NCBI GenBank assembly: GCA_001785865.1
Contig: MFUZ01000006.1
Span: forward strand, 111,307 to 175,306
From: Candidatus Nomurabacteria bacterium RIFCSPLOWO2_01_FULL_41_18
Lineage (GTDB): Bacteria; Patescibacteriota; Minisyncoccia; Phycocordibacterales; UBA9973
Reading direction: 5' to 3'
DNA length: 64,000 nucleotides
In this document: piece by piece, positions 1 to 64,000 of the stretch
How positions within the stretch are numbered: position 1 is the first letter of the stretch
Layout: the number at the start of each line of letters is the position of its first letter
Made by a program: the position numbers and the translations under genes
The notes under the pieces: generated by a model
What the model saw: only the letters and a program-made list of their open reading frames with translations
Database searches by the model: none
Told to the model about the DNA's origin: nothing

Positions 1-1731
1 AAGCTCAAGAATATCGTTCTGGAAGCCTGTATAGCCGTCCACATGGGTTGTCCAACTATCTGTGGTTGAATATTCTGCATCAGCTGGATTTGCTCCATTT
101 TGATTGAGCCAAGTACCGACTGCTTCAGCTATATAAGAAATTCCAGTAATAAGAGGATTTGAATTTACACCTCCTGATACGTTTGAAGGAACGCTTAGAT
201 CATTTTGCACTGCGTCTCCTTTTAGCATCAGGGTCCATCCAGAAAGAGGTTGCTGTTCATCATCTACTTTACACATTGTTACAGTTGAAGTTTGTGGTTC
301 CTCATTTTGAGGAGTTTCTTTTAGAACATTGAATCCGACGCAGTGATAAGTTTCTCCTTCGACAGTATCAATAAATTCCCAGTTGTCGTAATTCAATACG
401 TCACTGCCACAATAAAATTCTGCAGAGACATCTTGAGTTGTATTTTGTCCGGTAAATGGGATGTAATTATCGCTCGGTATCTCACGGAACCAAATTTTTT
501 CTCCGGCAGGAATTTCTTCAGTCTCACCAGAAGAAAAAGTCGTCCAGTCTCCGGAATCGGCATCAGAGTTGCCATCTCCAGGGTTACCTACTCCGTCCTC
601 TGACCATTGGAAATCCCATTCTACTAAATGACAAGTAGGATGAGCTGCAACATATCTATCTGCAGTATTTGATGTAACTTCTTGTAGCGTAGAGTCCCCT
701 GCTCCCCAATTTGGAAGATCTGTTTCGCTGTCGCAAACAATCTTTTTAGCTGAAATTGAGGATTTTTCTGGTCCAGGTTCATTATTACCATCGAACGTAT
801 TTGTCATGGTGCATTTCTTGACCGAACCTGGGGTGAGATCAATCCTATTACCACTATCAAAGTAAGAAAGACCCGAGATAGCCTCGCATTCCCACTCAGC
901 GTCGGCTGTATATCCCGCAGGGCCGCCAATTTCAGATAGAAGATATTTTCCTGCTTTTACGGTCTCCGTAAATCCTCCAGCTCCTTGGTAGACTATCGAA
1001 CTATCATTTTCATAGGTTGCCTTAAGTGTCCATTCGGTAGGATCTGCTTCACCTACCACTTCTTTAACTAAAGTTAGTGTTGCTGTGTCTCCTGTTGGTT
1101 CTGCATTTACTGTAATTTGCACGGTGTCTTGAGCACTGGTTGCTTCTTCGTCGTCAGTGACCACAAGTCCAAATACATAAACCCCTACCTCTAAGGAAGA
1201 TATGCCAGGGCTGGTTGTATTTGTCGGATCAATATTAGTAGGACCTGAAATAAAAGTCCAATTATAATTTGTTATGTAACCGTCTGAGTCGGTACTGCCT
1301 GATCCGACGAGAGTCGTGAAGTCAGTCGGAAGAGTTATTGTCTCATCATCACCAGCATCTGCCACTGGAGGGATATTTTCTTGAGTAATTCCTCCATCAC
1401 AATCTCCGTTTGCCCAGATTTCTTCATTTTCAGGAGTCCAGTTTCTTCCAGAAGAAGATTGTAAAACATTTTCATTATCAAGATAGTGAAATGGTGGAAT
1501 TATGTCATCTTCATGTTGTGCGCCATGACCATTTAAATCGCCAGTTGATGAGACATTTGGAGATATGCTTTCGTAACTCCCATTTCCTTTAGAGTGGCAA
1601 ATTTCTACACTAGTTTGAGCAGTTCCACCAAATGGATCATGATTTGCCAAAGCAACTGACGGACCGACTGTACTAAACAACATTGCAAATATCACAAGAC
1701 TTGAAGCGAACTTAGATAAAATATTTTTCAT
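1..1731 (-). CDS. Secreted protein with signal peptide and PKD-like repeat. Only the N-terminal 577 aa lie in the window; the ORF runs off the window start.
   Basis: Reverse-strand ATG at 1729-1731 gives MKNILSKFASSLVIFAMLFSTVGPSVALA..., a signal peptide. Read by eye, the frame is open to position 1. A segment 'ITNYNWTFISGPTNIDP...GVYVFGLVVTDDEEATSAQDTVQITV' is PKD-like. The ORF is absent from the track because it has no stop inside the window. Confidence 0.5.
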   Translation of the reverse strand, partial: MKNILSKFASSLVIFAMLFSTVGPSVALANHDPFGGTAQTSVEICHSKGNGSYESISPNVSSTGDLNGHGAQHEDDIIPPFHYLDNENVLQSSSGRNWTPENEEIWANGDCDGGITQENIPPVADAGDDETITLPTDFTTLVGSGSTDSDGYITNYNWTFISGPTNIDPTNTTSPGISSLEVGVYVFGLVVTDDEEATSAQDTVQITVNAEPTGDTATLTLVKEVVGEADPTEWTLKATYENDSSIVYQGAGGFTETVKAGKYLLSEIGGPAGYTADAEWECEAISGLSYFDSGNRIDLTPGSVKKCTMTNTFDGNNEPGPEKSSISAKKIVCDSETDLPNWGAGDSTLQEVTSNTADRYVAAHPTCHLVEWDFQWSEDGVGNPGDGNSDADSGDWTTFSSGETEEIPAGEKIWFREIPSDNYIPFTGQNTTQDVSAEFYCGSDVLNYDNWEFIDTVEGETYHCVGFNVLKETPQNEEPQTSTVTMCKVDDEQQPLSGWTLMLKGDAVQNDLSVPSNVSGGVNSNPLITGISYIAEAVGTWLNQNGANPADAEYSTTDSWTTHVDGYTGFQNDILEL

Positions 1732-2038
1732 AAAAATTATAATTTACTTCTTTTAATAATCAGATTGTTGACCTTTTTAGACTTTTAATGAAAACAAACT
1801 TTCAAAACTAATAATAAAATAACATACCTAAAGAATCAACACAAATTTACTTACGCAACCACCCTACCATAATACATAAAGAATGTCAATATGGTTGTGC
1901 ATAAAATGTGGATACAGAGTTTACGCAAAAAAAAGAAATTTCTGTATATATATGACGTAGTAAATTACGAATTATTACACGATGCAAAAATTTACAGTTC
2001 AGCCGGGTTGACCTTGGAAACAACAAAAAATCCGTCAT

Positions 2039-2067
2039 TTGCAATTTACTTTTTTTACCATTATAAT
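2039..2067 (+). promoter_or_regulatory. Candidate sigma70-type promoter for pilB: TTGCAA, 17-nt spacer, TATAAT.
   Basis: ttgcaa at 2039-2044 and tataat at 2062-2067 with a 17-nt spacer, about 60 nt upstream of the pilB ATG at 2129. Confidence 0.35.
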
Positions 2068-2128
2068 GTGAAATTACATTTAATAATTATTCAAAAATAT
2101 TTCTAGATAAAATAATTTTGCTTCGTAT

Positions 2129-3382
2129 ATGACAACAGCAGAAAAAAAATTAGATAAAGTCGAACAAGAACTTGCCCGTCCCGACATCTCGATCATCAAT
2201 CTTTTTGACCAGCTCATCGAAAAAGCTTACGAAGCGCGGGCATCCGATATCCACGTCGATCCCCTGGTAAATTCCGTACGCATCCGCTTTCGAATCGACG
2301 GCGTGCTCACCGAAGCATATTCATTTCCGAAATCTATAAACAATGAGATAATTTCCCGCGTTAAAATATTGTCCCGACTGCGCACCGACGAGCATCAGGC
2401 CACCCAAGACGGCAGATTCCGCTATATTCTTCCCGAGAACGAGAGGAATCAGAATGGAGAAAAAAATAAATTTATAGATTTTCGCGTATCGATCATGCCT
2501 ACCTACCACGGAGAAAATGCTGTGCTTCGCCTTTTGACGGACAAGAACGAGCAATCCTCTCTGGAAGATCTCGGTTTCAGTGAAATTGATAAGAAAAAAA
2601 TAGAGACGGCGATGAAAAAGACTAACGGCATGATCCTTTCGACTGGGCCGACTGGTAGCGGCAAGACCACTACCATGTACACTCTCATCAAGATGTTGAA
2701 ATCTCCGGAAGTTTCGATAATAACCATCGAGGACCCGATCGAATACGCCGTCGAAGACATAGAGCAGATACAGGTCAATGCCCGAGCCGGTCTTACCTTT
2801 GCAAACGGCCTCCGCTCCATTCTCCGCCAGGACCCGAATATCATCATGGTGGGCGAGATCCGTGATACCGAGACGGCGAGCATAGCCGTGAATACAGCGC
2901 TGACTGGACACCTCCTTCTCTCTACCTTGCATACAAACGATGCTGCGACTACCCTGCCTCGCCTTCTAGATATGGGCATCGAGGAATACCTCGTCGCTTC
3001 CACTGTCTCTCTCGCGATCGGACAGCGTCTGGTGAGAAAAATTTGCAGCCACTGCAAGGAAGAAGTGCAGATGACGCATGCGATGAAAGAAGCCCTCGCG
3101 CAGACTTCGTATACGGCGCTCCTCCTCAATGTCGACGTAGTCTACAAAGGAAAGGGCTGTGAAAAATGCAATAATAGTGGATATCGAGGGAGGATCTGTA
3201 TCAACGAAGTTCTAGTGGCGGACAATGAGATACGTGAAGCCATATTGCGCAGAGCTTCCGCCAATGAAATAAAGAAAATAGCCGTCAAAAACGGGATGAC
3301 TACGATGTTCGAAGATGGCTTTCAAAAAGTGAAGGACGGGTTCACAACTGTCGAAGAGGTATTAAGAGTTATTCATGAATAA
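2129..3382 (+). CDS. pilB: Type IV pilus assembly ATPase PilB/GspE family. Short form that lacks the N1 domain.
   Basis: Walker A motif GPTGSGKTTT. Asp/His boxes are present. A tetracysteine motif (CSHCK...CEKCNNSGYRGR) is typical of PilB/GspE rather than PilT. The N-terminus starts at the 'ASDIHV' N2 region. Confidence 0.85.
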   Translation: MTTAEKKLDKVEQELARPDISIINLFDQLIEKAYEARASDIHVDPLVNSVRIRFRIDGVLTEAYSFPKSINNEIISRVKILSRLRTDEHQATQDGRFRYILPENERNQNGEKNKFIDFRVSIMPTYHGENAVLRLLTDKNEQSSLEDLGFSEIDKKKIETAMKKTNGMILSTGPTGSGKTTTMYTLIKMLKSPEVSIITIEDPIEYAVEDIEQIQVNARAGLTFANGLRSILRQDPNIIMVGEIRDTETASIAVNTALTGHLLLSTLHTNDAATTLPRLLDMGIEEYLVASTVSLAIGQRLVRKICSHCKEEVQMTHAMKEALAQTSYTALLLNVDVVYKGKGCEKCNNSGYRGRICINEVLVADNEIREAILRRASANEIKKIAVKNGMTTMFEDGFQKVKDGFTTVEEVLRVIHE

Positions 3383-4907
3383 AAAAATGGCTACAAAAAC
3401 AACGACAATCAAAAAAACTAGAAAGATGTCGGATGTGACCATGCGTCCGCGGAAAAAGAAAACTCCGGAAGTTGCGGAAGTGGAAATAGTAGTAGAACAA
3501 GAAATCACCACCCCGGCTGCTGCCACTCCTCCTCCACAAGGAGGGGAAGAAAAATTGATAAAATTTGAAACCGAAGTTGTAAATCCGGAAACTCCATTAG
3601 AGCCGACGTTCATCAAAGGTGACGAACTGCCTCAAACGGGCCAAGTCGAAGAAATAAAGAAAGAAACAGCGCCAAGCAATAAATTTATAAATAATATCAA
3701 AAGCTTTTCATTTTCCATGCCTGCGCTTCCCTCAATGCCATCCTTTAAGGTCAAGAAATTTTTCACAAATAAAGAGGAGATAGAAAAAATTGCGCCAAAA
3801 GATACAAAAGCGAGACCGGGTAATAGTTTTTTTACTAGCTTAAAGAGCCTTAATTTCACGCGTCTGTCCATAAAGGATCAGACCTTTTTTGTCAAAAGGC
3901 TGTCTTTTCTCATCAAAGCCGGCATACCGATGGGAGAAAGTCTGGTCATGATCCGCACCCAGACCAAGAAACGGGGTTATGCTTCCATCCTTGACTCCGT
4001 AATCTCGAATGTGATGAACGGACAGAGACTCTCCTCGAGCCTCGCCCGTTTCAAGCACATCTTTGGGGATTTCACGATCAATATTATCGAGTTCGGAGAG
4101 GAGTCCGGCATACTTTCTCAAAATTTGGAGTACATAGCCGACGAATTAAAAAAAAGACAGGCTTTGCGCAAGAAAATAATTAGCGCATCTATATATCCGA
4201 TCATAGTCACGATCGCAACCATCGGCATTGTGATATTTCTAATGGTATTTCTTTTCCCGAAAATCATGCCGATATTTACGAGCCTCAAGTATGACCTTCC
4301 GCTCACTACCAGGATGGTCATAGCAATCAGTAATTTCTTCAGCCAATGGGGCCTTCTCACTTTCGGCATTCTTTTTATTCTTGGCGTAGCCTTCATCATC
4401 ACTCTCAAGAAAAGCCCGACTGTTCACTTCTATTTCGACAAGTTCCTTCTCAAATTGCCGGTAATCGGGAAGATCATACGAGACTATAATATGGCAAACT
4501 TCACCCGCACCATGGGCCTCCTGCTGCGAGGTGGCATCTCGATGAGTGAGGCCTTGCCTATCTCGGCGAAGACTACTCCGAATCTTGTCTATAAAAAAGA
4601 ATTTAAGGCACTCGGGGCTGTGGTCTCTCGTGGGGCGGTAATATCCACTCACTTGAACAAGAATCGCCATCTATTCCCTGACTTGGTCTCACAGATAGTT
4701 TCTGTCGGAGAACACAGCGGAAATTTGTCCAACTCCCTCATTTATCTTTCGGAAATGTATGAAGCAGAAATAGATGACTTCACAAAGAATTTATCCAGCA
4801 TGGTAGAGCCAGTCTTAATGATAATCATGGGTATCCTCGTGGGCTTTATAGCCATTTCCATCATCACGCCTATATACGGCATTACTCAGCACCTAAATGT
4901 AAAATAA
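3375..4907 (+). CDS. pilC: Type IV pilus inner-membrane platform protein PilC/GspF. It carries a Pro/Glu/Lys-rich N-terminal extension of about 150 aa.
   Basis: Two T2SSF-like repeats with TM segments follow a low-complexity N-terminus. There is an 8-nt overlap with pilB. Confidence 0.85.
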   Translation: MNKKMATKTTTIKKTRKMSDVTMRPRKKKTPEVAEVEIVVEQEITTPAAATPPPQGGEEKLIKFETEVVNPETPLEPTFIKGDELPQTGQVEEIKKETAPSNKFINNIKSFSFSMPALPSMPSFKVKKFFTNKEEIEKIAPKDTKARPGNSFFTSLKSLNFTRLSIKDQTFFVKRLSFLIKAGIPMGESLVMIRTQTKKRGYASILDSVISNVMNGQRLSSSLARFKHIFGDFTINIIEFGEESGILSQNLEYIADELKKRQALRKKIISASIYPIIVTIATIGIVIFLMVFLFPKIMPIFTSLKYDLPLTTRMVIAISNFFSQWGLLTFGILFILGVAFIITLKKSPTVHFYFDKFLLKLPVIGKIIRDYNMANFTRTMGLLLRGGISMSEALPISAKTTPNLVYKKEFKALGAVVSRGAVISTHLNKNRHLFPDLVSQIVSVGEHSGNLSNSLIYLSEMYEAEIDDFTKNLSSMVEPVLMIIMGILVGFIAISIITPIYGITQHLNVK

Positions 4908-4911
4908 TCAG

Positions 4912-5388
4912 ATGAGTAAACTATTTAAAACAAACCAAGGCATGACTCTCGTAGAAATAATGGTGGTGATCGGAGTGCTGATGATCATCCTCGCTTTTGG
5001 CATGACAGTAAATTTCAACTCATTCACTTCCAGTACTCTGCAGGCCGAGGAAGCGAAGATAGTCAGCGCCCTCGAACGAGCGCGCAGTCATGCGATGGCG
5101 AATATGTTTGAATCGGAATATGGAGTTTGTTATATTTCACCCAACTATGTTATTTTTCGTGAAAGCGAAGGAACTTGCAACAATTCTGAACCAACTAATG
5201 AGCTTATTCCTGCAAATACAAACTTGTCTACGTTATCAAATTTTTCTACAAACTTTGACGATTCCCACGCTATTATTTTCAATCAGCTCTCAGGTAATAG
5301 AAACACAGTAGATGATACAATTATTATTACTGACGGAATAAAGTCAGAGCCCATAGAAATAAACGATACAGGCAGAATCAATTGGTGA
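4912..5388 (+). CDS. Prepilin-type N-terminal cleavage/methylation domain protein (pseudopilin or minor pilin).
   Basis: N-terminal 'KTNQG/MTLVEIMVVIGVLMIIL' is a class III signal with Glu at +5. Confidence 0.6.
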   Translation: MSKLFKTNQGMTLVEIMVVIGVLMIILAFGMTVNFNSFTSSTLQAEEAKIVSALERARSHAMANMFESEYGVCYISPNYVIFRESEGTCNNSEPTNELIPANTNLSTLSNFSTNFDDSHAIIFNQLSGNRNTVDDTIIITDGIKSEPIEINDTGRINW

Positions 5389-5441
5389 AATTTTAATAAA
5401 TTTCACCCTGAGTTTATCGAAGGGTAATAAAAAATGAGGTT

Positions 5442-6953
5442 ATGAAAAATAAAATTAATTTTAAAAAAATGAAATCAAAAAGTGATAAAGGATTTGCGAC
5501 GATAGAGATCGTCATGGCTTTTGCGGTGCTCATTTTGTGTATCAGCGCAGTCGCTATGGTGACCTTCGGCAATCAGACACTTACGATAGATTCCGAGACC
5601 AACAATGAAGCGATTTCAAAAGCTCAAGCATTGATCGAGAAAGCAAGAGCGGATTCGAGAGAGGATTACGTTTCTGTAAATACTATTCCTTCAACTGTTG
5701 AGGATATTTATACAAAGTTTTTAGAAATAACAGATCTTACTCAATGTAATAAACAAGCTAAAAGCACAGTTTCCTGGACTACGGGATCAAGAAATCTTTC
5801 CACCACTCTCTCTACTTTTCTTAGCGACATTCCTGGAGCGCTAGCACTTGGTGGAGACTGTGATTCTGGTATTACTGCGGATTATGATAATCCTGGAGGT
5901 CTAGTAAGTGAATCTATCGGTGGACAAGGCGCTACAGCTTTGGATGCTGTAAATAACCGTCTATATGTGACTTCAAATAAATTTCCCCCCTCTCATAATA
6001 AAGATTTTTTTGTATATGATTTCAGTTTCAGTCCTCCATCGTCTAGCTCCCTTAGTTTAGTTGCTGAACTCGATTTAAATGAGGGCCTAAATGATGTAGA
6101 TGTGGCCGATAATTATGCGTATGTGGCAAGTGACTCACTTACTGGAGAATTACAGGTCATTGATCTTACTACAATGACTCAAATTCCTGGCGCAACCAGA
6201 CAATTACCAGAAACAAATACAGCTAAAGGAAGAAGAATATTTTTCTATGACAATAAAATCTATATAGGAACGGATTATCTATCATGTCCACCTCCATGTA
6301 CTCCGACACAAAACAGTGAATTTCACATTTATGATGTATCTACTCCAAGTGACCCGAATTGGGAAGGGAGTGTGAATATAAACCACAACGTAAATGATAT
6401 TTTTGTGTCAGGAGATTTTGCTTATCTAGCCACTTCTGATAATAATCACGAACTTATGGTTATAAATATTAATCCTTCTAGTCCTGATTATTTGGAACAT
6501 CCGGACGACACAGGTTTTGGTTATAATGCTTCGGGAAACAATGATGGTTCGAGCATTTATGCATTGGGGAATAAAATTTATCTTGGTAGAAAACAAAACA
6601 ATAATCCATCATCTGCTCATGATTTATTCGTGTTAAATAAGGACAGTGTTCAGGATGGGGCAAGCACGACTGACGGTCTCGTGATCTCTAGGGATCTAGG
6701 TATTTCGAATAACTCATTAGTTACTGGTATTGTTGTGCGAAGCAATTTGGCTTTTGTTGGTCTAGATAACCCAACTATCGGGGTTCTTGTTTTGAATATA
6801 AATACTTTACTGCCGTATTCTTCTTGTGCTGGATACAATTTCCCAGAGAATAGTACTGGGATAGATATGAGCGGAAATTTCATATTTACTTCAAACAGAT
6901 CAAATGATGAAATTCAAGTTATATACGATCAACCTTCAGCATGTACTCCATAA
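5442..6953 (+). CDS. Pilin-like protein: a prepilin N-terminus fused to a YVTN/LVIVD-type beta-propeller repeat domain. Putative pilus-associated adhesin.
   Basis: N-terminal 'KG/FATIEIVMAFAVLIL' with E+5. The C-terminal two-thirds contain about seven repeats of the form [N/D]xxY[VLI]xxxD...L.VI[DN] (NRLYVTSN, NYAYVASD..LQVIDL, DFAYLATSD..LMVININ, SNLAFVGLD..VLVLNIN, GNFIFTSN..IQVIY). Confidence 0.55.
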   Translation: MKNKINFKKMKSKSDKGFATIEIVMAFAVLILCISAVAMVTFGNQTLTIDSETNNEAISKAQALIEKARADSREDYVSVNTIPSTVEDIYTKFLEITDLTQCNKQAKSTVSWTTGSRNLSTTLSTFLSDIPGALALGGDCDSGITADYDNPGGLVSESIGGQGATALDAVNNRLYVTSNKFPPSHNKDFFVYDFSFSPPSSSSLSLVAELDLNEGLNDVDVADNYAYVASDSLTGELQVIDLTTMTQIPGATRQLPETNTAKGRRIFFYDNKIYIGTDYLSCPPPCTPTQNSEFHIYDVSTPSDPNWEGSVNINHNVNDIFVSGDFAYLATSDNNHELMVININPSSPDYLEHPDDTGFGYNASGNNDGSSIYALGNKIYLGRKQNNNPSSAHDLFVLNKDSVQDGASTTDGLVISRDLGISNNSLVTGIVVRSNLAFVGLDNPTIGVLVLNINTLLPYSSCAGYNFPENSTGIDMSGNFIFTSNRSNDEIQVIYDQPSACTP

Positions 6954-7276
6954 AAAACAACAAAAGTGGTTTCACACTCATTGAAGTCATTATCTACATC
7001 GCGCTTTTTTCGTTGCTTCTTGGCACTGCTTTTGTCGCAGCATATCAATTGATAGACGGTTCAGTAAGACTTGGCACAAAAAACACGATTCAGGATGAGG
7101 GTAATTTTATAATGCGCAAAATAAACTGGGCGCTTACGGGTGTTGATCCTTCCACTGTTCCAGTCATAAGCGGATCGGCATGTGAGGAAATTTTGACCAT
7201 ACAAAAAACTGAACCTTCTTATGATCCCACTATCATTAGGTTGAATGACGTAAGCGGTAAAAATACATTGAAATAG
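6941..7276 (+). CDS. Prepilin-type pseudopilin (GspJ/PilW-like), N-terminal part. A second-frame ORF at 7261-7431 appears to continue the protein, so a frameshift is possible.
   Basis: N-terminal 'KSG/FTLIEVIIYIALFSLLLG'. Downstream, a different frame encodes ...ENGGGYSPITTENISVTCLDFSPITGDPSGITATITINGKVFTTTKYIRK*, which ends in an ATGA overlap with the next gene. Confidence 0.5.
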   Translation: MYSIKNNKSGFTLIEVIIYIALFSLLLGTAFVAAYQLIDGSVRLGTKNTIQDEGNFIMRKINWALTGVDPSTVPVISGSACEEILTIQKTEPSYDPTIIRLNDVSGKNTLK

Positions 7277-7427
7277 AGGAAAATGGAGGCGGATATTCCC
7301 CTATTACCACAGAAAATATTTCTGTAACTTGCCTTGATTTTTCACCGATCACAGGAGACCCTTCAGGTATAACAGCTACTATCACCATAAATGGAAAAGT
7401 CTTTACCACCACTAAATATATCCGCAA

Positions 7428-7841
7428 ATGATCCAGCTACAACTTAAAAGCTACAACTTAAAAGCTCAAAAAGGATTCGTCGCTCTTCTTTCTGCCGTAA
7501 TTATTTCCGTAGTTTTGTTGCTAATTGCTACAAATTTGAGTTTGACCGGATTTTACGACCGCTCAAATATTTTGGATGGAGAGCTCAAGCAAGCAAGCTC
7601 TGGTTTTGCCGAAGCGTGTGTGGATACGGCCCTACTTCAGGTGGCAAGTAATTCTGGGATTACTAACGATTCTATAGATGTGGATGGTGTAAGTGGAAAT
7701 GATTGCACTTATTCTATTTCGGGAGGCGGGACCAACATCGAAGCTCAAGGTATTTATAATGGTAAATATTATACAAATCTTGAAGTTGACGTAAACTCCA
7801 CCACACTTGTGGTCAGTCGCTGGGAAGAAGTGCCCAATTAG
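7428..7841 (+). CDS. Pilin-like minor pilin candidate. Non-canonical: no Glu at +5.
   Basis: Leader MIQLQLKSYNLKAQKG/FVALLSAVIISVVLLLIA contains a hydrophobic N-terminal helix. Its position is inside the pilin gene array. Confidence 0.45.
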   Translation: MIQLQLKSYNLKAQKGFVALLSAVIISVVLLLIATNLSLTGFYDRSNILDGELKQASSGFAEACVDTALLQVASNSGITNDSIDVDGVSGNDCTYSISGGGTNIEAQGIYNGKYYTNLEVDVNSTTLVVSRWEEVPN

Positions 7842-7954
7842 GGTTTTATTTATGAACAAACTTTCCCTTTACAAATCAATGATTCTGTAGTAGATTATCA
7901 GATACATTATTAGCAATTATTATCAAGTCGAATTTAAGTAATTTTAATAAATAT

Positions 7955-8416
7955 ATGAATAAAATAAATAAAAAAGGAGGTTTTACATTGATAGAAATTT
8001 TGGTCGTTATAGCTATTATTGCTGTATTGGCGGCAATAGTGCTCGTTGCAATCAATCCTGCAAAAAGATTCCAAGATGCTCGTCAATCACAAAGACAAGC
8101 TAACGTTGAGTCCATCTTGAATGCACTTCAGCAAAGAATGGTTGATAATAAAGGGTTACTTACTGGTTGCCCTACAGTTCCTACAACAGCAACTAACATT
8201 GGTGATGCTGATTATGACCTCGCACCTTGCATAAGTGGATATCTTGCAATACTTCCAGTTGATCCAGAAGTTGGGACATGGACTGATGCAACGGACTATG
8301 ATACAGGATATACAATACAAAGTATTGGTACCACAGGACAAATAACAATTGATGCTCCTGCGGCACTTGCAGATGATACCCCATCCGCCGGTTACGCAAT
8401 TTCAGCCACTCGCTAA
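7955..8416 (+). CDS. Type IV pilin, likely the major pilin (PilA-like).
   Basis: KKGG/FTLIEILVVIAIIAVLAAIVLVAINP is a canonical prepilin leader with E+5 and a hydrophobic helix. Protein length is 153 aa. Confidence 0.7.
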   Translation: MNKINKKGGFTLIEILVVIAIIAVLAAIVLVAINPAKRFQDARQSQRQANVESILNALQQRMVDNKGLLTGCPTVPTTATNIGDADYDLAPCISGYLAILPVDPEVGTWTDATDYDTGYTIQSIGTTGQITIDAPAALADDTPSAGYAISATR

Positions 8417-8478
8417 ATAAATCCATCACCAGCTTTTAGGAAAAGTAGTGCTCGGATAAATTCTAATATTTAGTCACT

Positions 8479-8504
8479 AAAAAGTCCCCTAGGCGGGGGC
8501 TTTT
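8479..8504. terminator. Bidirectional rho-independent terminator between the convergent pilin and PBP genes.
   Basis: aaaaagtcccc-taggc-gggggctttt: a 10-bp stem (one G-U pair) flanked by an A-run and a T-run. Confidence 0.6.
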
Positions 8505-8582
8505 AGTTTGTCGTCCTATTTTTTTGAAATAACGTAATAGCCACGACCGTTGCCATAATGTTATTAGGAAAAAATAATATAG

Positions 8583-10316
8583 CTAGGCAGGGTCAAAATA
8601 CTCGGGAGTATTGACAGACATCCAGTCTAGAAGTTTGCGCATGACGGATGTGGCGTTTACGTTGTTTATGGCTGGGCCGGATTCCATAACGATTGTAAAG
8701 GCAAATTTAGGGTTTTCATATGGGAAGAAGCCGATAACCCAAGAATTGACCCTTTTTTTCGCGACTCCGATCTCGGCAGTACCGGTTTTCGCGACTACTT
8801 TTACATAAGGTACGTTCAAGGATACAGCGGTGCCGTATGTTACTGCTTGTCGCATGCCGTCATGCACGACGTCGTAATATTCTTTTTTTAAGTCTATGGT
8901 TTCAAATTTTTCTTCCATTTTTTTGTCTCCCATAATAAAATGTGGAGTGAGCATCTTGCCAAAGTTCGCGATCGCGGCGGTGGCGCGCACGGCTTCGAGC
9001 GGAGTGACTTGAAATCCGTACTGGCCGATCGAGGTATGGTAAGTGTTTCCGATGCGCCATGGATCGTCCCCGAAATTCTTTAGTTTCCATGCGGGGCTCG
9101 GGATTGTCCCCTTCACTTCTCCAGCGAGGTCGATGCCAGTTTTCTGATCAAAGCCGAAAAGTTTCGCATATTTTTCCAGGTTCAATATACCCAAGCCTTT
9201 TTGATCCTCGAATCCTCCGCCGATCTCATAAAAATATACGTCGGAAGAAACCGCGAGAGCCTCGGCCATATTTGTCCAGCCGTTTACTCTCCAGTCTTTA
9301 AAAACCGTTTTTTGGTCAGGGAAATAAGGATTTGGAATAGAGATGGATCCGGTCGACAAGATTTTCTTTGAAGGATCGATCACGTTTTCCGCCAAAGCTC
9401 CAAGAGAAAAGAAGGGCTTTATGATCGAACCCGGTGTGTAGAGCCCTGAAACAGTCCGGTTTAGGAAAAATTTTCTCTCATCATGGATGTATTCATTTAT
9501 TTGTTTGGTGTCTTTGCCGAGCGATAAAATTTCTGAATCGTATTCCGGAAAACTTGTCGAAGATATTATCTCTCCATTCTGGACATCCATGATGATTCCA
9601 GCTCCGCCTGTAAATCCGTTTGTTTCCGATAATTCTTGGATGGATGAAAACAATTTCGCTTGTATTCTGGAGTCCAGGCTAGTTACCAGATCGTCTCCCT
9701 CCTTTGGTGCATTCACGATATTGAATGAATGGATGGTTCCCTTTGCGTCGGTTTCTATCATTTTTGATCCGTTTTCTCCTTTTATTTTTTCATGATATTC
9801 TTTTTCCAAGCCATTGATGCCCTCAAATTCAGTTTTCCAATAATTTCCCTCCGCATCCTTCGCGGGATAGCTCACATAGCCTAATACATGTGAAAATCCA
9901 GGAGACAAATAGGTGCGGATATACGGCAGATCCTCTTTAGGGTCAGGACTAGCAAGTGAAATTTCTACCAGCGAATCCGTCTTCTGATTCCAGGCGAGCT
10001 CTTTCATGTTTCGGTCATAAATTATTCCTCTTTCCGTAAAGATGTTAATGCTTTTCAATGTATTTTCTTCGCTTCGCTCCCTATACATATCTCCGTTTTC
10101 GATCTGCAAATAGGAGAGGCGTATAAGAAATACTAAAGTAATTAAAAGAAAAGAAGCGCCAAGCAAATTAATGGTAATTCTTGGGATTGGCTGTTCTATC
10201 CTGCCTTCAAATTGTTGGCGGTCAAAATTTTGTAAGTTCTTGGAATCAAGGAAGATCTCATCCGGATCCACCAACGCATTTATATTTCTTTTTTTTCTAA
10301 ATTTACGGAAAAACAT
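8583..10316 (-). CDS. Penicillin-binding protein 2 / FtsI-type peptidoglycan D,D-transpeptidase.
   Basis: N-terminal TM, dimerisation domain, and the transpeptidase motifs SxxK (GSIIKPF) and KTG (AKTGTAE). Confidence 0.85.
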   Translation of the reverse strand: MFFRKFRKKRNINALVDPDEIFLDSKNLQNFDRQQFEGRIEQPIPRITINLLGASFLLITLVFLIRLSYLQIENGDMYRERSEENTLKSINIFTERGIIYDRNMKELAWNQKTDSLVEISLASPDPKEDLPYIRTYLSPGFSHVLGYVSYPAKDAEGNYWKTEFEGINGLEKEYHEKIKGENGSKMIETDAKGTIHSFNIVNAPKEGDDLVTSLDSRIQAKLFSSIQELSETNGFTGGAGIIMDVQNGEIISSTSFPEYDSEILSLGKDTKQINEYIHDERKFFLNRTVSGLYTPGSIIKPFFSLGALAENVIDPSKKILSTGSISIPNPYFPDQKTVFKDWRVNGWTNMAEALAVSSDVYFYEIGGGFEDQKGLGILNLEKYAKLFGFDQKTGIDLAGEVKGTIPSPAWKLKNFGDDPWRIGNTYHTSIGQYGFQVTPLEAVRATAAIANFGKMLTPHFIMGDKKMEEKFETIDLKKEYYDVVHDGMRQAVTYGTAVSLNVPYVKVVAKTGTAEIGVAKKRVNSWVIGFFPYENPKFAFTIVMESGPAINNVNATSVMRKLLDWMSVNTPEYFDPA

Positions 10317-10320
10317 TTTT

Positions 10321-10593
10321 TTATTTGTATCTTGAATGAAACCTCAATTTTTTTTTCAAGGTCTCTAGGAGTATGAAGCAAGTGAGCGCAATGCCAAAGC
10401 AAACATAGACCATATCAAACAAGGACGGGGAAGGCGTGGCGTAAAGAAAATCTGCGACTAGGAAAATGAATACTGCTTCCAGGAAAAAAGAAAAATACGC
10501 CATGCCGGCAAACGCTAAGATGACTGATACCCAAAATGGCATAAAAAGCATGGAAAGTAAAAGTATGACAGAGGCTAAAATTCTAAGTAACAT
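10321..10593 (-). CDS. Small hypothetical membrane protein (about 3 TM).
   Basis: Hydrophobic 90-aa ORF immediately upstream of, and co-oriented with, the PBP gene. Confidence 0.35.
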   Translation of the reverse strand: MLLRILASVILLLSMLFMPFWVSVILAFAGMAYFSFFLEAVFIFLVADFLYATPSPSLFDMVYVCFGIALTCFILLETLKKKLRFHSRYK

Positions 10594-10631
10594 ATCCTTA
10601 TATTACAGACTTTATATAAAAATAAATAGAA

Positions 10632-10660
10632 TTGACAGGAATTCATATCGGGTGTATAAT
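10632..10660 (+). promoter_or_regulatory. Near-perfect consensus sigma70 promoter (TTGACA, 17-nt spacer, TGnTATAAT) driving a small GC-rich transcript.
   Basis: ttgaca at 10632-10637, a 17-nt spacer, and tgtataat ending at 10660 (extended -10). Confidence 0.5.
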
Positions 10661-10743
10661 ATATGGGTAAGTGGTTCCTTGAAACTTTAGAGGGTGTTGC
10701 CATAACTTTTAGCGTATAAAAATATTTTTGTAAATTAAAAGTT

Positions 10744-10929
10744 ATGACAACCACTAGTAGGACGGTGACCTTCCCTTGTCCGTCGAGTGAGGGCAAGGAC
10801 GTCGTTGACCATGTTGTTAACGAGGATACAAAGATGCATACCTCAAGTATCATCTTCATCGGCGACGACCAGCTCAGGGTTATGGTAAGTGGGTTTGGGT
10901 ATGGTGTCGTTTTTTGGCATATTGGATGA
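10744..10929 (+). CDS. Hypothetical 61-aa ORF within the GC-rich transcript. It could instead be part of an ncRNA.
   Basis: Lies between the consensus promoter (10632-10660) and the terminator (10967-11000). GC content is clearly above the local background. Confidence 0.2.
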   Translation: MTTTSRTVTFPCPSSEGKDVVDHVVNEDTKMHTSSIIFIGDDQLRVMVSGFGYGVVFWHIG

Positions 10930-10966
10930 TGCCCTCGCATTAGTTGCGTGAATATCAACAAAAAAC

Positions 10967-11000
10967 ACTACCGCTTCCTCTGGGGCGGTAGTTTCATTTT
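10967..11000. terminator. Bidirectional rho-independent terminator. Ends purB on the minus strand (strong T-run) and the small plus-strand transcript.
   Basis: actaccgc...gcggtagt forms an 8-bp stem, followed on the plus strand by tttcatttt and on the minus strand by tgttttttgtt. Confidence 0.55.
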
Positions 11001-11004
11001 ATAT

Positions 11005-12384
11005 TTAAGAAAGTTTTGATGCCAACCCTATATAATTCTCTGGAGTAATTTTCAAGAGTTCTTTTTTTATCTTAGTATCGATTTCGAGAGAATTGATAAA
11101 CGTGTGGATGTCTAAGAGGGTGATTTCCTTGCCTCTAGTGAGCTCCTTTAATTTTTCATACGGCATAGTCACGCCCTCCCGGCGCAAAATAGTCTGGATG
11201 GCTTCGGTGATAATTTCCGGGTGACTTTTTAAATCCCTCAAGACTTTTTCTTTATTTACCGCTATTCTACCTAATTGATTATTTAAATATTTAAAGCCTA
11301 TCAGACTGTAGGAAAAAGCCGTGCCTATGTTTCTAAGGACTGTAGAGTCCGACAGATCTCTCTGTAGCCTGGAAATTGCGAGCTTTCTTCCTAAGAATTC
11401 GAATAAAACATTTGCGGTTCCTAGATTTCCTTCACTATTTTCCAAAAACCACGGATTTATTTTATGAGGCATGGTGGAGGATCCCACTTCCCCTTCTATT
11501 GGTCTTTGGCTAATCCAATTGTCGCTGATATAACGCCACAAATCCTGGTTGAAATTTATGATAATGGAATTTATACGTTTCATGATATCAAAAATTTCAA
11601 TATAGCTGTCGTGGGGTTCTATTTGAGTAGTATATAAATTTACTTCTAACGGAACTCCTCTAAATTTTCCAATTTTGGGAATTAATGAAGAGGAAAATTT
11701 TATCCAATCAATTTTAGGGTAAGCCACAGAGAGGGCGTTGTAATTTCCCGTAGCCCCATTCAATTTGGCCAATATCTTGTGATTTTTTAATTGGTTTGTT
11801 TGACGTTTTAATCTTTCTTCAAAAATTTTAAATTCCTTTCCAAAAGTAGTAGGCGATGCGGGTTGTCCATGAGTTCTGGCAAGCATTGCAATGTTTTTAT
11901 TATCTTTTGCCAGCTTGCCTATTTTTCTGACGATATCTTCCAAGGCAGGAAAATATACATGCTCCACACTTTCGCCGATCATCAAGGCATAAGCGATGTT
12001 GCCCGCATCTTCACTGGTCAGGCCGAAATGCACAAATTCGAGAACATCATTCAAGCTTGTTTTGCGAAGTTTTTCTTTAATAAAATATTCTATCGCCTTG
12101 AAATCATGATTCGTAGCTTTTATATTTTTATATCCCTTTGTTTCAATTTTATTTATTATACTTACATCATGACTTCCTAAATTGTACAAATTTCTAACAA
12201 TTTCTTTTTCTTTTTGAGAGAATTTTCTTAAATTTATGCCGCTTGTTTCGGATAACGCGATCAAATACTCACCTTCCACAATGATTTTATATTTCATGGA
12301 TGCGGCTTCACTGAAATAAGAAATCAAATCCTTCGTATATTTTTCGTAACGTCCGTCAATTGGCGAAATTGAATTTAGTGACAT
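11005..12384 (-). CDS. purB: Adenylosuccinate lyase.
   Basis: MSLNSISPIDGRYEKYT... with full-length fumarate-lyase family similarity; the signature was read by eye. Confidence 0.9.
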   Translation of the reverse strand: MSLNSISPIDGRYEKYTKDLISYFSEAASMKYKIIVEGEYLIALSETSGINLRKFSQKEKEIVRNLYNLGSHDVSIINKIETKGYKNIKATNHDFKAIEYFIKEKLRKTSLNDVLEFVHFGLTSEDAGNIAYALMIGESVEHVYFPALEDIVRKIGKLAKDNKNIAMLARTHGQPASPTTFGKEFKIFEERLKRQTNQLKNHKILAKLNGATGNYNALSVAYPKIDWIKFSSSLIPKIGKFRGVPLEVNLYTTQIEPHDSYIEIFDIMKRINSIIINFNQDLWRYISDNWISQRPIEGEVGSSTMPHKINPWFLENSEGNLGTANVLFEFLGRKLAISRLQRDLSDSTVLRNIGTAFSYSLIGFKYLNNQLGRIAVNKEKVLRDLKSHPEIITEAIQTILRREGVTMPYEKLKELTRGKEITLLDIHTFINSLEIDTKIKKELLKITPENYIGLASKLS

Positions 12385-12398
12385 AAAATTATTACTTT

Positions 12399-13637
12399 TT
12401 AATTACTAACTATTAATGGCCGTTTCCAGAAGTGTAATATGATAAAAGCTATAATAACAAATATCGTCATGGTTATCATAGCAATTTTATATGAAAATGG
12501 CTCGGTACCGAAGAACCATATTACTCCTCCCCAAGCGAGTGGTCCCAGAAAGGTAGAAAAACGTTCAGAAAGGGTATAAAAAGAAAAGCCATAGCCCATT
12601 TCTTCGCTCGAAAGCAAAGTGCTCAAATATGCGCGAGAAGTTGCCCACATGGAGCCTATTAGTACGCCCACCAGCACAGTTGTAATTATAAATACGGTAA
12701 AATTTGGAGCCAGGGCAACAGCGGGTAACGCAATGATCCACCCTACAAGAATTATTTTAAAGGTTTTTAGTACGCCTATCCTGTCGCCTATCCATCCAGC
12801 GACGATGCCACCCAAGGCCGACATGATCAGTATTGCCATCAAAAGTATTGATTTTGTTTTGTCAGGCACAGAAAACACTCGTTCCATATATATCGAATAA
12901 TTATTGCTTGCGGTGATCACAGCGTCACTCAGAAAGAAAAAGGCCAATAACATCGGTGTTGCTAATGATAATGTCATAAAAGTAAAAAATTTCTTTTTGA
13001 AAATTATTGTTTCACTTTTTAGAATTTGAAAGCTTACTCTTTTCTCTTTTGGTTTTGAGTCTTTATAAAAGATCATCATTGGTAGTGCCAAAACAAAGAA
13101 AATAATTACCGAGGGAATAAGCGGGGCAAGTCTCGAGTCTGAAAGTGGCAGAGTGATGAGTAGGCCTACCACTTGGCCAAGTGCGTTTGAAAATTGTCCG
13201 ATCCCGGAAGCTCGCGCCCTATGGCTGGTATCGGCAATTTCCTCCAGCATTGGATTGTAAAAAATAAAGGCCAGCTGATAAAAATATTGTCCTATTAAAA
13301 AGAGGATCGCAATAAGGAAAATATTAGGCTCACTAAACCCGGAAAATATCGCAGCCAGACCATAGCATACAAAAGTGCCAATCGTAGAAATATTCAAGAA
13401 AAATTTTCTTCCACCATGCTTGTCGGTGAATGCTGCCAACGAGGGAGCGCTAAAAAATAACATTACCGTGGCTATGGCAAAAATTGCGTTGTACCAAAAA
13501 TCAGAAAGTCCGCCATTTACTACGATCCATGTCGCAAAATAAAGGACGAAATTAATAAAAGCTATTGAATTCGCAAAATCATAGAGTGACCATAGGAAAA
13601 GTTTTTTCTTGTTCATGGTTCTATATACTATCACCAT
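12399..13637 (-). CDS. MFS-type transporter. An alternative start at 13616 (MNKKK) is possible.
   Basis: About 12 predicted TM helices and the typical MFS loop composition. Confidence 0.65.
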   Translation of the reverse strand: MVIVYRTMNKKKLFLWSLYDFANSIAFINFVLYFATWIVVNGGLSDFWYNAIFAIATVMLFFSAPSLAAFTDKHGGRKFFLNISTIGTFVCYGLAAIFSGFSEPNIFLIAILFLIGQYFYQLAFIFYNPMLEEIADTSHRARASGIGQFSNALGQVVGLLITLPLSDSRLAPLIPSVIIFFVLALPMMIFYKDSKPKEKRVSFQILKSETIIFKKKFFTFMTLSLATPMLLAFFFLSDAVITASNNYSIYMERVFSVPDKTKSILLMAILIMSALGGIVAGWIGDRIGVLKTFKIILVGWIIALPAVALAPNFTVFIITTVLVGVLIGSMWATSRAYLSTLLSSEEMGYGFSFYTLSERFSTFLGPLAWGGVIWFFGTEPFSYKIAMITMTIFVIIAFIILHFWKRPLIVSN

Positions 13638-13659
13638 GACCCTCGGTTTGTCGAATGGG

Positions 13660-14595
13660 TCATATCATATATTCCTTCAGATTACCTTCGATGCGTTTTC
13701 CAATGTCTCCGGTTTCCACTTTGAATGGAAGGCCGGTGATCTGCTCGTAGATCTGGATGTATCTTTCAGATAGTTCTTGCACCAAGTCCGCTGGAGCTGC
13801 CGGCAGGACTTCATCTTTATATGGATCGCAATTTTCCTTGAACCATAAACGCAAAAATTCTTTGTCAAAATTCTCAGGTTCTAATCCTTTTTTAATACGA
13901 TCTTCGTAAGTCTTCGCCTGCCAATATCGGCTTGAGTCCGGCGTGTGGATCTCGTCTACTAGCATCACTTCGCCGTCTGGCGTGAGGCCAAATTCGTATT
14001 TGGTGTCGACAAGGATGAGACCGTGCTTGAGGGCTATCTCCTGTCCACGTTTGAATAGTCGCAGAGAAATATCGGCGACCTTTTCCCAGAGATCCTTGGT
14101 CATATAGCCGTTGTAGATGATGTCCTTGCTCGAAAGCGGGCGGTCGTGGTCCTCGGACTTGGTCGTCGGAGTGAGGACTACTTGATCCAATTTTTGATTC
14201 TTGTGCATGCCATCCGGCAGGATGAAGTCTCCGAAGTTTCGCTCCCCTTTTTTATAAAGTGTCCAGAGGCTGGTGCCCGTGATTCCGGTAATATATCCTC
14301 GTACTACCATTTCGATAGGAATAACTTTGCATTTTTTGCCCACCACCACGTTCGGATCAGGAAAATCTATCACATGGTTCTGCACAATGTCTTTCGTGTG
14401 TTCAAACCAGAAACGGCTGACACCAGTCAATACTTGGCCTTTTGAAGGAATGAGCGCTAAGTTTCTGTCAAAAGCAGAATATCTGTCGGTGGAGATCAAG
14501 ATCACCTTATCATCCTGGCTGTATACATCCCTGACTTTACCGGTGTACTTTGCTCCTAAATTTTTAAAATCTGTTTTTTCTAAAATGTTGCTCAT
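13660..14595 (-). CDS. purC: Phosphoribosylaminoimidazole-succinocarboxamide synthase (SAICAR synthetase), long form.
   Basis: SAICAR synthetase motifs (…LISTDRYSAFD…, …GLILVDTKYEFG…). Confidence 0.9.
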   Translation of the reverse strand: MSNILEKTDFKNLGAKYTGKVRDVYSQDDKVILISTDRYSAFDRNLALIPSKGQVLTGVSRFWFEHTKDIVQNHVIDFPDPNVVVGKKCKVIPIEMVVRGYITGITGTSLWTLYKKGERNFGDFILPDGMHKNQKLDQVVLTPTTKSEDHDRPLSSKDIIYNGYMTKDLWEKVADISLRLFKRGQEIALKHGLILVDTKYEFGLTPDGEVMLVDEIHTPDSSRYWQAKTYEDRIKKGLEPENFDKEFLRLWFKENCDPYKDEVLPAAPADLVQELSERYIQIYEQITGLPFKVETGDIGKRIEGNLKEYMI

Positions 14596-14600
14596 GTTAT

Positions 14601-15758
14601 TTATTTATAAATAATTTTGTGACCTTTAGTTAATTTAGAAATTATTGAAACTTGGGGAGTGCTCTCTTTTGTAATCTTTCCTACAGCCTTTGCTTTAATT
14701 CCAAAATCCTTTCCTCTTTTAATGCAATAATCTACATCCTTCTCATCTATAATTAATAACATACCTTGTCCTCCATGCCAAATCTCATAAAATTCCTCGT
14801 CGGTAACTTTTCTCCATTCTGCGCACTGTCTCATGATCGTAGGTGGCTCCCATAAATCAAAAAGTTCCGCTGAGAGTTTTTGCGGGAAAAGAATATCTTT
14901 TGCCAGCTTTTCCTTAAAGGCTCCTCCGGAAAGATGGATGACCGAGTGAAGAACGATTTTCGGTTTAAAATCCTTATTGAACCAGCCATGAAGTGTATTT
15001 ACAAAATTATCATACAGGACAGAAGGAGTCGCTGCTTGCTTTATGGCTTTTTTGGCTTTAGGATTTTTCCACCATTCTTTTCCAAATTTTTCTTTTAGAG
15101 CCTTGCGTAGAGTGCTGATTCCATTGCAACGGAATCCATTTTCTTTCAGGGCAATGATCACCTGCCCAACCTTCAAACTTTGACTCGTTATCATTTTATC
15201 TTTATGATAAGCGCCGATCATTGTTCCTGACCAATTCAATTTAGTTTTGGAGTTAGCAATCTCTGAACCTATCGCATCTCCCATTTGGGCTGTTTCCCCC
15301 TTTAAGACAACAATTTTTGACTGTTTTGCAACGGTACCTAACCCCGAAATTGCGCTTTTGTATGCTTTGCTGACTGCATCACCCTCATTGCCTATTGAAG
15401 TAGTATCAAAAACATTAATAAATATTAGAGGAATACCGCCAAATCGGGTAATATCGCTTGCTGTCATCGCGATAATGTCGTAAGCGGCTAAATTATGGGT
15501 CTTAGCGGCGTCAATAATGATGCCCTTAGTTCCGATCCCATCTGTGGACGCTTCAATAAGAAAATTGTCAGGAAGATTTTTAAAAGTAAACGGACGAGGC
15601 CCGCGAAAATTTCCTCCTGAGAGGTCGTGGACCTCTACAAACGGAGAATTTTTATAGCTTGCCTTGCATACTGACCCGGCGAAACTACTAAATAAAGATT
15701 CTTCTTCTACGTCCACTCCATCTTTAGAGTAAATCTTTTTTTTGGTCGTTTCGCTCAT
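14601..15758 (-). CDS. purM: Phosphoribosylformylglycinamidine cyclo-ligase (AIR synthetase). Start is probably the MSETTKK Met at 15758, not the track's 15809.
   Basis: Motif 'YSKDGVDVEEE...STDGIGTKG' (DGxGTK) of the PurM family. The ATG at 15756-15758 abuts the purE stop codon. Confidence 0.85.
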   Translation of the reverse strand: MSETTKKKIYSKDGVDVEEESLFSSFAGSVCKASYKNSPFVEVHDLSGGNFRGPRPFTFKNLPDNFLIEASTDGIGTKGIIIDAAKTHNLAAYDIIAMTASDITRFGGIPLIFINVFDTTSIGNEGDAVSKAYKSAISGLGTVAKQSKIVVLKGETAQMGDAIGSEIANSKTKLNWSGTMIGAYHKDKMITSQSLKVGQVIIALKENGFRCNGISTLRKALKEKFGKEWWKNPKAKKAIKQAATPSVLYDNFVNTLHGWFNKDFKPKIVLHSVIHLSGGAFKEKLAKDILFPQKLSAELFDLWEPPTIMRQCAEWRKVTDEEFYEIWHGGQGMLLIIDEKDVDYCIKRGKDFGIKAKAVGKITKESTPQVSIISKLTKGHKIIYK

Positions 15759-15759
15759 T

Positions 15760-16281
15760 TTATTTTTCCTGCAGATATTTTTTGTAGCCGATCTTGGAGA
15801 GCTTTTCACCTTTTGTTCTGTTATCCTCTTCCAGTTTCTTCTTGTATTCGGTCAATTTTTTTTCTAAAACTTCGTCGCTCGTCGCTAGTATTTGGACTGC
15901 CAAAAGGCCGGCATTCTTGCCGGCATTGATACCGACGGTGGCCACAGGCACTCCGGGAGGCATCCCCGCCGTGGAAAGGAGCGAATCGAGACCGTCCAAG
16001 CTCTTTGCCTTGGTCGGCACGCCGATGACCGGTAAAGTTGTGAGAGATGCGGTGACTCCGGCCAAATGCGCCGCTCCGCCCGCACCGGCGATGATGACTT
16101 TGAGTCCTCTGTCTTTGGCGCTGGTCACATATTTGTGCACAATGTTCGGAGCGCGATGCGCGGAAGATACATTCATTTCATAATCCACTCCGAACTCTTC
16201 GAGAACTTTTGCGGCCTCGGCCATTATTTCGAGATCAGTATCCGAGCCCATGATTATGCCCACTTTGATGTTTTTGTTCAT
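15760..16281 (-). CDS. purE: N5-CAIR mutase / AIR carboxylase catalytic subunit.
   Basis: VGIIMGSDTD...SAHR...AGGAAHLAG are PurE signatures. Confidence 0.9.
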   Translation of the reverse strand: MNKNIKVGIIMGSDTDLEIMAEAAKVLEEFGVDYEMNVSSAHRAPNIVHKYVTSAKDRGLKVIIAGAGGAAHLAGVTASLTTLPVIGVPTKAKSLDGLDSLLSTAGMPPGVPVATVGINAGKNAGLLAVQILATSDEVLEKKLTEYKKKLEEDNRTKGEKLSKIGYKKYLQEK

Positions 16282-16328
16282 GGATTTATCTTATCATTTT
16301 TTTAAAATGAAACAAGTTTAAAAAAAAG

Positions 16329-16350
16329 AGACCAGCAGTTACGCTGGTCT
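16329..16350 (-). terminator. Rho-independent terminator on the minus strand, downstream of small ORF 16357-16521.
   Basis: agaccagc-agttac-gctggtct forms an 8-bp stem and is followed on the minus strand by a T8 run. Confidence 0.5.
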
Positions 16351-16356
16351 TGTTAA

Positions 16357-16521
16357 CTGAAAACGGATTATTGTGGTGGCGCTATTTGCCACTCACCTTC
16401 CCGCTGTTTGATCTTTTCAGCGAGTCCGGGTATTACAATACCCGGATAGAGGGGTTCCTCGGCCATTTTGAGCGGGCCTTGGTGTACAGGTTGTTTTGGT
16501 TTTTCGTCAGACGGTGCATTG
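16357..16521 (-). CDS. Hypothetical 54-aa protein (MADNAPSDEKPKQPVHQGPLKMAEEPLYPGIVIPGLAEKIKQREGEWQIAPPQ) in a GC-rich insert.
   Basis: ORF read manually. It is below the track's size cut-off and has its own terminator. Confidence 0.25.
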
Positions 16522-16684
16522 TCTGCCATAGGTTTTATTGGTTGTTGCGGTTGATGCTATGGCCCCTGTGTATTTAGTTAGAAGAACAGGAGTCTTATTA
16601 AAAATATCAAAATATTTTTGTATAGTCAAATTTTATAAAATAAAAAGCCGGCGCTGGTGGGCGCTGGCTTTCGCGATACGAAGA

Positions 16685-16924
16685 TCATGCGAGTATTTGC
16701 TCGCTTGCGTATTTCTCGTAAAGACGAGCGCCTGCTTCGTCCAGGCATTCTAGGATCGGCTGATCCAGTGCATCTACCAACCCCCACACTCCCTCTCCGA
16801 ACGGCTCGACTGGAAGGAGTTGTGCCTTCCAGGGACGTAGGTGGGTCTTGTCGAGCTCATCAAACATGTTGGAGAGCTGGGCTTGTAGCCTTTCATCGGT
16901 AAACGGATTACGTGTGCTTATCAT
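16685..16924 (-). CDS. Hypothetical 79-aa protein in a GC-rich insert, with its own downstream hairpin and T-run (about 16644-16672).
   Basis: ORF lies in a compositionally distinct GC-rich block between purE and guaA. An imperfect stem agccggcgc/gcgctggct is followed on the minus strand by a T-rich tract. Confidence 0.3.
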   Translation of the reverse strand: MISTRNPFTDERLQAQLSNMFDELDKTHLRPWKAQLLPVEPFGEGVWGLVDALDQPILECLDEAGARLYEKYASEQILA

Positions 16925-16977
16925 AATAATTTATTGCACAGTAACATTTTTTTACTTTTTAGTAAAGGTCAACGTTC

Positions 16978-18561
16978 CTATTCAAATTCCGTAGTTGCTG
17001 GAGGTTTTGGGGTCATATCAAAAAATACACGCACGATGTCTTTGTGTTTTGTGAGAGCGCTAGTGATTTCATTTATTATTTCTTCTGGAAAGTAATAGCT
17101 TTTGGCAGTCATGAAGTCTACCGTTTGTACAGCGCGCACAGCTAGAGAGTGGCCATAAACTCTTTCATCCCCTTTTACTCCCACGGAATTGATGCCGATA
17201 AGGGCGACTATGAGTTGAGAAATATCTTTTGTGATTTTGTGTTTCTTTAAAATATCAGAAACTGTTTTGTCCGCTTCTCGCACCAGCGTGATGTTTTCTT
17301 TTGATACTGGCGTGCCGACAATTCGCAAATATAATCCTGGGCCAGGAAAAGGATTGCGTTCGTATATCGCAGGCGGAAGCTTGAGCGTGCGTGCCAGCTC
17401 CCTCACTTCGTATTTGAATAAATTTCGGAAAGGATGAAGGTCTTCTACTTTCCATAAGAGCCCCACATTGTGATGTGTCTTGATCATAGCAGACTCCCCT
17501 ATTTTTCCACTTTCAATTATGTCGGTCGCGAGTGTGCCCTGCACGATAAACCCGGCATTATATTTTGCTATCTGTTCTTCAAAAATTTTCTTGTATACTT
17601 CCCGGAACCTTGCTCTCTTTTCTTCCCCATCGATGGTAGTACTGACATTTTTTATAAATTCATCACCGGCGTCTATGACTGTAAAATTCTTAAGTCCGTT
17701 TTTTCCGAGAGCGCTCCCGGTATTTGCTTTTAATTCTGAAAGTTCTCCTGCTCGGAGCCCCCCTGTGTCGATTGCGACGCATATGAGCCTGTCTTTGAGA
17801 ACTGGAGCGAGAATAGCAGCTAGGGTGGTGGAGTCTACTCCGCCGGAAACGCCTAGAATCACTTTTTGTTTAATCACCTCACCCTTTTTCCCTCTCCTGT
17901 CAGGAGAGGGTTTGGGAGAGGTTACAATATCCAAAACTTCTTTTTGAATTTCACGGATTAAGTCTTCCGGATTCCAGTCTTTTTTACAGCCGGAAATTTT
18001 TAAGAAATTCTGCAACATTTTTTTGCCTTCCTTGGTGTCAGCAACCTCGGGATGAAATTGAATACCGAGGACTCGATTTGTCTTGTCGCTCATCGCGGCT
18101 ATTCCTCCCGAGACGGCAATAGACCGGAATCCTTTTGGAAGCTTGGAAACTGTATCTCCGTGGCTTGCCCAGACTTCTGTTTTTTCTTTTACACCACTGA
18201 AAAGTGGGTGTGTTGTGTCTAATGTAACAACAGCTGGTCCATATTCGCGATGGTCATGAGGTCTCGCTACCTTGCCTCCTTGTTTGTGCGCGAGGAGCTG
18301 CATTCCGTAACAGACTCCCAGGATAAAATATTTTTTACCGGTAATGTCGAGAGATTTAGGAAGTTCCGGAGCTCCTTCATTGTGCACGCTCCAATTGCTA
18401 CCGGAGAGAATAACTGTTTTTGGATCATTTTCTTTGAGCCACTGGTCCACTTTTTTAGGAGGTAGTATCAGGCTTCTCACTCCGAGCTCGCGCAAACTCC
18501 TCCCGATGACTAGTGTGTACTGAGAGCCGTAATCCACGATAAGTATTTGTATGTCCTTCAT
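16978..18561 (-). CDS. guaA: GMP synthase (glutamine-hydrolysing). Start is probably MKDIQILIVDYGSQYT at 18561.
   Basis: GATase class I domain, ATP-PPase domain (SGGVDS) and a C-terminal dimerisation domain ending ...PPATTEFE. Confidence 0.9.
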   Translation of the reverse strand: MKDIQILIVDYGSQYTLVIGRSLRELGVRSLILPPKKVDQWLKENDPKTVILSGSNWSVHNEGAPELPKSLDITGKKYFILGVCYGMQLLAHKQGGKVARPHDHREYGPAVVTLDTTHPLFSGVKEKTEVWASHGDTVSKLPKGFRSIAVSGGIAAMSDKTNRVLGIQFHPEVADTKEGKKMLQNFLKISGCKKDWNPEDLIREIQKEVLDIVTSPKPSPDRRGKKGEVIKQKVILGVSGGVDSTTLAAILAPVLKDRLICVAIDTGGLRAGELSELKANTGSALGKNGLKNFTVIDAGDEFIKNVSTTIDGEEKRARFREVYKKIFEEQIAKYNAGFIVQGTLATDIIESGKIGESAMIKTHHNVGLLWKVEDLHPFRNLFKYEVRELARTLKLPPAIYERNPFPGPGLYLRIVGTPVSKENITLVREADKTVSDILKKHKITKDISQLIVALIGINSVGVKGDERVYGHSLAVRAVQTVDFMTAKSYYFPEEIINEITSALTKHKDIVRVFFDMTPKPPATTEFE

Positions 18562-18588
18562 AATATGTGTTAGTATACACGATATATT

Positions 18589-20100
18589 ATGCAAAAGACA
18601 AAGGTGAAAGCGCAAAGAAAAATAAGGGGCGAAGACAGGGAAAATTTTGAGGAAGGCCTTACCTATGATGATGTGCTCTTAGTTCCCCAATATTCAGAGG
18701 TTCTGCCTCGCGATGTTAATATCTCTTCTCACCTAACTAAAAAAATAAAGCTTAATGTGCCCATCATTTCGGCTGCTATGGATACTGTCACTGAGGCATC
18801 TATGGCCATAGCTATGGCGCAAGAAGGCGGGATAGGGATTATTCACAAGAATATGAGTATTGAAAAACAATCGGCTGAAATCCGTAAAGTAAAACGTTCA
18901 GAGAGCGGTATGATTCACGATCCGATAACTCTTACTGAAAAAGCTTTACTCAAAGAAGCTCTTGCCATTATGCAAGAAAATAAAATTGGTGGTATACCGA
19001 TAGTTGATAAAAACAAGAAACTTTTGGGAATTATTACCAATCGTGATTTACGATTTCAAAAAAATCTAGAACTTCCTGTTTCTGAAATAATGACTAAAGT
19101 AAATTTGATAACTGCCAGTATCGGCACAAATTTGGTTGAAGCCGAGAAAATACTTACAAAATATAAAGTTGAAAAATTACCGTTGGTGGACAAACAGAAC
19201 AAGCTGATCGGCCTCATCACCTACAAAGATATCATGAAAGTAAAGTCGCGTCCGAATTCCTGTCGAGATAGCCTTGGGCGTCTGCGAGTGGGAGCTGCGG
19301 TCGGAGTCGCTTCTGATACAATCGAGAAAGTCGGCATGCTCGCTCAAAACGGCGTCGATGCGGTAGTCATCGATACTGCCCACGGCCATTCGAAAGGAGT
19401 GATCGAAATGCTTAAAAAAATCAAAAAGGAATTTCCAAAACTTGAGGTTATTGTTGGCAATATCGCGACTCCCGAAGCAGCACGGGACCTCATCAAAGCT
19501 GGCGCTGATGCGATAAAAGTAGGTATCGGCCCAGGTTCTATCTGTACCACTCGTATAATCGCTGGAGTCGGTTTTCCTCAATTTTCTGCTGTCTACGAGG
19601 TCGCCCAGGGGATCAAAGGCTCCGGAGTGCCTATTATTGCCGATGGTGGTATCCGACACACTGGAGACATCCCAAAGGCTCTAGCGGCTGGTGCGAGCGC
19701 AATCATGGCAGGTTCTCTTTTTGCTGGAGTGGAAGAATCCCCTGGTGAGACAATAATTTTAGACGCTAGGAAATACAAGACATATCGTGGCATGGGTTCT
19801 ATCGAGGCCATGCAGCTCGGATCCAAGGACAGATATTTCCAGGATGCCGAAGACAATATCAAAAAGCTTGTGCCAGAAGGAATTGTCGGCCGGGTCTCTT
19901 TCAAGGGCGGGCTGTCGGAAGTGATCTATCAGCTGGTGGGAGGGCTGCGAGCCGGAATGGGATACTGCGGAGCAAAAGATATTGCGACTCTACAGAAAAA
20001 AGCAAAATTTGTTCGCATCACCCACTCTGGAATCGAGGAGAGCCATCCGCATGATGTGATAATTACAAAAGAAGCTCCAAACTATACCCTGGGAGAATAA
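18589..20100 (+). CDS. guaB: IMP dehydrogenase with tandem CBS domains.
   Basis: IMPDH catalytic loop ([11 protein letters not shown]) and a CBS pair. Confidence 0.9.
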
Positions 20101-20112
20101 GAGAGAATAGAT

Positions 20113-21498
20113 ATGGCAAAAAAAATTTCTAAAAGGAAAAAAGTTTACCCGCCGATGAGGCGGGGCTTTATTGATGTGGTAGTCGGCCTGCAATGGGGTG
20201 ATGAAGGAAAAGGTAAAAATATAGACGCACTTCTTTCTAGCGGAAACTATTCTGCTGTTGCACGCTTTCAAGGCGGAGCAAATGCCGGACATACTATAAA
20301 ATTTAATGGTAAAACTTTTATAGGGCACATCGTGCCTTCTGGATGCCTTCATAAAAATATAGAGCTAAACATTGGCAATGGTGTCGTAGTCGATGTCGTA
20401 TCTTTGATCAAAGAAATGCGGGAGCTCAAAGATTTGGGTTTTGATATTACAAAAAGACTTTACATTTCAAATAGAGCAAAGCTAGTATCCTATCTGCATC
20501 CATTCATAGATCAAGCTGATGAGTACATGAGAAATAAATCCAAAAATAAATCTATAAGTAAAATAGGCACCACTTCGAGGGGCATAGGGCCAGCTTATAG
20601 CGACATAAGAGCGCGCAGGGGGCTTCTCTTAGGCGATGTGTTGTTGCCAGATTTTAAAGAAAAAGAGAAATCCCTTTCAGAATTCCATATGAATATTTTA
20701 AATATGTATAAAGAAAAATATGGCTTTGAGATTCCTGAAGAAAAAATAAAAGAAGCCAAAGTAAAATGGCAGAGTGATCTTAAGGAAATCAAAAAACTCC
20801 AGATTTGCGACTTGTCATTTTTAATACAACAAAGATTGAAAGCTGGAAAGAATATTTTGGCTGAAGGCGCACAGGCTGCCATGCTGGATATTGATTTTGG
20901 AGATTATCCGAATGTGACGAGCAGTAATACCCTGCCCGCAAACCTCTGCCTAGGGCTTGGCGTGCCTCATACAGCTATTCGGGACGTGTATGGCGTGATC
21001 AAGGCTTATACTACAAAAGTAGGAGGCGGTAACTTTCCTTCTAGAATCCAAGACCCAGAATTAGAGAAACTTTTCCAGAGCGCAGGTCATGAGTTTGGAG
21101 CAACGACCGGCAGGCCCAGGATGTGCGGATGGCTGGATTTGTTTGCACTTCGTCATGCTATAGGTCTATCTGGCGTAAATAAGATTTTCATAAACAAAGC
21201 AGATATTTGTTTGAGTGATAAAGTAAAAGTAGTAATTGGATACAAAACACAAGAAAAAAATAGTAAGAAAGTTTTGAAAGAATTTCCACTTTATTTGAGT
21301 GAAATCGCAGATGTTGTTACAGAAGAAATATCAGGTTGGGGAAATAAAAATTTTGGAGTTAGTGAAAAGAAAAAAGTTTCCAAAGAACTCAAATCATATT
21401 TAAACTACATAACCAAAAAACTTTCCGACTTAAACGTAAAAATCATATCGGTCGGCACCGGTCCAGACCGTGATCACTTTTTTGAGTGGGAGAAATAG
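20113..21498 (+). CDS. purA: Adenylosuccinate synthetase.
   Basis: GLQWGDEGKGK P-loop and other PurA motifs. Confidence 0.9.
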   Translation: MAKKISKRKKVYPPMRRGFIDVVVGLQWGDEGKGKNIDALLSSGNYSAVARFQGGANAGHTIKFNGKTFIGHIVPSGCLHKNIELNIGNGVVVDVVSLIKEMRELKDLGFDITKRLYISNRAKLVSYLHPFIDQADEYMRNKSKNKSISKIGTTSRGIGPAYSDIRARRGLLLGDVLLPDFKEKEKSLSEFHMNILNMYKEKYGFEIPEEKIKEAKVKWQSDLKEIKKLQICDLSFLIQQRLKAGKNILAEGAQAAMLDIDFGDYPNVTSSNTLPANLCLGLGVPHTAIRDVYGVIKAYTTKVGGGNFPSRIQDPELEKLFQSAGHEFGATTGRPRMCGWLDLFALRHAIGLSGVNKIFINKADICLSDKVKVVIGYKTQEKNSKKVLKEFPLYLSEIADVVTEEISGWGNKNFGVSEKKKVSKELKSYLNYITKKLSDLNVKIISVGTGPDRDHFFEWEK

Positions 21499-21524
21499 GC
21501 TTATTTAACTCACGACGCACAACC

Positions 21525-21553
21525 TTTACAATGATAATACAATATGTTATAAT
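21525..21553 (+). promoter_or_regulatory. Candidate sigma70 promoter (TTTACA, 17-nt spacer, TATAAT) upstream of the TetR gene.
   Basis: tttaca at 21525-21530, a 17-nt spacer, and tataat at 21548-21553. Confidence 0.4.
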
Positions 21554-21625
21554 TTATGTGTGCTACAAAGATTTTGTAGATTGTCAACAAAATACACAGA
21601 ATATCAACAACGAAAGGGCAATACA

Positions 21626-22288
21626 GTGAAATCAATAAAAAAACAGCTGACTGGAAGAGAGGTGGTCTTGGGCGCGGCGCATGAACTAATCTTAAGAGAT
21701 GGACTCAAAAGTCTTGACATTAAGGAGTTAGCGGCTCGATCCAAAATGACACGAGCTAATATTTATCTGATCTTTGGATCAGAGCCAAGATCTGTTATTT
21801 ATGAATCCATTATTGGGGAATTTCTTCAGAGAGCGCAGAACTCAATAACTACTGCTCTCATAACAAGTCCGCCCAATTTTAACAATGTTGAAAAACTTGC
21901 TTCTATTCTTCGGGTCACTCTGCATTTTTTTCACGAGAACCCGCAGCCAGGAAAAGTGGTGCTTTTGTGGTTGGATATGAGCCACTCGGCCTATCGACCA
22001 ATCCGGCAGATTTTCAAACACATTGATCATGTCGTCGATCAAGCCATCAAGAAGGATGAAATTATCGTCGGTTTCTCCTCTGTTCAAATACGGCAAATTC
22101 TTTTCGCGGTTATGTATGGATTACTCCGTGCATTTTACCTTGAAGAAGAGCAGATAGGAGTAAGGATTAAAAAGGAGGTAATGCAGACATTTGTCCACCG
22201 AGGAGTACTGCAGGTTCTAAGCGGGTTGTGCTCAGCTCATACTCGTGCTCAGATCGACGAACAAATTAATGCGTTACCAGCATCGTAA
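21626..22288 (+). CDS. TetR/AcrR-family transcriptional regulator. A GTG start at 21626 is proposed because the track start at 21560 falls inside the promoter.
   Basis: N-terminal HTH 'VVLGAAHELILRDGLKSLDIKELAARSKMTRANIYLIFGS'. An AAAGGG RBS lies 8 nt upstream of the GTG. Confidence 0.65.
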   Translation: MKSIKKQLTGREVVLGAAHELILRDGLKSLDIKELAARSKMTRANIYLIFGSEPRSVIYESIIGEFLQRAQNSITTALITSPPNFNNVEKLASILRVTLHFFHENPQPGKVVLLWLDMSHSAYRPIRQIFKHIDHVVDQAIKKDEIIVGFSSVQIRQILFAVMYGLLRAFYLEEEQIGVRIKKEVMQTFVHRGVLQVLSGLCSAHTRAQIDEQINALPAS

Positions 22289-22621
22289 TAATAAAAACAA
22301 CATCACCAAAGTAATCGCGACTTCCTTAGAAATCGTCGCATCGGGGCTCGGGCACATCACCCGGGCCTTTTCATTTTATAAACTTACACCATGTTGATAA
22401 TTTCAGCATATGCATATATTACCAACAATTAATGGGTAAACTTGCATTATTTTACACCAGGAGCATAAATAATATGATATGAAAACCATAGAGATACCCA
22501 AATGGCAGATGGATGGGTTTCTGCGTTGGGTTCGATGGTGGGCGGCGAAACGGCGCACATCCCAAAAACGCTGTGTGCGTTTGCATCGTTGGTGATGCTC
22601 AAAGGCATCATGTTGGTCACG

Positions 22622-22650
22622 GAGTCGCTGAGGAATTAGCGACTCCCTTT
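22622..22650 (+). terminator. Rho-independent terminator on the plus strand.
   Basis: gagtcgct-gaggaatt-agcgactc forms a perfect 8-bp stem, followed by cctttttatttt. Confidence 0.5.
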
Positions 22651-23937
22651 TTATTTTAGTGCTGACTTTCCTATATCTTTTCTGTATTGCATTCCCTCAA
22701 AAGAAATTTTTTCAATAGCCTTGTAAGCTTTTTTGATAGCTTCTTTTAAAGTATTTCCAATAGCCGAAACTCCTAGCACTCGTCCTCCATTTGTGACAAA
22801 TTTATTATTTTCGATTTTTGTGCCGGCATGAAAAATGACTATGTCACCACCCCCTCCCCCCTCCTCAATGAGGATGGGGTTCCCCTTTTCATAATTTCCC
22901 GGGTATCCGCCAGAGACAAGCACTACGTTGCATGCAAAAATATCTTTCTTCCAAATTATATTTAAACTCGAAAGTTTACCATCAACACAAGCATCGATAA
23001 TATCAAGTAAATCTGAATTAAGGAGGCGCATATAAACTTCTGCCTCTGGATCTCCAAACCTAGCGTTGTATTCCAAAATTTTAGGTCCGTCTTTAGTTAA
23101 TATTAATCCTGGATATAAAATCCCTTCAAATGGTGTTCCATCGTCTGCCATTCCTTTCAAAGTCGGAGCGACAATTTCTTTCTCTATTCTATTCATCACC
23201 TCTTTATCTACAAATGGTAGTGGAGCTATAGTACCGATGCCTCCAGTATTAGGGCCTGTGTCCCCTTCACCTATCTTTTTATGGTCTTGCGAAGCTGGAA
23301 ACATTTTATAACTTTTACCATCTGAAAATGCATGGATAGAAATTTCAGGACCCGTCATAAATTCCTCTATAACTACTTCTTCACCTGAAGTGCCGAAAAT
23401 TTTCTTTACCATTATTTTTTCAAGTGCTTGAGTAGCTTCTTCTTTTGTTTGAGCGATAATTACGCCCTTCCCTAACGCCAATCCGCTTGCTTTGATGACT
23501 ATCGGCAAAGATTCCTTTTCTAAATATTTTTTTGCTTTTTCAAAATTAGTAAATATTTCAAATTTTGCGGTCGGCAGGTGGTGACGACGCATAAAATCTT
23601 TAGAAAATGCCTTTGACCATTCAAGTTGCGCTGCTCTCTTTGTCGGACCCCAAACTCGTAAACCTGCTTTTTTAAATTCATCCACCATGCCGAGCGCCAA
23701 AGGATCATCAGAAACTACAAGTGCAAGGTCTATTTTTTCTTTTTTAGTAAATTCCAAAAGTTTAGGAATGTCTGTCTCTTTTATATCCAAATTAGTTCCC
23801 AGCTGTGCCGTTCCAGCATTACCCCTCGCAAAAAATAATTCTCCAGCCCTCGGCGATTGAGCTATCTTCCACCCAATAGCATGTTCTCGTCCCCCTCCTG
23901 CCCCGATTATTAAAATTTTCAATTTTTCTTCAGACAT
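22651..23937 (-). CDS. purD: Phosphoribosylamine--glycine ligase.
   Basis: ATP-grasp GARS architecture (ILIIGAGGGREHAIGW...). Confidence 0.9.
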   Translation of the reverse strand: MSEEKLKILIIGAGGGREHAIGWKIAQSPRAGELFFARGNAGTAQLGTNLDIKETDIPKLLEFTKKEKIDLALVVSDDPLALGMVDEFKKAGLRVWGPTKRAAQLEWSKAFSKDFMRRHHLPTAKFEIFTNFEKAKKYLEKESLPIVIKASGLALGKGVIIAQTKEEATQALEKIMVKKIFGTSGEEVVIEEFMTGPEISIHAFSDGKSYKMFPASQDHKKIGEGDTGPNTGGIGTIAPLPFVDKEVMNRIEKEIVAPTLKGMADDGTPFEGILYPGLILTKDGPKILEYNARFGDPEAEVYMRLLNSDLLDIIDACVDGKLSSLNIIWKKDIFACNVVLVSGGYPGNYEKGNPILIEEGGGGGDIVIFHAGTKIENNKFVTNGGRVLGVSAIGNTLKEAIKKAYKAIEKISFEGMQYRKDIGKSALK

Positions 23938-24565
23938 TTTTAGTTAATTCCTTTAAAACATCGACATAAAGTTCATTTTCTTTTTTCTTTAATCTTGCAT
24001 ATAGAGATTCAACGTTGTCATTTTCTTCAATTTTCACAAAAGTTCTTCCTAAAACGGGCCCAAAATCAAAATTTAATGTTAGGAAATGAATACTCGAGCC
24101 GGCATAGCTCGCTTTTTCTTCCAGGAATTTTGCCACAGCTTTGGTGGTCAGCATCCCTTTGTTCCAGAGGGCTGATGTGCCGTCAGGATTCTCAACAGTT
24201 CCATTAATTGTATCTGGAATCAGTCCGGGGTGCAGATTTAAAATTTTATTTGGAAATGCTAGGATTACTTCATCTAAAATAATTTGTTTCCAACCAGCTA
24301 GGCAAATATAGTCGGTGTTTAGCGTTTGCAAAAGTGACAGTAAAGCTTCTTTTGTCGGGCATATTTCTACTTTCAAATTATGTTTTCTGGCACGCTCTAA
24401 ACCCAAGGCATCGTCTTTATCCGAAATGACTGCGCAAATTTCTGCGTTGATTTTTCTTTCCCGAATTACATCGATTATAGCTTGAAGGTTTGTGCCAGTA
24501 CCAGCATTTGAAATAAGGATCGCGACCTTAAGTTTATTCGTCTGGTTATTCTTTCGGAACATCAT
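23930..24565 (-). CDS. purN: Phosphoribosylglycinamide formyltransferase.
   Basis: KVAILISNAGTGTNLQAII plus the formyltransferase fold. Confidence 0.85.
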   Translation of the reverse strand: MMFRKNNQTNKLKVAILISNAGTGTNLQAIIDVIRERKINAEICAVISDKDDALGLERARKHNLKVEICPTKEALLSLLQTLNTDYICLAGWKQIILDEVILAFPNKILNLHPGLIPDTINGTVENPDGTSALWNKGMLTTKAVAKFLEEKASYAGSSIHFLTLNFDFGPVLGRTFVKIEENDNVESLYARLKKKENELYVDVLKELTKNV

Positions 24566-25952
24566 AATTTACTTCATTTTTGCGTTCTTTTAAATCAATA
24601 GGATAAATGCCAGTAAAACATGATGTGGATAGGTGCTCTTTCGGCAGTCCTATCGATTTGATCATTCCCTCCATAGAAAGATAGTGGAGTGACGTCGCCC
24701 CCATATATTCGCGGGTTTCTTCTATAGTTTTGCTAGCCGCTATCAGTTCTTCTTGTTTCGGAGTGTCCATGCCGTAAAAATCTGGGAAGCGCACCGGTGG
24801 AGAAGAAATAATAAGGTGCACTTCTTTTGCACCAGACTTGAAAAGGTTTTCGACTAACCTTCTGCATGTATTCCCCCTCACTATAGAGTCATCAATGACA
24901 GCTATTTTTTTTCCTTTTAGAACCGAAGGAAGGGCTATGAGCTTGAGCGCCACACTATGCCGGCGAGATTTTTGGTCGGGCTCGATGAAGGTCCTGTGGA
25001 CGTAGCGGTTTTTTACTAAACCCATCTCGATAGGAATTCCAGACGCTTGGCTGAATCCAAATGCGACAGGGAGCGCGGTGTCAGGCACGGGCACTATGAA
25101 ATCGACTTTTCCTTTAAATTCTTTAGCTAAAACTTTTCCGAAATTTTTCCTGACATCGTATATCAGTTTGCCATTCAGCACTGAATCCGGACGAGCAAAA
25201 TAAACGTATTCAAATATGTCGTAATTCGGGATCGATTTGGTGAGCTGGATGCTTTTCATTCCGTTATTGTTTACCACTATCATCTCCCCTGGTCTTATAT
25301 CTCTTTCAAATATGGCGCCGATTGTAGTGAGAGCGCATGACTCTGAAGCGATGACATAGGCATTGTCCAGCCTGCCCAAAGCAAGCGGGCGCATCCCGTA
25401 TGCGTCGCGCACGGCCACCAAATTGTCCTTATCCATCATCACCAGAGAAAATGCTCCAGTAATTAGAGGAAATATTTTTTCTACAGATTTTGGAAGTGAG
25501 TTGCCCTCTTTGATATATACATTGATCGCATCACTGATGAGTTCTGAATCGATGCGATTTTTACGTAAAGCTTTTTTTGAGGACAAAAATTCTTCGAGAG
25601 ATTTGACGCTTGGCAAATTTCCATTGTGAGCAAGGGTAAAAGTGATCTCTTTTTTTGTCATATTCAATACTGGCTGGGCGTGATCGAGAGCTTTGCCACC
25701 GGAAGTCGAATATCTGTTGTGTCCGATGCCGATATGTCCTTTTAGGTCCGATATATCCTTTTCTTTATAGACCTGAGCCACTAGTCCTGCGCCTTTGTGG
25801 CTAAAAAGTTTTTTGCCATCACTTGTAGTAATTCCAGAAGCTTCTTGTCCTCTGTGTTGTAGTGCAAATAAACTAAAAAAAGCCAATTTTGAAACTGGCA
25901 AATTTTTACCGTATATTCCTACGATTCCGCATTTTTCTCTAAGCTCACTCAT
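24546..25952 (-). CDS. purF: Amidophosphoribosyltransferase.
   Basis: N-terminal Cys after Met (MSELREKCGIVGIYG), followed by Ntn amidotransferase and PRTase domains. Confidence 0.9.
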   Translation of the reverse strand: MSELREKCGIVGIYGKNLPVSKLAFFSLFALQHRGQEASGITTSDGKKLFSHKGAGLVAQVYKEKDISDLKGHIGIGHNRYSTSGGKALDHAQPVLNMTKKEITFTLAHNGNLPSVKSLEEFLSSKKALRKNRIDSELISDAINVYIKEGNSLPKSVEKIFPLITGAFSLVMMDKDNLVAVRDAYGMRPLALGRLDNAYVIASESCALTTIGAIFERDIRPGEMIVVNNNGMKSIQLTKSIPNYDIFEYVYFARPDSVLNGKLIYDVRKNFGKVLAKEFKGKVDFIVPVPDTALPVAFGFSQASGIPIEMGLVKNRYVHRTFIEPDQKSRRHSVALKLIALPSVLKGKKIAVIDDSIVRGNTCRRLVENLFKSGAKEVHLIISSPPVRFPDFYGMDTPKQEELIAASKTIEETREYMGATSLHYLSMEGMIKSIGLPKEHLSTSCFTGIYPIDLKERKNEVNYDVPKE

Positions 25953-26785
25953 AATGTTTTTCCGCCCGAGGCGGATCCGCCTTTGGCGGAGAAATATTTA
26001 ACTGCGTTTTTAAAAATTTTTAAACCAGCTCCCTCTTTTGATATTTTTTTATTTTTTTGCCCGTCCCGTAGGAAACTTGTTTTCGTATGGGACCACATCG
26101 GACTCTGGTGTGAAAACATTGCTCGCTCAGGATGTGGCATCATTCCAAGAACTCTCCCATTATAAGCTAAAACCCCCGCAATGTCATGTTCTGAACCATT
26201 TGGATTGTATTCTAAATTTTGGAAATTACAAATTTCTCCTTTTGTATAACGAAGAGCTATTTCTACCTCGTCGGCTTTTACATATTTCCCCTCCCCATGA
26301 GCAATAGGAAGAGAAATCTTTTTTATTCCAGAAAGCCAAGGAGATCGCCCCACAATTTCCAAGTCCACCCATCTGTCTATATATTGCCCATTTTTGTTAT
26401 ACGTAAGTGCTCCGGGTAAGACTCCCAAATTGGTCATAATTTGGAATCCATTACAAATGCCTATAGCGAGGGTGTCGCGCGATAAAAATTCTGTGAGTTC
26501 TTTTGCTAAATGATTTTTGAATTTATTAGCATAAGCTTTTCCGCTTCCTGTATCATCGCCATAAGAAAATCCTCCCGGAAAAACTAGAATTTGGTAATCC
26601 AAAAGCATTTTTGGCTTAGCTATCAAGTCATTGATATGTACAATATCTGCAGACCCACCCACAGACTCAAAAGCGAATTTAGTTTCTTCTTCGCAGTTCA
26701 ACCCATATCCTGACATTATTATAATCCGAGGCTTTGTAGCCGAAGGTATTGAGCTATGTGAATGTATTGGCTTTTTGTTTTTCAT
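25949..26785 (-). CDS. purQ: Phosphoribosylformylglycinamidine synthase, glutaminase subunit (PurQ-like).
   Basis: Class I GATase with the Cys nucleophile (AIGICNGFQ) and HPE triad (MMPHPER). Confidence 0.8.
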   Translation of the reverse strand: MKNKKPIHSHSSIPSATKPRIIIMSGYGLNCEEETKFAFESVGGSADIVHINDLIAKPKMLLDYQILVFPGGFSYGDDTGSGKAYANKFKNHLAKELTEFLSRDTLAIGICNGFQIMTNLGVLPGALTYNKNGQYIDRWVDLEIVGRSPWLSGIKKISLPIAHGEGKYVKADEVEIALRYTKGEICNFQNLEYNPNGSEHDIAGVLAYNGRVLGMMPHPERAMFSHQSPMWSHTKTSFLRDGQKNKKISKEGAGLKIFKNAVKYFSAKGGSASGGKTL

Positions 26786-26828
26786 GATTTTTACTTATAT
26801 TTCTGCGATAGCGGAGTTATAAGTATTT

Positions 26829-28490
26829 CTAATACACTTCTTGCTGATAACATTTTTCACAATAAATTTGATAAATTTTTTGGTCTTCTGGTTTATATGA
26901 CGTTTGTATTTCTTTGTCACACTTAGCGCATTTTCCTTTCCAGAGGTTTCTAGGATTTCTTTTACTCATGCGCGATTCATGTCTGCAGTTAAAACACTCG
27001 GCTGGAAGTGCCAATTTATTTTTCTTATAAAAATTTACCTCTCTATTTATTAATTTAAAATTTTTCTCACAACTTTCACATGTCAGAACTTCTTTGATTA
27101 ATTTATCATTGTAATCTTTCGGATCTTTTGGTAAATCTTTATACTTAATAGTTCCCTGTCCTTTGGTAGCTGGTATGTCATCTTTCCATCTGAAACCTTG
27201 CGCGAGAGCTTCTTCTTTTGTGAGAGGCATGTATTCGTTGACTATTGCTTCATTGTAAGCAAAGGGACTCAGTTCTTTCGGAGGGAACAGTCCCCACTCT
27301 TTGTTCCTGACCATATGTTCAATTAATTTTTGTGTTAGTTTATTGTATTCTTCTTTAATGTACTGTTTATTAAATATACAATAAGCTTTCTTTCTAAGTC
27401 CGTAGCATCCAAATAAATTATTTGAACCATCACAATACTCTGAATAATAAATATCGTGGGAATCAACTATGTTTTGTGAACCAATCACTTTAGTGCCTTT
27501 ATCGATTGTTAAAGACTGGTAACTTTCTTCTAAGTCAGTTGTGAAAGATATGTCGTATGAATCTATGGCTTTTCTTAAAGTAAAACAAAATTTTGAATTT
27601 TCTCCGCTTTTAATATCAAATGAGTGATGTATGTTGTGGGCGTTATAAATATGATTTCCAGAAACATTGTTATTATGAGAGCCGAAAAAAGAGCGTTGAG
27701 GGATTGTTTTACGTAGTTTCTCTCTTTCTTTTAGAATAAAGTCTATGCTAGATTTTTCACTTAATGGGTATTTTAATAAAAACTGTTTGTATTCTTCTCT
27801 GGTAACCTGCTTATTAAAAATGTAATAAGATTTATTGACTTGGCCCACGCACCCAATGCAATTTAAACAATTTCTGCAATCAAAGAGTCCTATTGAGTCT
27901 ACACATGCTTCACTTTCTTGTGAATATAAAAGTTTACTAGACCCCAAACAGTCAATACATTCATAACAAGATTCGCATTTAAAGAGGTATAAGTTGTCTA
28001 GGCAATCTCTACAGTTCCAGATAATATGTCCATAATCACAATCTTCACTATCAACACACCCAAAAGCAAGGTAGCAATTTTTACTGCGAATAATTTGATT
28101 TGAGTATTCACTATTTTCATTCTGCATATTTCTGAGAGATATGTGGGGAATTGCATTTATTAATTTACTTATCTGGCTAAAAAAGGGCTTTTCCCAGTCA
28201 ATATCCATTCCGTATGACATTGGATCCCAATCATCACTCCACCATTCCGAAATGTCATACACAGGAAAAGGCGTATCAGTATCGTAGACTGAAATTATCA
28301 TTTTACCCGACATACTTGAAGGTCTTTTATATAGAGTTTTAAAATTTCTAAAAAGCGTACGCAACTGCTGTCTGCACTCTGGACACTTTTCTGGCGCTGG
28401 TACACCCATCTTTTCATAAAACCCAAAATCATCTGGCTCTATTATGAAATCTTTCTTACAGTTTTGACAATTTTTTGTTTCTTCTTGCAT
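26829..28490 (-). CDS. Cys-rich hypothetical protein (about 40 Cys in CxxC arrangements, with terminal zinc-ribbon pairs) inserted between purQ and purL.
   Basis: N-terminal CQNC...CPEC; a central cluster NCRDCLDNLYLFKCESCYECIDCLG...CRNCLNCIGCVG; C-terminal CESCEKN...CFNCRH and CAKCDKE...CEKCYQQ. Confidence 0.5.
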   Translation of the reverse strand: MQEETKNCQNCKKDFIIEPDDFGFYEKMGVPAPEKCPECRQQLRTLFRNFKTLYKRPSSMSGKMIISVYDTDTPFPVYDISEWWSDDWDPMSYGMDIDWEKPFFSQISKLINAIPHISLRNMQNENSEYSNQIIRSKNCYLAFGCVDSEDCDYGHIIWNCRDCLDNLYLFKCESCYECIDCLGSSKLLYSQESEACVDSIGLFDCRNCLNCIGCVGQVNKSYYIFNKQVTREEYKQFLLKYPLSEKSSIDFILKEREKLRKTIPQRSFFGSHNNNVSGNHIYNAHNIHHSFDIKSGENSKFCFTLRKAIDSYDISFTTDLEESYQSLTIDKGTKVIGSQNIVDSHDIYYSEYCDGSNNLFGCYGLRKKAYCIFNKQYIKEEYNKLTQKLIEHMVRNKEWGLFPPKELSPFAYNEAIVNEYMPLTKEEALAQGFRWKDDIPATKGQGTIKYKDLPKDPKDYNDKLIKEVLTCESCEKNFKLINREVNFYKKNKLALPAECFNCRHESRMSKRNPRNLWKGKCAKCDKEIQTSYKPEDQKIYQIYCEKCYQQEVY

Positions 28491-28536
28491 GTTTTTCTAT
28501 TTACCTATTCGTACGAATAAGACAATCAATATATTT

Positions 28537-31503
28537 TTACTTCATACTTTTTGAAAATTTATGATAAATTTCGTGCAATTTTTTGACGTTTGTATCAACT
28601 ACTTTTTTCTTGTCATCTATGATCACAATCTTTCCATTTCTTTCAACTTTTCCTATTTTAACACAAGTAATATTTTCCATTATTTTTTCAAACTGTTTTG
28701 TATTTTTCGTAGATACAGATACTAAAATTCTGCCCTGACTTTCGGAGAAAAGTTTAGCGTCTATAGATGTTGCATTTCCGGAAAGTTTGACAATATCTAC
28801 TTTGCATCCGACATTTCCTCCCACGCATGCTTTAGCAAGTGCAACCCCCAACCCTCCAGAAGTCACAGAAATAGAAGAAGCCACTAATTCTTTCTGAATT
28901 GCTTTTTCTAAGGCAAGATAAGTTTTAAGATTTTTTCCTAAATTAACTTTTGGCACAGTATTACCAATACTATTAGTTTTTTTTGCAATCATTTTGTAGT
29001 ATTCGCTTGCCCCGAGTTCATCGTTGGTTTCACCTAGTAAATAAATTGTGTCCCCTGCTTTTTTAAATTCAGGTGAAACAGCTTTGTATAAATCAGGCAT
29101 GACGCCAATTGCCGAAATAAGAAGCGTTGGAGGAATAGAAATAGCTACTGAATTGCCTTTTTCATCATAGCCTTTGAAGTCATTAAACATACTGTCTTTA
29201 CCTGATATAAATGGGGTACCGTAGCCTACTGCACCCGCATAGCAGGCCCTGATGGCTTCTACGAGTTGATACAGTCGTTTCGGGTCATTTGATGAGCACC
29301 AACAAGTATTGTCTAAAATAGCGAGGTGAGAAAGCGTTCCACCGGAAGCGACAATATTTCTAATTGCAGTGTCAAGCGCACAAAGTGCCATATGGTAACA
29401 ACTCAAGTCTCCATAGGAAGGATAAACTCCAGTCGACAAGATAACTCCCTTATTAGAATTCAAAACTGGACGAAAAATTTGAGTATCGGTATTTATTCTA
29501 CCAGAACCCGAGAGGGGTTTTAATACAGAAGACGCCTGAACTTCATGGTCATATTGTTCAGAGATAAAAGAAAATCCAGAAAGATTAATGTTATCTAATA
29601 AATTTTCTAAATCTTTTGTGCGAAATGTGCCTTTTGGTAATATAGGTTCAGGATATTTATTTTCTATTTTTTCTGTAGTTAGATTATGTTTCGGTAGCCC
29701 ATTATGTAGAAATTCCATATCTAAATCCACAATCTTTTTTCCTTGAAAGTTAACAATACATTTTCCGGAATTTGTGAATTCACCTATCACCGTGGCTTCA
29801 ACTCCCCGGGTTTCCATAAGCTTGTGAAATGTTTTCCATTTATTTTTCGGCACAGAGAGGGTCATTCTTTCTTGTGATTCAGAAATCCAAATTTCCCAAG
29901 GGCGCAAACCTGGATATTTTAACGGCACTTTTTCTAAAAATACTTTTAACCCACTAGATTCTTTTGCCATTTCTGCCACTGAGGAAGAAAGACCTCCTGC
30001 GCCATTGTCAGTAATACTGTTGTACAAATTCATATCACGCGCTTCTTTTATTATCGCATCGCTTAATTTTTTCTGAGTTATGGGGTCACCGATTTGTACT
30101 GCAGTAGCGGGAGAACTTGAGTTTAAAGAAACAGATGAAAAAGTTGCACCATGTATTCCATCTAGTCCTACTCTTCCTCCAGCCATGACAATATAGTCCC
30201 CCGCTTGTGCTCTTTTTTCATGTGAAAGTTTTTTATTCCCAAAAGAGGCGGGCAGGCTTCTAGGAATTAACCCGACAGTTCCAGCAAAAACTAATGGCTT
30301 ACCACGATACCGTTCATCAAATTTTATAAATCCTGAAAGAGTAGGAATTCCAGAGCAATTTCCTCCGACGTTTATGCCTTTTATAACCCCATCCATGATT
30401 CTTTTTGGAGAAAGCATTTTTTGTTTTTTTTCTTTGTCTCGAAATAGCGGTCTTTGATCTTCTGGATATCCAAAACAAAATCCATAAGTATTAGCCACAG
30501 GCTTAGCTCCCAGTCCAAAGCCAATAGCATCACGATTGACACCCACAATACCTGTAACAGCTCCGCCAAAGGGGTCTAATGCTGAAGGACTGTTGTGCGT
30601 TTCCACTTTGTGGGTTATCAAATAATCTTTATCAAAAATTATTCCTCCGGCATTGTCACTAAAAACAGAAACACAAAAATCATCCCCTTTTCTCTGTTTC
30701 TCTTTGCGTATTAAATTTGTTGCGCCTTTTATATAAGTTTTATACAGACCATCCTTGATCTCGTCTATTGGATTCGCAAAAATAGTATGTTTACAATGTT
30801 CAGACCATGTTTGAGCCAATGTTTCTAGCTCAATATCCGTCGGATTTCTTTTTAACTTCAAAAAATGTTCTTTGATAGCTTGCATTGAAGCCAAATCAAG
30901 CGCCAATGGACCTCTTCGCTTATTCTCTTTGCCATTTTCATCACGAATTCCTTCTTTACCTATTTTAATAAGTTCTTCATCTGAAACATTTAGGGAAATA
31001 TTAATAACAGTTTTTCTTTTTTCTAAAACAACTTTTGGAACTTTATTTGGTAAATTTATTTTTTGAGATTTAATTTCTACAATAGTAGCTTTTTCAATTA
31101 AAGGGTTGTGCATGGAAATTGCAGTTTCTTTTACTTCTTCGATTGTCCCGGATACAAGAAAAATCTTTGAAGTGTATACTTCAAAGTCAGAACTCTTTTT
31201 AAACTTCAACAGATCTTTGGCTATTTCTTTGACTGTGTGAGCCACATTGTCTGTAACTCCGGGTAAAAAGCTTATTTCGATCAAATAATTAAACTTCCCC
31301 CGAAAACCGTCTTCGGGGAATTTATTTATAGAGAAATTTTCCAGAATAGGATTTGTAAGCGCTTCAGTAAGAGTTTGAAGCTCTTTTTGAGATAATTTAG
31401 AGTCAATAAGATAGGAATTGACTTGCTTGCTTTCTTTTTTCGGCCCGCCTGCAACGCTATGCGTAGCATTGCGGGCAGGCATCACATATATCCGCGAAAT
31501 CAT
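28537..31503 (-). CDS. purL: Phosphoribosylformylglycinamidine synthase II (PurL) with an N-terminal PurS-like domain. Apparent PurS::PurL fusion.
   Basis: Two PurM-like repeats of PurL occupy the C-terminal about 750 aa. The N-terminal about 140 aa resemble PurS (…LIEISFLPGVTDNVAHTVKE…). Confidence 0.85.
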   Translation of the reverse strand: MISRIYVMPARNATHSVAGGPKKESKQVNSYLIDSKLSQKELQTLTEALTNPILENFSINKFPEDGFRGKFNYLIEISFLPGVTDNVAHTVKEIAKDLLKFKKSSDFEVYTSKIFLVSGTIEEVKETAISMHNPLIEKATIVEIKSQKINLPNKVPKVVLEKRKTVINISLNVSDEELIKIGKEGIRDENGKENKRRGPLALDLASMQAIKEHFLKLKRNPTDIELETLAQTWSEHCKHTIFANPIDEIKDGLYKTYIKGATNLIRKEKQRKGDDFCVSVFSDNAGGIIFDKDYLITHKVETHNSPSALDPFGGAVTGIVGVNRDAIGFGLGAKPVANTYGFCFGYPEDQRPLFRDKEKKQKMLSPKRIMDGVIKGINVGGNCSGIPTLSGFIKFDERYRGKPLVFAGTVGLIPRSLPASFGNKKLSHEKRAQAGDYIVMAGGRVGLDGIHGATFSSVSLNSSSPATAVQIGDPITQKKLSDAIIKEARDMNLYNSITDNGAGGLSSSVAEMAKESSGLKVFLEKVPLKYPGLRPWEIWISESQERMTLSVPKNKWKTFHKLMETRGVEATVIGEFTNSGKCIVNFQGKKIVDLDMEFLHNGLPKHNLTTEKIENKYPEPILPKGTFRTKDLENLLDNINLSGFSFISEQYDHEVQASSVLKPLSGSGRINTDTQIFRPVLNSNKGVILSTGVYPSYGDLSCYHMALCALDTAIRNIVASGGTLSHLAILDNTCWCSSNDPKRLYQLVEAIRACYAGAVGYGTPFISGKDSMFNDFKGYDEKGNSVAISIPPTLLISAIGVMPDLYKAVSPEFKKAGDTIYLLGETNDELGASEYYKMIAKKTNSIGNTVPKVNLGKNLKTYLALEKAIQKELVASSISVTSGGLGVALAKACVGGNVGCKVDIVKLSGNATSIDAKLFSESQGRILVSVSTKNTKQFEKIMENITCVKIGKVERNGKIVIIDDKKKVVDTNVKKLHEIYHKFSKSMK

Positions 31504-31512
31504 GCCTACATC

Positions 31513-32736
31513 TTATATTATTTTCATTTCTTTGCCAACTTCTTGCATTATTTTAAATGCTCGATCAATCTGTTCTTTTGTATGAGCAGCAGAAATTTGA
31601 AAACGCAACCTAGCTGTTCCTTCTGGTACGACTGGGAACCAAAGACCCACTACGAATAATCCTTTTTCTAAAAGTTTTTTGCTCATTTCTTGTGTTTTTG
31701 CAGCATCACCCAACATTACGGGTATAATCGGATGATCTCCTTCTAAAACATTAAAGCCTAATTTTTTCACTCCCGTTCTAAAGTATTCTGAATTCTCTTT
31801 TACTTTTGTCAGCAGTTCAGGTTTTTCTTTTAATAAATCAAGTGCTTTAATTGAGGTAATTACCACAGATGGAGGAACAGAATTTGAAAAAAGATAAGTT
31901 CGAGATTTTTGGCGAAGCAATTCTACAATTTCTTTTTTACCTGCAACATATCCGCCGACTGCTCCACCAAGCGCTTTACCGAAAGTTCCAGAAAGAATGT
32001 CAATCTTTCCGTGAAGGCCAAAGTGTTCCGGTGTGCCAGCTCCAGTTTTTCCTAGCACTCCCACAGCATGCGCATCGTCCACGAAGAGCAGTGTTTCGTA
32101 TTTTATTGAAAGCTCTAAAATTTTAGGCAATTGCGCCAGGTATCCCTCCATAGAAAAAACTCCGTCAGTGACAATTGTTTTAAAACGATAGCCCTTGCCT
32201 TTATCTTCTTCCAACATTTTTTCGAGTGTAGCAACATCTCCATGCGGATATATTCTTTTCACCACATTTTCTTTCTTGCAAAGCTTAAAAGCATCAATGA
32301 TACTAGCGTGATTTAGTTCATCGCTGTAAATTGCGTCTATATGCTCTGTGCTACCTAGTGCTTCATTCGCTATCGTCGCAAAAAATCCTAAGTTCGACAT
32401 AAAGTTTGTAGAGTACAGAATGACATCTTCGGTACTCAAGAATTCAGCCAACTTTTTCTCTAAAATTTTATGTATTGTTTCTGTACCTGAGATAAATCTT
32501 ACAGAAGAAAGCCCGAAGCCATGAGTGTCGATTGCTTCTCTGGCGGACTTCACTATTTCTGGATGGTTGGAAAGACCTAAATAGTTGTTGGATGCGAACA
32601 TCAGCACCTTTTTCCCGCCGATAGTTACTTCTGGTCCTTGTGCGCCTTCTAATTCTCTTTCAATCTTAAATTTTCCTGTTTTCTTGAGAGCATCCAGTTC
32701 ATTCTCTACATCTTGAATTAATTTTTTTGAGTACAT
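31513..32736 (-). CDS. kbl: 2-amino-3-ketobutyrate CoA ligase (glycine C-acetyltransferase), a class II PLP aminotransferase. BioF is the alternative assignment.
   Basis: AONS/KBL family length and motifs, with a PLP Lys region. The gene is adjacent to a Tdh-like Zn-ADH gene. Confidence 0.75.
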   Translation of the reverse strand: MYSKKLIQDVENELDALKKTGKFKIERELEGAQGPEVTIGGKKVLMFASNNYLGLSNHPEIVKSAREAIDTHGFGLSSVRFISGTETIHKILEKKLAEFLSTEDVILYSTNFMSNLGFFATIANEALGSTEHIDAIYSDELNHASIIDAFKLCKKENVVKRIYPHGDVATLEKMLEEDKGKGYRFKTIVTDGVFSMEGYLAQLPKILELSIKYETLLFVDDAHAVGVLGKTGAGTPEHFGLHGKIDILSGTFGKALGGAVGGYVAGKKEIVELLRQKSRTYLFSNSVPPSVVITSIKALDLLKEKPELLTKVKENSEYFRTGVKKLGFNVLEGDHPIIPVMLGDAAKTQEMSKKLLEKGLFVVGLWFPVVPEGTARLRFQISAAHTKEQIDRAFKIMQEVGKEMKII

Positions 32737-32744
32737 ATTTATAT

Positions 32745-33086
32745 TTATTTATTAGCAAGATCCATTCTAAATTCTTTACCATGATCTTTGAAACCAAGCT
32801 TGGAATACAATGCATGGACTTTTGGGCTCTCGTAACGACTAGTGCAAATTATTTTGTAGCAATTTAGATTTTTGGCTTTCTCGATCACTTCATTTACTAA
32901 TTTTGTACCTATGCCTTTGCTCCGATTTTCTTCGGATACAAAAACGTCTTCTAAAAACCCAAAAGGTGCTTTGTGTAAATCATTAAACATAATATAAAGA
33001 TAAGCTCGGCCCAAAATTTCGCCATCCACTTCCGCTGTGACTTTTATAGCATAACTTTTATTTTCTTTGCTTAATTTTATCTCCAT
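32745..33086 (-). CDS. GNAT-family N-acetyltransferase.
   Basis: Acetyl-CoA binding motif 'RSKGIGTKLV'. Confidence 0.7.
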   Translation of the reverse strand: MEIKLSKENKSYAIKVTAEVDGEILGRAYLYIMFNDLHKAPFGFLEDVFVSEENRSKGIGTKLVNEVIEKAKNLNCYKIICTSRYESPKVHALYSKLGFKDHGKEFRMDLANK

Positions 33087-33091
33087 ATGTT

Positions 33092-34306
33092 CTAACCATT
33101 GATTTTAAAAATAATTTTTGGATTTTGATCCATTGCTTTCTCAAAACTCTCTGGTGTGAAATCTTTAAAAGATAAAATTGTATCTTTTCCTTCTTTAAGG
33201 ACAACATTCCATATTGCGTCTTGAATACCATTACTTTTGTCGTTTAAAATTCTTTGAGCTATCTGCCACGTACGGAAAATTTCACGTCCAATGATGTTGT
33301 GAATAGTTAAACCTCGAATAATCACGCGAGAAAATTTCGGAATAGTCAGATCACCATCTTTAATGCCAAAAAATATTACATGTCCTCCCCTTCTAGTGCT
33401 ATCAATAGCATTATTTACAGAGGAAAAAGCTCCAGCCATCTCCATTGATACGTCCACGCCCTTACCATAGGTAAGTTTCATTATTTGCTCTACTACGACA
33501 GCATCAGCTTCCCAGGATTCTTTTTTATTTGTTTTTTTGATTAATATTGTTTCGTGGGCACCCAACTCTTTTGCCATTTTTAGATTTTCAGGAAGCACAT
33601 CCACTGCTATAATTTTTGCTGCTCCAAAATTCCGCGCCAGTAATATAGAAAATAATCCAATCGGTCCACAACCGAATATTGCGACCCGTTGCCCTCTGAA
33701 ATCCGTAACGGTCGTCGCATGAACTGCATTACCAAAAGGATCGTAAATAGCAGCAATTTCAGGACGAAGGCGTGTAGTATCTACTGCCCATAAATTTTTA
33801 GCAGGAACTTTCACATATTCAGCAAAAACTCCATCAATTGAAATACCAAGGATTGACTCGTTCAGACATACATGGCTTTCACCAATCCTGCATTGGTAAC
33901 AACTTCCACAAGTAACATGAGAATCTCCAGAAACAAGGTTGCCTACTTCTATTTTCGCTTTATTGTGTGGATCGGTATCGTAGTAAAGACTTTTTACCAT
34001 ACTTCCAGCTTCTACGATTTCTCCCACAAATTCATGTCCAGTAATCCTCATACTTTTCTTCTCTTTTTGGAGTGAACTGTGAATCAAGTCTTTAAAAGCA
34101 TTCCGATACCAGAGACCCCTGTCTGAACCGCATACACCCGCATAGAGTATTTTTAAAATTACACAAGTTGCATCGCTATGATATTTTTTTTCATCTAAAA
34201 CAGGCATTGGCACATCACGCATTACAAATCCGCGTTTTCCCTCCCATCCATCTTTTTTGATATCCAGTGTCAGAGCTTTAATTAGTTTTTTTTGTTCTTC
34301 TTTCAT
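33092..34306 (-). CDS. tdh: L-threonine 3-dehydrogenase-like zinc-dependent alcohol dehydrogenase.
   Basis: Zn-binding GHE and CGSD motifs plus a Rossmann fold (GCGPIG). The gene pairs with kbl. Confidence 0.75.
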   Translation of the reverse strand: MKEEQKKLIKALTLDIKKDGWEGKRGFVMRDVPMPVLDEKKYHSDATCVILKILYAGVCGSDRGLWYRNAFKDLIHSSLQKEKKSMRITGHEFVGEIVEAGSMVKSLYYDTDPHNKAKIEVGNLVSGDSHVTCGSCYQCRIGESHVCLNESILGISIDGVFAEYVKVPAKNLWAVDTTRLRPEIAAIYDPFGNAVHATTVTDFRGQRVAIFGCGPIGLFSILLARNFGAAKIIAVDVLPENLKMAKELGAHETILIKKTNKKESWEADAVVVEQIMKLTYGKGVDVSMEMAGAFSSVNNAIDSTRRGGHVIFFGIKDGDLTIPKFSRVIIRGLTIHNIIGREIFRTWQIAQRILNDKSNGIQDAIWNVVLKEGKDTILSFKDFTPESFEKAMDQNPKIIFKING

Positions 34307-34318
34307 ATATTTTATATC

Positions 34319-36172
34319 TTACTCCACGGTCACACTTTTTGCCAGATTGCGTGGTTTGTCGACATCGTTGCCCTTTTCTACTGCTATATAATATGCTAGA
34401 AGTTGCATTGGCACAAAAGCAAGAATTGGAGTCAACATCTCTAGAGTTTTAGGAATATAGATCACATCATCGGCGACATTTTTCAGTTCTTTGTTCCCTT
34501 CGGTGGTTAAGACGATGACTTTGCCTCCTCGCGCCTTTATCTCCTGTATATGAGATTTATTTTTCTCATACATGCTGTCGGTTGGCGCGATGACTAGCGA
34601 TGGAAAATCTTTGTCGATCAGCGAAATTGGTCCGTGCTTGAGCTCGGCCGCATTGCAGCCTTCGGCATGAATATACGAGCATTCTTTCAGCTTGAGTGCA
34701 CCCTCCATAGCGGCTCCGGCGTTATATTTACGCCCGAGAAAAAAGAAATTTTTATATTTTTTATATTTTTTTGCAAGTTTCTTGATCAAATTCGCATGTT
34801 TTAAAATACTCTCGACATATTCCGGGAGTTTTTGTATTTCCTTCAATATTTTTTGGCCGTCGGATTTAGATAAATCGCGCATACGACCCAGATAGATGGC
34901 AAGCATGACGAACAAGAGGGCTTGAGAAGTCGTGGCTTTGGTCGAGGCTACCGCTGTTTCCGGTCCGACATGATTGTAGATGCCCGCATCGACGACTCTC
35001 GCGATGCTCGAGCCGATCACGTTCACTATTCCTAGGGTAAGCAGTTTTTCTTCTTTCGCCTTCTTGATGGCGTTTAGAGTGTCAGCTGTCTCGCCGGATT
35101 GGGAAATGGCAATCAGTCCGGCATGCCTTCCATTGGCGACACTGCGATAAGTGAATTCCGAACCATACTCGACTTTTACTGGAATGCCCGCCAATTCTTC
35201 AAAAGCGTATTCGCCAATAAGCCCGCTAAAACGGGCAGTACCCATGCCTATGATCGTCAGGTGTTCAAGATTTTTAAATTCTTTGTTGAATTTTTCCACT
35301 CCGCCAAATTTTACGTTACCTTTGTCCATGACAATCCGGCCCCTCATAGTATTACGCAAAGATTCCGGCTGATCGAAAATTTCCTTTAACATAAAATGGG
35401 GAAACCCACCCTTTTCCAGTTCCTCAATTTTAGTTTTCAAGGTGTGGACATAAAGATTCTTTCTAACTTTATTTTTTATTGTCTTAAGGGAAAGTTTGCC
35501 ATCTTTGATTACCGCCATTTCTCCGTCTTCCAGGTAAACTACTTTTTTCGTATGTTCGACAATGGGCGTGGCGTCTGAAGCGATAAAAAATTCTCCGTTT
35601 CCGATGCCGATCACAGCCGGACTACCCACTTTGGCGACCACCATAGTCCCCGGCTCATCTTTCGATAGTACCAAGATCGCATAAGCTCCGGTCACCTCCG
35701 CTAGTGCGAGACGGACTGCTTCATCTATAGGTATCTGTCTTCCGGCGCTCCCATTTTTTTTGATATCCTCGATCAAATTCGCCAAGACCTCGGTATCTGT
35801 GTCGCTTTTGAATTTATATCCCTTGCCAATCAATACTTTTTTGATCGAAAGATAGTTCTCAATGATACCATTGTGGACTATGACTATATCTCCTCCGTTC
35901 GATAGATGCGGATGCGCATTCGCATCCGAAGGCACTCCATGAGTCGCCCAGCGAGTGTGAGCGATACCCACTCCGCCAGAGAGCTCATTGTGGCTCTTTG
36001 CAAATTTTGAAAGTTCCGCCACTCTCCCTTTCTTTTTGTAGACAGAAAAAGTCCCGCCTTCTAGGAGGGCGATCCCGGCCGAATCATAGCCGCGGTATTC
36101 TAGGCGTTCTAGTCCCTTGATCAGAACAGGCCAAGCCGTATTTTTTCCGATGTATCCGACAATGCCGCACAT
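34319..36172 (-). CDS. glmS: Glutamine--fructose-6-phosphate aminotransferase (isomerising).
   Basis: MCGIVGYIG N-terminus, two SIS domains and a C-terminal ...TVE. Confidence 0.9.
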   Translation of the reverse strand: MCGIVGYIGKNTAWPVLIKGLERLEYRGYDSAGIALLEGGTFSVYKKKGRVAELSKFAKSHNELSGGVGIAHTRWATHGVPSDANAHPHLSNGGDIVIVHNGIIENYLSIKKVLIGKGYKFKSDTDTEVLANLIEDIKKNGSAGRQIPIDEAVRLALAEVTGAYAILVLSKDEPGTMVVAKVGSPAVIGIGNGEFFIASDATPIVEHTKKVVYLEDGEMAVIKDGKLSLKTIKNKVRKNLYVHTLKTKIEELEKGGFPHFMLKEIFDQPESLRNTMRGRIVMDKGNVKFGGVEKFNKEFKNLEHLTIIGMGTARFSGLIGEYAFEELAGIPVKVEYGSEFTYRSVANGRHAGLIAISQSGETADTLNAIKKAKEEKLLTLGIVNVIGSSIARVVDAGIYNHVGPETAVASTKATTSQALLFVMLAIYLGRMRDLSKSDGQKILKEIQKLPEYVESILKHANLIKKLAKKYKKYKNFFFLGRKYNAGAAMEGALKLKECSYIHAEGCNAAELKHGPISLIDKDFPSLVIAPTDSMYEKNKSHIQEIKARGGKVIVLTTEGNKELKNVADDVIYIPKTLEMLTPILAFVPMQLLAYYIAVEKGNDVDKPRNLAKSVTVE

Positions 36173-36218
36173 AAGGAAAATGATAGCAAAAAATCAAAAT
36201 TTAGGCTATTATCATATA

Positions 36219-37196
36219 ATGAAAAAAATTGTTACAGTGGGTGGAGGTACTGGTAGCTATACTGTTTTGTCTGGACTCAAAGGAATTCCAGAAATTTCTC
36301 TCACAGCGCTAGTCACCATGGCAGATGATGGTGGTTCGACCGGAGTATTACGCGACGAACTTGGCGTTTTGCCTCCCGGTGATGTACGACAATGTCTGGT
36401 CGCTCTCTCGGAACATAGCGACATCGTTCGAAAATTGATGAGTTATAGATTCGAAAATGGAGGGCTCGCAGGCCACAATTTCGGGAATATCTTCCTTGCA
36501 GCTTTGGAAAAAGTTACTGGGAGCTTCGCGACAGGCGTCGAGATCGCTTCGGAAATACTTAAAGTGAGAGGAGACGTGATACCGGTCACCAAGGACATGG
36601 CTAAATTATCTATTATGCTTTCTGACGGAGAATTACTCGAAGGTGAAAATAATATCCAGAATGCTGATCTGAAGAAGAGGGGTGTAAAAAATATTTTTTA
36701 TAAGAATGAAGTGAATTTGAATGAAAATGCCAAGCGCGCCATTCTTTCGGCTGATTACATAATTCTCGGCCCGGGAAACTATTATTGTTCGGTAGTACCT
36801 AATCTTATTGTAAACGGTTTTAAGGACACTACAAATAAGAGCAAAGCAAAAATAATTTTTCCTGTAAACCTGACAAACAAGCTAGAACATACTTCCGGCT
36901 GGAAAGTCAGCGATTATGTAAAAGATATAGAAAAATACCTAGAAAAAAAAGTCGATTATATTCTTGTAAATGATGAAAAGCCGAGCACTGAACAGACAAA
37001 ATTATACGAATTGGAAGAAGGTAAAGGAGTACTGGTAGAAGACGATTTAACGGACGAGCGAGTAGTGCGAGGGAAGCTCCTATCAACTCTCATAGTAAAG
37101 CCAGAATATGATGAAAAAATGCAGGCCACCAGAGGTTTTATTCGCCATGATTCCAAAAAATTAGCCGAGTGCATTAAGAAAATTATAAGAACGTAA
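36219..37196 (+). CDS. YvcK/CofD-like (UPF0052) gluconeogenesis-factor family protein. The start is set at the internal MKKIVTV.
   Basis: Motif KIVTVGGGTGSYTVLSGLK. The track's upstream extension overlaps the glmS 5' end. Confidence 0.75.
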   Translation: MKKIVTVGGGTGSYTVLSGLKGIPEISLTALVTMADDGGSTGVLRDELGVLPPGDVRQCLVALSEHSDIVRKLMSYRFENGGLAGHNFGNIFLAALEKVTGSFATGVEIASEILKVRGDVIPVTKDMAKLSIMLSDGELLEGENNIQNADLKKRGVKNIFYKNEVNLNENAKRAILSADYIILGPGNYYCSVVPNLIVNGFKDTTNKSKAKIIFPVNLTNKLEHTSGWKVSDYVKDIEKYLEKKVDYILVNDEKPSTEQTKLYELEEGKGVLVEDDLTDERVVRGKLLSTLIVKPEYDEKMQATRGFIRHDSKKLAECIKKIIRT

Positions 37197-37214
37197 TGTA
37201 TTACGTAATATAAT

Positions 37215-37757
37215 ATGAAATTTATTTTTGATTTTGACGATGTGTTGTTCCATAACACAAAATTATTTAAAGAGCATATGTACACATCCTTGAAACAGGC
37301 TGGTATATCTCGCGTTGTTGCAGAGGAATATTATAAAACAGTACGAAAAAACCAATTTTGGTTAAAGGAACTGTTGACACACTTTTCTCTTAAGGAAAGC
37401 CTGTATGGAGAAATATTAAAAGAAAGTAAAAATTTTATAAATAAAGAGTTACTATCTGTATTAAAAGAATTAGGAAAAGAAAATTGTTATATAGTAACTC
37501 ATGGAAATAAAGAATTTCAAAATAACAAAATAAAAATATCAGGCATTACTCCCCTATTTTCTGAAATTATTGTGGTGCAAGTTAGCAAAAAAAAAGCAGT
37601 AGAAAAAATATGCGCTAAGCATAAAGACGAACAAGTGATATTTATTGATGACAAGGTAAAACATTTTGAGGATCTAGATTTTAAGAAATATCCAAACCTA
37701 AAAACAATTCTGTATGATGAGCAAGGGCTTGAGAAGCTAAAAACTATTTTACCATAG
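37215..37757 (+). CDS. HAD-superfamily hydrolase.
   Basis: The N-terminal FDFDDVL sequence is HAD motif I (DxD). Confidence 0.6.
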   Translation: MKFIFDFDDVLFHNTKLFKEHMYTSLKQAGISRVVAEEYYKTVRKNQFWLKELLTHFSLKESLYGEILKESKNFINKELLSVLKELGKENCYIVTHGNKEFQNNKIKISGITPLFSEIIVVQVSKKKAVEKICAKHKDEQVIFIDDKVKHFEDLDFKKYPNLKTILYDEQGLEKLKTILP

Positions 37758-38832
37758 TCGAAAGTACCGGCTCTGTGTCTACTTGTACGACATTAAACCT
37801 TAGTCGTCCGATGATTTTGCCTTCTTCTGTCTTGACGTTTACTCGCCACCTGCCGAATGCCACATTTGTGCGGACGGAATAAGTGCGAAAACCTCCATCA
37901 CGGCCTCCTACCACAGGCAGCCTGATTACACTTTCGGTGATCCATTTCTTCTGTGCTCGATCATAGTACTGCCACTCATGAAGAACGGAGATGTTTAGAT
38001 TTTCGGGAGAAAAGACGGCGCTATATGCGTAGACTCCTGCCCCGGCTTGTTTGCTAAAACTCGGATAGAAGCTGAAGTAGCCTGCGAGGCCATGATCCTC
38101 GTAGGTGACTTCGTAATTCCCTTTCGCATTTTTTTCTATGGAATGATAGATCCCTCCATCTTTAAGCGAGAGCGGAATAGGCGGAATAAGATTAGTAAAA
38201 TAGAGGAAATTTACCAAGAAAAATATGCTCGTGATCAAAGCCACCAGCAATTTCTTGCTTTTTACAAACTTATCCTTTATGAGATGGAATAAAAGGATGA
38301 TAAAAAGTACGATCGCAATCAAGGAGAGTACGCCCGACAGCAAAAACACTAAAGTGCCGATCTTGTGCAAAAGCACAGGCACGACAAAGATCGCAAAAGA
38401 ATAAATAGATAAAAAGAAGAGGCTGATCTGGAAACTTAAGCGGACGTAATGCTTCTTCAAAAACTCATTTGCAATAAAAGTCGCAGCGAGGAGCGCGACA
38501 AACGGCCAGGCCACGAATATGTCCGCGCTCCTAAAGTATAAGATCAGATATGCGGAAAAAATTCCTCCGAAAGCGAACTGCAGTATGTTGACATACCAGA
38601 AATGAGCCTTGCTCGGGTTTTCCTCGCCACCTACTTCATTTTCTTTTAGATGGATCAAGATGATAAAGACTCCGATCAGGATGAGGTATATTGAAATAAT
38701 GATATTCTCAAAAATGGTATCTACACGCTTTAATGTGAAGGCGTCAAAAATAAATCCAAAAAGAAGAAAAAAGGATGAAATTTTTCTCTCAAAACGAGCA
38801 TAAAAGTCCTTGACAGGTCCTATAAAGTGCAT
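37744..38832 (-). CDS. Polytopic membrane protein with a C-terminal extracytoplasmic beta-rich domain. Hypothetical.
   Basis: About 7 TM helices followed by a soluble domain of about 130 aa. Confidence 0.5.
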   Translation of the reverse strand: MHFIGPVKDFYARFERKISSFFLLFGFIFDAFTLKRVDTIFENIIISIYLILIGVFIILIHLKENEVGGEENPSKAHFWYVNILQFAFGGIFSAYLILYFRSADIFVAWPFVALLAATFIANEFLKKHYVRLSFQISLFFLSIYSFAIFVVPVLLHKIGTLVFLLSGVLSLIAIVLFIILLFHLIKDKFVKSKKLLVALITSIFFLVNFLYFTNLIPPIPLSLKDGGIYHSIEKNAKGNYEVTYEDHGLAGYFSFYPSFSKQAGAGVYAYSAVFSPENLNISVLHEWQYYDRAQKKWITESVIRLPVVGGRDGGFRTYSVRTNVAFGRWRVNVKTEEGKIIGRLRFNVVQVDTEPVLSTMVK

Positions 38833-38864
38833 AATTCATTATACCAGATTTTGATCTGCCAATA

Positions 38865-39146
38865 CTATTGCGGTTCGTTTTTTTCGTCTTTGCGGGCAAG
38901 GACTCGAGTGAGGTAAACGGAAAAAACCACAACAATTATACTGATCACGAGCGCATAGATAAATTTTGCCAAAACGCTGTCTCTGCCGAGAGGCAGAAGA
39001 TATTCAATGAGCGCTTTTACCGCGTCATTCCAGGCCAGGCCAGCCACAAGACCGAGCCCGCCCACTACGAAGCTCATAGTACGCTCGCGAAATTCGCGGT
39101 TCAAGTTCTTTGTTTCTTCTTTTATGCGATCTAAAGTTGGAGTCAT
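38865..39146 (-). CDS. Small hypothetical membrane protein.
   Basis: Two TM helices, co-oriented with its neighbours. It is preferred over the overlapping plus-strand ORF 38868-39134. Confidence 0.4.
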   Translation of the reverse strand: MTPTLDRIKEETKNLNREFRERTMSFVVGGLGLVAGLAWNDAVKALIEYLLPLGRDSVLAKFIYALVISIIVVVFSVYLTRVLARKDEKNEPQ

Positions 39147-39149
39147 AAA

Positions 39150-42100
39150 TTATTTAGAAAAATATGCAAACGCCGCTAAAATGGAAGCAATCGAACCGAT
39201 ACCGAATTCGCTCTGCTCAACAATTGCGCTCAAGTCAAAATATCTTCTCAGGATGGGATACGCATCCTGCTCGATGGACGGATAAACATTATTATTGTTT
39301 TGTATAGTGGCAGCATAATCATTACCATTTGAAGCATGATAGCTAGGGCCAAAGACTGGAATACCCGGAACCGGTAAGGTGGCTCCACTGTTCTGTCTGA
39401 GCCAAATAGAAGTAAGATGAAGAGGATTCTTTGGAGGCATGGATCCGATGCCGGTAATATAGCTCTGATTTTGCGGATTTGCTCCGAGCTCGACATCAAA
39501 ATTTATTTTCGCCGCTTCAAGATATTTCTCATCACCAAGAATTATATTTGCAAGGATAAGATGAAAAGACCGAGAAGCGCTGTGAGCAAATTGGCCCCAG
39601 CTGATATACGAAGGCACATCCAGACGATATCCGACACGGTAAGGGTTGCTATATGTCCAATTATATTCTTCATCAGCTAGGCTTCTGTATTCGCTCTTAA
39701 TATTTGTCACTATGGCAGGATCAGTCGGATATTTTGTCGTCAGATAAGCAAACGAAGCCTGGGAATTGTGATATACGAAATTATTATAAATATTGTAAAA
39801 CGGGGAAGTTTGCTGCCAATATGTCTTGAATGCCTGTGCGTACTCAACGTTTCCTGTTGCTTTATACAGTTCAGCCGCCGCCCAAGCCCGATTATCAACA
39901 TCAGAATATGGGCAGGTAGAGCCGGGCACTTGATTATCGGAGCAATTAGAAAGAGCCTTGTCTTGATAATCTCCGCCACCAATCCCTAATTTTCTGACAT
40001 CAATTCCGTTTGCCGGCAGTGGCGTCGGGTGCTTATTGAGAAAATCCCAAGCCTTGACTGCTTTCACTAAAAGATTGTCTGCATATCCGGGATACTTCGT
40101 CTCGAAGGTGGCATTTTTTTTAAAGACTTGGGAAGCCTGCGCTAGAACCGCCGCATAGACTGCCGTGGTGTGAGTGGACACTGGCGCGAGATACCTAGTT
40201 TGGATATCGTAAGGGCTCTTTTCCCACTGCTGTGAGGTAAGTCGATCGAATACTCCGCCATCTTTGGTCTGCATTTTTTGAAACCAGTCGATTTCATATT
40301 TGATTTCATCAAGAATATCGGGAATACCATTATTTTTTTCAGGAATATCCGCTTGATTGTCACTGAATTTCTGTGGATACAGCTCATATGCGAGCAGTAA
40401 TTCATTTACCGGCGCCGAAGCTGGTAAGATATATTTTCCATAGTCACCGGCATCGTACCATCCGCCAGTCATATCAAACTTCGTCCCGAGTGGATAATCT
40501 ATTTTCGATACCGGAAGCGGATTATCGGTGCTCAATACATAGACGCTCGGATGGAGAACTGCCGCTCGGTCGCTCGAGAGAGTCCCTGCCGGACGCGACC
40601 ACTCTCCATAATTAATCGGAACATCCGCGCGTGCGGCATAGTAGAAATTCATAAGTTTTTTGGTCACGTCCTTAAATATGTCTGAACCGATTTTGAACGA
40701 ATATGATCGTCCGAAGCCTGGAACAGATACATAGTAAGATCCGGCCGATGTTATAGTCGAAAAATCACAGTTATAAATAATGTTTCCACTGCGCGAAATA
40801 TCGTTCGCTCTAAATAGCGCTGGAAATTCTGCAACAAGGGTATTCGAGGCGGCATTCATTACCTTACATTTTGCTGGCACACCAGTAAGTGAACCCGCAT
40901 CTCCGATGTAATTCCCGATGTATGCGAATTTTGGCGATGCTGGCAGATAGCCGACTTGATTTACCTGAACCGAACCTGTGATGACAGCATCGGAGTAAGT
41001 GAATGGTAGTATTTTAGGGGTAGAAAAATTATTACCGAAAAGATCGGGAATATTTTTGACTGTCAGCGTATAATTGCGCCCCTCTACCAGCGGGGTATCG
41101 AAGACCAGGTACAGATTTGATTCGAAAGTGGGAGCCTTGGCTAAACCATACGATCCTCCAGTCGAAGCCTCGAAGCCATTCACATGGAATTCTCGGCCTA
41201 TTTGCACTGGTGATCGGCCTGAAGAAAAATTTGAGTCCCCGCTTCCCGTCAAAACATAGTTGGAAGCATTCACTACTCCATTTATATCATAGCGATCCTT
41301 GGTGGTAAGTTTTATAACTTTATTTGAAATCGGTTGGAGATTTAATACAGTGTTAGGACTTGTTTTTATAGCATATATATCATCAATTTGAAATGAATAT
41401 GTGGGTGTAACTCCTGAGGCGGAGCTAAACCATAAATTCTCCATACTCGAAAGATCAAAACCGCCTGAGACTTTTAGCGCACTTACAGGAATGCGAAGCA
41501 TGCGATAAGAAGCTCCTAGTGTGCCACCGCCTGTAATATAGTCTTCCATTTTGACTGAAGCACTGGTGTTGGGCCATCCATATATAAGAAAACGGCCAGT
41601 GGGAATTGCCGGTAGTGTCGTTCCGGGATTTGGAACAACTTTTACCATCATTTGGATAAAATCATACTGTGCTAAACTTTTTCTGTACGCTGTCGGAAGA
41701 TTTGCTAAACTCAAATTACCTGCATTGTATTGACTAGGTGTTGCTTTCAATGAATACGTGCCAGAACTTGCTCCTTCTGAAACAACAGTTCCATATGTAA
41801 TTCCTGTCGAACGTTCAATAGCAGATTCTCCAGTCCAAATTTTTAATTGTTTTTCTAAATCAATTCTAATGGGATCAGGCGGTATTGGAGGAGTTATTAT
41901 AATTGAAGGAGGAACTATTACAACAGGAGGCACAACGACCACAGGAGGAGTAACGACTACAGGTGGTGTAATGACGACAGGAGGCGGAGGAGGGACAGTC
42001 GCTCCTGTAGGATGAAAAACAATATCATCTACATAATAGACTGAATTTGACTTACTTAATGAAAATCGCATACCATCAACTTTTGACAAATTCCAAGATG

Positions 42101-43139
42101 TAGTTTTTAAAGCGCTTACTGGAATCGTAACTTGTTTCCAATTTGTATTTAGAGTGCCACCTTGGATATAAGAATTTAAATTTACAGTGGAACTTTCTGC
42201 ATAGCCACTATTCCCTGCCCATGTCCAAAATGTGACCGTAACAGGATCTGTATTTGCTGTCGCACTTCGAATCATAAATGTTAGAGTCTCATAAAGTCCG
42301 AGATCTGTACGCTGACGATTGCCACAGTAAATTTTTAGCGAAGGAGTATGCCAAGGATCTGGTGTGAGTTTGAGTGAGGGTGAATCATTTATGCCTTGAT
42401 TACTAACTTGGGCTAAATATTCAGAACAGGATGATGAAAGAGGAGAAGAACTGCCATTAAAAATAGTCAATGTGGACGTGGGGGTAGTAGGTACTACGAC
42501 AGGAGGAGTAACGGCTTGTTCAATTTTGGGTTGGAAAATAATGTTGTCTATATAATAAATAGAATTGGAGGCACTTACAGAAAAACTGACAGCATCGGCA
42601 TTGGAAAGATCCCAAGAAGATATTTTTAAAGCGGATATTGGTATGGTTACTTGCTTCCAATCAGTACCAATTGAACCACCTTGAATATATTCATTGATGG
42701 AGACAGTTTTGCTATTTGCGTAACCATTTGGTCCAGCAAATGTCCAGAACGAGACATTTAGAGGGTCTGTGGTTGCCGTGGCACTTCGTATCATAAAAGT
42801 AAAATTCTCATATGCACCGAGATCTTTTCGTGGATTGTTCATACAATAAACTTTGAGCACTGGGGCATGCCACTTGTCTGGAATCAATTTAAGGCTGGTG
42901 GAGCCATTTACACCAGTTCCCTGTTCTTGTGTTGCATATTCGTAACACGAAGGACTTGGTGCAGGATTTGCATCTCCATCAAATAAAGTAAATGGAATCT
43001 GTGCAACCGAGGCTGTATAAGGAGAGCCATCTTTGAACCCTATATTATTCATTAATTTTGTATTAGTTATAACAACAAGAAAAATGAGAATAATAATTAT
43101 TATTCCGAAAGCAATATAGTATCGTAAATTTTTTTTCAT
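39150..43139 (-). CDS. Large secreted multi-domain glycoside hydrolase, GH9-like. Architecture is a signal anchor, then two tandem modules of about 170 aa, a Pro/Val-rich linker, a third module, an Ig-like domain, and a C-terminal (alpha/alpha)6 catalytic domain.
   Basis: N-terminal MKKNLRYYIAFGIIIIILIFLVV. Two roughly 50% identical repeats (…LKLIPDKWHAPVLKVYC… and …LKLTPDPWHTPSLKIYC…). A PPVV linker. A GH9 hallmark 'FDMTGGWYDAGDYGKY' and C-terminal acidic catalytic motifs. Confidence 0.8.
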   Translation of the reverse strand: MKKNLRYYIAFGIIIIILIFLVVITNTKLMNNIGFKDGSPYTASVAQIPFTLFDGDANPAPSPSCYEYATQEQGTGVNGSTSLKLIPDKWHAPVLKVYCMNNPRKDLGAYENFTFMIRSATATTDPLNVSFWTFAGPNGYANSKTVSINEYIQGGSIGTDWKQVTIPISALKISSWDLSNADAVSFSVSASNSIYYIDNIIFQPKIEQAVTPPVVVPTTPTSTLTIFNGSSSPLSSSCSEYLAQVSNQGINDSPSLKLTPDPWHTPSLKIYCGNRQRTDLGLYETLTFMIRSATANTDPVTVTFWTWAGNSGYAESSTVNLNSYIQGGTLNTNWKQVTIPVSALKTTSWNLSKVDGMRFSLSKSNSVYYVDDIVFHPTGATVPPPPPVVITPPVVVTPPVVVVPPVVIVPPSIIITPPIPPDPIRIDLEKQLKIWTGESAIERSTGITYGTVVSEGASSGTYSLKATPSQYNAGNLSLANLPTAYRKSLAQYDFIQMMVKVVPNPGTTLPAIPTGRFLIYGWPNTSASVKMEDYITGGGTLGASYRMLRIPVSALKVSGGFDLSSMENLWFSSASGVTPTYSFQIDDIYAIKTSPNTVLNLQPISNKVIKLTTKDRYDINGVVNASNYVLTGSGDSNFSSGRSPVQIGREFHVNGFEASTGGSYGLAKAPTFESNLYLVFDTPLVEGRNYTLTVKNIPDLFGNNFSTPKILPFTYSDAVITGSVQVNQVGYLPASPKFAYIGNYIGDAGSLTGVPAKCKVMNAASNTLVAEFPALFRANDISRSGNIIYNCDFSTITSAGSYYVSVPGFGRSYSFKIGSDIFKDVTKKLMNFYYAARADVPINYGEWSRPAGTLSSDRAAVLHPSVYVLSTDNPLPVSKIDYPLGTKFDMTGGWYDAGDYGKYILPASAPVNELLLAYELYPQKFSDNQADIPEKNNGIPDILDEIKYEIDWFQKMQTKDGGVFDRLTSQQWEKSPYDIQTRYLAPVSTHTTAVYAAVLAQASQVFKKNATFETKYPGYADNLLVKAVKAWDFLNKHPTPLPANGIDVRKLGIGGGDYQDKALSNCSDNQVPGSTCPYSDVDNRAWAAAELYKATGNVEYAQAFKTYWQQTSPFYNIYNNFVYHNSQASFAYLTTKYPTDPAIVTNIKSEYRSLADEEYNWTYSNPYRVGYRLDVPSYISWGQFAHSASRSFHLILANIILGDEKYLEAAKINFDVELGANPQNQSYITGIGSMPPKNPLHLTSIWLRQNSGATLPVPGIPVFGPSYHASNGNDYAATIQNNNNVYPSIEQDAYPILRRYFDLSAIVEQSEFGIGSIASILAAFAYFSK
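41880..41995. repeat. In-frame tandem DNA repeats encoding the (T/V)PPVV linker of the GH9-like protein.
   Basis: Repeated ggaggNacNacNacagg units were seen directly in the sequence. Confidence 0.5.
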
Positions 43140-43221
43140 GTAGTTTTATAAAACAGTCCTGTCTCTTATTGTAGCACATCCCAAGTCTTTTAGTTGCAAG
43201 AGGTACTTTATAGGCCTATCT

Positions 43222-43255
43222 ATCCCATCAAAATCAGCTCGATTCTGGTGGGATT
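43222..43255 (+). repeat. 34-nt direct repeat, copy 1 (atcccatcaaaatcagctcgattctgGtGggatt).
   Basis: 32/34 identical to copy 2 at 45625-45658, in the same orientation. Confidence 0.7.
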
Positions 43256-43427
43256 CATTGTTTAAGGAAGCTAGAAAATTAAACTTAAATGAACCTTATC
43301 TCAAAGGTTTTTTAGAGTATACGTTTAATTTACTGTGGGAAGATCTTGAAATTGAATTACAAAAAAGATTTGAATTTAAAATTGAAGATGAAAATGTTAT
43401 TTTCACTAAAGTTAAAGAACAATAATT

Positions 43428-43862
43428 TTACATCTCCACTATCACCGTCACTGTGATGATGCCGATTATTGGGTATCTCTGCCAAAAATCAGAACTTAAC
43501 TTCTCTACAGCTGTGAAGCGTCCTTCAATGCGAACATCTTGATCCATGGGTGTGGTAGAAATCTGGTCAGGCATGTCGCCTCCATCGAGTGCATAATAAA
43601 CTCCGTCATTTGTTCTAAAACCGAATGCACATTCTAATGTCTGTGGACCGTCTGGGTTTGTGTGTGGCAAGCATACGATTCTACCCTCTTTGGTTATAGC
43701 TGGAGATCCATCATCAATAATCATTTCAAAAGTACCTCCTTGCTCATCATTACTTTCCACTAAGTCATCTGGTTTTGGACTTTCTGCTGTTTTAGAAGCA
43801 TAGACACTTATCCCTATAACAATTAATATACCAACTAAAGCTAATATGTATTGTTTTTTCAT
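43428..43862 (-). CDS. Hypothetical secreted or membrane-anchored protein.
   Basis: N-terminal signal/TM MKKQYILALVGILIVIGISVYA. Confidence 0.4.
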   Translation of the reverse strand: MKKQYILALVGILIVIGISVYASKTAESPKPDDLVESNDEQGGTFEMIIDDGSPAITKEGRIVCLPHTNPDGPQTLECAFGFRTNDGVYYALDGGDMPDQISTTPMDQDVRIEGRFTAVEKLSSDFWQRYPIIGIITVTVIVEM

Positions 43863-43874
43863 AAATTTATTATA

Positions 43875-44624
43875 TCAGATTTTAATTCCATAAAACTTAA
43901 GTGCCTCTTCTATGGTTTGGGGAAAGCTTTTCTTTAGTTTTTCTGGAATTTGACCATCTCTTTCACTTCTTTCCACAGCCTCTTTTATTAAATCCCAAGT
44001 AAATTCAGATCTTTGTTTATCTGGATCAGAAGCCAATTTCCTTAAAAATATATCTCTGTATTTTTTTACTGCATTACCTATACTTAATGTGAAATATGAA
44101 TTCAGACGAACATCAGCACTAACACTTGCCCCTTTATCTTCCCAAGTATGAGACATCATTCTGTAATTAACAGCATCTTGAATTGAATCACTATCTATAG
44201 GGCCTACAAAAACGTGCTCTGTGAGTGTTTCTTTTAGGTTTAATTTATCTTTAACTTTATTCAATTTTTCTATAAAAATTTCCTTCAGTAATTTTTCAAA
44301 AAGATAGACATTTAAATCCTCAATTCCAAATTTCTTACCAAGTTTCAATATCGTTTCTTCTGGAAGAGCTCGGAATTCTTCTATATCAAATCTTAATTTG
44401 CAATCAATGTCAGTTTCCAAAGCAGTCTCGTGAGTCAATTCTTTTCCTTTCACTAATGAACCAAAAACGGAAATTGAAATAGGTAAAGGGAGTTGAGCTT
44501 GTAATTCATGACAAATATCTCTTAGAGCCTCAATACGCCTTCTCGAAAATTCATCTTTTGATATTTCGTAACGTTTATTGTGCGATGCAACATATGGAAT
44601 TTTGTTCGTGATTCTTTCTGTCAT
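43875..44624 (-). CDS. Pol-beta-superfamily nucleotidyltransferase-like protein (ANT/KNTase-like pattern).
   Basis: 'SVFGSLVKGKELTHETALETDIDCKL' matches the hG[GS]...[DE]h[DE]h NTase signature. Compare GVYGSLGRQTDGPYSDIEMMCV in ANT(4'). Confidence 0.4.
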   Translation of the reverse strand: MTERITNKIPYVASHNKRYEISKDEFSRRRIEALRDICHELQAQLPLPISISVFGSLVKGKELTHETALETDIDCKLRFDIEEFRALPEETILKLGKKFGIEDLNVYLFEKLLKEIFIEKLNKVKDKLNLKETLTEHVFVGPIDSDSIQDAVNYRMMSHTWEDKGASVSADVRLNSYFTLSIGNAVKKYRDIFLRKLASDPDKQRSEFTWDLIKEAVERSERDGQIPEKLKKSFPQTIEEALKFYGIKI

Positions 44625-44643
44625 GTTTCTAATTATAACAAAT

Positions 44644-44805
44644 TTAAGAATCTTTTCTCTTCCTGAATATACCTATAATACCGACGATGAACAAGAATAG
44701 TCCTAGCAACTGTCCACCAGGGCTATCATCAATTTCACCATATACAAACAAAAACCCGCCGAACAATATAGTAAGTACAAAGCATATTAGTTTAATTTTA
44801 TTCAT
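44644..44805 (-). CDS. 53-aa small 2-TM membrane protein. Not in the supplied track.
   Basis: MNKIKLICFVLTILFGGFLFVYGEIDDSPGGQLLGLFLFIVGIIGIFRKRKDS. Its stop lies 20 nt upstream of the NTase-like gene start. Confidence 0.3.
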   Translation of the reverse strand: MNKIKLICFVLTILFGGFLFVYGEIDDSPGGQLLGLFLFIVGIIGIFRKRKDS

Positions 44806-44920
44806 ATTCTAATATTATCATGTAAGCCCACCTGAATGAAATTCATTTCGGGCAGGTAATCTATTACGTAAACGAATACGTATTTCTATTTCCATGCAAT
44901 TTTAAAATGTGTTAAAATAA

Positions 44921-45409
44921 TTGCATATGAAATTAACACCAAAAAATACAATTTGCCTCTGGTTTGATAAGGATGCAGAAAGCGCAGCGAAATTTTATGC
45001 TGTTACTTTTCCCGATAGCAAAGTAGGTGCCGTTTTTCATGCACCCACTGATTTTCCTGGTGGCAAGGAAGGCGATGTGCTGACGGTGGAGTTTACAGTC
45101 TGTGGGATTCCCTGTGTCGGTTTGAATGGTGGCCCAGCGTTTAAGCAAAGTGAGGCATTTTCCTTTCAGATCAGAACGGAGGATCAGGAAGAAACCGATC
45201 GTTATTGGAACGCAATCGTAAGAAATGGCGGCAAAGAAAGTGAGTGTGGTTGGTGTAAAGACCGCTGGGGTTTATCTTGGCAGATCACACCACGCACCTT
45301 GATAGAAGCTCTTGCAGCTGGTGGCGCCGAAGCAAAACGCGCTTTCGAAGCGATGATGACCATGGGAAAAATTGACGTCGCTGCTATTGAAGCAGCGAGG
45401 CGAGGGTGA
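44921..45409 (+). CDS. VOC (glyoxalase/bleomycin-resistance fold) family protein, PhnB-like.
   Basis: '...ICLWFDKDAESAAKFYAVTFPDS...' resembles the PhnB/3-demethylubiquinone-9 methyltransferase-like domain. The region is clearly more GC-rich than its flanks. Confidence 0.55.
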   Translation: MHMKLTPKNTICLWFDKDAESAAKFYAVTFPDSKVGAVFHAPTDFPGGKEGDVLTVEFTVCGIPCVGLNGGPAFKQSEAFSFQIRTEDQEETDRYWNAIVRNGGKESECGWCKDRWGLSWQITPRTLIEALAAGGAEAKRAFEAMMTMGKIDVAAIEAARRG

Positions 45410-45477
45410 GAGGCACAAGATATAGTGAAGAGTTCCCGTTGTACCGGTTGTACTCGATTTTATTTTTTGGCTGGGGG

Positions 45478-45551
45478 ACTTGGAATCGAACCAAAATTAA
45501 TGGCTTCAAAGGCCACTGTCCTACCGTTAGACGATCCCCCAATATCTATAA
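45478..45551 (-). tRNA. tRNA-Gln (anticodon UUG).
   Basis: Manually folded: acceptor TGGGGGA/TCCCCCA (a U1-A72 pair as in tRNA-Gln), D-stem GTCT/GGAC, anticodon stem GTGGC/GCCAT with loop CTTTGAA, T-arm TTTGG-TTCGATT-CCAAG, discriminator G, and an encoded CCA. Confidence 0.8.
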
Positions 45552-45624
45552 AAACATTTAATTTATAACACAAATTTGCCCCAAAAACCACCTTTTGAAG
45601 TCAAAAAGACTCGAATCCCATCAA

Positions 45625-45658
45625 AATCAGCTCGATTCTGCTAGGATTGGGGTATTTG
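45625..45658 (+). repeat. 34-nt direct repeat, copy 2 (atcccatcaaaatcagctcgattctgCtAggatt).
   Basis: Matches copy 1 at 43222-43255. It lies between the dnaX stop and the 5' end of tRNA-Gln. Confidence 0.7.
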
Positions 45659-45675
45659 GAGATTATGAACCAGTC

Positions 45676-46749
45676 CTATTCTTTATTTAAAATCTTCACG
45701 AGTGCGAGTTCTAGTGGCAACTCTGCAATAAAAGCGTTATCTATATTCTGATAAGCTTCGAGCAAAATTGCGAGTGCCGGAGAACGAATCATGCCCGATT
45801 TATCTTTGGAGACTAATTCTTGCAAGAACTCCAAATCAGCTTCGGATAAATCCCCTACCACACTTTCTTTTAATTTTGGGGCATAACGCAGAATTATAGC
45901 CATTCGAAACTTTTGAATTATAAGTTTAAAATATAATTTGATATCTAAATTTGATTCCGATGCAGTTTGGATGGCTTTTATTCCCTTGGATATATCATTG
46001 GAAGCAATCGCAGAAATAAAATCATTTACAAGAGTTGTTTTTGGTGCGCCAGTTATCTTTTCTACATCTTCTCGAGATACTTGCCCCGTCCCGAGCTTGC
46101 TCTGGTGCGGGGTTTTCTTACCATTTCCAATAAAATTTAAAACTTTCTGCAACTCCCCTAACCCATCCCGGAAAGACCCATCCGCTAAAATAGCCAAAAG
46201 TTCTGCGGACCCGCCGTCCAATTCGAAACCTTCTTTCTTTGCCACATCGATAAGCATTTTCTTGCACGCAGTATCAGATGCTTTTTTGAAAGTAAAAACC
46301 TGACAGCGAGAAATAATAGTTTCGGGAACTTTGTGAAGCTCGGTAGTAGCTAAAATAAAAATGACGTGCTTTGGGGGCTCTTCCAGAGTTTTGAGGAGTG
46401 CTCCCCACGCGTCTTTGGAAAGCATATGCACTTCGTCTATTATGTAAACTTTATATTTTGAATCGAAAGGCAAAACTCGCGCGCCATCACGCAAAAGTTT
46501 TATGTCCTCGATGCCTCTGTTTGAGGCAGCGTCTATTTCATATAAATCATTGGGAGATACTCCAATACTTGTGGCAAAAATCCTAGCCACAGAAGTCTTG
46601 CCTGTGCCTCGTGTCCCCACGAAAAGGTACGCGTGAGAGACCTTGTTCGTCTCTACAGAGCTCTCCAAGACCTTTACGATATGATCCTGCCCCAAGACCT
46701 CCTTGAAGCTTTTAGGTCTGTATTTGCGATAAAGTGCCAAGTCATGCAT
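45676..46749 (-). CDS. dnaX: DNA polymerase III subunit gamma/tau, short form. Start at MHDLALYRKYRP.
   Basis: YRPKSFKEVLGQDHIV...HAYLFVGTRGTGKTS clamp-loader AAA+ motifs. Confidence 0.85.
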   Translation of the reverse strand: MHDLALYRKYRPKSFKEVLGQDHIVKVLESSVETNKVSHAYLFVGTRGTGKTSVARIFATSIGVSPNDLYEIDAASNRGIEDIKLLRDGARVLPFDSKYKVYIIDEVHMLSKDAWGALLKTLEEPPKHVIFILATTELHKVPETIISRCQVFTFKKASDTACKKMLIDVAKKEGFELDGGSAELLAILADGSFRDGLGELQKVLNFIGNGKKTPHQSKLGTGQVSREDVEKITGAPKTTLVNDFISAIASNDISKGIKAIQTASESNLDIKLYFKLIIQKFRMAIILRYAPKLKESVVGDLSEADLEFLQELVSKDKSGMIRSPALAILLEAYQNIDNAFIAELPLELALVKILNKE

Positions 46750-46888
46750 GTTTTTGATTATACTCTGTAAGTAATAAAAATACAAAAATTTTTATACAAA
46801 AAAAGGAAAAGGAAAGAGCCACTTTCGTGGCTCGATTTGATTTCGATTCGAAATTTTTTTGAACAGGGTTTCGTTCTGTGTTGCTGGG

Positions 46889-47317
46889 TCAACGAAAAGA
46901 CCAGTCGGAATCTCTGAGGTCTTCGTAATCTACGCTTGACCAAAGAGGTTTGCCAGCTTCTTCAGTCCATTTGTGTAAATAACTGATGATAATCCCCAGA
47001 AATTCCAAAAAGGAAAATGAAAGAAATATCAATAAAATCATCCACAAACCTAATTTGGGATTAAGAATGTAGGCAATCCATATTCCAGCCAATACAAAAT
47101 GATATGGAAGAATCCAATTGTGTGTGCCAATTTTGAGACATTCTGGCCACTTTGAAGATTTTCCTCCAAACTTGTTTTCCCACCGGCTTAGCCTAAAAAG
47201 GCTATCTACTATCGCATACATACACACCAACACATACGACAGGATGTTGAATAGGAACCACAGCACAGAGCCTGCAACTGTGCGGATTGCAAAGAACAGA
47301 TTGTTCATAGTTTTCAT
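46889..47317 (-). CDS. Hypothetical membrane protein. The start is set at the internal MKTMNN.
   Basis: Four hydrophobic helices. Confidence 0.35.
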   Translation of the reverse strand: MKTMNNLFFAIRTVAGSVLWFLFNILSYVLVCMYAIVDSLFRLSRWENKFGGKSSKWPECLKIGTHNWILPYHFVLAGIWIAYILNPKLGLWMILLIFLSFSFLEFLGIIISYLHKWTEEAGKPLWSSVDYEDLRDSDWSFR

Positions 47318-47433
47318 AGATTTTTCAGAGTGTTTCGTTTTCCTGTTGTAAAAGAACGAGCTCCGCCAAGAGCTCGGATTATCCCTTACTCCAGGTTTGT
47401 TTACATAAACACTAGAAAAAAAGTGCTCAAAAG

Positions 47434-48435
47434 TCAATCTTGCTTTAGAAAATCGTTTATTACATTTTCCACCTGTTTTGAATTCTCAGTTTCCATCAAT
47501 TTTACCCTCAATTCTTTAGCTCCATCAAAACCGTTTACATATGCTTTAAAATGTTTTTTCATTGTCGCAAAATTCTTATGTTTAGGTTTCAAAAGTTCTT
47601 TTTCAAAAATCTGTACATGTTCCAGGAGAACTTGCAGTTTATCTTCTAAAGTTATTGGAGAATCAAAATAAGTAGGGTTGAAAACCCAAGGATTGCCAAA
47701 CATTGCTCTACCTAGCATTACTCCATCACAACCATATTCTTTATATTTCCTCCTAGCGTCGTCAATATCTGCGACATCACCATTTCCAATAAGTAAAACA
47801 TTTTTTCCACTTTTTTGAATAAGTTTTTTTATTTTTTCAATATGTTCCCAATGAGCTCCCACAAGTGACAACTCTTTAGAAGTCCGTAGATGAATAGTCA
47901 GAGCAGAAATGTCTTCTTTCAGAAGTTCTGGAATCCATGAGTCGATTTCTTCTTTATTAAAACCCACTCTCGTTTTGACTGATACAGGGATGTTTACTCC
48001 AGCGGATTTTATCCCAGCATGAACTGCTTGAATGATCTCTCTCGCACGCGCCGGATTTTTTATATGTCCCGCTCCGGCACCCTGACTCACTACTGATTTG
48101 TCTGGACAACCCATATTTATATCTATTCCATCAAAACCCAAGCTGGCGACATACTGGCAAGCCTTCTTCATCTTTTCTGGATTAGCACCGAAAATTTGAG
48201 CCACAATCGGCCGTTCACCCTCACTGAATTCAAGCATATGTGATAATTTTTTTCTACCGAGAGGATCAGCTAAACCATCCGCTGATACGAATTCAGTCCA
48301 AAAAACAATTTTGTTTCTATTTTCTCTATTTTTGCTGTATTTGGCTATGATGCGACGAAAAGCGATGTCAGTAACATCTGACATTGGTGCAAGGCAGAAA
48401 AAAGGTTTATCTAATTTTTCCCAAAAGTTCTGCAT
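47434..48435 (-). CDS. tRNA-dihydrouridine synthase.
   Basis: FCLAPMSDVTDIAFRRI... TIM-barrel Dus family with a catalytic Cys region (MGCPDKSV). Confidence 0.85.
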   Translation of the reverse strand: MQNFWEKLDKPFFCLAPMSDVTDIAFRRIIAKYSKNRENRNKIVFWTEFVSADGLADPLGRKKLSHMLEFSEGERPIVAQIFGANPEKMKKACQYVASLGFDGIDINMGCPDKSVVSQGAGAGHIKNPARAREIIQAVHAGIKSAGVNIPVSVKTRVGFNKEEIDSWIPELLKEDISALTIHLRTSKELSLVGAHWEHIEKIKKLIQKSGKNVLLIGNGDVADIDDARRKYKEYGCDGVMLGRAMFGNPWVFNPTYFDSPITLEDKLQVLLEHVQIFEKELLKPKHKNFATMKKHFKAYVNGFDGAKELRVKLMETENSKQVENVINDFLKQD

Positions 48436-48438
48436 ATT

Positions 48439-49308
48439 TTAGCGGAACTTGTAATATACCTTATTGCCTATCCTTAAATCAATGTAAAGGAGCGATGAAT
48501 ATTTGTTCTTGAGATTTGATTTGAGCGGTTCGGTATTGAGCGCGGTCTCCAAATTCTCAGCAATTTTTTGAAAATCGGCATCAGATTTGAAAATTATTTC
48601 TGGCTCGGTCGGCTGGGTCCGACCCGAAAGGAATACCTTAGCATCTCCGGAATCTTCTTTATATAACGCGACTGGCTTCAGCCCCAGATTCTCCAGAGTT
48701 TGCTTCAAGAGAATAAATTTCCTAAAATTATCCTTTAAAAAATACGAGCCAAGCGGATTGTCTGTGTTCGAATCGGTAGAACCGTAGAATTTGAAATATA
48801 CCTCTCCGGAGAAATATGGAGCTTTGTTAAAAATAAAGCCAGTATCATCTAAAAAATAACATGGGAGTTTCTCGTTATCCATGCGAAGCGCCGAAGGCAT
48901 TTTGCCGCACCAGGTATACGAGGCTACTCGTTCAGCTAAAGAAATTTTCAAGGTTCGCTTTCCGTCGATCGAGATATGCGCCTCCTTGATGCTCTTAAAT
49001 TCATTCATTAAAGCGTTTTTAATAGAATTTTTTGGGTAAAAAAATACATTAGATTTTGGAAAAAACCACACATAGTTGTCCGCAATTTCTTTTTCCACAA
49101 TAGATCGCATTATGGCGACATCAGCCTGCTTGCTGTCATCCACTTCAATTTCCTTGATATTGAGCACTGGCAGACGCGAGATATAGGCGAAGATGGCAAA
49201 CACTGAACAAAATACCACGAGACAAAGAAATATCTTGCTTGCAAAAATCTTGCGTCGCTGCTTTTTTAATTCAACAAGTTTCGGAGAATTTAAATTATGT
49301 CGCTTCAT
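48439..49308 (-). CDS. FtsQ/DivIB-like cell-division protein (TM plus POTRA).
   Basis: An N-terminal basic region, a single TM helix, and a POTRA-like sequence 'LNIKEIEVDD...'. Confidence 0.4.
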   Translation of the reverse strand: MKRHNLNSPKLVELKKQRRKIFASKIFLCLVVFCSVFAIFAYISRLPVLNIKEIEVDDSKQADVAIMRSIVEKEIADNYVWFFPKSNVFFYPKNSIKNALMNEFKSIKEAHISIDGKRTLKISLAERVASYTWCGKMPSALRMDNEKLPCYFLDDTGFIFNKAPYFSGEVYFKFYGSTDSNTDNPLGSYFLKDNFRKFILLKQTLENLGLKPVALYKEDSGDAKVFLSGRTQPTEPEIIFKSDADFQKIAENLETALNTEPLKSNLKNKYSSLLYIDLRIGNKVYYKFR

Positions 49309-50615
49309 TTAATGAATTCTTTTCCTCCCATATATTTTCGTAAAACCTCTGGGATTTTTACAGAACCGTCCGCCTGCTGATAGTTTTCTATGATAGCAAT
49401 CAGCGTTCGGCCCATAGCACAAGCGGTGGCGTCATTCATATGAACGAGTTCTATTTTCCCATCTGTACGCTTTACTCTAGTATTCAATCTGCGGGATTGA
49501 AAACTGGTCATCAGGTCTGACGTATGCGTTTCTCTGAAAGTATCTTGCCCCGGCATCCACGTATTTATATCTATCTGCCTATAATCAGGCTTGCCCATGT
49601 CTCCAGTGCAGATTGCCATAACTTCGTAAGGAAGATTCAACGCTTGCAAGAAATATTCTTGAATAGCAACAAAAAAATCTTGTTCTTGGATAGAAGTCTC
49701 GGGTAAACAAAAACTTTCCATTTCGAGTTTTTCAAACTGGTGAACTCGTAATATTCCTTTCACATCTTTGCCGTGGCTACCCGCTTCCCGTCTAAATGCA
49801 GGAGAATATCCTACATAGCGCACAGGCATTTGTTTTTCATTTAAAATTTGATTCATATGCATGGGTCCCAGCGTGTGCTCGGCACTGCCTATCAAATACA
49901 TATCATCGACTTGCATGTGATACTTATCTTCTTTGGGGTCAAGTCTCCCCATTTTCAAATATGTATTCGGTTTGATCATAAATGGAGGAATGACGGGGGT
50001 AAATGGTTTGGTGCTTACATTGATATTTTTTTCTTTTGAGATTCTTTCCAAAATTTTTTCATTCGTAAGTATCTCAAATAGAAAATTAATCAAAGCAAAT
50101 TGCAACAAAACCATATCGCCTTTTATGTATGTAAATCTTGTTCCTGAAACTTCCGCCGCAGTTTCATTGTCTAAAACATCTAGATTTTTTCCAATCTCAT
50201 AATGCTCTTTCGGAGTAAAATCAAATTTTGTTTTTTCGCCCCAACTTCGTATAACTTTGTTACCAGACTCATCTGACCCTTCTGGTGTGTCCGGAGAAGG
50301 CACATTCGGTATTTGAAGCATTATTTTCTGCCATTCTTCCACTGTTTTCTTTAATTTTTCTTCTCTTGTCTTTATATCTTCTTTTACTGTCCGCATTTCT
50401 TCTATGAGCTGGATTTTGAGCGCTGAATCTTGATTACGAGATATGTCATTGGAAACTTTGTTGACTTCTGCTCGTAAGTTTTCTATTTCTTTAAGTTGTT
50501 CTAGCCGTTCGTCGTCAATGACAATAAGCGCGTCAATATCCACCTCCACGCGCTTTTTTTTCGCGCCTTCCTGTACTACCTCTTTATTTTCACGAATGAA
50601 TTTTATGTCTAACAT
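49305..50615 (-). CDS. serS: Seryl-tRNA synthetase.
   Basis: N-terminal coiled coil (MLDIKFIREN...) and class II aaRS motifs. Confidence 0.9.
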   Translation of the reverse strand: MLDIKFIRENKEVVQEGAKKKRVEVDIDALIVIDDERLEQLKEIENLRAEVNKVSNDISRNQDSALKIQLIEEMRTVKEDIKTREEKLKKTVEEWQKIMLQIPNVPSPDTPEGSDESGNKVIRSWGEKTKFDFTPKEHYEIGKNLDVLDNETAAEVSGTRFTYIKGDMVLLQFALINFLFEILTNEKILERISKEKNINVSTKPFTPVIPPFMIKPNTYLKMGRLDPKEDKYHMQVDDMYLIGSAEHTLGPMHMNQILNEKQMPVRYVGYSPAFRREAGSHGKDVKGILRVHQFEKLEMESFCLPETSIQEQDFFVAIQEYFLQALNLPYEVMAICTGDMGKPDYRQIDINTWMPGQDTFRETHTSDLMTSFQSRRLNTRVKRTDGKIELVHMNDATACAMGRTLIAIIENYQQADGSVKIPEVLRKYMGGKEFIK

Positions 50616-50778
50616 AATTTATAGTATATAATAAAATTGATATAATTCAAATGAAAGAGGTTGTGTGTAATATTTCGAATGCGGAAGCCTGCCCGACTGT
50701 ATCATTCATTCAGGCGGGGTTCCAACCGAAGGTTGGAGGAAAGCATAAAAATGCCATATTAATTTTCTTAAATTTTTT

Positions 50779-51648
50779 ATGAAATATAATTTAAAAATCC
50801 TAGAAAAAAAAGAAATACCCGAGGATTTGCGTGAGATTCCTCAACCGCCTAAAAAACTTTATCTCTGGGGAAAGTTGCCGAAGGAGGGCACAATCTGTTT
50901 GGCTGTGGTAGGTTCGAGGAAGGCCACCACATACGGCAAGGACGCGGTGCGCAAATTGATTTCAGGACTAAAGGGATATCCTATCGCCATAGTTTCCGGC
51001 CTTGCTGTCGGCATAGATGCATTGTCCCATGAAGCTGCATTAGATGCCGGACTTGGTACGGTGGCATTCCCTGGTTCAGGAATTTCCGACGCAGCACTAT
51101 CTTATAATCCGAATATTAGATTGATCAAACGGATAATTGATTCCGGGGGATGCTTAATTTCAGAATTTGAACCGGAAACCAAGGCGGCTTACTATACTTT
51201 TCCAATGAGGAATCGATTAGTCGCTGGACTTTCTAAAGCTTCGCTCATAATAGAAGCCCAGGAAAAGTCCGGCACCCTGATCACTGCTCGGATGACGCTA
51301 GATTACAATCGCGAGGTGCTAGCTGTGCCAGGCCCAATAAATTCTGATTATTCCAAAGGTACAAACAGATTGATCAGGCAAGGAGCTACACCGATAACTT
51401 GCAGTGATGATATTTTAGAAGCGCTTGGATTTAAAATAGACCAGGAAAGCAAACAAAAAAGCCTTTTTGAAGATGCCCTGCCAGAGGAAAAAAAAATACT
51501 AAAAATACTTACCGAGCCACTACCTCGTGATGAATTGATCCGTATGATGAAGATGCCCACAGGCGCCGCAAATGCGACACTTTCCGTCATGGAAATAAAG
51601 GGGTTGATAAAAGAAGAGCTCGGAGAAATTCGCGCTAGTTTTTTGTAA
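50779..51648 (+). CDS. dprA: DNA-processing protein DprA (Smf).
   Basis: Rossmann-like DprA core VGSRKATTYG...IVSGLAVGIDALSHEAAL. Confidence 0.85.
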   Translation: MKYNLKILEKKEIPEDLREIPQPPKKLYLWGKLPKEGTICLAVVGSRKATTYGKDAVRKLISGLKGYPIAIVSGLAVGIDALSHEAALDAGLGTVAFPGSGISDAALSYNPNIRLIKRIIDSGGCLISEFEPETKAAYYTFPMRNRLVAGLSKASLIIEAQEKSGTLITARMTLDYNREVLAVPGPINSDYSKGTNRLIRQGATPITCSDDILEALGFKIDQESKQKSLFEDALPEEKKILKILTEPLPRDELIRMMKMPTGAANATLSVMEIKGLIKEELGEIRASFL

Positions 51649-51700
51649 TAAAAATTTTTTGTATTTGCATTAAAAAACTATTTCGTGTAATACTGAGTAA

Positions 51701-53917
51701 ATGAAATTGTTGATTGTCGAGTCGCCTTCGAAAGCAAAGACTATCGAAAAATATTTGGACGGCGCTTTTACTGTGCGCGCGTCGGTGGGGCATATTCGCG
51801 ATCTACCGAAGTCAAATAAAAAAGCAATAGACATAGAAGGCGGATTTATCCCACATTACGAAATTTCTAAGGGTAAAGAAAAAGTTGTATCTGATCTACG
51901 AAATTTGGCTTCAAAAGCGACTGAAATAATACTAGCGACAGATCCTGACCGTGAAGGAGAAGCTATAGCTTGGCACATAGAGACGCTTTTAAATGAAGAT
52001 AGAAAGATAGAAGCCCCGATAGAACGGGTGGCTTTTTATGAAATTACCAAAGATGCAGTAACTGAAGCATTAAAAAGTCCGCGTAAAATTGACACAAATT
52101 TACGTAAAGCTCAAGAGGCGCGTAGAGTGCTGGACAGACTTGTGGGCTATGATCTTTCTGGACTCATTTGGAAAAAAGTTCGTTATGGACTTTCGGCCGG
52201 ACGGGTTCAATCTCCTGCGCTTCGTATAATAATGGAGCGTGAGCGTGAAATTCGCGCTTTCGTTCCGGAGAAATTTTGGAGAATTTTGGGACTTTTTGAA
52301 ACAAAAAGGAGTGAAAAACTAACTCTAGAATGCAGTGAGGAGCCTCGTGATGAAAAATTAGTAGAGAAAATACTAGAAATTGGAAAATCAGGAGACTGGA
52401 TTGTGAAAGATATAAAAGAATCTGAACAAAAACGTTCTTCGCGCGCGCCTTTTACCACTTCTACATTGCAACAAACTGCTAGCTCACGTTTGGGGTATTC
52501 CCCTTCACGCACCATGCAAATAGCTCAAAAGCTTTACGAAGCTGGACACATCACATATATGCGCACAGATAGCACAAATCTTTCTGCAGTCGCTCAAGGG
52601 CAAATAGTTTCTTTTATTCAAAAGAAATACGGTAATGAATATGCAGAAGCTAAAATTTATAAAGCAAAATCAAAAAATGCTCAAGAAGCTCACGAAGCAA
52701 TACGTCCTACACACATAGAAAACATGATTGTGGGTACTGATGAACAAGATAAGCTGTATAGATTGATCTGGGAACGTGTAGTATCTTCTCAAATGACTGA
52801 TGCAAAACTATTGAAAACAAAAATTACAGCAATAATTAATGATCATGAAGATTTGCCAGCTTTTTATGCAAATGGTTCAAGATTACTTTTCCCTGGATGG
52901 CTCAAAGTAGATAGCGATGCTCGAGGTGATGATGTGGAACTGCCTATTTGTAAAATGGGTGAAGAATTAAAATTACTAGATTTGAAAAGTGAAGAAAAGT
53001 TTACCGAACCACCAGGTAGATATAGTGAAGCAGGTTTAGTTAAAGAACTTGAGGCTAGAGGAATAGGCCGACCTTCCACTTATGCATCTATCATGAAAAC
53101 CATTGAGGAAAGAGGTTATGTAAATAAAGAGGGCAAAACTTTATTCCCGACGGATGTAGGTGAAGTCGTGTCGGACTTTTTGGAGAAACATTTTATGAAT
53201 TATATTTCTGATAGTTTTACCGCAGAAATGGAAGACGAATTGGATGAAATTTCTCGAGGCGAGCGTGAGTATGAAAAAACCTTGAAAGATTTTTATGGGC
53301 CATTTTTGAAAGACGTAAAATCGAAAGAAAAACTAGAAAAAGCTACAAACTTGGGTGATGCGCCGGAGGGTATCAAATGCCCGAAGTGCGGAAGTTCAAT
53401 GATTGTAAAACTTTCCCGAGGGGGTAAATTTTATTCTTGTTCAAAATATCCAGATTGCGATGGAGCTTTGATGCTAGACGGTACAGAATTAAAAGGCCCA
53501 AAAGAAACTGGAGAAATGTGTCCAGAGTGTGGAGAAAAGAAGGGCAAATCCGGAGGCGGTAAGCTTGTAGTACGAGAAAGGCGTGATGGTACTGGTACTT
53601 TTATTTCTTGTTCACGATATCCAAAATGCAAATTCATAAAGAGTGACGAAGCTGATGCAGCTAAAAAGAGGACGGGTGTAATGTGCCCTATTTGTAAAAC
53701 CGGAGACATCAGCGAAAGACGTGGTAGATTTGGCATCTTCTATTCCTGTTCAAATTATCCAAAATGTAAGTTTGCTATAAAGGCCAAGCCTACGGGCGCA
53801 ATATGTAAAGAATGCGGAAGTTTGATGATGGAAGGTACGAAAACTATTCCCGAACGCTGTTCAAACAAGGCATGTGTTATGCACAATCCTCATAAGATAA
53901 AGAAAATAGAGGATTAA
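51701..53917 (+). CDS. topA: DNA topoisomerase I with a C-terminal array of zinc ribbons.
   Basis: TOPRIM domain (MKLLIVESPSKAKTI), a catalytic Tyr region, and C-terminal C4 zinc ribbons (at least three: CPKCGS...CSKYPDC, CPECG...CSRYPKC, CPICK...CSNYPKC). Confidence 0.9.
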   Translation: MKLLIVESPSKAKTIEKYLDGAFTVRASVGHIRDLPKSNKKAIDIEGGFIPHYEISKGKEKVVSDLRNLASKATEIILATDPDREGEAIAWHIETLLNEDRKIEAPIERVAFYEITKDAVTEALKSPRKIDTNLRKAQEARRVLDRLVGYDLSGLIWKKVRYGLSAGRVQSPALRIIMEREREIRAFVPEKFWRILGLFETKRSEKLTLECSEEPRDEKLVEKILEIGKSGDWIVKDIKESEQKRSSRAPFTTSTLQQTASSRLGYSPSRTMQIAQKLYEAGHITYMRTDSTNLSAVAQGQIVSFIQKKYGNEYAEAKIYKAKSKNAQEAHEAIRPTHIENMIVGTDEQDKLYRLIWERVVSSQMTDAKLLKTKITAIINDHEDLPAFYANGSRLLFPGWLKVDSDARGDDVELPICKMGEELKLLDLKSEEKFTEPPGRYSEAGLVKELEARGIGRPSTYASIMKTIEERGYVNKEGKTLFPTDVGEVVSDFLEKHFMNYISDSFTAEMEDELDEISRGEREYEKTLKDFYGPFLKDVKSKEKLEKATNLGDAPEGIKCPKCGSSMIVKLSRGGKFYSCSKYPDCDGALMLDGTELKGPKETGEMCPECGEKKGKSGGGKLVVRERRDGTGTFISCSRYPKCKFIKSDEADAAKKRTGVMCPICKTGDISERRGRFGIFYSCSNYPKCKFAIKAKPTGAICKECGSLMMEGTKTIPERCSNKACVMHNPHKIKKIED

Positions 53918-53973
53918 AAAGAGAAAAGACCGGTGGAAGCCTCACCAGCTTCTCTCCGGTCCTTCGATAGACC

Positions 53974-54411
53974 TTATTGTTGAGGCAAAAACATTACCAA
54001 TGCTTCGCCTTTGACCACTGTCTTTCCTTCCGCGGAGGATGTGCAACTGAGCTTGACGAAACTCCTTCGTGTGTCAATACTTTTAATTTCGACTCGCGTG
54101 ACCACTTGTGTTCCGATAATTACCGCCCCTCGAAACTTTAAGCAGAGCGAAACTAAAACGGTTCCGAGACCCGGCAGTTCTGTGCCGATTAGTGCCGACA
54201 TGTAAGAGCCCAGAAGAGCTCCATGAACGATGCACTTTTTGAACGGCGTTTTCTCCGCATAAGACTGGTCAAGATGTATCAGATTATGATCGCCTGAAGC
54301 ATCAGCGAAGGCCCAGACAGCATTATCCGTCGGGGTTCTTGTTGAAGAAGCCGACATGCCAACAGACAGCTGACTCAACTTCCAACCTGTTTTTTCCATA
54401 ATTGTTATCAT
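53974..54411 (-). CDS. MaoC-like hotdog-fold dehydratase.
   Basis: 'DHNLIHLD...IVHG' MaoC motif. The region is GC-rich relative to its flanks. Confidence 0.6.
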   Translation of the reverse strand: MITIMEKTGWKLSQLSVGMSASSTRTPTDNAVWAFADASGDHNLIHLDQSYAEKTPFKKCIVHGALLGSYMSALIGTELPGLGTVLVSLCLKFRGAVIIGTQVVTRVEIKSIDTRRSFVKLSCTSSAEGKTVVKGEALVMFLPQQ

Positions 54412-54529
54412 TTGCTAGGGCTCCTTTCAAGCCCTAAAGAGCATTTTTTATTGTTTCCAACGTTTAAAATAGTTTACAATTTTAAAGTAATTTGTCAACT
54501 AATAAATGAAGTGATACAATCAAACTGTC

Positions 54530-55996
54530 ATGCCAGAGGTAAAAGAAATTTTAGACCTCATGGAGGTCAAAAATAAGAAGGATGAGGAGCTCATCACAAA
54601 AGCATATGAGTTTGCAAAAAGAGCGCATGAAGACCAAAAGAGAATGAGTGGGGATCCCTATTTTATCCATCCGGTAGAAACTGCAAAAATTCTGGCTTCC
54701 CTCGGAGTAGATGCGCAAACCATTGCGAGCGGGCTCCTACATGATGTTCTTGAAGACACCAAAACAACGGAAGAGGGACTAGAGAAAGAATTTGGCTCTG
54801 AAATACTTTTCCTGGTAAATGGCGTGACCAAGCTCGGAACCTTGAAATACAGGGGGCACCAAAGGCATGTGGAAAGCTTGCGGAAATTTTTTGTTGCAAT
54901 ATCTAGCGACCTTCGAGTAGTCATGATCAAATTCTCCGATCGACTGCACAATTTGAGAACATTACAGTTCTTAAACGAAGACAAGAGAAAAAGGATAGCT
55001 ATCGAATCGATCGAAGTGTATGCTCCGCTCGCAAACCGCCTCGGTATGTGGAAATTGAAAGGAGAAATGGAGGATGCGGCGTTTCCTTACGCATATCCGA
55101 AGGAATACGCCCAGATTGAAGAAATAATAAAGGACCACAAGGCATTGTACGATAAAAATCTTTCGGAAGTAAGAAGGGAGCTCGAAAAAGAATTTGTAAA
55201 GAACAAGATTAATATTGTAAAGATGAGCTACCGGATGAAGCACAAATATAGCTTGTGGAAAAAGCTCGTCAAGCGAGAGATGGATATAGAAAAAATAAAT
55301 GACATCGTCGCCCTGCGTGTGATCGTGGAAACTGTGGAAGAATGCTACCGGGTCTTGGGATTGATCCATTCGATTTGGAAGCCGCTTCCGGGCAGGATCA
55401 AAGACTTTATTGCCACCCCAAAGCCAAACGGATATCGTTCTATCCACACCACCGTCTTTACTGGCTCGGGCGGTATCGCAGAAATCCAGATCCGGACACG
55501 AGAAATGCACAAAGAAGCCGTCTATGGAGTAGCGGCCTACTTCGCTTACAAGGAACAGAACGGAGGTAAAAATTTGAACGAAAAGCTTAAATTAAAATGG
55601 CTTGAGGAGTTGAATGCCCTAAATTATCCCCCCGATGATCCGAATACGTTTACCGAAAAACTAAAAATGGATTTCTTTAATGATCGTATTTTTATTTTTA
55701 CTCCAGAGGGAGACGTGGTAGATCTGCCGGAAGGCTCGACTCCGATAGATTTCGCTTATTCCATTCACTCAGACATCGGAGACCACATTTCTGGTGCCAC
55801 TATTAATGGAAAAATGTCCCAAATATTTTCAAAATTAAAAAATAGAGATATCGTAAAAATTATTACAAAAAAAGACGCTCAACCCTCGAGCAAGTGGCTA
55901 AAATATGCCAAAACTACTCTCGCTCAAAAGCACATCAGGTCATATCTCGAAAAGAACAGCTTGCTTAAAAGACTCAGATCTTTTGGAAAAAAATAG
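54530..55996 (+). CDS. rel: Bifunctional (p)ppGpp synthetase/hydrolase of the Rel/SpoT family, short form (HD, synthetase and TGS domains, no ACT).
   Basis: HD motif (HPVETAKILASLGVD...LHDVLEDT), synthetase motif (RSIHTTV...), and a TGS domain. Confidence 0.85.
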   Translation: MPEVKEILDLMEVKNKKDEELITKAYEFAKRAHEDQKRMSGDPYFIHPVETAKILASLGVDAQTIASGLLHDVLEDTKTTEEGLEKEFGSEILFLVNGVTKLGTLKYRGHQRHVESLRKFFVAISSDLRVVMIKFSDRLHNLRTLQFLNEDKRKRIAIESIEVYAPLANRLGMWKLKGEMEDAAFPYAYPKEYAQIEEIIKDHKALYDKNLSEVRRELEKEFVKNKINIVKMSYRMKHKYSLWKKLVKREMDIEKINDIVALRVIVETVEECYRVLGLIHSIWKPLPGRIKDFIATPKPNGYRSIHTTVFTGSGGIAEIQIRTREMHKEAVYGVAAYFAYKEQNGGKNLNEKLKLKWLEELNALNYPPDDPNTFTEKLKMDFFNDRIFIFTPEGDVVDLPEGSTPIDFAYSIHSDIGDHISGATINGKMSQIFSKLKNRDIVKIITKKDAQPSSKWLKYAKTTLAQKHIRSYLEKNSLLKRLRSFGKK

Positions 55997-56004
55997 AAGA
56001 GAAT

Positions 56005-57015
56005 TTATAGACTGAAATTAGTGATGTTGTAGAGATCAGCATCATCCTCTTTCTTTTCATCCTTACTCCGATCATCGAGAGGAGCCTCGTTGGATGCAAG
56101 TCCGTTTGCGACTGGTTCGGGCACTGACTTAGAAATATAATTTTCTAGCATTTCAGCCTGCGGAGGTATATTTTCAGTTCTGTCTTGCGTGTTGGATTTG
56201 TTGATCAAGTCGAGGATCTGCCGCAAGTCTTCGGTAGAAAAATAATCAATCTTGATCTGTCCACCGAGTTCTTTTTTTTCGATATGGACACGAGTACCCA
56301 ATTTTTCTTGGAATTCTTCTTCCAGCTCGGTTATCTCCGGATCGGGCATAAATTCTTTTTTTCGTACTCGATCGTAGGCTATCTTTCTCGCCAATCTTTC
56401 CGCTTCTCGTACAGTGATCTTTTTGTAGACAATTTCCTTAAACAGCACCAGTTGCTCTTCGGGGTGATCAGCTAGCATTAGGATCGGGCGGGTGTGTCCT
56501 TCAGTGATTTTGCCTTCGGATAAAGCATTCAGCATCTCTTCCGGCAAAGAAAGGATACGGAGTGTATTTGAAACATATTCCCTGCTTCTCCCCATTTTTT
56601 TTGCTATCTCGTTGTGAGTAAATTTGAATTCACTCGCCAAGCGCAAAAAAGCGCGAGCACGGTCTACCACATTCAGGTCTTCGCGTTGTAAATTCTCAAT
56701 TATTGCAAGTTCGAGTTTCATTATGTCTGTATCTCCGGTACGGATGATGACTGGTACCTGAGATACATTGGCCAAAATAGCCGCCCGAAGCCTACGTTCG
56801 CCCGCAATGAGTTCATATTCAGTGACTATTCCACCCCCTTCTTTTTCAACTTCAACTCTAGAGACAGTGAGCGGTTGAAGAACTCCGTATTGTTTTATAG
56901 AGTCGGAAAGATCCTGCAAGCGCACAGCATCAAAATCTCGTCTGGGTTGATACGGGTTCGGTTTTATCTTGTCGGTATCGATCCAGAAAATTGAATTAGA
57001 ATATATGTTGGACAT
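56005..57015 (-). CDS. parB: ParB/Spo0J-family protein with an acidic low-complexity C-terminal tail. No parA is adjacent.
   Basis: ParB box 'LIAGERRLRAAILA' and an HTH. Confidence 0.7.
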   Translation of the reverse strand: MSNIYSNSIFWIDTDKIKPNPYQPRRDFDAVRLQDLSDSIKQYGVLQPLTVSRVEVEKEGGGIVTEYELIAGERRLRAAILANVSQVPVIIRTGDTDIMKLELAIIENLQREDLNVVDRARAFLRLASEFKFTHNEIAKKMGRSREYVSNTLRILSLPEEMLNALSEGKITEGHTRPILMLADHPEEQLVLFKEIVYKKITVREAERLARKIAYDRVRKKEFMPDPEITELEEEFQEKLGTRVHIEKKELGGQIKIDYFSTEDLRQILDLINKSNTQDRTENIPPQAEMLENYISKSVPEPVANGLASNEAPLDDRSKDEKKEDDADLYNITNFSL

Positions 57016-57089
57016 GAATTGATTTTAGCATAAAAATTTTATTTGCAACAATTGATTAAAATTTTATTTTTTAGTAGAGTATATTTACT

Positions 57090-57173
57090 GCCGGGGTGGC
57101 GAAATTGGTAACCGCAATTGACTCAAAATCAATCGGGGGCAACCCCTTGGGAGTTCGAGTCTCCCCCCCGGCA
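57090..57173 (+). tRNA. tRNA-Leu (anticodon CAA), type II with a long variable arm. CCA is not encoded.
   Basis: Acceptor GCCGGGG/CCCCGGC, D-stem GCG/CGC, anticodon stem ATTGA/TCAAT with loop CTCAAAA, variable arm CGGGGGCAACCCC, T-arm GGGAG-TTCGAGT-CTCCC. Confidence 0.8.
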
Positions 57174-57248
57174 CAAAAGCCTGCCCCGTACTGAGCTCTG
57201 CTCTAGTACGGGGTTATCCACATCCGCCAAAGGCGGACAAGCTTGCAT

Positions 57249-57266
57249 TATCTCATATATGAGATA
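57249..57266. promoter_or_regulatory. Perfect 18-bp palindrome (TATCTCATATATGAGATA). Candidate operator for the downstream HTH-MurA protein.
   Basis: Seen directly in the sequence. It ends 13 nt upstream of the proposed ATG at 57279 and overlaps a TATAT -10-like element. Confidence 0.4.
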
Positions 57267-57278
57267 TACTATGGAAAT

Positions 57279-58814
57279 ATGAAAAAAACGTCAACAAAGG
57301 AAACAGAGACCGAGCAGGAAAAGATCGGCTTTTTTATAAAAGAGCTTCGTGAACATCGTGGGATGACGCAGGAACAGTTTGCTAAAGCACTCAATACTTC
57401 TCAAAGCTCAATCCCCCGTATGGAAAAGGGTGAGCAAAATTTTACTACGGAATTACTTCTTAAAATAAGTAACGTTCTAGACCACAAAATAGTTTCTTTA
57501 AATGATTCAATTGATTTTGAAGTCACTGGAGGAAAAAAATTAAGCGGAACCATAAAAACCAATTTTTCAAAAAACGGCTCAGTTGGACTTTTGTGCGCTT
57601 CGCTTGTAAATAGCGGAGTGACAACATTGCACGGCATTGCTCGCATTGAAGAAGTGTATAGAGTAATTGAAATTCTGGAAAGTATCGGAGTCGTTGTTAA
57701 ATGGCTTAACCAAAACACTCTCACAATTACTCCTCCTAAAAAATTTAGTTTGGACAATGTAAATACAGAATCTGCGATTAAAACTCGCTCAGTTATTATG
57801 CTTGTCGGACCTCTTATTCACAAATTGTCAGCTTTCATCATTCCTCACCCCCACGGATGCAACCTTGGTAAACGCACTATTGCAGCACATATTTTTGCAT
57901 TAGAAAAACTCGGGGTAAAAATAAAAACCACAGCAAAAAATTACGATGTTTCTGCAAGAAAACTCAAACCGGGATACATAGTAATGTATGAATCCGGAGA
58001 TACTGCTTGCGAAAATGTTTTAATGGCTTCTGCCCTGATTCATGGCGTGACAAGAATAAGTTTTGCTAGTGCAAATTATATGGTGCAAGAAGTTTGTTTT
58101 TTCCTTGAGGCTTTGGGTGTGAAAATAGAAGGAATCGGCACTTGCAACCTCACTGTTCATGGAGTAAAAGAAATAAACAAAGACATAGAATATTGGAACA
58201 GCGAAGACCCGATAGAATCCATGATGTTTATTTCTGCGGGAATTATTACTGACTCAAAACTCACCATAACTAGAGCTCCTATAGATTTCTTGGCTCTGGA
58301 ATTGGAAAAACTAAAGAGAATGAATTTAAAATATAAAATTTCAAAAGTTTATAATTCATTCAACGGCCGAACTAGACTCACTGATATAGAAATTTTCCCA
58401 AGCAAACTGAAAGCGTTAAAAGACAAACTTCATTCAAATCCTTATCCGGGAATAAATATAGACAATTTGCCATTTTTTGTACCGATTGCCATCCGGGCCA
58501 AAGGACAAACGATGGTTCATGATTGGGTATATGAAAACCGAGCCATATATTTGACCGAATTAAATCGCCTAGGAGCGGACATAACCCTCGCAGACCCTCA
58601 TCGTCTCTATATTACAGGCGGTACTCCCCTAAAAGGAGCCCAAATCGTCTGCCCTCCTGCGTTGCGACCATCTATGGTTATTCTTATTTCAATGCTTGGT
58701 GCTAGTGGCACATCAATACTCCGAAATGTCTATATGATAAATCGAGGCTATGAAGAAATTGTAGAAAGATTAAATTCCATCGGCGCGGATATTAAAATAA
58801 TAAAGGGGAATTAA
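57279..58814 (+). CDS. murA: XRE-family HTH domain fused to UDP-N-acetylglucosamine 1-carboxyvinyltransferase (MurA). The start is set at MKKTSTKE.
   Basis: The N-terminal about 70 aa, 'IGFFIKELREHRGMTQEQFAKALNTSQSSIPRMEKGEQNFTTELLLKISNVL', form a Cro/C1-type HTH. The rest aligns end-to-end with MurA (…FEVTGGKKLSGTIK…, active-site Cys in PHPHGCNLGKR, …RGYEEIVERLNSIGADIKI…). Confidence 0.7.
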   Translation: MKKTSTKETETEQEKIGFFIKELREHRGMTQEQFAKALNTSQSSIPRMEKGEQNFTTELLLKISNVLDHKIVSLNDSIDFEVTGGKKLSGTIKTNFSKNGSVGLLCASLVNSGVTTLHGIARIEEVYRVIEILESIGVVVKWLNQNTLTITPPKKFSLDNVNTESAIKTRSVIMLVGPLIHKLSAFIIPHPHGCNLGKRTIAAHIFALEKLGVKIKTTAKNYDVSARKLKPGYIVMYESGDTACENVLMASALIHGVTRISFASANYMVQEVCFFLEALGVKIEGIGTCNLTVHGVKEINKDIEYWNSEDPIESMMFISAGIITDSKLTITRAPIDFLALELEKLKRMNLKYKISKVYNSFNGRTRLTDIEIFPSKLKALKDKLHSNPYPGINIDNLPFFVPIAIRAKGQTMVHDWVYENRAIYLTELNRLGADITLADPHRLYITGGTPLKGAQIVCPPALRPSMVILISMLGASGTSILRNVYMINRGYEEIVERLNSIGADIKIIKGN

Positions 58815-59806
58815 TGCGCAAATTGAAAAATAACTTTTTGCGGGGTTTCGAGGCTGACGAGCCGAGAACTTCAGGATTTTTTAAGCTTAAAAAAATCCGT
58901 ACCAAAAAAAAGTTCATTTTTCAATCTGCGCCCACAATCATTGTTATCTTAGGTCAAACTGCTACAGGTAAAAGCAATTTGGCAGTAAAAATTGCCCTTC
59001 GGCTACGCTCTGGACCTTCGGCCCGAAAATATGGTGGTGAAATTATTTCTGCCGATTCAAGGCAAGTTTATAAAGGGCTTGATATAGGCACGGGTAAAAT
59101 TACTAAAAGAGAAATGAAGGGTGTTCCACATCATTTACTTGATGTAGTAAACCCAAAATACAAATTTACTGTTGCAGAATATAAGGAATTAGCTGAAGAA
59201 AAAATAAAAGAAATAATTGCTCGTGGTAAGACTCCAATAATCTGCGGAGGTACAGGATTTTATATTGATGCCGTCACCAAGGGCATAATTTTCCCCGAAG
59301 TGCCGCCAAACGTAAAACTTCGCAAACAACTTACTTCAAAATCTGCTATCGCATTATTTAAAGTATTAAAAAAGTTAGATTCAGAAAGATCCAAGACCAT
59401 AGACTCTAGAAATAAAGTCAGATTGATCCGAGCGATAGAAATAGCGAAAGCTCTAGGCAAAGTCCCAGAAATTACTGAGGTCTTGCCTCAATATAAATTT
59501 ATAAAAATTGGGTTATATCTCCCACCGGATAAATTAAAAAAGAAAGTAGAGAAAAGAGTCAAAAAAATGTTTGACAATGGCTTGTTGAAAGAAATTAAAA
59601 AAATAAAAAAGAGTGGAATGTCAAACAAAAGACTTCAAGAACTGGGTTTTGAATATTTTAATCCTACTTACGAAAAAGTTGTGAAAGGCACTTTACAATA
59701 TGCCAAACGCCAAATGACATGGTTTAAGCGTGATAAAGAAATAAAATGGTTTGATGCGTCAAAAGGACACACATTGACTATTTTAGGGAAAAGTATAAGA
59801 ATATAG
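58814..59806 (+). CDS. miaA: tRNA dimethylallyltransferase.
   Basis: P-loop 'IIVILGQTATGKSNLAVKIA' and a DSRQVYKGLDIGT motif. TAATG overlap with the upstream gene. Confidence 0.85.
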   Translation: MRKLKNNFLRGFEADEPRTSGFFKLKKIRTKKKFIFQSAPTIIVILGQTATGKSNLAVKIALRLRSGPSARKYGGEIISADSRQVYKGLDIGTGKITKREMKGVPHHLLDVVNPKYKFTVAEYKELAEEKIKEIIARGKTPIICGGTGFYIDAVTKGIIFPEVPPNVKLRKQLTSKSAIALFKVLKKLDSERSKTIDSRNKVRLIRAIEIAKALGKVPEITEVLPQYKFIKIGLYLPPDKLKKKVEKRVKKMFDNGLLKEIKKIKKSGMSNKRLQELGFEYFNPTYEKVVKGTLQYAKRQMTWFKRDKEIKWFDASKGHTLTILGKSIRI

Positions 59807-60134
59807 AAAAAGAAGGCACACAACGTGCTTTCGAAATTAAAAACCTTATGAATGCATGTTCTTCCCTTGCGGAGTCGCTTACCGATCGGCTCAAAAACAC
59901 CACCGAACAAAAACCCTTACACTGGTCAGTATTTATGAAAGATTTTGTGGAAAACGGGCAAAACTCCGAGGCTGAATTGGTGGAAGCCATGAACTCCTTG
60001 CTGTTGCCTCATGGTACTGTGGCGGGCAGAAACCACAGATTTTGGGTTACCTTATCACAAGCATGACAAATCACAGCATACAAAAATCAACCGCTCGTTC
60101 ATGGACTCCGCTCCATCCGAGCGGTTTACCATTT

Positions 60135-61517
60135 CTACCCAAACCAGACATTTTTTATATTTACAAATTCTTTGATGCCATAAGTGCCGAGTTCTCTGCC
60201 ATATCCAGACTTTTTTACTCCTCCAAACGGCGCTCTTGGGTCAGACTTGACCATATCATTCACACACACATTTCCTGCTTCAATTTGCGGGATAATTCTT
60301 TTTGCTTTTTCCATATCCGTTGTAAAAATAGACGCGCCGAGACCGTATCTGGTGTCGTTTGCTATTTGAATAGCTTCCGCTTCCGTTTTAAAAGAAATAA
60401 CTGGCAAAACTGGCCCGAAAACTTCTTCATCATACACTGGCATGCCCCTTTTTACATCTGTCATAACTGTTGGCATATAAAAATATCCTGCCTGTGCAGG
60501 CAGGTCCTTTCCCTTTGGGCGAGTTCCCCCAAAGACAATTTTTGCTCCAAGTGATACCGATTTTTGAACCTGTTTTTCTACTTCTAACAAAATTTGCTCC
60601 GTTGCAAGCGGTCCGATATCTATTTCTTTATCACTAGGGTCACCCACTGTTAATTTAGAAAATTCTTCTATCACAGCTTTTGTAAATTTTTCTTTTATAC
60701 TTTCCTCCACAATAAATCTTTTTGCAGAAATACAGCTCTGTCCGACATTACCTTGTAGTCTTGCTAAAACGGCAACTTTGGCAGCTTCAGCGATATCTGC
60801 ATCAGCAAATACGATAAACGGATCACTTCCACCGAGCTCAAGCACTACTTTTTTTATTTCTTCTCCGGCCGTACGAGCGACTTCACTACCAGCTTTTTCG
60901 CTACCAGTCAGAGTAACAGCAGATATTCTGGGGTCACGAATCAGGCTTTCAACACGAGTTGAAGGCAAAAACAAATTTTGAAATACACCCTCTGGAAATC
61001 CCGAAGCGCGAAAAGATTCTTCTATAGCCTCCGCACACTGTGGCACATTTGAGGCATGCTTTAAAAGCCCTACGTTCCCTGCCATGAGCGCAGGCACTGC
61101 AAAGCGATAAACCTGCCAAAACGGGAAATTCCATGGCATTACAGCAAGAACTATGCCAAAAGGGTCAAATTCTACATATTGTTCTTTATGGTCGGTATTT
61201 AACACTTCATGAGCTAAAATATCCTCTGCATTGTCTGCATAATAATCACAAAGAAGTGCGCATTTTTTAATACCTACAGGACCGGATTTCATAGTTTTAC
61301 CCATTTCAAGCATTTGTAATTTTGAAAATTCTTCTGCATGACTGCGCAAATAATCCCCCAATTTGAGCATCAAGTCGGCACGTTCTTTGAATGAAGTTTT
61401 TTTCCAAGATTCAAAAGCTTTTGAAGCAAGCGAAATTTTCTTTTCAAGATCTTTATCTGAAATTTCATCAAACGTCTTTAAAATTTCTTCTGTTACTGGG
61501 TTTTTTGATTGAATCAT
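60135..61517 (-). CDS. NAD(P)-dependent aldehyde dehydrogenase (succinate-semialdehyde dehydrogenase-like).
   Basis: ALDH Glu motif (ELGGSDP) and a catalytic Cys (GQSCISAKR). Confidence 0.8.
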   Translation of the reverse strand: MIQSKNPVTEEILKTFDEISDKDLEKKISLASKAFESWKKTSFKERADLMLKLGDYLRSHAEEFSKLQMLEMGKTMKSGPVGIKKCALLCDYYADNAEDILAHEVLNTDHKEQYVEFDPFGIVLAVMPWNFPFWQVYRFAVPALMAGNVGLLKHASNVPQCAEAIEESFRASGFPEGVFQNLFLPSTRVESLIRDPRISAVTLTGSEKAGSEVARTAGEEIKKVVLELGGSDPFIVFADADIAEAAKVAVLARLQGNVGQSCISAKRFIVEESIKEKFTKAVIEEFSKLTVGDPSDKEIDIGPLATEQILLEVEKQVQKSVSLGAKIVFGGTRPKGKDLPAQAGYFYMPTVMTDVKRGMPVYDEEVFGPVLPVISFKTEAEAIQIANDTRYGLGASIFTTDMEKAKRIIPQIEAGNVCVNDMVKSDPRAPFGGVKKSGYGRELGTYGIKEFVNIKNVWFG

Positions 61518-63226
61518 TTTATTTTTCCCAAAGTTTTATTTGCTTCTTCATAATTTATCGGACAAGCCACAATATGTACTCCTTTAGAGTTTAAAGCTTT
61601 TTCCAGAGTTGGCAAGAGATCTTTTGCTTTCTCTATTTTATGTCCAACTGCGCCGAAACTTTCTGCCATCATCACAAAATCCGGATTTTTGAAATCAAGC
61701 CCAAATGGAGACAAATTCATATCTTTTTGCTTGGAGCGGATCATTCCAAAACCAGAGTCATCTAATATGAGCACTACCAAATTTATCTTTAGACGAACAG
61801 CTGTCTCCAATTCCCCAATACTCATCATTATACCCCCATCACCAGAGACAACTATAACTTTTTTGTCTTTATCAGGATAAAGAATTTTTAGAGCAATACC
61901 CGAAGGCAACCCTGCACCCATGGTCGCCAGTGTATTATCCAGAAGAATACCGTTTCGTTCTTTGGTGATAAAATTTTGGGCAAAATAGAGCTTATACATG
62001 CCGTTGTCTAAAGCCAGCAGGCCGTCACTTGGTAATATTTTTTGTATGTCCGAAATAATTCTCTCTGGTCTAAGGGGGAAGTCCAGTGATTCTGTAAATT
62101 TGGCTGTATTTTTTTTATAAGTATCTCGTGCTTTAAGAAAATAACTAAAATCCCAATCAGGGTTTCCGCCCGAGGCGGATCTGCCTTTAGCGGAAATTTT
62201 TCTTGTGAACTCTGAAAGTGTATGCGCAACATCCCCCACTACTTCATGAGTTGGCATATAAATATCTGAAAAAGTAGAAGAGAAGAAATTAATATGAATA
62301 ATTTTTATATTTTTTGAATTCTCTTTATTAAAAATAATAGGTGGTTTTTCGATCACATCATGCCCGATAATGATAACGACATCTGCCATATGTAATGCTT
62401 GATGCACATAATCACCTTCAGAAAGAGCTGTAGTGCCGATATAAAGTTTAGAACTTTCATCCTCCACTCCTTTACCCATTTGAGTTGAAACAAAGGGTAT
62501 GCCCGTTTTTTTTATAAACACTTCCAGTTCTTTTTGTACAGGATGTCTGTTTAATCCGCCACCTAAAATGATTATTGGATGTTTTGCTTTTTCTATTTCA
62601 TTAATTGCAAGAGTTATGGCTTTTTCGTCTGCATTAGGATAAACAATTTTTTTAGAAATAATTGGAACTGCATCACACATTTCTTCAGCAATATCTTCTG
62701 GTAACTCTAAATGCACTGCGCCAGGACGTTCAGTCTCAGCGAGACTTATAGCCTTCGAGATTATATCTGGCACTTGTTTCCCTTTTGTAATAGTCGCAGA
62801 AAATTTAGTTATTGGTCTCATCACAGCCACAATATTAACAATTTGGAATTCTCCCTGCTCATTCTTTTTTATCGGTTTCTGTCCCGTAATGACCAAAAGA
62901 GGAAAACCGCCCAACTCCGCATAAGCCACTCCTGTAAGCAAATTTGTGGCCCCAGGGCCAAGTGTAGAGAGCGCAACCCCCACTTTGCCTGTAATCCTGC
63001 CAAAGGTAGCTGCCATAAAAGCTGCCGCCTGCTCGTGACGAGTGGTGATGAAAGTGATTTTGGATTTCCTCACTGCATCCAAAAAAGTCAAATTCTCCTC
63101 TCCTGGTACGCCAAAAATATACTCCACGCCATGGGCTTCCAAACATTCCACAAGTACTTCTGCTGTGTTTTTAGTTTTCTTTTGCACAATTTTTAATCTA
63201 CTTTTTAGGGAATTCTCCTTCGACAA
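61514..63226 (-). CDS. Thiamine diphosphate-dependent enzyme, acetolactate-synthase large-subunit-like.
   Basis: Three-domain ThDP architecture with a GDG(G) ThDP-binding motif (…VVSGDGGIMMSIGELETA…). Confidence 0.75.
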   Translation of the reverse strand: MSKENSLKSRLKIVQKKTKNTAEVLVECLEAHGVEYIFGVPGEENLTFLDAVRKSKITFITTRHEQAAAFMAATFGRITGKVGVALSTLGPGATNLLTGVAYAELGGFPLLVITGQKPIKKNEQGEFQIVNIVAVMRPITKFSATITKGKQVPDIISKAISLAETERPGAVHLELPEDIAEEMCDAVPIISKKIVYPNADEKAITLAINEIEKAKHPIIILGGGLNRHPVQKELEVFIKKTGIPFVSTQMGKGVEDESSKLYIGTTALSEGDYVHQALHMADVVIIIGHDVIEKPPIIFNKENSKNIKIIHINFFSSTFSDIYMPTHEVVGDVAHTLSEFTRKISAKGRSASGGNPDWDFSYFLKARDTYKKNTAKFTESLDFPLRPERIISDIQKILPSDGLLALDNGMYKLYFAQNFITKERNGILLDNTLATMGAGLPSGIALKILYPDKDKKVIVVSGDGGIMMSIGELETAVRLKINLVVLILDDSGFGMIRSKQKDMNLSPFGLDFKNPDFVMMAESFGAVGHKIEKAKDLLPTLEKALNSKGVHIVACPINYEEANKTLGKIK

Positions 63227-63437
63227 AATATATTAAATTATCTTCACTTTCATTTTTACTTATTTCGAAAACACTTGTAGATATTATTTTTCCAGCCGCT
63301 ATCACTTGGCTTTTATAAGCTTTTCCGTCTTTGAGCATTCTTGCAATTTCGGATTCTCGAATAAGAATATCACCTGCAAGCCTGTCTGGAACTTTTCTTA
63401 CTGGACTTATTTTTCCCATTTCTCTTTCAGGATTCAT
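63198..63437 (-). CDS. Hypothetical 79-aa protein. Its 3' end overlaps the ThDP enzyme's start.
   Basis: ORF from the track. No recognisable motif. Confidence 0.2.
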   Translation of the reverse strand: MNPEREMGKISPVRKVPDRLAGDILIRESEIARMLKDGKAYKSQVIAAGKIISTSVFEISKNESEDNLIYFVEGEFPKK

Positions 63438-63460
63438 AGTTTTATGTTAATATAATTATT

Positions 63461-63796
63461 TTAAGCAATTGATAAAAGTATAACTGCTATCACAGCCGTG
63501 ATTACCCCAATAACCCCTACTGCACTAAGTTTTTCTCTAAAAATTAAAATCCCTATGAGTACAGTCGTGACCAGAGTCATTACGGACCACATCGTACCCA
63601 CTATGGTTAGAGAATTTTTCTGCAAAATAGCAGGCAGCCACGCCAATGTTCCTAAACAATAAGCACCTAGAATCAGTAATACATATATGACCTTTGGCCC
63701 AAGAGCGAATTTCTTAGACAAAAATTCACCCACAGCAAAAAATATAGCAGACACTACCAACCAAACAATATAATTTATAGACAATAAAAATTTCAT
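63461..63796 (-). CDS. Small 4-TM EamA/SMR-like membrane protein (ArnE/ArnF-like).
   Basis: 111 aa with four hydrophobic helices. ATGA overlap with the upstream membrane-protein gene. Confidence 0.55.
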   Translation of the reverse strand: MKFLLSINYIVWLVVSAIFFAVGEFLSKKFALGPKVIYVLLILGAYCLGTLAWLPAILQKNSLTIVGTMWSVMTLVTTVLIGILIFREKLSAVGVIGVITAVIAVILLSIA

Positions 63797-64000
63797 AAGT
63801 TATGATTTTTAATCCACCAATTTTTTATAAAAGGCAAAGATTGCACAGATAGAAGATAACCTACTGCCGGAACAAAAGCTTTCAGCCATGGAAAAGTGTC
63901 GTGAATAAGGACCAACCAGACGCCTGCTATCAAATAAGTGCTGATGGAAATAAATAGTCTTCTGCTCCAACTAACTTCCCAACCTTTTTCAGCTTCAACT
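63793..64000 (-). CDS. C-terminal end of a polytopic membrane protein, possibly a GT-C/ArnT-like glycosyltransferase. Its 5' part lies beyond the window.
   Basis: Open frame …VEAEKGWEVSWSRRLFISISTYLIAGVWLVLIHDTFPWLKAFVPAVGYLLSVQSLPFIKNWWIKNHNL*, with a TGA overlapping the next ATG. Confidence 0.35.
   Translation of the reverse strand, partial: VEAEKGWEVSWSRRLFISISTYLIAGVWLVLIHDTFPWLKAFVPAVGYLLSVQSLPFIKNWWIKNHNL

What the first reader, a model, noticed from the sequence alone, without database searches (positions are those of the whole stretch)
5442..6953. Prepilin-leader protein fused to a YVTN/LVIVD beta-propeller, encoded inside the pilus operon
The N-terminus carries a canonical class III prepilin signal (KG/FATIE, Glu+5). 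The C-terminal roughly 350 aa carry about seven YVTN-type beta-propeller blades. Known tip adhesins such as PilY1 have a propeller but no pilin N-terminus, and the propeller domain is well above the usual pilin size. A pilin-anchored propeller would put a ligand-binding domain directly into the fibre, for example as a tip-located adhesin for host or episymbiont attachment.
Basis: partly seen in the sequence, partly recalled or inferred. Interest (0 to 1): 0.6.

Follow-up and report, generated by a model that had tools for sequence, protein, structure and literature searches.

The report
Minor pilin carrying a beta-propeller head
This gene in an uncultivated ultrasmall (Patescibacteria/CPR) bacterium encodes a type IV pilus subunit whose pilin stalk is fused to a seven-bladed beta-propeller, most likely a sticky head at the pilus tip; the design is real and widespread in this group, but it belongs to the already described class of "modular pilins".

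Summary

The gene sits in a fixed order: PilB/GspE, PilC/GspF, H-like pilin, this gene, J-like pilin, K-like pilin (no Glu5), major pilin. That order holds in all 15 distinct related loci, apart from a few undetected pilins at contig ends or low identity. The loci are Parcubacteria MAGs: Nomura-, Taylor-, Lloyd-bacteria. The protein is therefore the "I/PilV-slot" core minor pilin with a propeller grafted on.

The best explanation is that the tip-priming complex presents a non-DNA-binding adhesin. The propeller is strongly acidic and carries three co-varying Cys pairs.

It is not new in kind. Raynaud et al. 2021 defined modular pilins and list 30 pilin+LVIVD (IPR013211) proteins. TM7x PilX2 is a propeller-bearing minor pilin needed for host binding. 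What is added here is the I-slot assignment, the strict synteny, and a family far larger than InterPro shows. No ligand, processing or tip location has been shown.

The parts
5442..6953 (+). The finding: modular minor pilin, 503 aa. Leader 1-17 (or 10-17), cleavage predicted after G17. Alpha1 helix spans residues 20-74, the 4-stranded pilin head 82-128, the conserved linker ALGGDC…DYDNP 133-151, and the 7-bladed LVIVD beta-propeller 151-496. The C-terminal tail carries C501.
5490..5879 (+). Pilin module (residues 17-146): G|FATIE motif, alpha1 helix and beta-sheet, and C102, which co-varies with C140.
5892..6950 (+). Seven-bladed LVIVD beta-propeller module (residues 151-503). It is acidic (net charge -27, pI 4.16). 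Cys pairs C282/C286 and C462/C501.
2129..3382 (+). Assembly ATPase (PilB/GspE family), 417 aa, first gene of the operon.
   Evidence: Pfam T2SSE 1e-121; NCBIfam GspE/PilB
3375..4907 (+). Platform protein (PilC/GspF family), 510 aa, with an N-terminal extension of about 135 aa that is absent from relatives.
   Evidence: Pfam T2SSF 9e-53. Relatives are 370-394 aa.
4912..5388 (+). GspH/FimU-like minor pilin, 158 aa (…NQG|MTLVE).
   Evidence: Pfam N_methyl and GspH; NCBIfam GspH/ComGD-type hits
6941..7430 (+). GspJ/PilW-like minor pilin (…KSG|FTLIE). Its start overlaps the stop of the propeller pilin by 13 nt. Here it is interrupted by a frameshift at an A5 run (7259-7263): the annotated ORF ends at 7276 (111 aa). 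Adding one A restores 162 aa.
7428..7841 (+). GspK/PilX/ComGG-like minor pilin, 137 aa (…QKG|FVALLS). It lacks Glu5, as do its homologues in seven of the ten other loci examined.
7955..8416 (+). Probable major pilin, 153 aa (…KGG|FTLIEILVVIAII), GspG-like, last gene of the operon.
   Evidence: Pfam N_methyl 9e-9; NCBIfam GspG 2e-9
8480..8504 (+). Intrinsic-terminator-like hairpin (10-bp stem followed by a T-rich tail) closing the operon. A promoter-like site lies at 2038-2067, upstream of pilB.

Best explanation
The gene encodes the GspI/PilV-class core minor pilin of a Parcubacteria type IV filament, with a rigidly attached seven-bladed LVIVD beta-propeller grafted onto its C-terminus.

Proposed mechanism:
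1. The precursor inserts into the membrane through its hydrophobic alpha1N segment.
2. A prepilin peptidase cleaves after Gly17.
3. The mature protein joins the H-, J- and K-like minor pilins to form the priming complex on the PilC platform.
4. PilB then polymerises the major pilin beneath this complex.
5. The complex, and with it the propeller, ends up at the distal tip of the fibre.

At the tip, the acidic, disulfide-stabilised propeller acts as the ligand-binding head. The ligand is most likely a surface glycan or protein of a host or partner cell, or of a substrate, rather than DNA. In effect, one polypeptide combines what PilV plus PilY1 do in Pseudomonas-type pili.

Shown here: the motif, both folds, the I-class similarity, the operon position, and conservation.
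Inferred: processing, incorporation into the tip complex, and the adhesive role.
For: Pilin identity:
- Gly-1 is present in 51/53 and Glu5 in 52/53 homologues.
- The AF2 model shows a 55-residue alpha1 helix plus a 4-stranded sheet.
- Weak PilV and XpsI profile hits cover residues 16-110.

Operon slot:
- The order PilB-PilC-H-[this gene]-J-K-major is conserved in all 15 distinct related loci, down to 24-27% identity of the protein. A few individual pilins were not detected at contig ends or at low identity.
- No separate small I-type pilin exists in any of these operons.
- The K-like pilin lacks Glu5, like GspK/PilX.
- The stop of this gene overlaps the J-like start, which suggests translational coupling.

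Propeller:
- Pfam LVIVD scores above its cut-off.

Extracellular, rigid head:
- Three Cys pairs are gained and lost together: C102/C140 (43 both, 0 single, 10 neither), C282/C286 (16/0/37), and C462/C501 (28/2/23).
- The linker motif ALGGDC…DWDNP is among the most conserved parts of the protein.

Ligand is probably not DNA:
- The propeller has net charge -27 and pI 4.2. Across the family the median is -18 and the charge is never positive.

Precedents:
- Modular pilins present a grafted module at the tip (PilB of S. sanguinis, PMC8179133).
- TM7x PilX2, a minor pilin with a 7-bladed propeller, is needed for efficient host binding but not for filament extrusion (PMC11623550).
Against: - No experimental data exist for this family.
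- No prepilin peptidase gene was found in the 64-kb window. The test was a motif scan only.
- Pfam N_methyl does not reach E<=0.1 on the window protein itself.
- The PilV and XpsI sequence hits are far below the curated cut-offs.
- The J-like partner gene is frameshifted in this genome, so this particular operon might be impaired or phase-variable.
- The propeller matches only generic 7-bladed propellers, so the fold gives no clue to the ligand.
- No retraction ATPase lies in the operon.
Confidence: 0.6

Rival explanations
1. The propeller pilin is a priming or regulatory component rather than an adhesin. It nucleates assembly or acts as a plug or stop at the filament end, as the PilY1 C-terminal propeller regulates extension and retraction. 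It has no specific external ligand.
For: It occupies a core minor-pilin slot that is never empty in the 15 distinct loci. Core minor pilins (GspI/J/K; FimU-PilVWX) are known primers of assembly (established knowledge; also discussed in PMC11623550). The best conserved blades are internal (blades 3, 4 and 7).
Against: A priming role needs only the pilin module. Keeping a 350-aa disulfide-stabilised propeller across roughly 24-70% sequence divergence suggests it has its own function. In TM7x, the propeller pilin PilX2 is dispensable for filament extrusion but needed for binding. Priming and adhesion are not mutually exclusive.
Confidence: 0.15
2. The filament is a competence (Com-like) pilus or T2SS-like pseudopilus, and the propeller captures DNA or another nutrient polymer for uptake. 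This would resemble ComZ in Thermus, or the ssDNA-binding propeller YncE.
Against: The propeller is strongly acidic in every family member examined (net -4 to -47, pI 4.05-5.6), which is unfavourable for DNA binding. YncE scores no better than dozens of unrelated WD40 proteins.
Confidence: 0.1
3. The protein is not polymerised at all. The pilin-like N-terminus serves only as a membrane anchor (a 'choice of anchor') for a cell-surface LVIVD propeller, which may be an enzyme.
For: LVIVD propellers are common cell-surface modules attached to many kinds of anchor. There is a weak hit to the 'choice-of-anchor B' model (29.5 bits). Thousands of non-pilin LVIVD proteins, some of them giant, match the profile. 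One LVIVD-like propeller in the PDB is a hydrolase (5hrm; weak, repeat-motif-only match).
Against: A plain anchor would not need a near-invariant Gly-1 and Glu5, a GspI-like head, or a fixed position between the H- and J-type minor pilins. Only one propeller residue (E293) is invariant, and H295 is not conserved, so no catalytic constellation is evident.
Confidence: 0.1

Closest known systems
Modular type IV pilins (Raynaud et al. 2021, PNAS; PilB and PilC of Streptococcus sanguinis)
   Same: [quoted passage not shown] Dataset S1 of that paper already lists 30 proteins with the pilin motif followed by 1-13 LVIVD repeats (IPR013211). The text mentions an 860-aa Falkowbacteria example, 'of unknown function'.
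   Different: PilB carries a vWA module and PilC a lectin module, both joined by a short loop. Here the module is a 7-bladed propeller attached through a highly conserved, disulfide-pinned linker. The carrier is the I/PilV-slot core minor pilin of a conserved H-I-J-K operon. The LVIVD pilins have never been analysed beyond that listing.
PilX2 of Nanosynbacter lyticus TM7x (Saccharibacteria T4P-2; Grossman et al., PMC11623550)
   Same: [quoted passage not shown] Its deletion halves host binding without abolishing the filament.
   Different: The PilX2 propeller is made of RCC1 repeats. PilX2 has a non-canonical signal that is not predicted as a PilD substrate, and it is named for the X position. 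The present protein has LVIVD repeats, no RCC1 hit, a canonical G|FxxxE signal, and a GspI-like head.
GspI / EpsI / XcpV / PilV core minor (pseudo)pilins and the GspI-J-K tip complex
   Same: They are the closest structural matches of the pilin module. The gene order H-I-J-K is the same. The K-type partner lacks Glu5.
   Different: GspI-type proteins are the smallest pilins (about 100-130 aa) with no extra domain. In the T2SS the bulky extra domain sits on GspK. Here K is small (137 aa) and I carries the 350-aa module. The sequence models for PilV and GspI are not met (16-17 bits against cut-offs of 52-150).
PilY1 / PilC tip adhesin of type IVa pili
   Same: A beta-propeller associated with the minor-pilin tip complex. 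The functional analogy is a propeller at the pilus tip.

Membership tests
Type IV pilin / class III signal peptide proteins | Short basic leader ending in Gly(-1), followed by about 20 hydrophobic residues with Glu at +5 | tested here: met
   The sequence is …SDKG|FATIEIVMAFAVLILCISAVAM. Gly is present in 51/53 and Glu in 52/53 homologues.
Type IV pilin / class III signal peptide proteins | Match to the curated N-terminal methylation motif model (Pfam PF07963 / TIGR02532) | tested here: not met
   No hit at E<=0.1 for the window protein. 13 of 30 homologous N-terminal modules do hit (best 3.6e-7). The short model is insensitive here, so the motif was judged by eye and from the alignment.
Type IV pilin / class III signal peptide proteins | Pilin fold: extended alpha1 helix of about 53 residues packed on an antiparallel beta-sheet | tested here: met
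Type IV pilin / class III signal peptide proteins | Cleavage and N-methylation by a prepilin peptidase (PilD/A24) and incorporation into a filament | not testable with these tools
   No A24-like ORF was found in the window by motif search. The rest of the genome was not available.
Type IV pilin / class III signal peptide proteins | Encoded together with the assembly ATPase, the platform protein and other pilins | tested here: met
GspI/PilV-class core minor pilin | Structural similarity of the head domain to GspI/EpsI/XcpV | tested here: met
GspI/PilV-class core minor pilin | Curated sequence models (TIGR02523 PilV, NF047828 XpsI, TIGR01707 GspI) met above cut-off | tested here: not met
   PilV scores 16.8 bits against a cut-off of 52.2. 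XpsI scores 16.0 against 150. There is no GspI hit.
GspI/PilV-class core minor pilin | Second position in an H-I-J-K minor pilin gene block, with no other I-type gene present | tested here: met
   The gene order is identical in the 15 distinct related loci.
GspI/PilV-class core minor pilin | Forms a complex with the J and K minor pilins | not testable with these tools
   No multimer prediction or experiment was available.
Modular pilins (sensu Raynaud et al. 2021) | A pilin module plus an additional domain that is not specific to type IV pilus biology | tested here: met
   The pilin module plus a Pfam LVIVD propeller. The same architecture is listed in Dataset S1. IPR013211 is the LVIVD repeat.
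LVIVD-repeat beta-propeller (PF08309) | Pfam model met above the gathering score, and a propeller fold | tested here: met
YVTN-repeat propeller (TIGR02276) | Match to the YVTN repeat model | tested here: not met
   No hit at E<=0.1 in NCBIfam. Only fold-level similarity to YncE was found.
PilY1/PilC adhesins | C-terminal PilY1-type propeller domain (PF05567/IPR008707), and not itself a pilin | tested here: not met
   No Pfam hit to that family. In addition, the protein is itself a pilin.
Choice-of-anchor B family (TIGR04312) | Model met above cut-off | tested here: not met
   29.5 bits against a cut-off of 100. This shows only a shared repeat type.

The most novel reading that the evidence does not exclude
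Across the Parcubacteria (Paceibacteria) branch of the CPR, the universal I/PilV-slot core minor pilin may have permanently absorbed the tip-adhesin function. It would do so by carrying an LVIVD propeller, and in some lineages arrays of propellers up to about 2,000 aa. This propeller would then be the primary host-recognition determinant of these uncultivated episymbionts. That would make host range readable from one fast-evolving gene.
Probability: 0.3. Interest if true: 0.6.

Novelty: new member of a known kind. Interest (0 to 1): 0.4.

Why it matters
Patescibacteria make up a large share of bacterial diversity. Nearly all cultivated members live attached to host cells, and type IV pili are their best candidate organ for finding hosts.

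This family gives a concrete, structurally confident and very widespread candidate for the tip adhesin in the uncultivated Parcubacteria. At least 76 additional clusters at 50% identity appear among the best 150 profile hits. A soluble, disulfide-bonded propeller of this kind could be expressed and screened against glycan arrays or candidate host cells.

The result also shows that motif-based censuses of modular pilins undercount this architecture, because the N_methyl model misses most members. Conceptually, however, it extends a known principle (modular pilins; TM7x PilX2) and does not establish a new one.

Tried and rejected
- A sequence search of the full-length and N-terminal profiles against PDB chains gave only marginal hits: Geopilin domain 1 (E 0.014-0.03) and the haloalkylphosphorus hydrolase 5hrm (E 0.026). 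The latter aligns only over the generic 'vIDvsdPxxP' repeat motif and is no evidence for catalysis.
- Foldseek against the PDB returned only generic WD40-type propellers. The afdb50 library was unavailable, so I could not look for annotated AlphaFold DB twins.
- The search for related loci with the 53-sequence alignment failed because no conserved stretch was available. It worked with the 15 closest sequences.
- A search for a prepilin peptidase in the window by the GxGDxK motif and by TM-rich ORFs found none.
- Rfam and tRNA scans found only two tRNAs and nothing bearing on the finding.
- I compared domain-wise divergence between the pilin head and the propeller to look for a hypervariable head. 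There was no clear difference (31% against 32% median pairwise identity).
- I considered a DNA-receptor role and down-weighted it on charge.
- I considered membership of the PilY1 family and rejected it, because there was no domain hit.

Full report
**1. What is in the sequence**

The ORF 5442..6953 (+) is present and encodes 503 aa. Its N-terminus reads MKNKINFKKMKSKSDKG|FATIEIVMAFAVLILCISAVAM. This is a lysine-rich leader, a Gly, then Phe-x-x-x-Glu and about 21 hydrophobic residues, which is the class III (prepilin) signal.

Gene callers on identical public contigs start at Met10, giving an 8-aa leader (P0001). A GAGG immediately precedes ATG 5442, so a 17-aa leader is equally possible. Homologues have leaders of mostly 9-13 residues, up to 29.

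Pfam's short N_methyl model does not reach E<=0.1 on this protein. It does hit 13 of 30 homologous N-terminal modules. In a 53-sequence alignment, Gly(-1) is present in 51 and Glu5 in 52.

The C-terminal two thirds hit Pfam LVIVD above the gathering score (40.2 against 20.2 bits). They contain seven recognisable repeats. The YVTN model is not hit, so the blades are LVIVD-type.

**2. Structure**

AlphaFold2 with the family alignment gives a confident model, with mean pLDDT 90.2 and pTM 0.86. Its elements are:
- a continuous helix at residues 20-74, the length of a pilin alpha1;
- a four-stranded antiparallel sheet at residues 82-128;
- a short helix and a conserved linker;
- about 25 strands between residues 151 and 496.

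**3. Genomic context**

The gene is the fourth of a seven-gene + strand block:

| Coordinates | Gene |
|---|---|
| 2129-3382 | PilB/GspE ATPase |
| 3375-4907 | PilC/GspF platform |
| 4912-5388 | GspH-like pilin |
| 5442-6953 | the propeller pilin |
| 6941-~7430 | GspJ-like pilin |
| 7428-7841 | pilin-like protein lacking Glu5 (G\|FVALLS), the hallmark of GspK/PilX/ComGG |
| 7955-8416 | GspG-like probable major pilin |

A promoter-like site lies at 2038-2067, and a strong terminator hairpin at 8480-8504 brackets the block.

The same order is found in every related locus I could fetch: 15 distinct loci, with the propeller pilin at 24-72% identity. Where a pilin was not detected, the locus ended there or the identity was low. 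The loci come from Candidatus Nomurabacteria, Taylorbacteria, Lloydbacteria, 'Minisyncoccia' and unclassified Patescibacteria MAGs. Named protein homologues include Zambryskibacteria and Pacebacteria. None of these operons has a separate small I-type pilin.

In seven of the ten loci where I read the upstream ORF, the K-like protein shows the cleavage motif and lacks Glu5. In the other three the ORF extended upstream and the motif was not in view.

The protein is thus best described as the I/PilV-slot core minor pilin of the H-I-J-K set, carrying a grafted propeller.

**4. Features bearing on function**

- Six of the seven cysteines form three pairs that are gained and lost together across the family. 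The counts are C102/C140 (43 both, 0 single, 10 neither), C282/C286 (16/0/37) and C462/C501 (28/2/23). This is the signature of disulfides, and hence of an extracytoplasmic, stable domain.
- C102-C140 would pin the linker to the pilin sheet. Together with the very conserved ALGGDC…DWDNP linker and the high pTM, this argues for a rigid head rather than a domain on a tether.
- The propeller is strongly acidic: net charge -27 and pI 4.16 here, and a family median of -18 that is never positive. This argues against a DNA receptor.
- Only E293 is invariant in the propeller, so no catalytic constellation is evident.
- Between relatives whose PilB is 85% identical, the propeller pilin is only 40% identical, and the other pilins 48-57%. 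It is therefore the fastest-evolving operon member, as expected for an exposed recognition surface. The pilin head and the propeller diverge at similar rates.

**5. Mechanism proposed**

The steps are as follows. All are inferred except the motif, the folds and the synteny.
1. The precursor inserts into the membrane.
2. A prepilin peptidase, encoded elsewhere, cleaves after Gly17.
3. The mature protein assembles with the H, J and K minor pilins into the priming complex.
4. The major pilin polymerises underneath, which places the propeller at the filament tip as an adhesive head.

In T2SS tip complexes the bulky extra domain sits on GspK. Here K is minimal (137 aa), and I carries the bulk.

Rivals considered are a purely priming or regulatory role, DNA or nutrient capture, and a non-polymerised anchor for a surface enzyme. 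They are set out with their evidence in the rivals section.

**6. Comparison with what is known**

Raynaud et al. 2021 (PMC8179133) defined 'modular pilins' and showed that PilB(vWA) of S. sanguinis is a tip adhesin. Their Dataset S1 lists IPR012902 followed by 1-13 copies of IPR013211, in 8+8+7+4+1+1+1 = 30 proteins. IPR013211 is the LVIVD repeat (PMC10210494). Their text cites an 860-aa Falkowbacteria pilin with 12 such repeats 'of unknown function'.

Grossman et al. (PMC11623550) showed that PilX2 of TM7x promotes host binding and is not needed for filament extrusion. PilX2 is a minor pilin with a heptabladed RCC1 propeller and a non-canonical signal.

Both the idea of a pilin-anchored propeller adhesin in Patescibacteria and the pilin+LVIVD architecture are therefore already in the literature. 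I found no paper describing this family itself.

**7. What this analysis adds**

(a) The carrier is the I/PilV-slot core minor pilin.

(b) Synteny is strict across Parcubacteria.

(c) The family is much larger than InterPro suggests. A profile search of 1.84 billion representatives returned 76 further clusters of about 440-620 aa among the best 150 hits, most matched as a single stretch over nearly the whole profile. Of these, 58 match a strict prepilin regular expression. The search also returned pilin-headed multi-propeller proteins of 790-2,000 aa.

(d) The protein has predicted disulfides and an acidic surface.

**8. Verdict**

I rate it a new member of a known kind, with moderate interest (0.4). 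It is a good, testable candidate for the pilus tip adhesin of uncultivated Parcubacteria.

Noticed in passing
window 6941-7430 (A5 run at 7259-7263): The GspJ-like minor pilin gene directly downstream is frameshifted. The ORF stops at 7276 (111 aa). Adding one A to the A5 run restores a 162-aa protein ending TKYIRK*, whose stop overlaps the next gene, exactly as in the intact 157-160-aa homologues (L001, L017). The identical frameshifted sequence occurs in three other public assemblies (L006-L008). It is therefore either fixed in this population, phase-variable, or a shared homopolymer artefact.
   Followed up: partly
L011 2520-3143; L015 8153-8815; protein P0012: In some relatives, a GIY-YIG-type nuclease sequence (…YTYILLSKKDGRLYTGAT…) lies in frame upstream of, or fused to, the K-like pilin gene. 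One homologue of the propeller pilin (P0012, 604 aa) carries a Pfam GIY-YIG domain (PF01541). This suggests a small mobile nuclease gene that repeatedly inserts into this operon.
   Followed up: no
proteins P0103-P0166; P0104, P0109, P0162, P0210, P0235: The propeller profile matches giant proteins of up to 6,901 aa with 9-19 propeller-length stretches. Some large proteins (790-1,998 aa) begin with a prepilin motif followed by several propellers, so they are pilins with propeller arrays.
   Followed up: partly
window 3375-4907: The PilC/GspF platform protein is 510 aa, against 370-394 aa in related loci. The extra ~135 N-terminal residues are a low-complexity stretch rich in Lys, Thr, Pro and Glu. 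Gene callers on identical contigs disagree on its start (506 or 488 aa).
   Followed up: no
window 1-1731 (-), and L001/L004/L006 upstream regions: A very large secreted surface protein is encoded divergently upstream of pilB. It is 1,241 aa in L006, with PKD, CLIPPER and SpaA-like domains, and it is cut by the window edge. A CAP-domain protein and an S41 peptidase follow it. This neighbourhood recurs in several related loci.
   Followed up: no
window 39150-43139 (-): A 1,329-aa membrane-anchored protein with CBM30, a CelD_N Ig-like domain and a GH9 cellulase domain. This is a large surface glycoside hydrolase in a small CPR genome.
   Followed up: no
window 57243-58814 (+): An N-terminal XRE-type HTH domain (residues about 29-80) is fused to a full-length EPSP-synthase/MurA-family enzyme domain. 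This is an unusual combination of regulator and enzyme.
   Followed up: no
window 8583-10316 (-): A PBP2/MrdA-type transpeptidase converges on the end of the pilus operon. This pairing (pilus operon followed by a convergent PBP2) is conserved in L001, L004, L006, L008 and L017.
   Followed up: no

What the first reader, a model, noticed from the sequence alone, without database searches (positions are those of the whole stretch)
10632..11000. Orphan transcript: consensus TTGACA-17-TGnTATAAT promoter, GC-rich body, terminator. ncRNA or small protein.
It is the best promoter match in the window (extended -10), so it is probably real. It drives plus-strand transcription of about 330 nt, ending at a hairpin shared with the purB terminator. 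The body is markedly more GC-rich than the flanking DNA and holds only a 61-aa ORF without a clear SD sequence. GC-rich islands in AT-rich genomes are often structured RNAs. The 5' part did not match purine or T-box riboswitch signatures.
Basis: seen in the sequence. Interest (0 to 1): 0.5.

Follow-up and report, generated by a model that had tools for sequence, protein, structure and literature searches.

The report
Species-specific orphan transcript beside purB
A 400-base spacer found in only one groundwater Nomurabacteria species has a textbook promoter and terminator around a well-folding body with no relatives in any database, so it is probably a young orphan RNA or mini-gene and belongs to no known RNA family.

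Summary
The signals are real. TTGACA-17-TATAAT (10632-10660, +) is the only 12/12 promoter match in the window. An 11-bp bidirectional terminator lies at 10967-10992, shared with convergent purB. The ~330-nt plus-strand RNA between them folds unusually well (z -4.4 to -5.0; genome background -0.33 +/- 1.23).

Three details of the finding fail:
- There is no true TGn extended -10.
- The body's GC (0.495) is only the 94th percentile of the window.
- The missing SD is uninformative, because only 8 of 47 genes here have one.

The source is Ca. Nomurabacteria RIFCSPHIGHO2_01_FULL_42_15. The 411-nt purB-mreD spacer is 100% identical in 11 assemblies of this species. It is absent from every closest relative whose purB-mreD junction could be read (purB 81-82% identical), where purB and mreD are about 9 nt apart.

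No homolog turned up in Rfam, Pfam, PHROGs, PADLOC, NCBIfam, 5.8 billion protein clusters, 1.84 billion representatives, phages, plasmids, or viral and metagenome contigs. Only the 40 nt next to mreD are conserved; they are mreD's own leaderless-type promoter.

Both candidate start codons are buried in structure, which favours an RNA over a protein, but coding status is unresolved and function unknown. It is an ordinary orphan of low to moderate interest.

The parts
10596..10635 (-). Conserved mreD promoter region. The -10-like TAATAT (10605..10600) lies 6 nt before the mreD ATG (10593), a leaderless-type layout. This is the only part of the spacer with homologs.
   Evidence: The motif GTGTAAKAT-N6-ATG precedes mreD in nearly all relatives. 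The window segment is significantly similar to the X-mreD intergenic region of L043 (19.5 against null 10.4 +/- 1.7, 0/500), L064 and L026.
10611..10631 (+). A/T-rich tract directly upstream of the -35. It looks like an UP element, which is an inference, and it overlaps the mreD promoter on the other strand.
   Evidence: Sequence read. No test was done.
10632..10660 (+). Sigma-70 consensus promoter: TTGACA, 17-nt spacer, TATAAT. There is no canonical TGn.
10666..10668 (+). Predicted transcription start (G residues 6-8 nt after the -10). This is an inference.
   Evidence: Sequence, using the standard -10-to-start spacing.
10690..10773 (+). 5' domain: a three-way junction built on a long AT-rich imperfect palindrome (10696-10751, 16+7 bp, -21 kcal/mol). 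Its 3' arm buries AUG 10744.
   Evidence: (I1).
10744..10929 (+). 61-aa orphan ORF, annotated in GenBank as hypothetical protein A2738_01550. Its coding status is unresolved.
10822..10929 (+). Alternative 31-aa ORF (AUG 10834) with GAGGA (10822-10826) 7 nt upstream. The start codon is paired in a 10-bp hairpin (10831-10856).
10774..10950 (+). GC-richer body with six predicted hairpins. The largest has 21 bp (10861-10883 / 10889-10911) and is rich in G-U pairs.
10967..10992 (.). Bidirectional intrinsic terminator stem-loop. The + strand tail is UUUCAUUUUAU (10993-11003). The - strand tail is GUUUUUUGUUG (10966-10956) and terminates purB.
10575..10961 (-). 128-aa open frame on the purB/mreD strand. 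It is unexpectedly long, but it is not gene-like in codon usage or composition and has no homolog. It remains unexplained.

Best explanation
The 411-nt purB-mreD spacer of this one Nomurabacteria species holds a young, lineage-specific, independently transcribed unit. A consensus sigma-70 promoter sits back-to-back with mreD's own conserved promoter. It drives a plus-strand RNA of about 330 nt that stops at a bidirectional terminator shared with convergent purB.

The RNA most likely acts as RNA, meaning it is non-coding or at most poorly translated. It would be a compact multi-hairpin molecule with a 5' three-way junction, six body hairpins and the terminator.

Shown: the signals, the strand-biased folding, the restriction to one species, and the absence of any homolog.

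Inferred: that the unit is transcribed, that it is not translated, and any function. The only effects that follow from its position are two. It is fully antisense to any purB read-through. Its strong promoter abuts, and could compete with, the weak mreD-pbp2 promoter. No trans target can be named.
For: - Promoter: the only 12/12 match in 64 kb, and near-matches are enriched over shuffles. Other genes in this genome carry TATAAT-type promoters.
- Terminator: U-tracts on both sides of the stem.
- Folding on the + strand: MFE -111.7 kcal/mol, with z = -5.0 or -4.4. Fifty-eight background windows give mean -0.33, sd 1.23. Without the terminator z is still -3.45.
- Folding on the - strand is weaker: z = -3.0, or -1.85 without the terminator. 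Of 110 predicted pairs, 19 are G-U.
- Start codons are occluded. P(unpaired) is 0.002 for AUG 10744 and 0.001 for AUG 10834. The initiation region of AUG 10744 scores 0.16, below all 47 real genes (0.53 +/- 0.12, minimum 0.29) in an SD-poor genome.
- ORF61 has no homolog in 5.8 billion clusters or in 1.84 billion representatives searched with full phmmer. It has no Pfam, PHROG, PADLOC or NCBIfam match. The AF2 model has pLDDT 49.
- The sequence is genuine: it is 100% identical in 11 independent assemblies.
Against: - No expression data are available.
- No relative carries the element, so neither covariation nor purifying selection can be tested.
- Much of the folding signal comes from the terminator and one AT-rich hairpin. 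The GC-rich body alone has z of about -2.1 to -2.3, and one background window reached -4.25.
- ORF61 is the best-scoring of the six frames. Its score of 0.087 lies between real genes (0.166 +/- 0.073) and spurious ORFs (-0.002 +/- 0.097). Its GC1 > GC2 and high GC3 pattern is compatible with a foreign coding sequence. An ORF of at least 61 aa arises in only 5% of shuffles.
- The long open frame on the minus strand (P = 0.001) is not explained by this model.
Confidence: 0.4

Rival explanations
1. The transcript is the mRNA of an orphan small protein. This would be either the annotated 61-aa ORF (10744-10929) or the 31-aa C-terminal peptide from AUG 10834 with its GAGGA. It may have arrived as a promoter-ORF-terminator cassette from a GC-richer donor, with translation gated by the 5' hairpin.
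For: - Every gene caller annotated ORF61.
- It has the best codon score of the six frames (0.087). GC1/2/3 are 0.48/0.41/0.57, against 0.47/0.36/0.37 for genes of this genome, which fits a foreign gene.
- An ORF of at least 61 aa arises in 5% of shuffles.
- The missing SD is normal here, since only 8 of 47 genes have one.
- The GC-rich zone coincides with the ORF.
Against: - No homolog among 1.84 billion representatives or 5.8 billion clusters, and none in metagenome or viral contigs by degenerate peptide patterns.
- The codon score is as compatible with a spurious ORF as with a gene (likelihood ratio about 1).
- Both start codons are paired with P > 0.99. The AUG 10744 region is less accessible than that of any of the 47 real genes.
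- AF2 gives pLDDT 49.
Confidence: 0.27
2. The spacer is functionless DNA with fortuitous signals. It would be either the decayed remnant of the membrane-protein gene 'X' that some relatives carry between purB and mreD, or a scrap of foreign DNA. It may be transcribed, but nothing is under selection except the purB terminator and the mreD promoter.
For: - The junction is variable. Relatives hold nothing (about 9 nt), an 86-115-aa or roughly 280-aa protein X on the purB strand, or a Cys-rich protein of roughly 420-590 aa.
- Spacers holding the short form of X measure 304-407 nt, against 411 nt here.
- The mreD-proximal 40 nt match the X-mreD intergenic region of relatives that carry X.
- The long minus-strand open frame (P = 0.001) lies on the X strand. 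It holds a weak match to the X hallmark FNxKxxFY (2.3 bits; 5% of shuffles reach this as best of six frames).
Against: - There is no significant similarity to X. The best tblastn hit of 19.6 bits is reached by 14% of shuffles, an earlier HMM search was not significant, and the purB-proximal DNA gives p = 0.26.
- A neutrally decaying relic in a 40% GC genome should not be 49.5% GC, and X genes of relatives are at or below their genome's GC.
- A perfect 12/12 promoter is expected about 0.03-0.09 times per window by chance (estimated from base composition), and here it is paired with a proper terminator.
- The fold z-score is strand-biased.
Confidence: 0.2
3. The real gene is on the minus strand. 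ORF128 (or a shorter form starting at an internal ATG) would be a highly diverged ortholog of junction gene X, and the plus-strand signals would be incidental.
For: The open frame is far longer than chance predicts (P = 0.001). It has the strand, position and size of X, two hydrophobic stretches, and a weak FNxKxxFY match.
Against: - Its codon score of -0.053 is 3.8 sd below real 128-codon segments (minimum -0.009).
- GC1 is 0.34, and the composition is not protein-like (A 0.8%, D 1.6%, E 1.6%, G 2.3%).
- The only hit is its own copy from the same source, and there is no Pfam match.
- It lacks the C-terminal TM + LRYIW of X.
- It begins inside the U-tract of a strong purB terminator with no promoter in between, and it runs through the mreD promoter into mreD.
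Confidence: 0.05
4. It is a type I toxin-antitoxin-like locus. A highly structured, translationally silent mRNA would encode a small hydrophobic peptide and be controlled by an antisense RNA.
For: The locus shows a strong promoter, a structured 5' region that sequesters the start codons, a hydrophobic 31-aa C-terminal peptide preceded by GAGGA, lineage restriction, and a weak minus-strand promoter-like site at 10750..10721 (9/12).
Against: - The peptide has no continuous hydrophobic helix of 18 residues or more, because DDQLR interrupts it.
- There is no match to any toxin family in Rfam, Pfam, PADLOC or NCBIfam.
- No defined antisense transcription unit with its own terminator is present.
Confidence: 0.05
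5. It is a divergent member of a known housekeeping or regulatory RNA family, such as 6S, SRP, RNase P, tmRNA or a riboswitch.
For: Its size and stand-alone promoter/terminator layout resemble 6S and other stable RNAs.
Against: - No Rfam match reaches gathering score. At E <= 10 only the terminator hairpin (BSnc120, 24.5 of 114 bits) and miRNA models on the AT hairpin appear.
- ARAGORN finds no tmRNA.
- The element is absent from all relatives at this site.
- There is no downstream plus-strand gene for a riboswitch to control.
Confidence: 0.02

Closest known systems
Stand-alone intergenic bacterial sRNA genes (sigma-70 promoter plus Rho-independent terminator), many of them species-specific
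   Same: Own consensus promoter, intrinsic terminator, intergenic location, strong predicted structure, no conserved ORF, and a narrow phylogenetic range.
   Different: At about 330 nt it is long for this class. It contains a 61-aa ORF, has no identified seed or target, and no chaperone context is known in Patescibacteria. Expression is untested.
ORFan small-protein genes (GenBank: hypothetical protein A2738_01550)
   Same: A short ORF with its own promoter and terminator, atypical GC3 suggesting foreign or recent origin, and no homologs.
   Different: The start codons are buried in stable helices, unlike any of the 47 neighbouring genes. The codon score is ambiguous, and the AF2 model has low confidence.
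Type I toxin mRNAs (hok/Sok, TisB/IstR, BsrG/SR4 type)
   Same: A structured mRNA with an occluded start and a short, partly hydrophobic peptide, restricted to one lineage.
   Different: No proper transmembrane helix, no recognisable antitoxin RNA gene, and no family match.
6S RNA
   Same: A stable-RNA-like unit with a very strong promoter and a terminator.
   Different: The predicted fold is a string of hairpins, not a rod with a central bubble. There is no Rfam 6S hit, and relatives do not conserve it.

Membership tests
Sigma-70 promoter with extended -10 | -35 TTGACA and -10 TATAAT separated by 16-18 nt | tested here: met
   12/12 match with a 17-nt spacer at 10632-10660.
Sigma-70 promoter with extended -10 | TG at -15/-14 (TGnTATAAT) | tested here: not met
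   The sequence is GGTGTATAAT, so TG is at -14/-13, and the scan flag reads 'no'. Four leaderless-type promoters elsewhere in the window do have TGnTATAAT.
Bidirectional intrinsic terminator | A GC-rich stem-loop flanked by an A-tract upstream and a U-tract downstream, so that both strands read hairpin plus U-run | tested here: met
   11-bp stem at 10967-10992, scoring -16.3 kcal/mol (+) and -15.4 (-). The tails are UUUCAUUUUAU (+) and GUUUUUUGUUG (-).
Any Rfam family (6S, SRP, RNase P, purine/ZTP riboswitch, T-box, ribozymes, known sRNAs) | Covariance-model score at or above the family gathering threshold | tested here: not met
   The whole window yields only 2 tRNAs. For 10500-11100 at E <= 10, the best match is BSnc120 at 24.5 bits against 114 needed, and it lies on the terminator hairpin.
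tmRNA / tRNA | tRNA-like domain and tag reading frame | tested here: not met
   ARAGORN finds only tRNA-Gln and tRNA-Leu, both elsewhere in the window.
Conserved structured ncRNA (generic criterion) | Homologs in other genomes with compensatory base changes | tested here: not met
   No homolog was found in 80 syntenic loci, in any closest relative whose junction could be read, or in phages, plasmids, viral or metagenome contigs. Eleven assemblies of the same species are 100% identical, so covariation cannot be assessed.
Protein family for ORF61 | Detectable homologs or a domain match | tested here: not met
Type I toxin-antitoxin | Toxin peptide with one transmembrane helix of about 18 or more hydrophobic residues | tested here: not met
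   By inspection of the sequence, the peptide MHTSSIIFIGDDQLRVMVSGFGYGVVFWHIG has its hydrophobic runs broken by DDQLR.
Type I toxin-antitoxin | A cis- or trans-encoded antisense RNA gene overlapping the toxin mRNA | tested here: inconclusive
   Only a 9/12 promoter-like site is present on the - strand at 10750..10721, with no dedicated terminator.
Junction gene X (membrane protein between purB and mreD in relatives) | The motifs TPxF, LExFR and FNxKxIFY followed by a C-terminal TM helix and LRYIW | tested here: not met
   The best tblastn hit of 19.6 bits is matched by 14% of shuffles. The HMM gives 2.3 bits, reached by 5% of shuffles. No TM + LRYIW is present in any frame.
MITE / small mobile element | Terminal inverted repeats, target-site duplication and multiple copies | tested here: not met
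   Only an AT-rich 13-nt inverted repeat of 85% identity lies at the ends (I5). There is no second copy in the window and none in viral or metagenome contigs. The rest of the genome was not searchable.

The most novel reading that the evidence does not exclude
A structured regulatory RNA, or a dual-function RNA with a mini-ORF, was born de novo or newly captured in an ultra-small CPR genome. It occupies the variable slot between purB and the cell-wall genes mreD-pbp2. Its perfect promoter sits back-to-back with the mreD promoter, and the RNA lies antisense to purB read-through. In this reading it couples or insulates purine-operon and cell-wall gene expression in this one species.
Probability: 0.12. 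Interest if true: 0.5.

Novelty: new member of a known kind. Interest (0 to 1): 0.25.

Why it matters
If it is expressed, it would be a rare concrete candidate for a lineage-specific RNA or mini-gene in Patescibacteria, whose non-coding RNA repertoire is almost unknown. It would also show that even extremely reduced genomes acquire new transcription units at plastic operon junctions. In practice, it shows that the GenBank 'hypothetical protein' A2738_01550 rests on an ORF call alone. As it stands, the element is confined to one species and untestable by comparison, so it is an ordinary orphan.

Tried and rejected
- Rfam at gathering score and at E <= 10, and ARAGORN: nothing.
- blastn, nhmmer and tblastx of the spacer against 80 syntenic loci: nothing beyond noise. 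There is no second copy in the window.
- ORF61 and ORF128 against the 5.8-billion-cluster database, and ORF61 against 1.84 billion representatives: only self hits.
- Pfam on ORF61, ORF128 and stop-masked (X) stretches of the four other reading frames; PHROGs, PADLOC and NCBIfam on the two ORFs: nothing.
- Phage and plasmid BLAST, three exact 22-25-mers in viral contigs, one 21-mer in metagenome contigs, and degenerate peptide patterns in metagenome and viral contigs: nothing.
- Ten look-ups of contigs encoding purB or mreD (two with the window's own proteins, eight with purB relatives). They returned identical copies from the same species. Among closest relatives, those whose junction could be read are compact (about 9 nt), two contigs end before the junction (L099, L103), and one scaffold (L097) has a different neighbourhood.
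- The idea that the spacer is a decayed copy of junction gene X. I saw apparent matches by eye (TTA..AVV at the terminator, KNDTIP, FKEPL..). Shuffle controls put them at chance level.
- A leaderless 18-aa ORF from ATG 10663: rejected because it starts only 2 nt after the -10.
- A CsrB-like sponge RNA: four GGA motifs counted by eye against roughly 6 estimated by chance from base composition, so no enrichment.
- AF2 on ORF61: uninformative, pLDDT 49.
- A single-sequence covariance model was not built. The only searchable DNA was +/-4 kb around purB in relatives that visibly lack the spacer.

Full report
**Where we are.** The window comes from Candidatus Nomurabacteria bacterium RIFCSPHIGHO2_01_FULL_42_15 (GCA_001785375.1, contig MFTS01000003.1), a Patescibacteria genome from the Rifle aquifer. 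The finding lies in the 411-nt gap between two minus-strand genes. One is a 90-aa MreD-like membrane protein (10321-10593), followed by PBP2 (8583-10316). The other is purB (11005-12384).

**Check of the observation.**
- TTGACA (10632-10637), a 17-nt spacer and TATAAT (10655-10660) form the only 12/12 sigma-70 match in the 64-kb window.
- With up to one mismatch there are three sites against 0.65 expected, and no shuffle reaches three. One of the other two sites sits directly upstream of a gene start (21525-21553, before GTG 21560), so such matches are meaningful in this genome.
- The 'extended -10' is not there. The sequence is GGTG-TATAAT, so TG is one position off, and the scan flags it 'no'.
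- An 11-bp stem-loop at 10967-10992 has U-rich tails on both strands. It scores -16.3 kcal/mol on the plus strand and -15.4 on the minus strand. It therefore serves both the putative plus-strand transcript and convergent purB.
- The body is GC-richer than its flanks (0.48-0.50 against 0.25-0.38). However, 0.495 is only the 94th percentile of 200-nt windows in a window averaging 0.398.
- The 61-aa ORF exists. Its lack of an SD means nothing here, because only 8 of 47 genes in the window have an SD-like motif. Several genes instead carry TGnTATAAT 5-7 nt before the start codon, the signature of leaderless mRNAs.

**Folding.** The 334-nt plus-strand RNA (10667-11000) has an MFE of -111.7 kcal/mol.
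- Its z-score is -5.0 by the tool and -4.4 in my own run. Fifty-eight background windows of the same length give mean -0.33, sd 1.23, minimum -4.25.
- The minus strand folds less well: z = -3.0 to -3.1.
- Without the terminator the values are -3.45 (+) and -1.85 (-). The GC-rich body alone gives only -2.1 to -2.3.
- Much of the signal therefore comes from the terminator and from one long AT-rich imperfect palindrome (10696-10751, -21 kcal/mol). That palindrome forms the core of a 5' three-way junction.
- The model has 110 pairs, 19 of them G-U. This explains the strand bias and fits a plus-strand RNA, but does not prove one.

**Known families.**
- Rfam finds only two tRNAs in the window at gathering score.
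- On 10500-11100 at E <= 10, the best match is the generic terminator hairpin (BSnc120, 24.5 of 114 bits), plus miRNA models on the AT hairpin.
- ARAGORN finds no tmRNA.
- No riboswitch, T-box, 6S, SRP or RNase P signal appears. No plus-strand gene lies downstream for a leader to control.

**Conservation.** Eighty syntenic loci from other Patescibacteria (purB 50-82% identical) were fetched. The order purC-purB-mreD-pbp2 is widely conserved. Nothing resembling the spacer is found by blastn, nhmmer or tblastx.
- Eleven further assemblies of the same species, from independent samples, carry the region at 100% identity over 801 nt. The sequence is therefore genuine, but it offers no variation to analyse.
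- The protein database shows a jump from 100% to 83% purB identity. Eight of the closest relatives were retrieved.
- In those whose junction could be read, purB's stop codon is followed by about 9 nt (TATAGAAAG) and then the mreD ATG. There is no spacer, no terminator and no plus-strand unit. In one of them (L100) mreD was not called, but the 289-nt gap matches its size.
- Two retrieved contigs end at or just past purB (L099, L103). One 83% relative (L097) has a different downstream neighbourhood with no similarity.
- The spacer has no match in phage or plasmid collections, in viral contigs or in metagenome contigs.

**What is conserved: the mreD promoter.** Aligning the 60 nt upstream of mreD across relatives reveals a nearly universal motif, GTGTAAKAT-N6-ATG. 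This is a -10-like element at leaderless distance from the start codon.
- In relatives that carry an extra gene before mreD, the motif is preceded by TTTGTATTTT at roughly the -35 position.
- The window's 10596-10635 (minus strand) is significantly similar to that intergenic region. Against L043 it scores 19.5 with a null of 10.4 +/- 1.7 (0 of 500 shuffles). L064 and L026 give similar results. The compact relative L092 is not significant.
- So mreD-pbp2 has its own promoter. The lineage-specific part of the spacer is about 10636-11004. The consensus plus-strand promoter sits back-to-back with the mreD promoter, with the two -35 regions a few base pairs apart.

**A variable junction, and a test of the relic idea.** Relatives hold one of three things at this junction on the purB strand, none with a Pfam match:
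- nothing;
- an uncharacterised membrane protein 'X' of 86-115 aa or about 280 aa, with motifs TPxF, LExFR, FNxKxIFY, a C-terminal TM helix and LRYIW;
- a Cys-rich protein of roughly 420-590 aa.

Spacers holding the short form of X measure 304-407 nt, close to the 411 nt here. I therefore tested whether the spacer is a decayed X.
- By eye there were tempting matches. Shuffle controls do not support them.
- The best tblastn hit of 19.6 bits is reached by 14% of shuffled spacers.
- An 11-member HMM gives 2.3 bits at the FNxKxxFY motif, reached by 5% of shuffles as best of six frames. An earlier 8-member HMM was not significant.
- The purB-proximal 100 nt give p = 0.26.
- The 49.5% GC of the body also argues against neutral decay in a 40% GC genome. 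X genes in relatives are at or below their genome's GC.

**Coding or not.** The evidence points weakly in both directions.

For ORF61 as a gene:
- It is the best of the six frames by a codon log-odds score trained on the window's 47 genes. Its 0.087 lies between real 61-codon segments (0.166 +/- 0.073) and spurious ORFs (-0.002 +/- 0.097), so the score does not discriminate.
- Its GC3 of 0.57 is atypical for this genome (0.37 +/- 0.09).
- An ATG-ORF of at least 61 codons arises in 5% of shuffled transcripts.

Against ORF61 as a gene:
- It has no homolog in 5.8 billion clusters or in 1.84 billion representatives by full phmmer.
- It has no domain match, and the AF2 model has pLDDT 49.
- In a genome that relies on open initiation regions rather than SD, the 47 real genes have a mean P(unpaired) of 0.53 +/- 0.12 (minimum 0.29) over -10..+12. 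AUG 10744 scores 0.16, with the codon itself at 0.002, because it sits in the 3' arm of the AT hairpin.
- The internal AUG 10834 has GAGGA 7 nt upstream and would give a 31-aa peptide. It is also paired (0.001), although its surrounding region is average.

This tips me towards an RNA that is not efficiently translated, with modest confidence.

**An unexplained feature.** The minus strand holds a 128-aa open frame (10575-10961) on the same strand as purB and mreD. It is much longer than chance predicts (P = 0.001).
- It does not look like a gene. Its codon score of -0.053 is 3.8 sd below real segments, GC1 is 0.34, and it has almost no Ala, Asp, Glu or Gly.
- It has no homolog apart from its own copy.
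- It starts in the U-tract of the purB terminator and runs through the mreD promoter into mreD.
- I cannot explain the open frame. It keeps alive, at low probability, the idea that the body descends from gene X.

**Most likely mechanism.** This is a species-specific, independently transcribed unit. A strong promoter drives an RNA of about 330 nt that ends at a bidirectional terminator, and the RNA most likely acts as RNA (confidence 0.4).
- The signals, the strand-biased fold and the restriction to one species are shown. Transcription, non-translation and any function are inferred.
- By position, the RNA is fully antisense to any purB read-through. Its promoter could compete with, or stimulate through supercoiling, the adjacent weak mreD-pbp2 promoter.
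- Compact relatives have no terminator between purB and mreD. This species uncouples the two, but that needs only the terminator, not the RNA.
- The rivals are an orphan small-protein mRNA (0.27), functionless relic or foreign DNA with fortuitous signals (0.20), a minus-strand gene (0.05), a type I toxin-like locus (0.05) and a divergent known RNA family (0.02).

**Verdict.** The element belongs to no known family. In kind it is an ordinary lineage-specific orphan, either an sRNA or a mini-ORF. Interest is low to moderate, and only expression data or newly sampled close relatives could take it further.

Noticed in passing
window 10596-10635 (- strand); loci L001-L080 just upstream of the mreD ATG: A nearly universal motif, GTGTAAKAT-N6-ATG, precedes mreD across Nomurabacteria-like genomes. 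It is preceded by TTTGTATTTT where another gene lies upstream. It looks like a conserved leaderless-type promoter. In compact genomes its -10 overlaps the purB stop codon.
   Followed up: partly
loci L009, L012, L013, L026, L027, L043, L044, L050, L058, L061, L064 (between purB and mreD): An uncharacterised membrane-protein family 'X' occupies the slot where mreC would be expected. It comes as 86-115 aa or about 280 aa, with motifs TPxF, LExFR, FNxKxIFY, a C-terminal TM helix and LRYIW. It has no Pfam match and is present or absent in patches among relatives.
   Followed up: partly
loci L005, L012, L034, L038 (between purB and mreD): A Cys-rich protein of roughly 420-590 aa with many CxxC pairs and a conserved C-terminus (...EKCYQQEVY) is inserted at the same junction. 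It has no Pfam match.
   Followed up: no
window gene starts 21560 (+), 38832 (-), 43862 (-), 44624 (-), and genome-wide: The genome is SD-poor: only 8 of 47 genes have an SD-like motif. Several genes have TGnTATAAT 5-7 nt before the start codon, implying frequent leaderless mRNAs.
   Followed up: partly
window 10575-10961 (- strand): A 128-aa open frame is far longer than expected (P = 0.001 by dinucleotide shuffling). Yet its codon usage and composition are non-coding-like, and it has no homolog. This is unexplained.
   Followed up: yes
window 12399-13637 (-): An MFS transporter gene sits between purC and purB in this species and a few relatives (L021, L047, L092-L095). Most relatives lack it, so the purine operon is plastic at more than one junction.
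   Followed up: no
window 16282-16977: This 696-nt stretch between guaA and purE has no ORF longer than 81 aa. It holds plausible small minus-strand ORFs (79 aa at 16685-16924 and 53 aa at 16368-16529). A strong minus-strand terminator lies at 16350-16329, just before purE. There is no Rfam hit at E <= 0.05.
   Followed up: partly
window 59301-59634 (- strand): This background window has a fold z-score of -4.25. It is antisense to the coding region 58814-59806 and was the most structured of the 58 control windows.
   Followed up: no
window 57176-57240: Two GC-rich hairpins (gcctgccccgtac...gtacggggt and ccgccaaaggcgg) lie directly after tRNA-Leu and before the next gene. They are probably terminators.
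   Followed up: no
locus L097 (purB 83% identical): One of the closest relatives by purB identity has a completely different neighbourhood downstream of purB. It has opposite-strand genes and a scaffold gap of Ns instead of mreD-pbp2.
   Followed up: no

What the first reader, a model, noticed from the sequence alone, without database searches (positions are those of the whole stretch)
26829..28490. Cys-rich 553-aa protein (about 40 Cys, multiple zinc-ribbon pairs) inserted into the conserved purQ-purL junction
purS, purQ and purL are normally contiguous. Here purS is fused to purL, and a large protein full of CxxC and CxxCxxC clusters with N- and C-terminal zinc ribbons sits between purQ and purSL in the same operon orientation. 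It has no recognisable enzymatic motif. It may be a metal-binding regulatory or chaperone component coupled to FGAM synthase, or a selfish insertion.
Basis: seen in the sequence. Interest (0 to 1): 0.6.

Follow-up and report, generated by a model that had tools for sequence, protein, structure and literature searches.

The report
Zinc-finger beta-solenoid gene in pur operon
The cysteine-rich gene between purL and purQ is real, but it is one member of a very large, uncharacterised family of zinc-finger-capped beta-solenoid proteins that candidate-phyla (Patescibacteria) bacteria usually carry as tandem arrays elsewhere, and nothing supports the idea that it is a part of the purine enzyme.

Summary
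The ORF at 26829-28490 (-) is real, 553 aa, and lies co-directionally between purL and purQ. It has 30 Cys, not about 40. That is 5.4% against 0.9% in the other long ORFs (z=7).

Only the ends are zinc fingers: one treble-clef finger at the N terminus and two at the C terminus. The central CxxC runs are the inward-facing Cys/Ser ladder of a narrow 12-residue-per-turn beta-solenoid (AlphaFold pLDDT 92.5, pTM 0.90). No solved or viral structure matches the whole protein.

The family is very large: 4273 hits and 3702 clusters at 50% identity, all about 550-600 aa. Every named source is Patescibacteria. Genomes carry co-directional tandem arrays of up to 10 anciently diverged paralogs beside housekeeping genes.

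The window gene belongs to subfamily "A". Of 65 A members, 18 sit in a pur operon. The basal members sit in arrays with no pur genes nearby.

In seven relatives found through PurQ, the purL-purQ junction holds other subfamilies (R, z, W, F+W, one P-like), a truncated A, or nothing. The gene is therefore the survivor of an old array embedded in the operon. It is neither an FGAM-synthase subunit nor a recent mobile insertion.

Function is unknown. My best guess is a cytoplasmic zinc-stabilised binding or scaffold protein.

The parts
26829..28490 (-). Complete ORF of 553 aa, with the stop codon at 26829-26831. It is a subfamily-A member of a Patescibacteria zinc-finger / beta-solenoid paralog family.
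   Evidence: ORF list and translation. 4273 homologs. 3702 clusters at 50% identity. Subfamily assignment.
28350..28490 (-). N-terminal treble-clef zinc finger, aa 1-47 (C8, C11, C36, C39), followed by an Arg-rich helix.
   Evidence: Pfam zf_Tbcl E=1.6e-4, below cut-off. These Cys are 88-99% conserved family-wide. The model shows a hairpin plus helices at pLDDT >93.
28281..28349 (-). Basic segment, aa 48-70 (FRNFKTLYKRPS...). It is a degenerate second finger that has lost its Cys, and it is the most conserved stretch of subfamily A.
   Evidence: It aligns with the C-terminal second finger region: aa 3-69 against aa 470-536, 30% identity, E=5e-10. Conservation within A is 0.87 and pI is 10.2.
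28122..28280 (-). Conserved acidic linker, aa 71-123 (WW..D.WD...YG.D.D...PFF.Q motif).
   Evidence: Near-invariant W83, W88, D98, F103, Q106, L110 and P115. pI 4.1.
27810..28121 (-). Beta-solenoid 1, aa 124-227. Coils are 12 residues long, and every third residue is an inward-facing Cys, Ser or other small residue. It holds 14 of the 30 Cys.
   Evidence: DSSP pattern repeats every 12 residues. All Cys sit on one phase of the 3-residue period. Ladder Cys are replaced by Ser/Ala/Val/Leu in paralogs. pLDDT falls to 59-70 for aa 150-180.
27696..27809 (-). Helical cap after solenoid 1, aa 228-265.
   Evidence: Helices at 231-240 and 246-262. The solenoid-end-plus-cap unit is duplicated: aa 193-240 against aa 338-388, 39% identity, E=6e-8.
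27366..27695 (-). Beta-solenoid 2, aa 266-375, with longer strands and an inward ladder of Ile, Ala, Ser, Gly, Cys and Leu.
   Evidence: Model strands 274-372. Phase analysis. C353, C362 and C371 are 80-99% conserved.
27300..27365 (-). Helical cap after solenoid 2, aa 376-397.
   Evidence: Helix 379-395. Duplicate of cap 1.
27087..27299 (-). Conserved irregular segment, aa 398-468 (GEWG.FFP...SPF.YNE....EY.PL.K..A...G..W.D).
   Evidence: Near-invariant G400, P404, S408, Y412, N413, P422, G432 and W435. pLDDT 94-96.
26955..27086 (-). C-terminal zinc finger 1, aa 469-512 (C471, C474, C499, C502). It is homologous to the N-terminal finger.
   Evidence: Internal homology. These Cys are invariant within subfamily A and 60-98% conserved family-wide.
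26832..26954 (-). C-terminal zinc finger 2, aa 513-553 (C521, C524, C544, C547), of CxxC-x19-CxxC type.
   Evidence: Pfam zf_Tbcl_2 E=4.7e-5. TIGR04272 E=2.2e-4. Weak profile match to the second finger of a LIM domain, E=0.003. Cys are 95-99% conserved.
28537..31503 (-). Upstream neighbour: PurL (FGAM synthase II), 988 aa, with an unassigned N-terminal extension of about 190 aa.
   Evidence: Pfam FGAR-AT_linker, AIRS and AIRS_C. TIGR01736 E=2.7e-154. The N-terminus has no PurS hit.
25949..26785 (-). Downstream neighbour: PurQ (FGAM synthase glutaminase subunit).
   Evidence: Pfam GATase_5 E=8.8e-68. TIGR01737 E=1.5e-49.
28491..28536 (-). The 46-bp purL-ORF spacer. It contains the 14-bp perfect palindrome TATTCGTACGAATA.
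   Evidence: Sequence. Inverted repeat I12. No function was tested.

Best explanation
What it is:
- The gene encodes a cytoplasmic, compact, rod-like protein.
- Two stacked narrow beta-solenoids form the body. The first has a Cys/Ser core ladder.
- Each solenoid is capped by helices.
- Homologous treble-clef Cys4 zinc-finger modules sit at both ends.

Where it belongs:
- It is the subfamily-A member of a very large multigene family found only in Patescibacteria sources here. The family has no described function.
- Genomes normally carry members as co-directional tandem arrays of anciently diverged paralogs, each under strong purifying selection.

How it came to be here:
- In one Paceibacteria/Nomurabacteria-like clade, a short array of these genes (order roughly R/F/l - A - W/z) became lodged between purL and purQ.
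- That array has since been differentially lost.
- The window retains only A, which is now probably co-transcribed with the pur genes.
- It is not a component of FGAM synthase.

Mechanism (inferred, not shown):
- Zinc stabilises the basic finger modules at the two ends.
- These modules contact a nucleic acid or a partner protein.
- The rigid, acidic solenoid presents a surface that is conserved within each subfamily and differs between subfamilies.
- The paralogs would then be binding or scaffold proteins with different specificities.
For: Shown: family size and range.
- There are 4273 homologs and 3702 clusters at 50% identity, nearly all 550-600 aa.
- Every named source is Patescibacteria: Nomurabacteria, Paceibacterota, Liptonbacteria, Harrisonbacteria, Staskawiczbacteria and Peregrinibacteriota.

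Shown: arrays.
- Arrays reach 10 co-directional paralogs in 17.7 kb (L001).
- I clustered the 204 non-redundant members recovered from the fetched loci.
- Identity is about 59% within subfamilies and 37% between them.
- Only 8 same-subfamily duplicates occur within a locus.

Shown: structure and composition.
- The AlphaFold model has pLDDT 92.5 and pTM 0.90, with the domain layout described above.
- The zinc-finger module and the solenoid-plus-cap unit are each internally duplicated.
- Ladder Cys sit on one phase and are exchangeable with Ser, Ala, Val or Leu.
- There is no hydrophobic segment: the maximum Kyte-Doolittle score over 19 residues is 0.95, and a finger starts at residue 8.
- The finger modules and caps are basic (pI 8.5-10.2). 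The solenoids and linkers are acidic (pI 4.1-6.6).

Shown: constraint.
- Subfamily A is about as conserved as the flanking enzymes. In L017 the identities are A 76%, PurL 74%, PurQ 73%.

Shown: context.
- Of 65 subfamily-A loci, 18 are in pur operons. These fall in two derived clades, and the basal A members lie in arrays.
- In PurQ-anchored genomes the junction holds R, z, W, F+W, a P-like member, a truncated A, or nothing.
- Genes flanking arrays elsewhere are housekeeping genes: murE-like, M17 peptidase, grpE, pgk, rpoB/C and dnaG.
- GC3 is 0.289, within the range of the neighbours.

External support:
Against: - The biochemical role is purely inferred. No partner, ligand or nucleic acid has been identified.
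- No metal content has been measured.
- I did not have the model coordinates, so I could not examine surfaces.
- Some family members have lost finger Cys (P0191, and the L091 member). Zinc binding at every finger is therefore not universal.
- The C205/C208/C211/C214 quartet is 82-95% conserved. This leaves open a metal site, or chemistry, inside the solenoid.
- Of 22 pur operons examined, 20 keep at least one full-length family member at the junction. A weak functional tie to the operon therefore cannot be excluded on this small and partly biased sample.
Confidence: 0.6

Rival explanations
1. It is an accessory subunit of FGAM synthase in these bacteria: a metal-binding regulator, assembly factor or chaperone. 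It would be kept at the purL-purQ junction for stoichiometric co-expression.
For: - The position is conserved in at least 15 genomes with orthologs 59-76% identical.
- In several relatives the purL stop overlaps the start of the family gene by 4 bp: L005-7, L088, L089, L092 and L094.
- Of 22 pur operons seen, 20 have some full-length family member at the junction.
Against: - 47 of 65 subfamily-A genes have no pur gene within about 6 kb. All basal branches lie in arrays beside unrelated housekeeping genes.
- The gene occupying the junction belongs to a different subfamily, only about 37% identical, in L088, L089, L091, L092 and L094.
- L096 has purL directly followed by purQ with no remnant. 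L090 keeps only a 213-aa fragment that lacks both solenoids.
- From established knowledge, the PurS/PurL/PurQ complex needs no such subunit.
Confidence: 0.07
2. It is a selfish or mobile insertion (transposon cargo, prophage remnant or homing element) that recently landed in the pur operon.
For: - One database source calls an ortholog a 'putative phage protein'.
- The gene's GC (0.33) is lower than that of purF or purQ.
- The junction occupant varies between genomes.
Against: - GC3 (0.289) equals that of purD, purL, tdh and kbl. The low GC comes from first codon positions, that is, from amino-acid composition.
- There are no flanking direct or inverted repeats beyond chance AT-rich matches.
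- No transposase or integrase gene lies beside it; the adjacent genes are purL and purQ.
- There is no hit in 50,697 phage records or in IMG/VR, and none in PADLOC.
- Orthologs at the same site have diverged to 59-76% identity, tracking the flanking enzymes.
Confidence: 0.04
3. It is an enzyme or redox protein. The conserved CxxCxxCxxC coil (C205-C214) and other ladder Cys would hold an Fe-S cluster or metal centre, or the solenoid would carry an active site as in left-handed beta-helix acyltransferases.
For: - C205, C208, C211 and C214 are 82-95% conserved family-wide, more than a pure packing role requires.
Against: - There are no Fer4, radical-SAM or Hexapep Pfam hits at E<=1.
- Most ladder Cys are freely replaced by Ser, Ala, Val or Leu, with little covariation.
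- The family-wide invariant residues (N374, E484, R503) sit in cap and finger elements that recur in the internal duplicates, not in an obvious pocket.
Confidence: 0.1
4. It is a secreted or surface beta-solenoid (adhesin-like or ice-binding-like) whose ladder Cys form disulfides, as in the beetle antifreeze protein.
For: - Some homologs carry faint PF02420 (insect AFP) hits.
Against: - There is no signal peptide or hydrophobic segment. A zinc finger begins at residue 8.
- Three Cys4 fingers are typical of intracellular proteins (established knowledge).
- The sequence contains no TCT ice-binding motif.
- Ladder Cys do not covary in i/i+6 pairs as disulfide partners would.
Confidence: 0.06

Closest known systems
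Tenebrio molitor antifreeze protein (Pfam PF02420 AFP; PDB 1EZG)
   Same: - It is a very narrow beta-helix with 12-residue coils.
- A small residue (Cys, Ser or Ala) points inward every third position.
- Some family members give faint PF02420 hits.
   Different: - The window protein has no TCT ice-binding face and no signal peptide.
- Its solenoid is only about 100 of 553 residues and is flanked by zinc fingers.
- Its ladder Cys are interchangeable with Ser/Ala/Val and do not covary as disulfide pairs.
zf_Tbcl / zf_Tbcl_2 / TIGR04272 'CxxC-x17-CxxC' zinc-binding domains (for example Methanosarcina mazei small proteins A00184 and A01980)
   Same: - It has the same CxxC...CxxC treble-clef-type motif.
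- The window protein hits these models weakly, and many orthologs carry precomputed PF13451 or PF23477 hits.
- Zinc binding by this domain type was shown by ICP-MS (PMC12704099).
   Different: - Those are small stand-alone proteins of unknown role.
- Here three fingers, plus one degenerate finger, flank a 400-residue solenoid body.
- The scores in the window protein are below the curated cut-offs.
LIM-domain proteins (CRP1, CRP2, MLP)
   Same: - They have tandem Cys-rich zinc fingers used as a protein-binding module.
- A family profile matches the second LIM finger at E=0.003.
- One paralog (P0121) has a weak Pfam LIM hit.
   Different: The match covers only about 35 residues and is marginal. 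The spacing between the two fingers is 18 residues rather than 2. LIM proteins have no solenoid.
Ice-binding and curli-type flat beta-solenoids (Lolium IBP 3ULT; CsgA 8C50)
   Different: They are extracellular, lack zinc fingers, share 5-11% identity, and cover about 100 residues only.
PurS / N-terminal domain of large PurL (FGAM synthase complex)
   Same: The only similarity is genomic neighbourhood: the gene lies between purL and purQ.
   Different: There is no sequence or structural similarity. The gene is dispensable at the junction in relatives (L096, L090).

Membership tests
FGAM synthase complex (PurS/PurL/PurQ) | Homology to PurS, PurL or PurQ. | tested here: not met
   No Pfam or NCBIfam pur-family hit at E<=1.
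FGAM synthase complex (PurS/PurL/PurQ) | Obligate co-occurrence with purL and purQ across relatives. | tested here: not met
   47 of 65 orthologs have no pur gene nearby. The junction is empty in L096 and holds a truncated copy in L090.
FGAM synthase complex (PurS/PurL/PurQ) | Physical association with PurL/PurQ. | not testable with these tools
   This needs pull-down assays or multimer prediction.
zf_Tbcl / TIGR04272 treble-clef zinc finger (domain level) | Profile score above the curated cut-off. | tested here: not met
   PF13451 scores 22.0 bits against a cut-off of 24. PF23477 scores 23.4 against 27. TIGR04272 scores 20.9 against 36. Orthologs do carry precomputed PF13451 or PF23477 hits.
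zf_Tbcl / TIGR04272 treble-clef zinc finger (domain level) | Two CxxC pairs, conserved, folded as a knuckle plus helix. | tested here: met
   The quartets C8/11/36/39, C471/474/499/502 and C521/524/544/547 are conserved. They are modelled as hairpin plus helix at pLDDT >89.
zf_Tbcl / TIGR04272 treble-clef zinc finger (domain level) | Bound zinc. | not testable with these tools
   Zinc was shown only for M. mazei proteins carrying the related domain (PMC12704099).
Insect antifreeze protein repeat (PF02420) | 12-residue coils with inward-facing Cys, Ser or Ala every third residue. | tested here: met
   DSSP period of 12. Single-phase Cys/Ser ladder.
Insect antifreeze protein repeat (PF02420) | TCT ice-binding motif on each coil, and a secreted protein. 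| tested here: not met
   No TCT in the sequence and no signal peptide. No PF02420 hit for the window protein.
Left-handed beta-helix (hexapeptide) acyltransferases / gamma-carbonic anhydrases | Hexapeptide repeat profile (PF00132) and 18-residue coils. | tested here: not met
4Fe-4S ferredoxin-like proteins | CxxCxxCxxxCP motif or a Fer4 profile hit. | tested here: not met
   The motifs are CxxCxxCxxC with no following Pro. No Fer4 hit.
Mobile genetic element / prophage cargo | Flanking repeats, a recombinase, atypical codon composition, or relatives in phages. | tested here: not met
   Repeats are chance-level only. The adjacent genes are purL and purQ, not a transposase or integrase. GC3 matches the neighbours. 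No phage or IMG/VR hit.
Known anti-phage defence proteins (PADLOC) | Profile match to any PADLOC model. | tested here: not met
   0 families at E<=1.

The most novel reading that the evidence does not exclude
The family is a Patescibacteria-specific intracellular system. It would consist of dozens of ancient paralogs of a previously undescribed architecture: zinc-finger modules at both ends of a Cys-lined beta-helix.

The paralogs would act together, as a heteromeric scaffold or cytoskeletal element, or as a panel of sequence- or structure-specific nucleic-acid or ribosome adaptors.

The conserved four-Cys coils inside the helix would hold metal ions in the solenoid core, a kind of metal site I know of no precedent for.
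Probability: 0.15. Interest if true: 0.8.

Novelty: categorically new. Interest (0 to 1): 0.58.

Why it matters
Patescibacteria (the candidate phyla radiation) make up a large share of bacterial diversity. Their genomes are tiny, and much of their conserved gene content is unexplained.

- This family has thousands of sequence clusters.
- It can occupy at least 17 kb in one array. The L001 array lies on a 621-kb contig.
- It evolves about as slowly as core enzymes.
- It has no Pfam, NCBIfam, literature or structural counterpart for its body.

Knowing what it binds could reveal a lineage-specific cellular function.

Conserved operon embedding in one clade does not show functional coupling. Here it reflects differential decay of an old gene array.

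Tried and rejected
**Database and structure searches on the ORF**
- Pfam, NCBIfam, PHROGs and PADLOC gave only sub-threshold zinc-finger hits.
- PDB sequence searches found nothing useful with the single protein. With a 136-sequence profile they found only marginal hits to the second LIM finger.
- The AFDB library was not available.
- tblastn against phage records and an IMG/VR scan found no relatives.
- A domain-fusion lead failed: P0191 (808 aa) has a 260-aa C-terminal extension with no Pfam hit.

**Literature**
- Searches for the family, its domains, or Nomurabacteria purine synthesis found nothing on this protein.
- The only useful item was the zinc-binding evidence for the CxxC-x17-CxxC domain.

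**The purS-purL fusion claim**
- There is no Pfam PurS or FGAR-AT_N hit on the PurL N-terminus.
- A PDB profile search found nothing.
- BLAST with a B. subtilis PurS sequence recalled from memory found nothing. I treat this as a lead only.

**Technical dead ends**
- The first genome scan, with the diverse family alignment, failed for lack of a conserved stretch. It was repeated with orthologs only.
- Single-linkage clustering merged subfamilies. I replaced it with average linkage.
Full report
**1. The observation**

An ATG-initiated ORF of 553 codons occupies exactly 26829-28490 on the minus strand. Upstream in the direction of transcription is a 988-aa PurL. It carries FGAR-AT_linker, AIRS and AIRS_C domains and hits TIGR01736 at E=2.7e-154. 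Downstream is PurQ (GATase_5, E=8.8e-68), followed by purF, purN and purD.

The spacers are 46 and 43 bp. Neither holds a terminator-like site on the coding strand.

The protein has 30 Cys, not about 40. That is 5.4%, against 0.88 ± 0.64% in the 43 other long ORFs of the window (z = 7.1). The composition is therefore not chance.

GC3 is 0.289, the same as purD, purL, kbl and tdh. The low overall GC comes from first codon positions, which reflects a composition rich in Lys, Asn, Ile and Tyr.

**2. Anatomy**

Profile libraries see only sub-threshold zinc-finger matches. These are zf_Tbcl at aa 4-42, and zf_Tbcl_2 / TIGR04272 at aa 514-551.

An AlphaFold2 model built on 136 family sequences is confident: mean pLDDT 92.5 and pTM 0.90. 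Only aa 150-180 fall to 59-70. The layout it gives is:
- a treble-clef finger (aa 1-47);
- a basic, degenerate second finger (aa 48-70);
- an acidic conserved linker (aa 71-123);
- beta-solenoid 1 (aa 124-227);
- helical cap 1 (aa 228-265);
- beta-solenoid 2 (aa 266-375);
- helical cap 2 (aa 376-397);
- a conserved irregular segment (aa 398-468);
- two C-terminal fingers (aa 469-512 and 513-553).

The N-terminal module is homologous to the C-terminal one (30% identity, E=5e-10). The end of solenoid 1 plus its cap is homologous to the end of solenoid 2 plus its cap (39% identity, E=6e-8).

In solenoid 1 the strands recur every 12 residues. Every Cys lies on one phase of a 3-residue period. That phase reads NSSISCACSCGICCNLCCCCSLSSCSLCCCCQKY. 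In solenoid 2 the corresponding phase reads IAISIGSCLASITLSSIGVSISISCSLCLKCN.

Across 316 family sequences these ladder positions swap Cys for Ser, Ala, Val, Leu or Gly, with little pairwise covariation. The central CxxC and CxxCxxCxxC runs are therefore the small-residue core ladder of a very narrow beta-helix. This is the same construction as the beetle antifreeze protein. They are not zinc ribbons.

The exception is the C205/C208/C211/C214 coil, which is 82-95% conserved. It could be a real metal site.

There is no hydrophobic segment, and a finger starts at residue 8, so the protein is most likely cytoplasmic. The finger modules and caps are basic (pI 8.5-10.2). The solenoids and linkers are acidic (pI 4.1-6.6).

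**3. Structural and sequence neighbours**

- curli CsgA;
- LpxA and GlmU;
- phi29 gp12;
- UspA1 and YadA heads;
- the budworm and Tenebrio antifreeze proteins.

Foldseek against PDB and BFVD gives nothing at E ≤ 0.001. A family profile against PDB sequences finds only the second finger of LIM domains, at E = 0.003. PADLOC, the phage records and IMG/VR give no relatives. The body of the protein has no described counterpart.

**4. The family**

The word-indexed search returns 4273 homologs. The exhaustive search of 50%-identity representatives returns 3702, of which 1476 are below 1e-30. Nearly all are 550-600 aa.

Every source name is Patescibacteria: Nomurabacteria, Paceibacterota, Minisyncoccia, Staskawiczbacteria, Liptonbacteria, Harrisonbacteria and Peregrinibacteriota. 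The products are called 'hypothetical protein', 'zinc-ribbon domain containing protein' or, once, 'putative phage protein'.

In L001, which lies on a 621-kb contig, ten co-directional paralogs fill 17.7 kb. They are 30-58% identical to the query and are interrupted only by an M17 peptidase gene.

I extracted 204 non-redundant members from the fetched loci, including the 79 species-level loci of the genome scan, and clustered them. Depending on the cut-off this gives about 47-69 subfamilies. Identity is about 59% within subfamilies and about 37% between them. Only 8 same-subfamily duplicates occur within a locus.

The arrays are thus sets of ancient, differentiated paralogs and not recent expansions. 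Genes flanking arrays are ordinary housekeeping genes: murE-like, grpE, pgk, rpoB/C, dnaG and a pif1-like helicase.

**5. The link to purL and purQ**

The window gene belongs to the largest cluster, subfamily A, which has 65 members.

- Fifteen members, including the window, lie strictly between purL and purQ.
- Two more are compatible with that position but are cut by contig ends.
- One (L030) is followed directly by purF.
- The other 47 have no pur gene within about 6 kb.

In a neighbour-joining tree the pur-linked members fall in two derived clades. These clades are interspersed with array-linked members. All basal branches lie in arrays.

At some pur junctions A is accompanied by other subfamilies: R-A (L009), F-A-z (L010), l-A (L016) and A-W (L029).

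To avoid the bias of searching with A, I also started from PurQ homologs at 71-77% identity and read seven independent operons. The junction then held:
- R alone (L088);
- a P-like member (L089);
- a 213-aa in-frame remnant of A that lacks both solenoids (L090);
- z alone (L091);
- F+W (L092);
- W alone (L094);
- nothing, only a 116-bp spacer with no remnant (L096).

The simplest reading is that an array of order roughly R/F/l - A - W/z was lodged in the junction in an ancestor of this clade and has decayed differently in each lineage.

In several relatives the purL stop overlaps the start of the family gene by 4 bp. Subfamily A has diverged at about the same rate as the flanking enzymes. In L017 the identities are A 76%, PurL 74% and PurQ 73%. 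The gene is therefore an old, constrained, co-transcribed resident.

Interchangeable occupants, one empty junction and one truncated copy argue against a role as an FGAM-synthase subunit. The absence of repeats, of a recombinase gene beside it, and of any compositional anomaly argues against a recent mobile insertion.

**6. How it probably works**

*Shown:*
- a compact solenoid rod with conserved Cys4 fingers at both ends;
- a cytoplasmic sequence character;
- strong purifying selection;
- conservation specific to each subfamily, 0.61-0.87 by region within A against 0.37-0.63 across the other paralogs.

*Supported by analogy:* the finger type binds zinc. This was shown by ICP-MS for M. mazei CxxC-x17-CxxC proteins (PMC12704099).

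*Inferred:* the basic finger modules contact a nucleic acid or a partner protein. The rigid acidic solenoid provides a paralog-specific binding surface. The family would then be a panel of binding or scaffold proteins. I put about 0.3 on that mechanistic part and about 0.85 on the classification and the evolutionary account.

The rivals are scored separately in this report. They are an FGAM accessory subunit, a mobile element, an enzyme or Fe-S protein, and a secreted disulfide-bonded solenoid.

**7. The purS claim**

PurL has a conserved N-terminal extension of about 190 aa. Two NCBIfam large-PurL models begin aligning at aa 143 and 153. The first 140 or so residues hit no Pfam PurS or FGAR-AT_N model and no PDB sequence.

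No stand-alone purS was found with a PurS sequence recalled from memory, which is a lead only. The fusion is plausible by position but remains unverified.

**8. Verdict**

The proposed FGAM coupling is not supported.

What is there is a member of a very large, uncharacterised family found only in Patescibacteria sources, with an architecture that no library I could search describes. This makes it moderately to highly interesting as an open problem. The function remains unknown.

Noticed in passing
window 28499-28526 (core about 28503-28522): A perfect 14-bp palindrome, TATTCGTACGAATA, lies in the 46-bp spacer between purL and the Cys-rich ORF. It could be an operator or a small hairpin inside the operon.
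   Followed up: no
window 25953-25998: A GC-rich double inverted repeat lies at the purQ 3' end, just upstream of the purQ-purF overlap. It encodes an odd Gly/Ser-rich PurQ tail (KGGSASGGKTL).
   Followed up: no
window 11005-31503: A near-complete cluster for de novo purine synthesis and the AMP/GMP branches sits in a Patescibacteria-like window. The genes are purB, an MFS transporter, purC, purM, purE, guaA, guaB, purA, a TetR-family gene, purD, purN, purF, purQ and purL. No purH was seen in the cluster. From general knowledge, most members of this radiation lack purine synthesis.
   Followed up: partly
window 30934-31503 (PurL aa 1-190): PurL carries an N-terminal extension that is conserved in 19 relatives. 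It has no Pfam or PDB sequence match. It occupies the position of the PurS-like N-domain of large PurL.
   Followed up: partly
L090 5313-5954: A 213-aa in-frame deletion derivative of subfamily A lies at the purL-purQ junction. It has 21 N-terminal residues fused to cap 2, the C-terminal linker and both C-terminal fingers. It is either a decaying gene or a minimal functional form.
   Followed up: partly
L001 1-17686: Ten family paralogs in a row are interrupted only by an M17 leucyl-aminopeptidase gene. The array runs off both ends of the fetched stretch. An M17 peptidase recurs next to arrays in six loci.
   Followed up: partly
window 31513-36172: Genes for kbl (2-amino-3-ketobutyrate CoA ligase-like aminotransferase), a GNAT acetyltransferase, a threonine-dehydrogenase-like zinc ADH and glmS lie co-directionally upstream of purL. 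This may form one long transcription unit.
   Followed up: no
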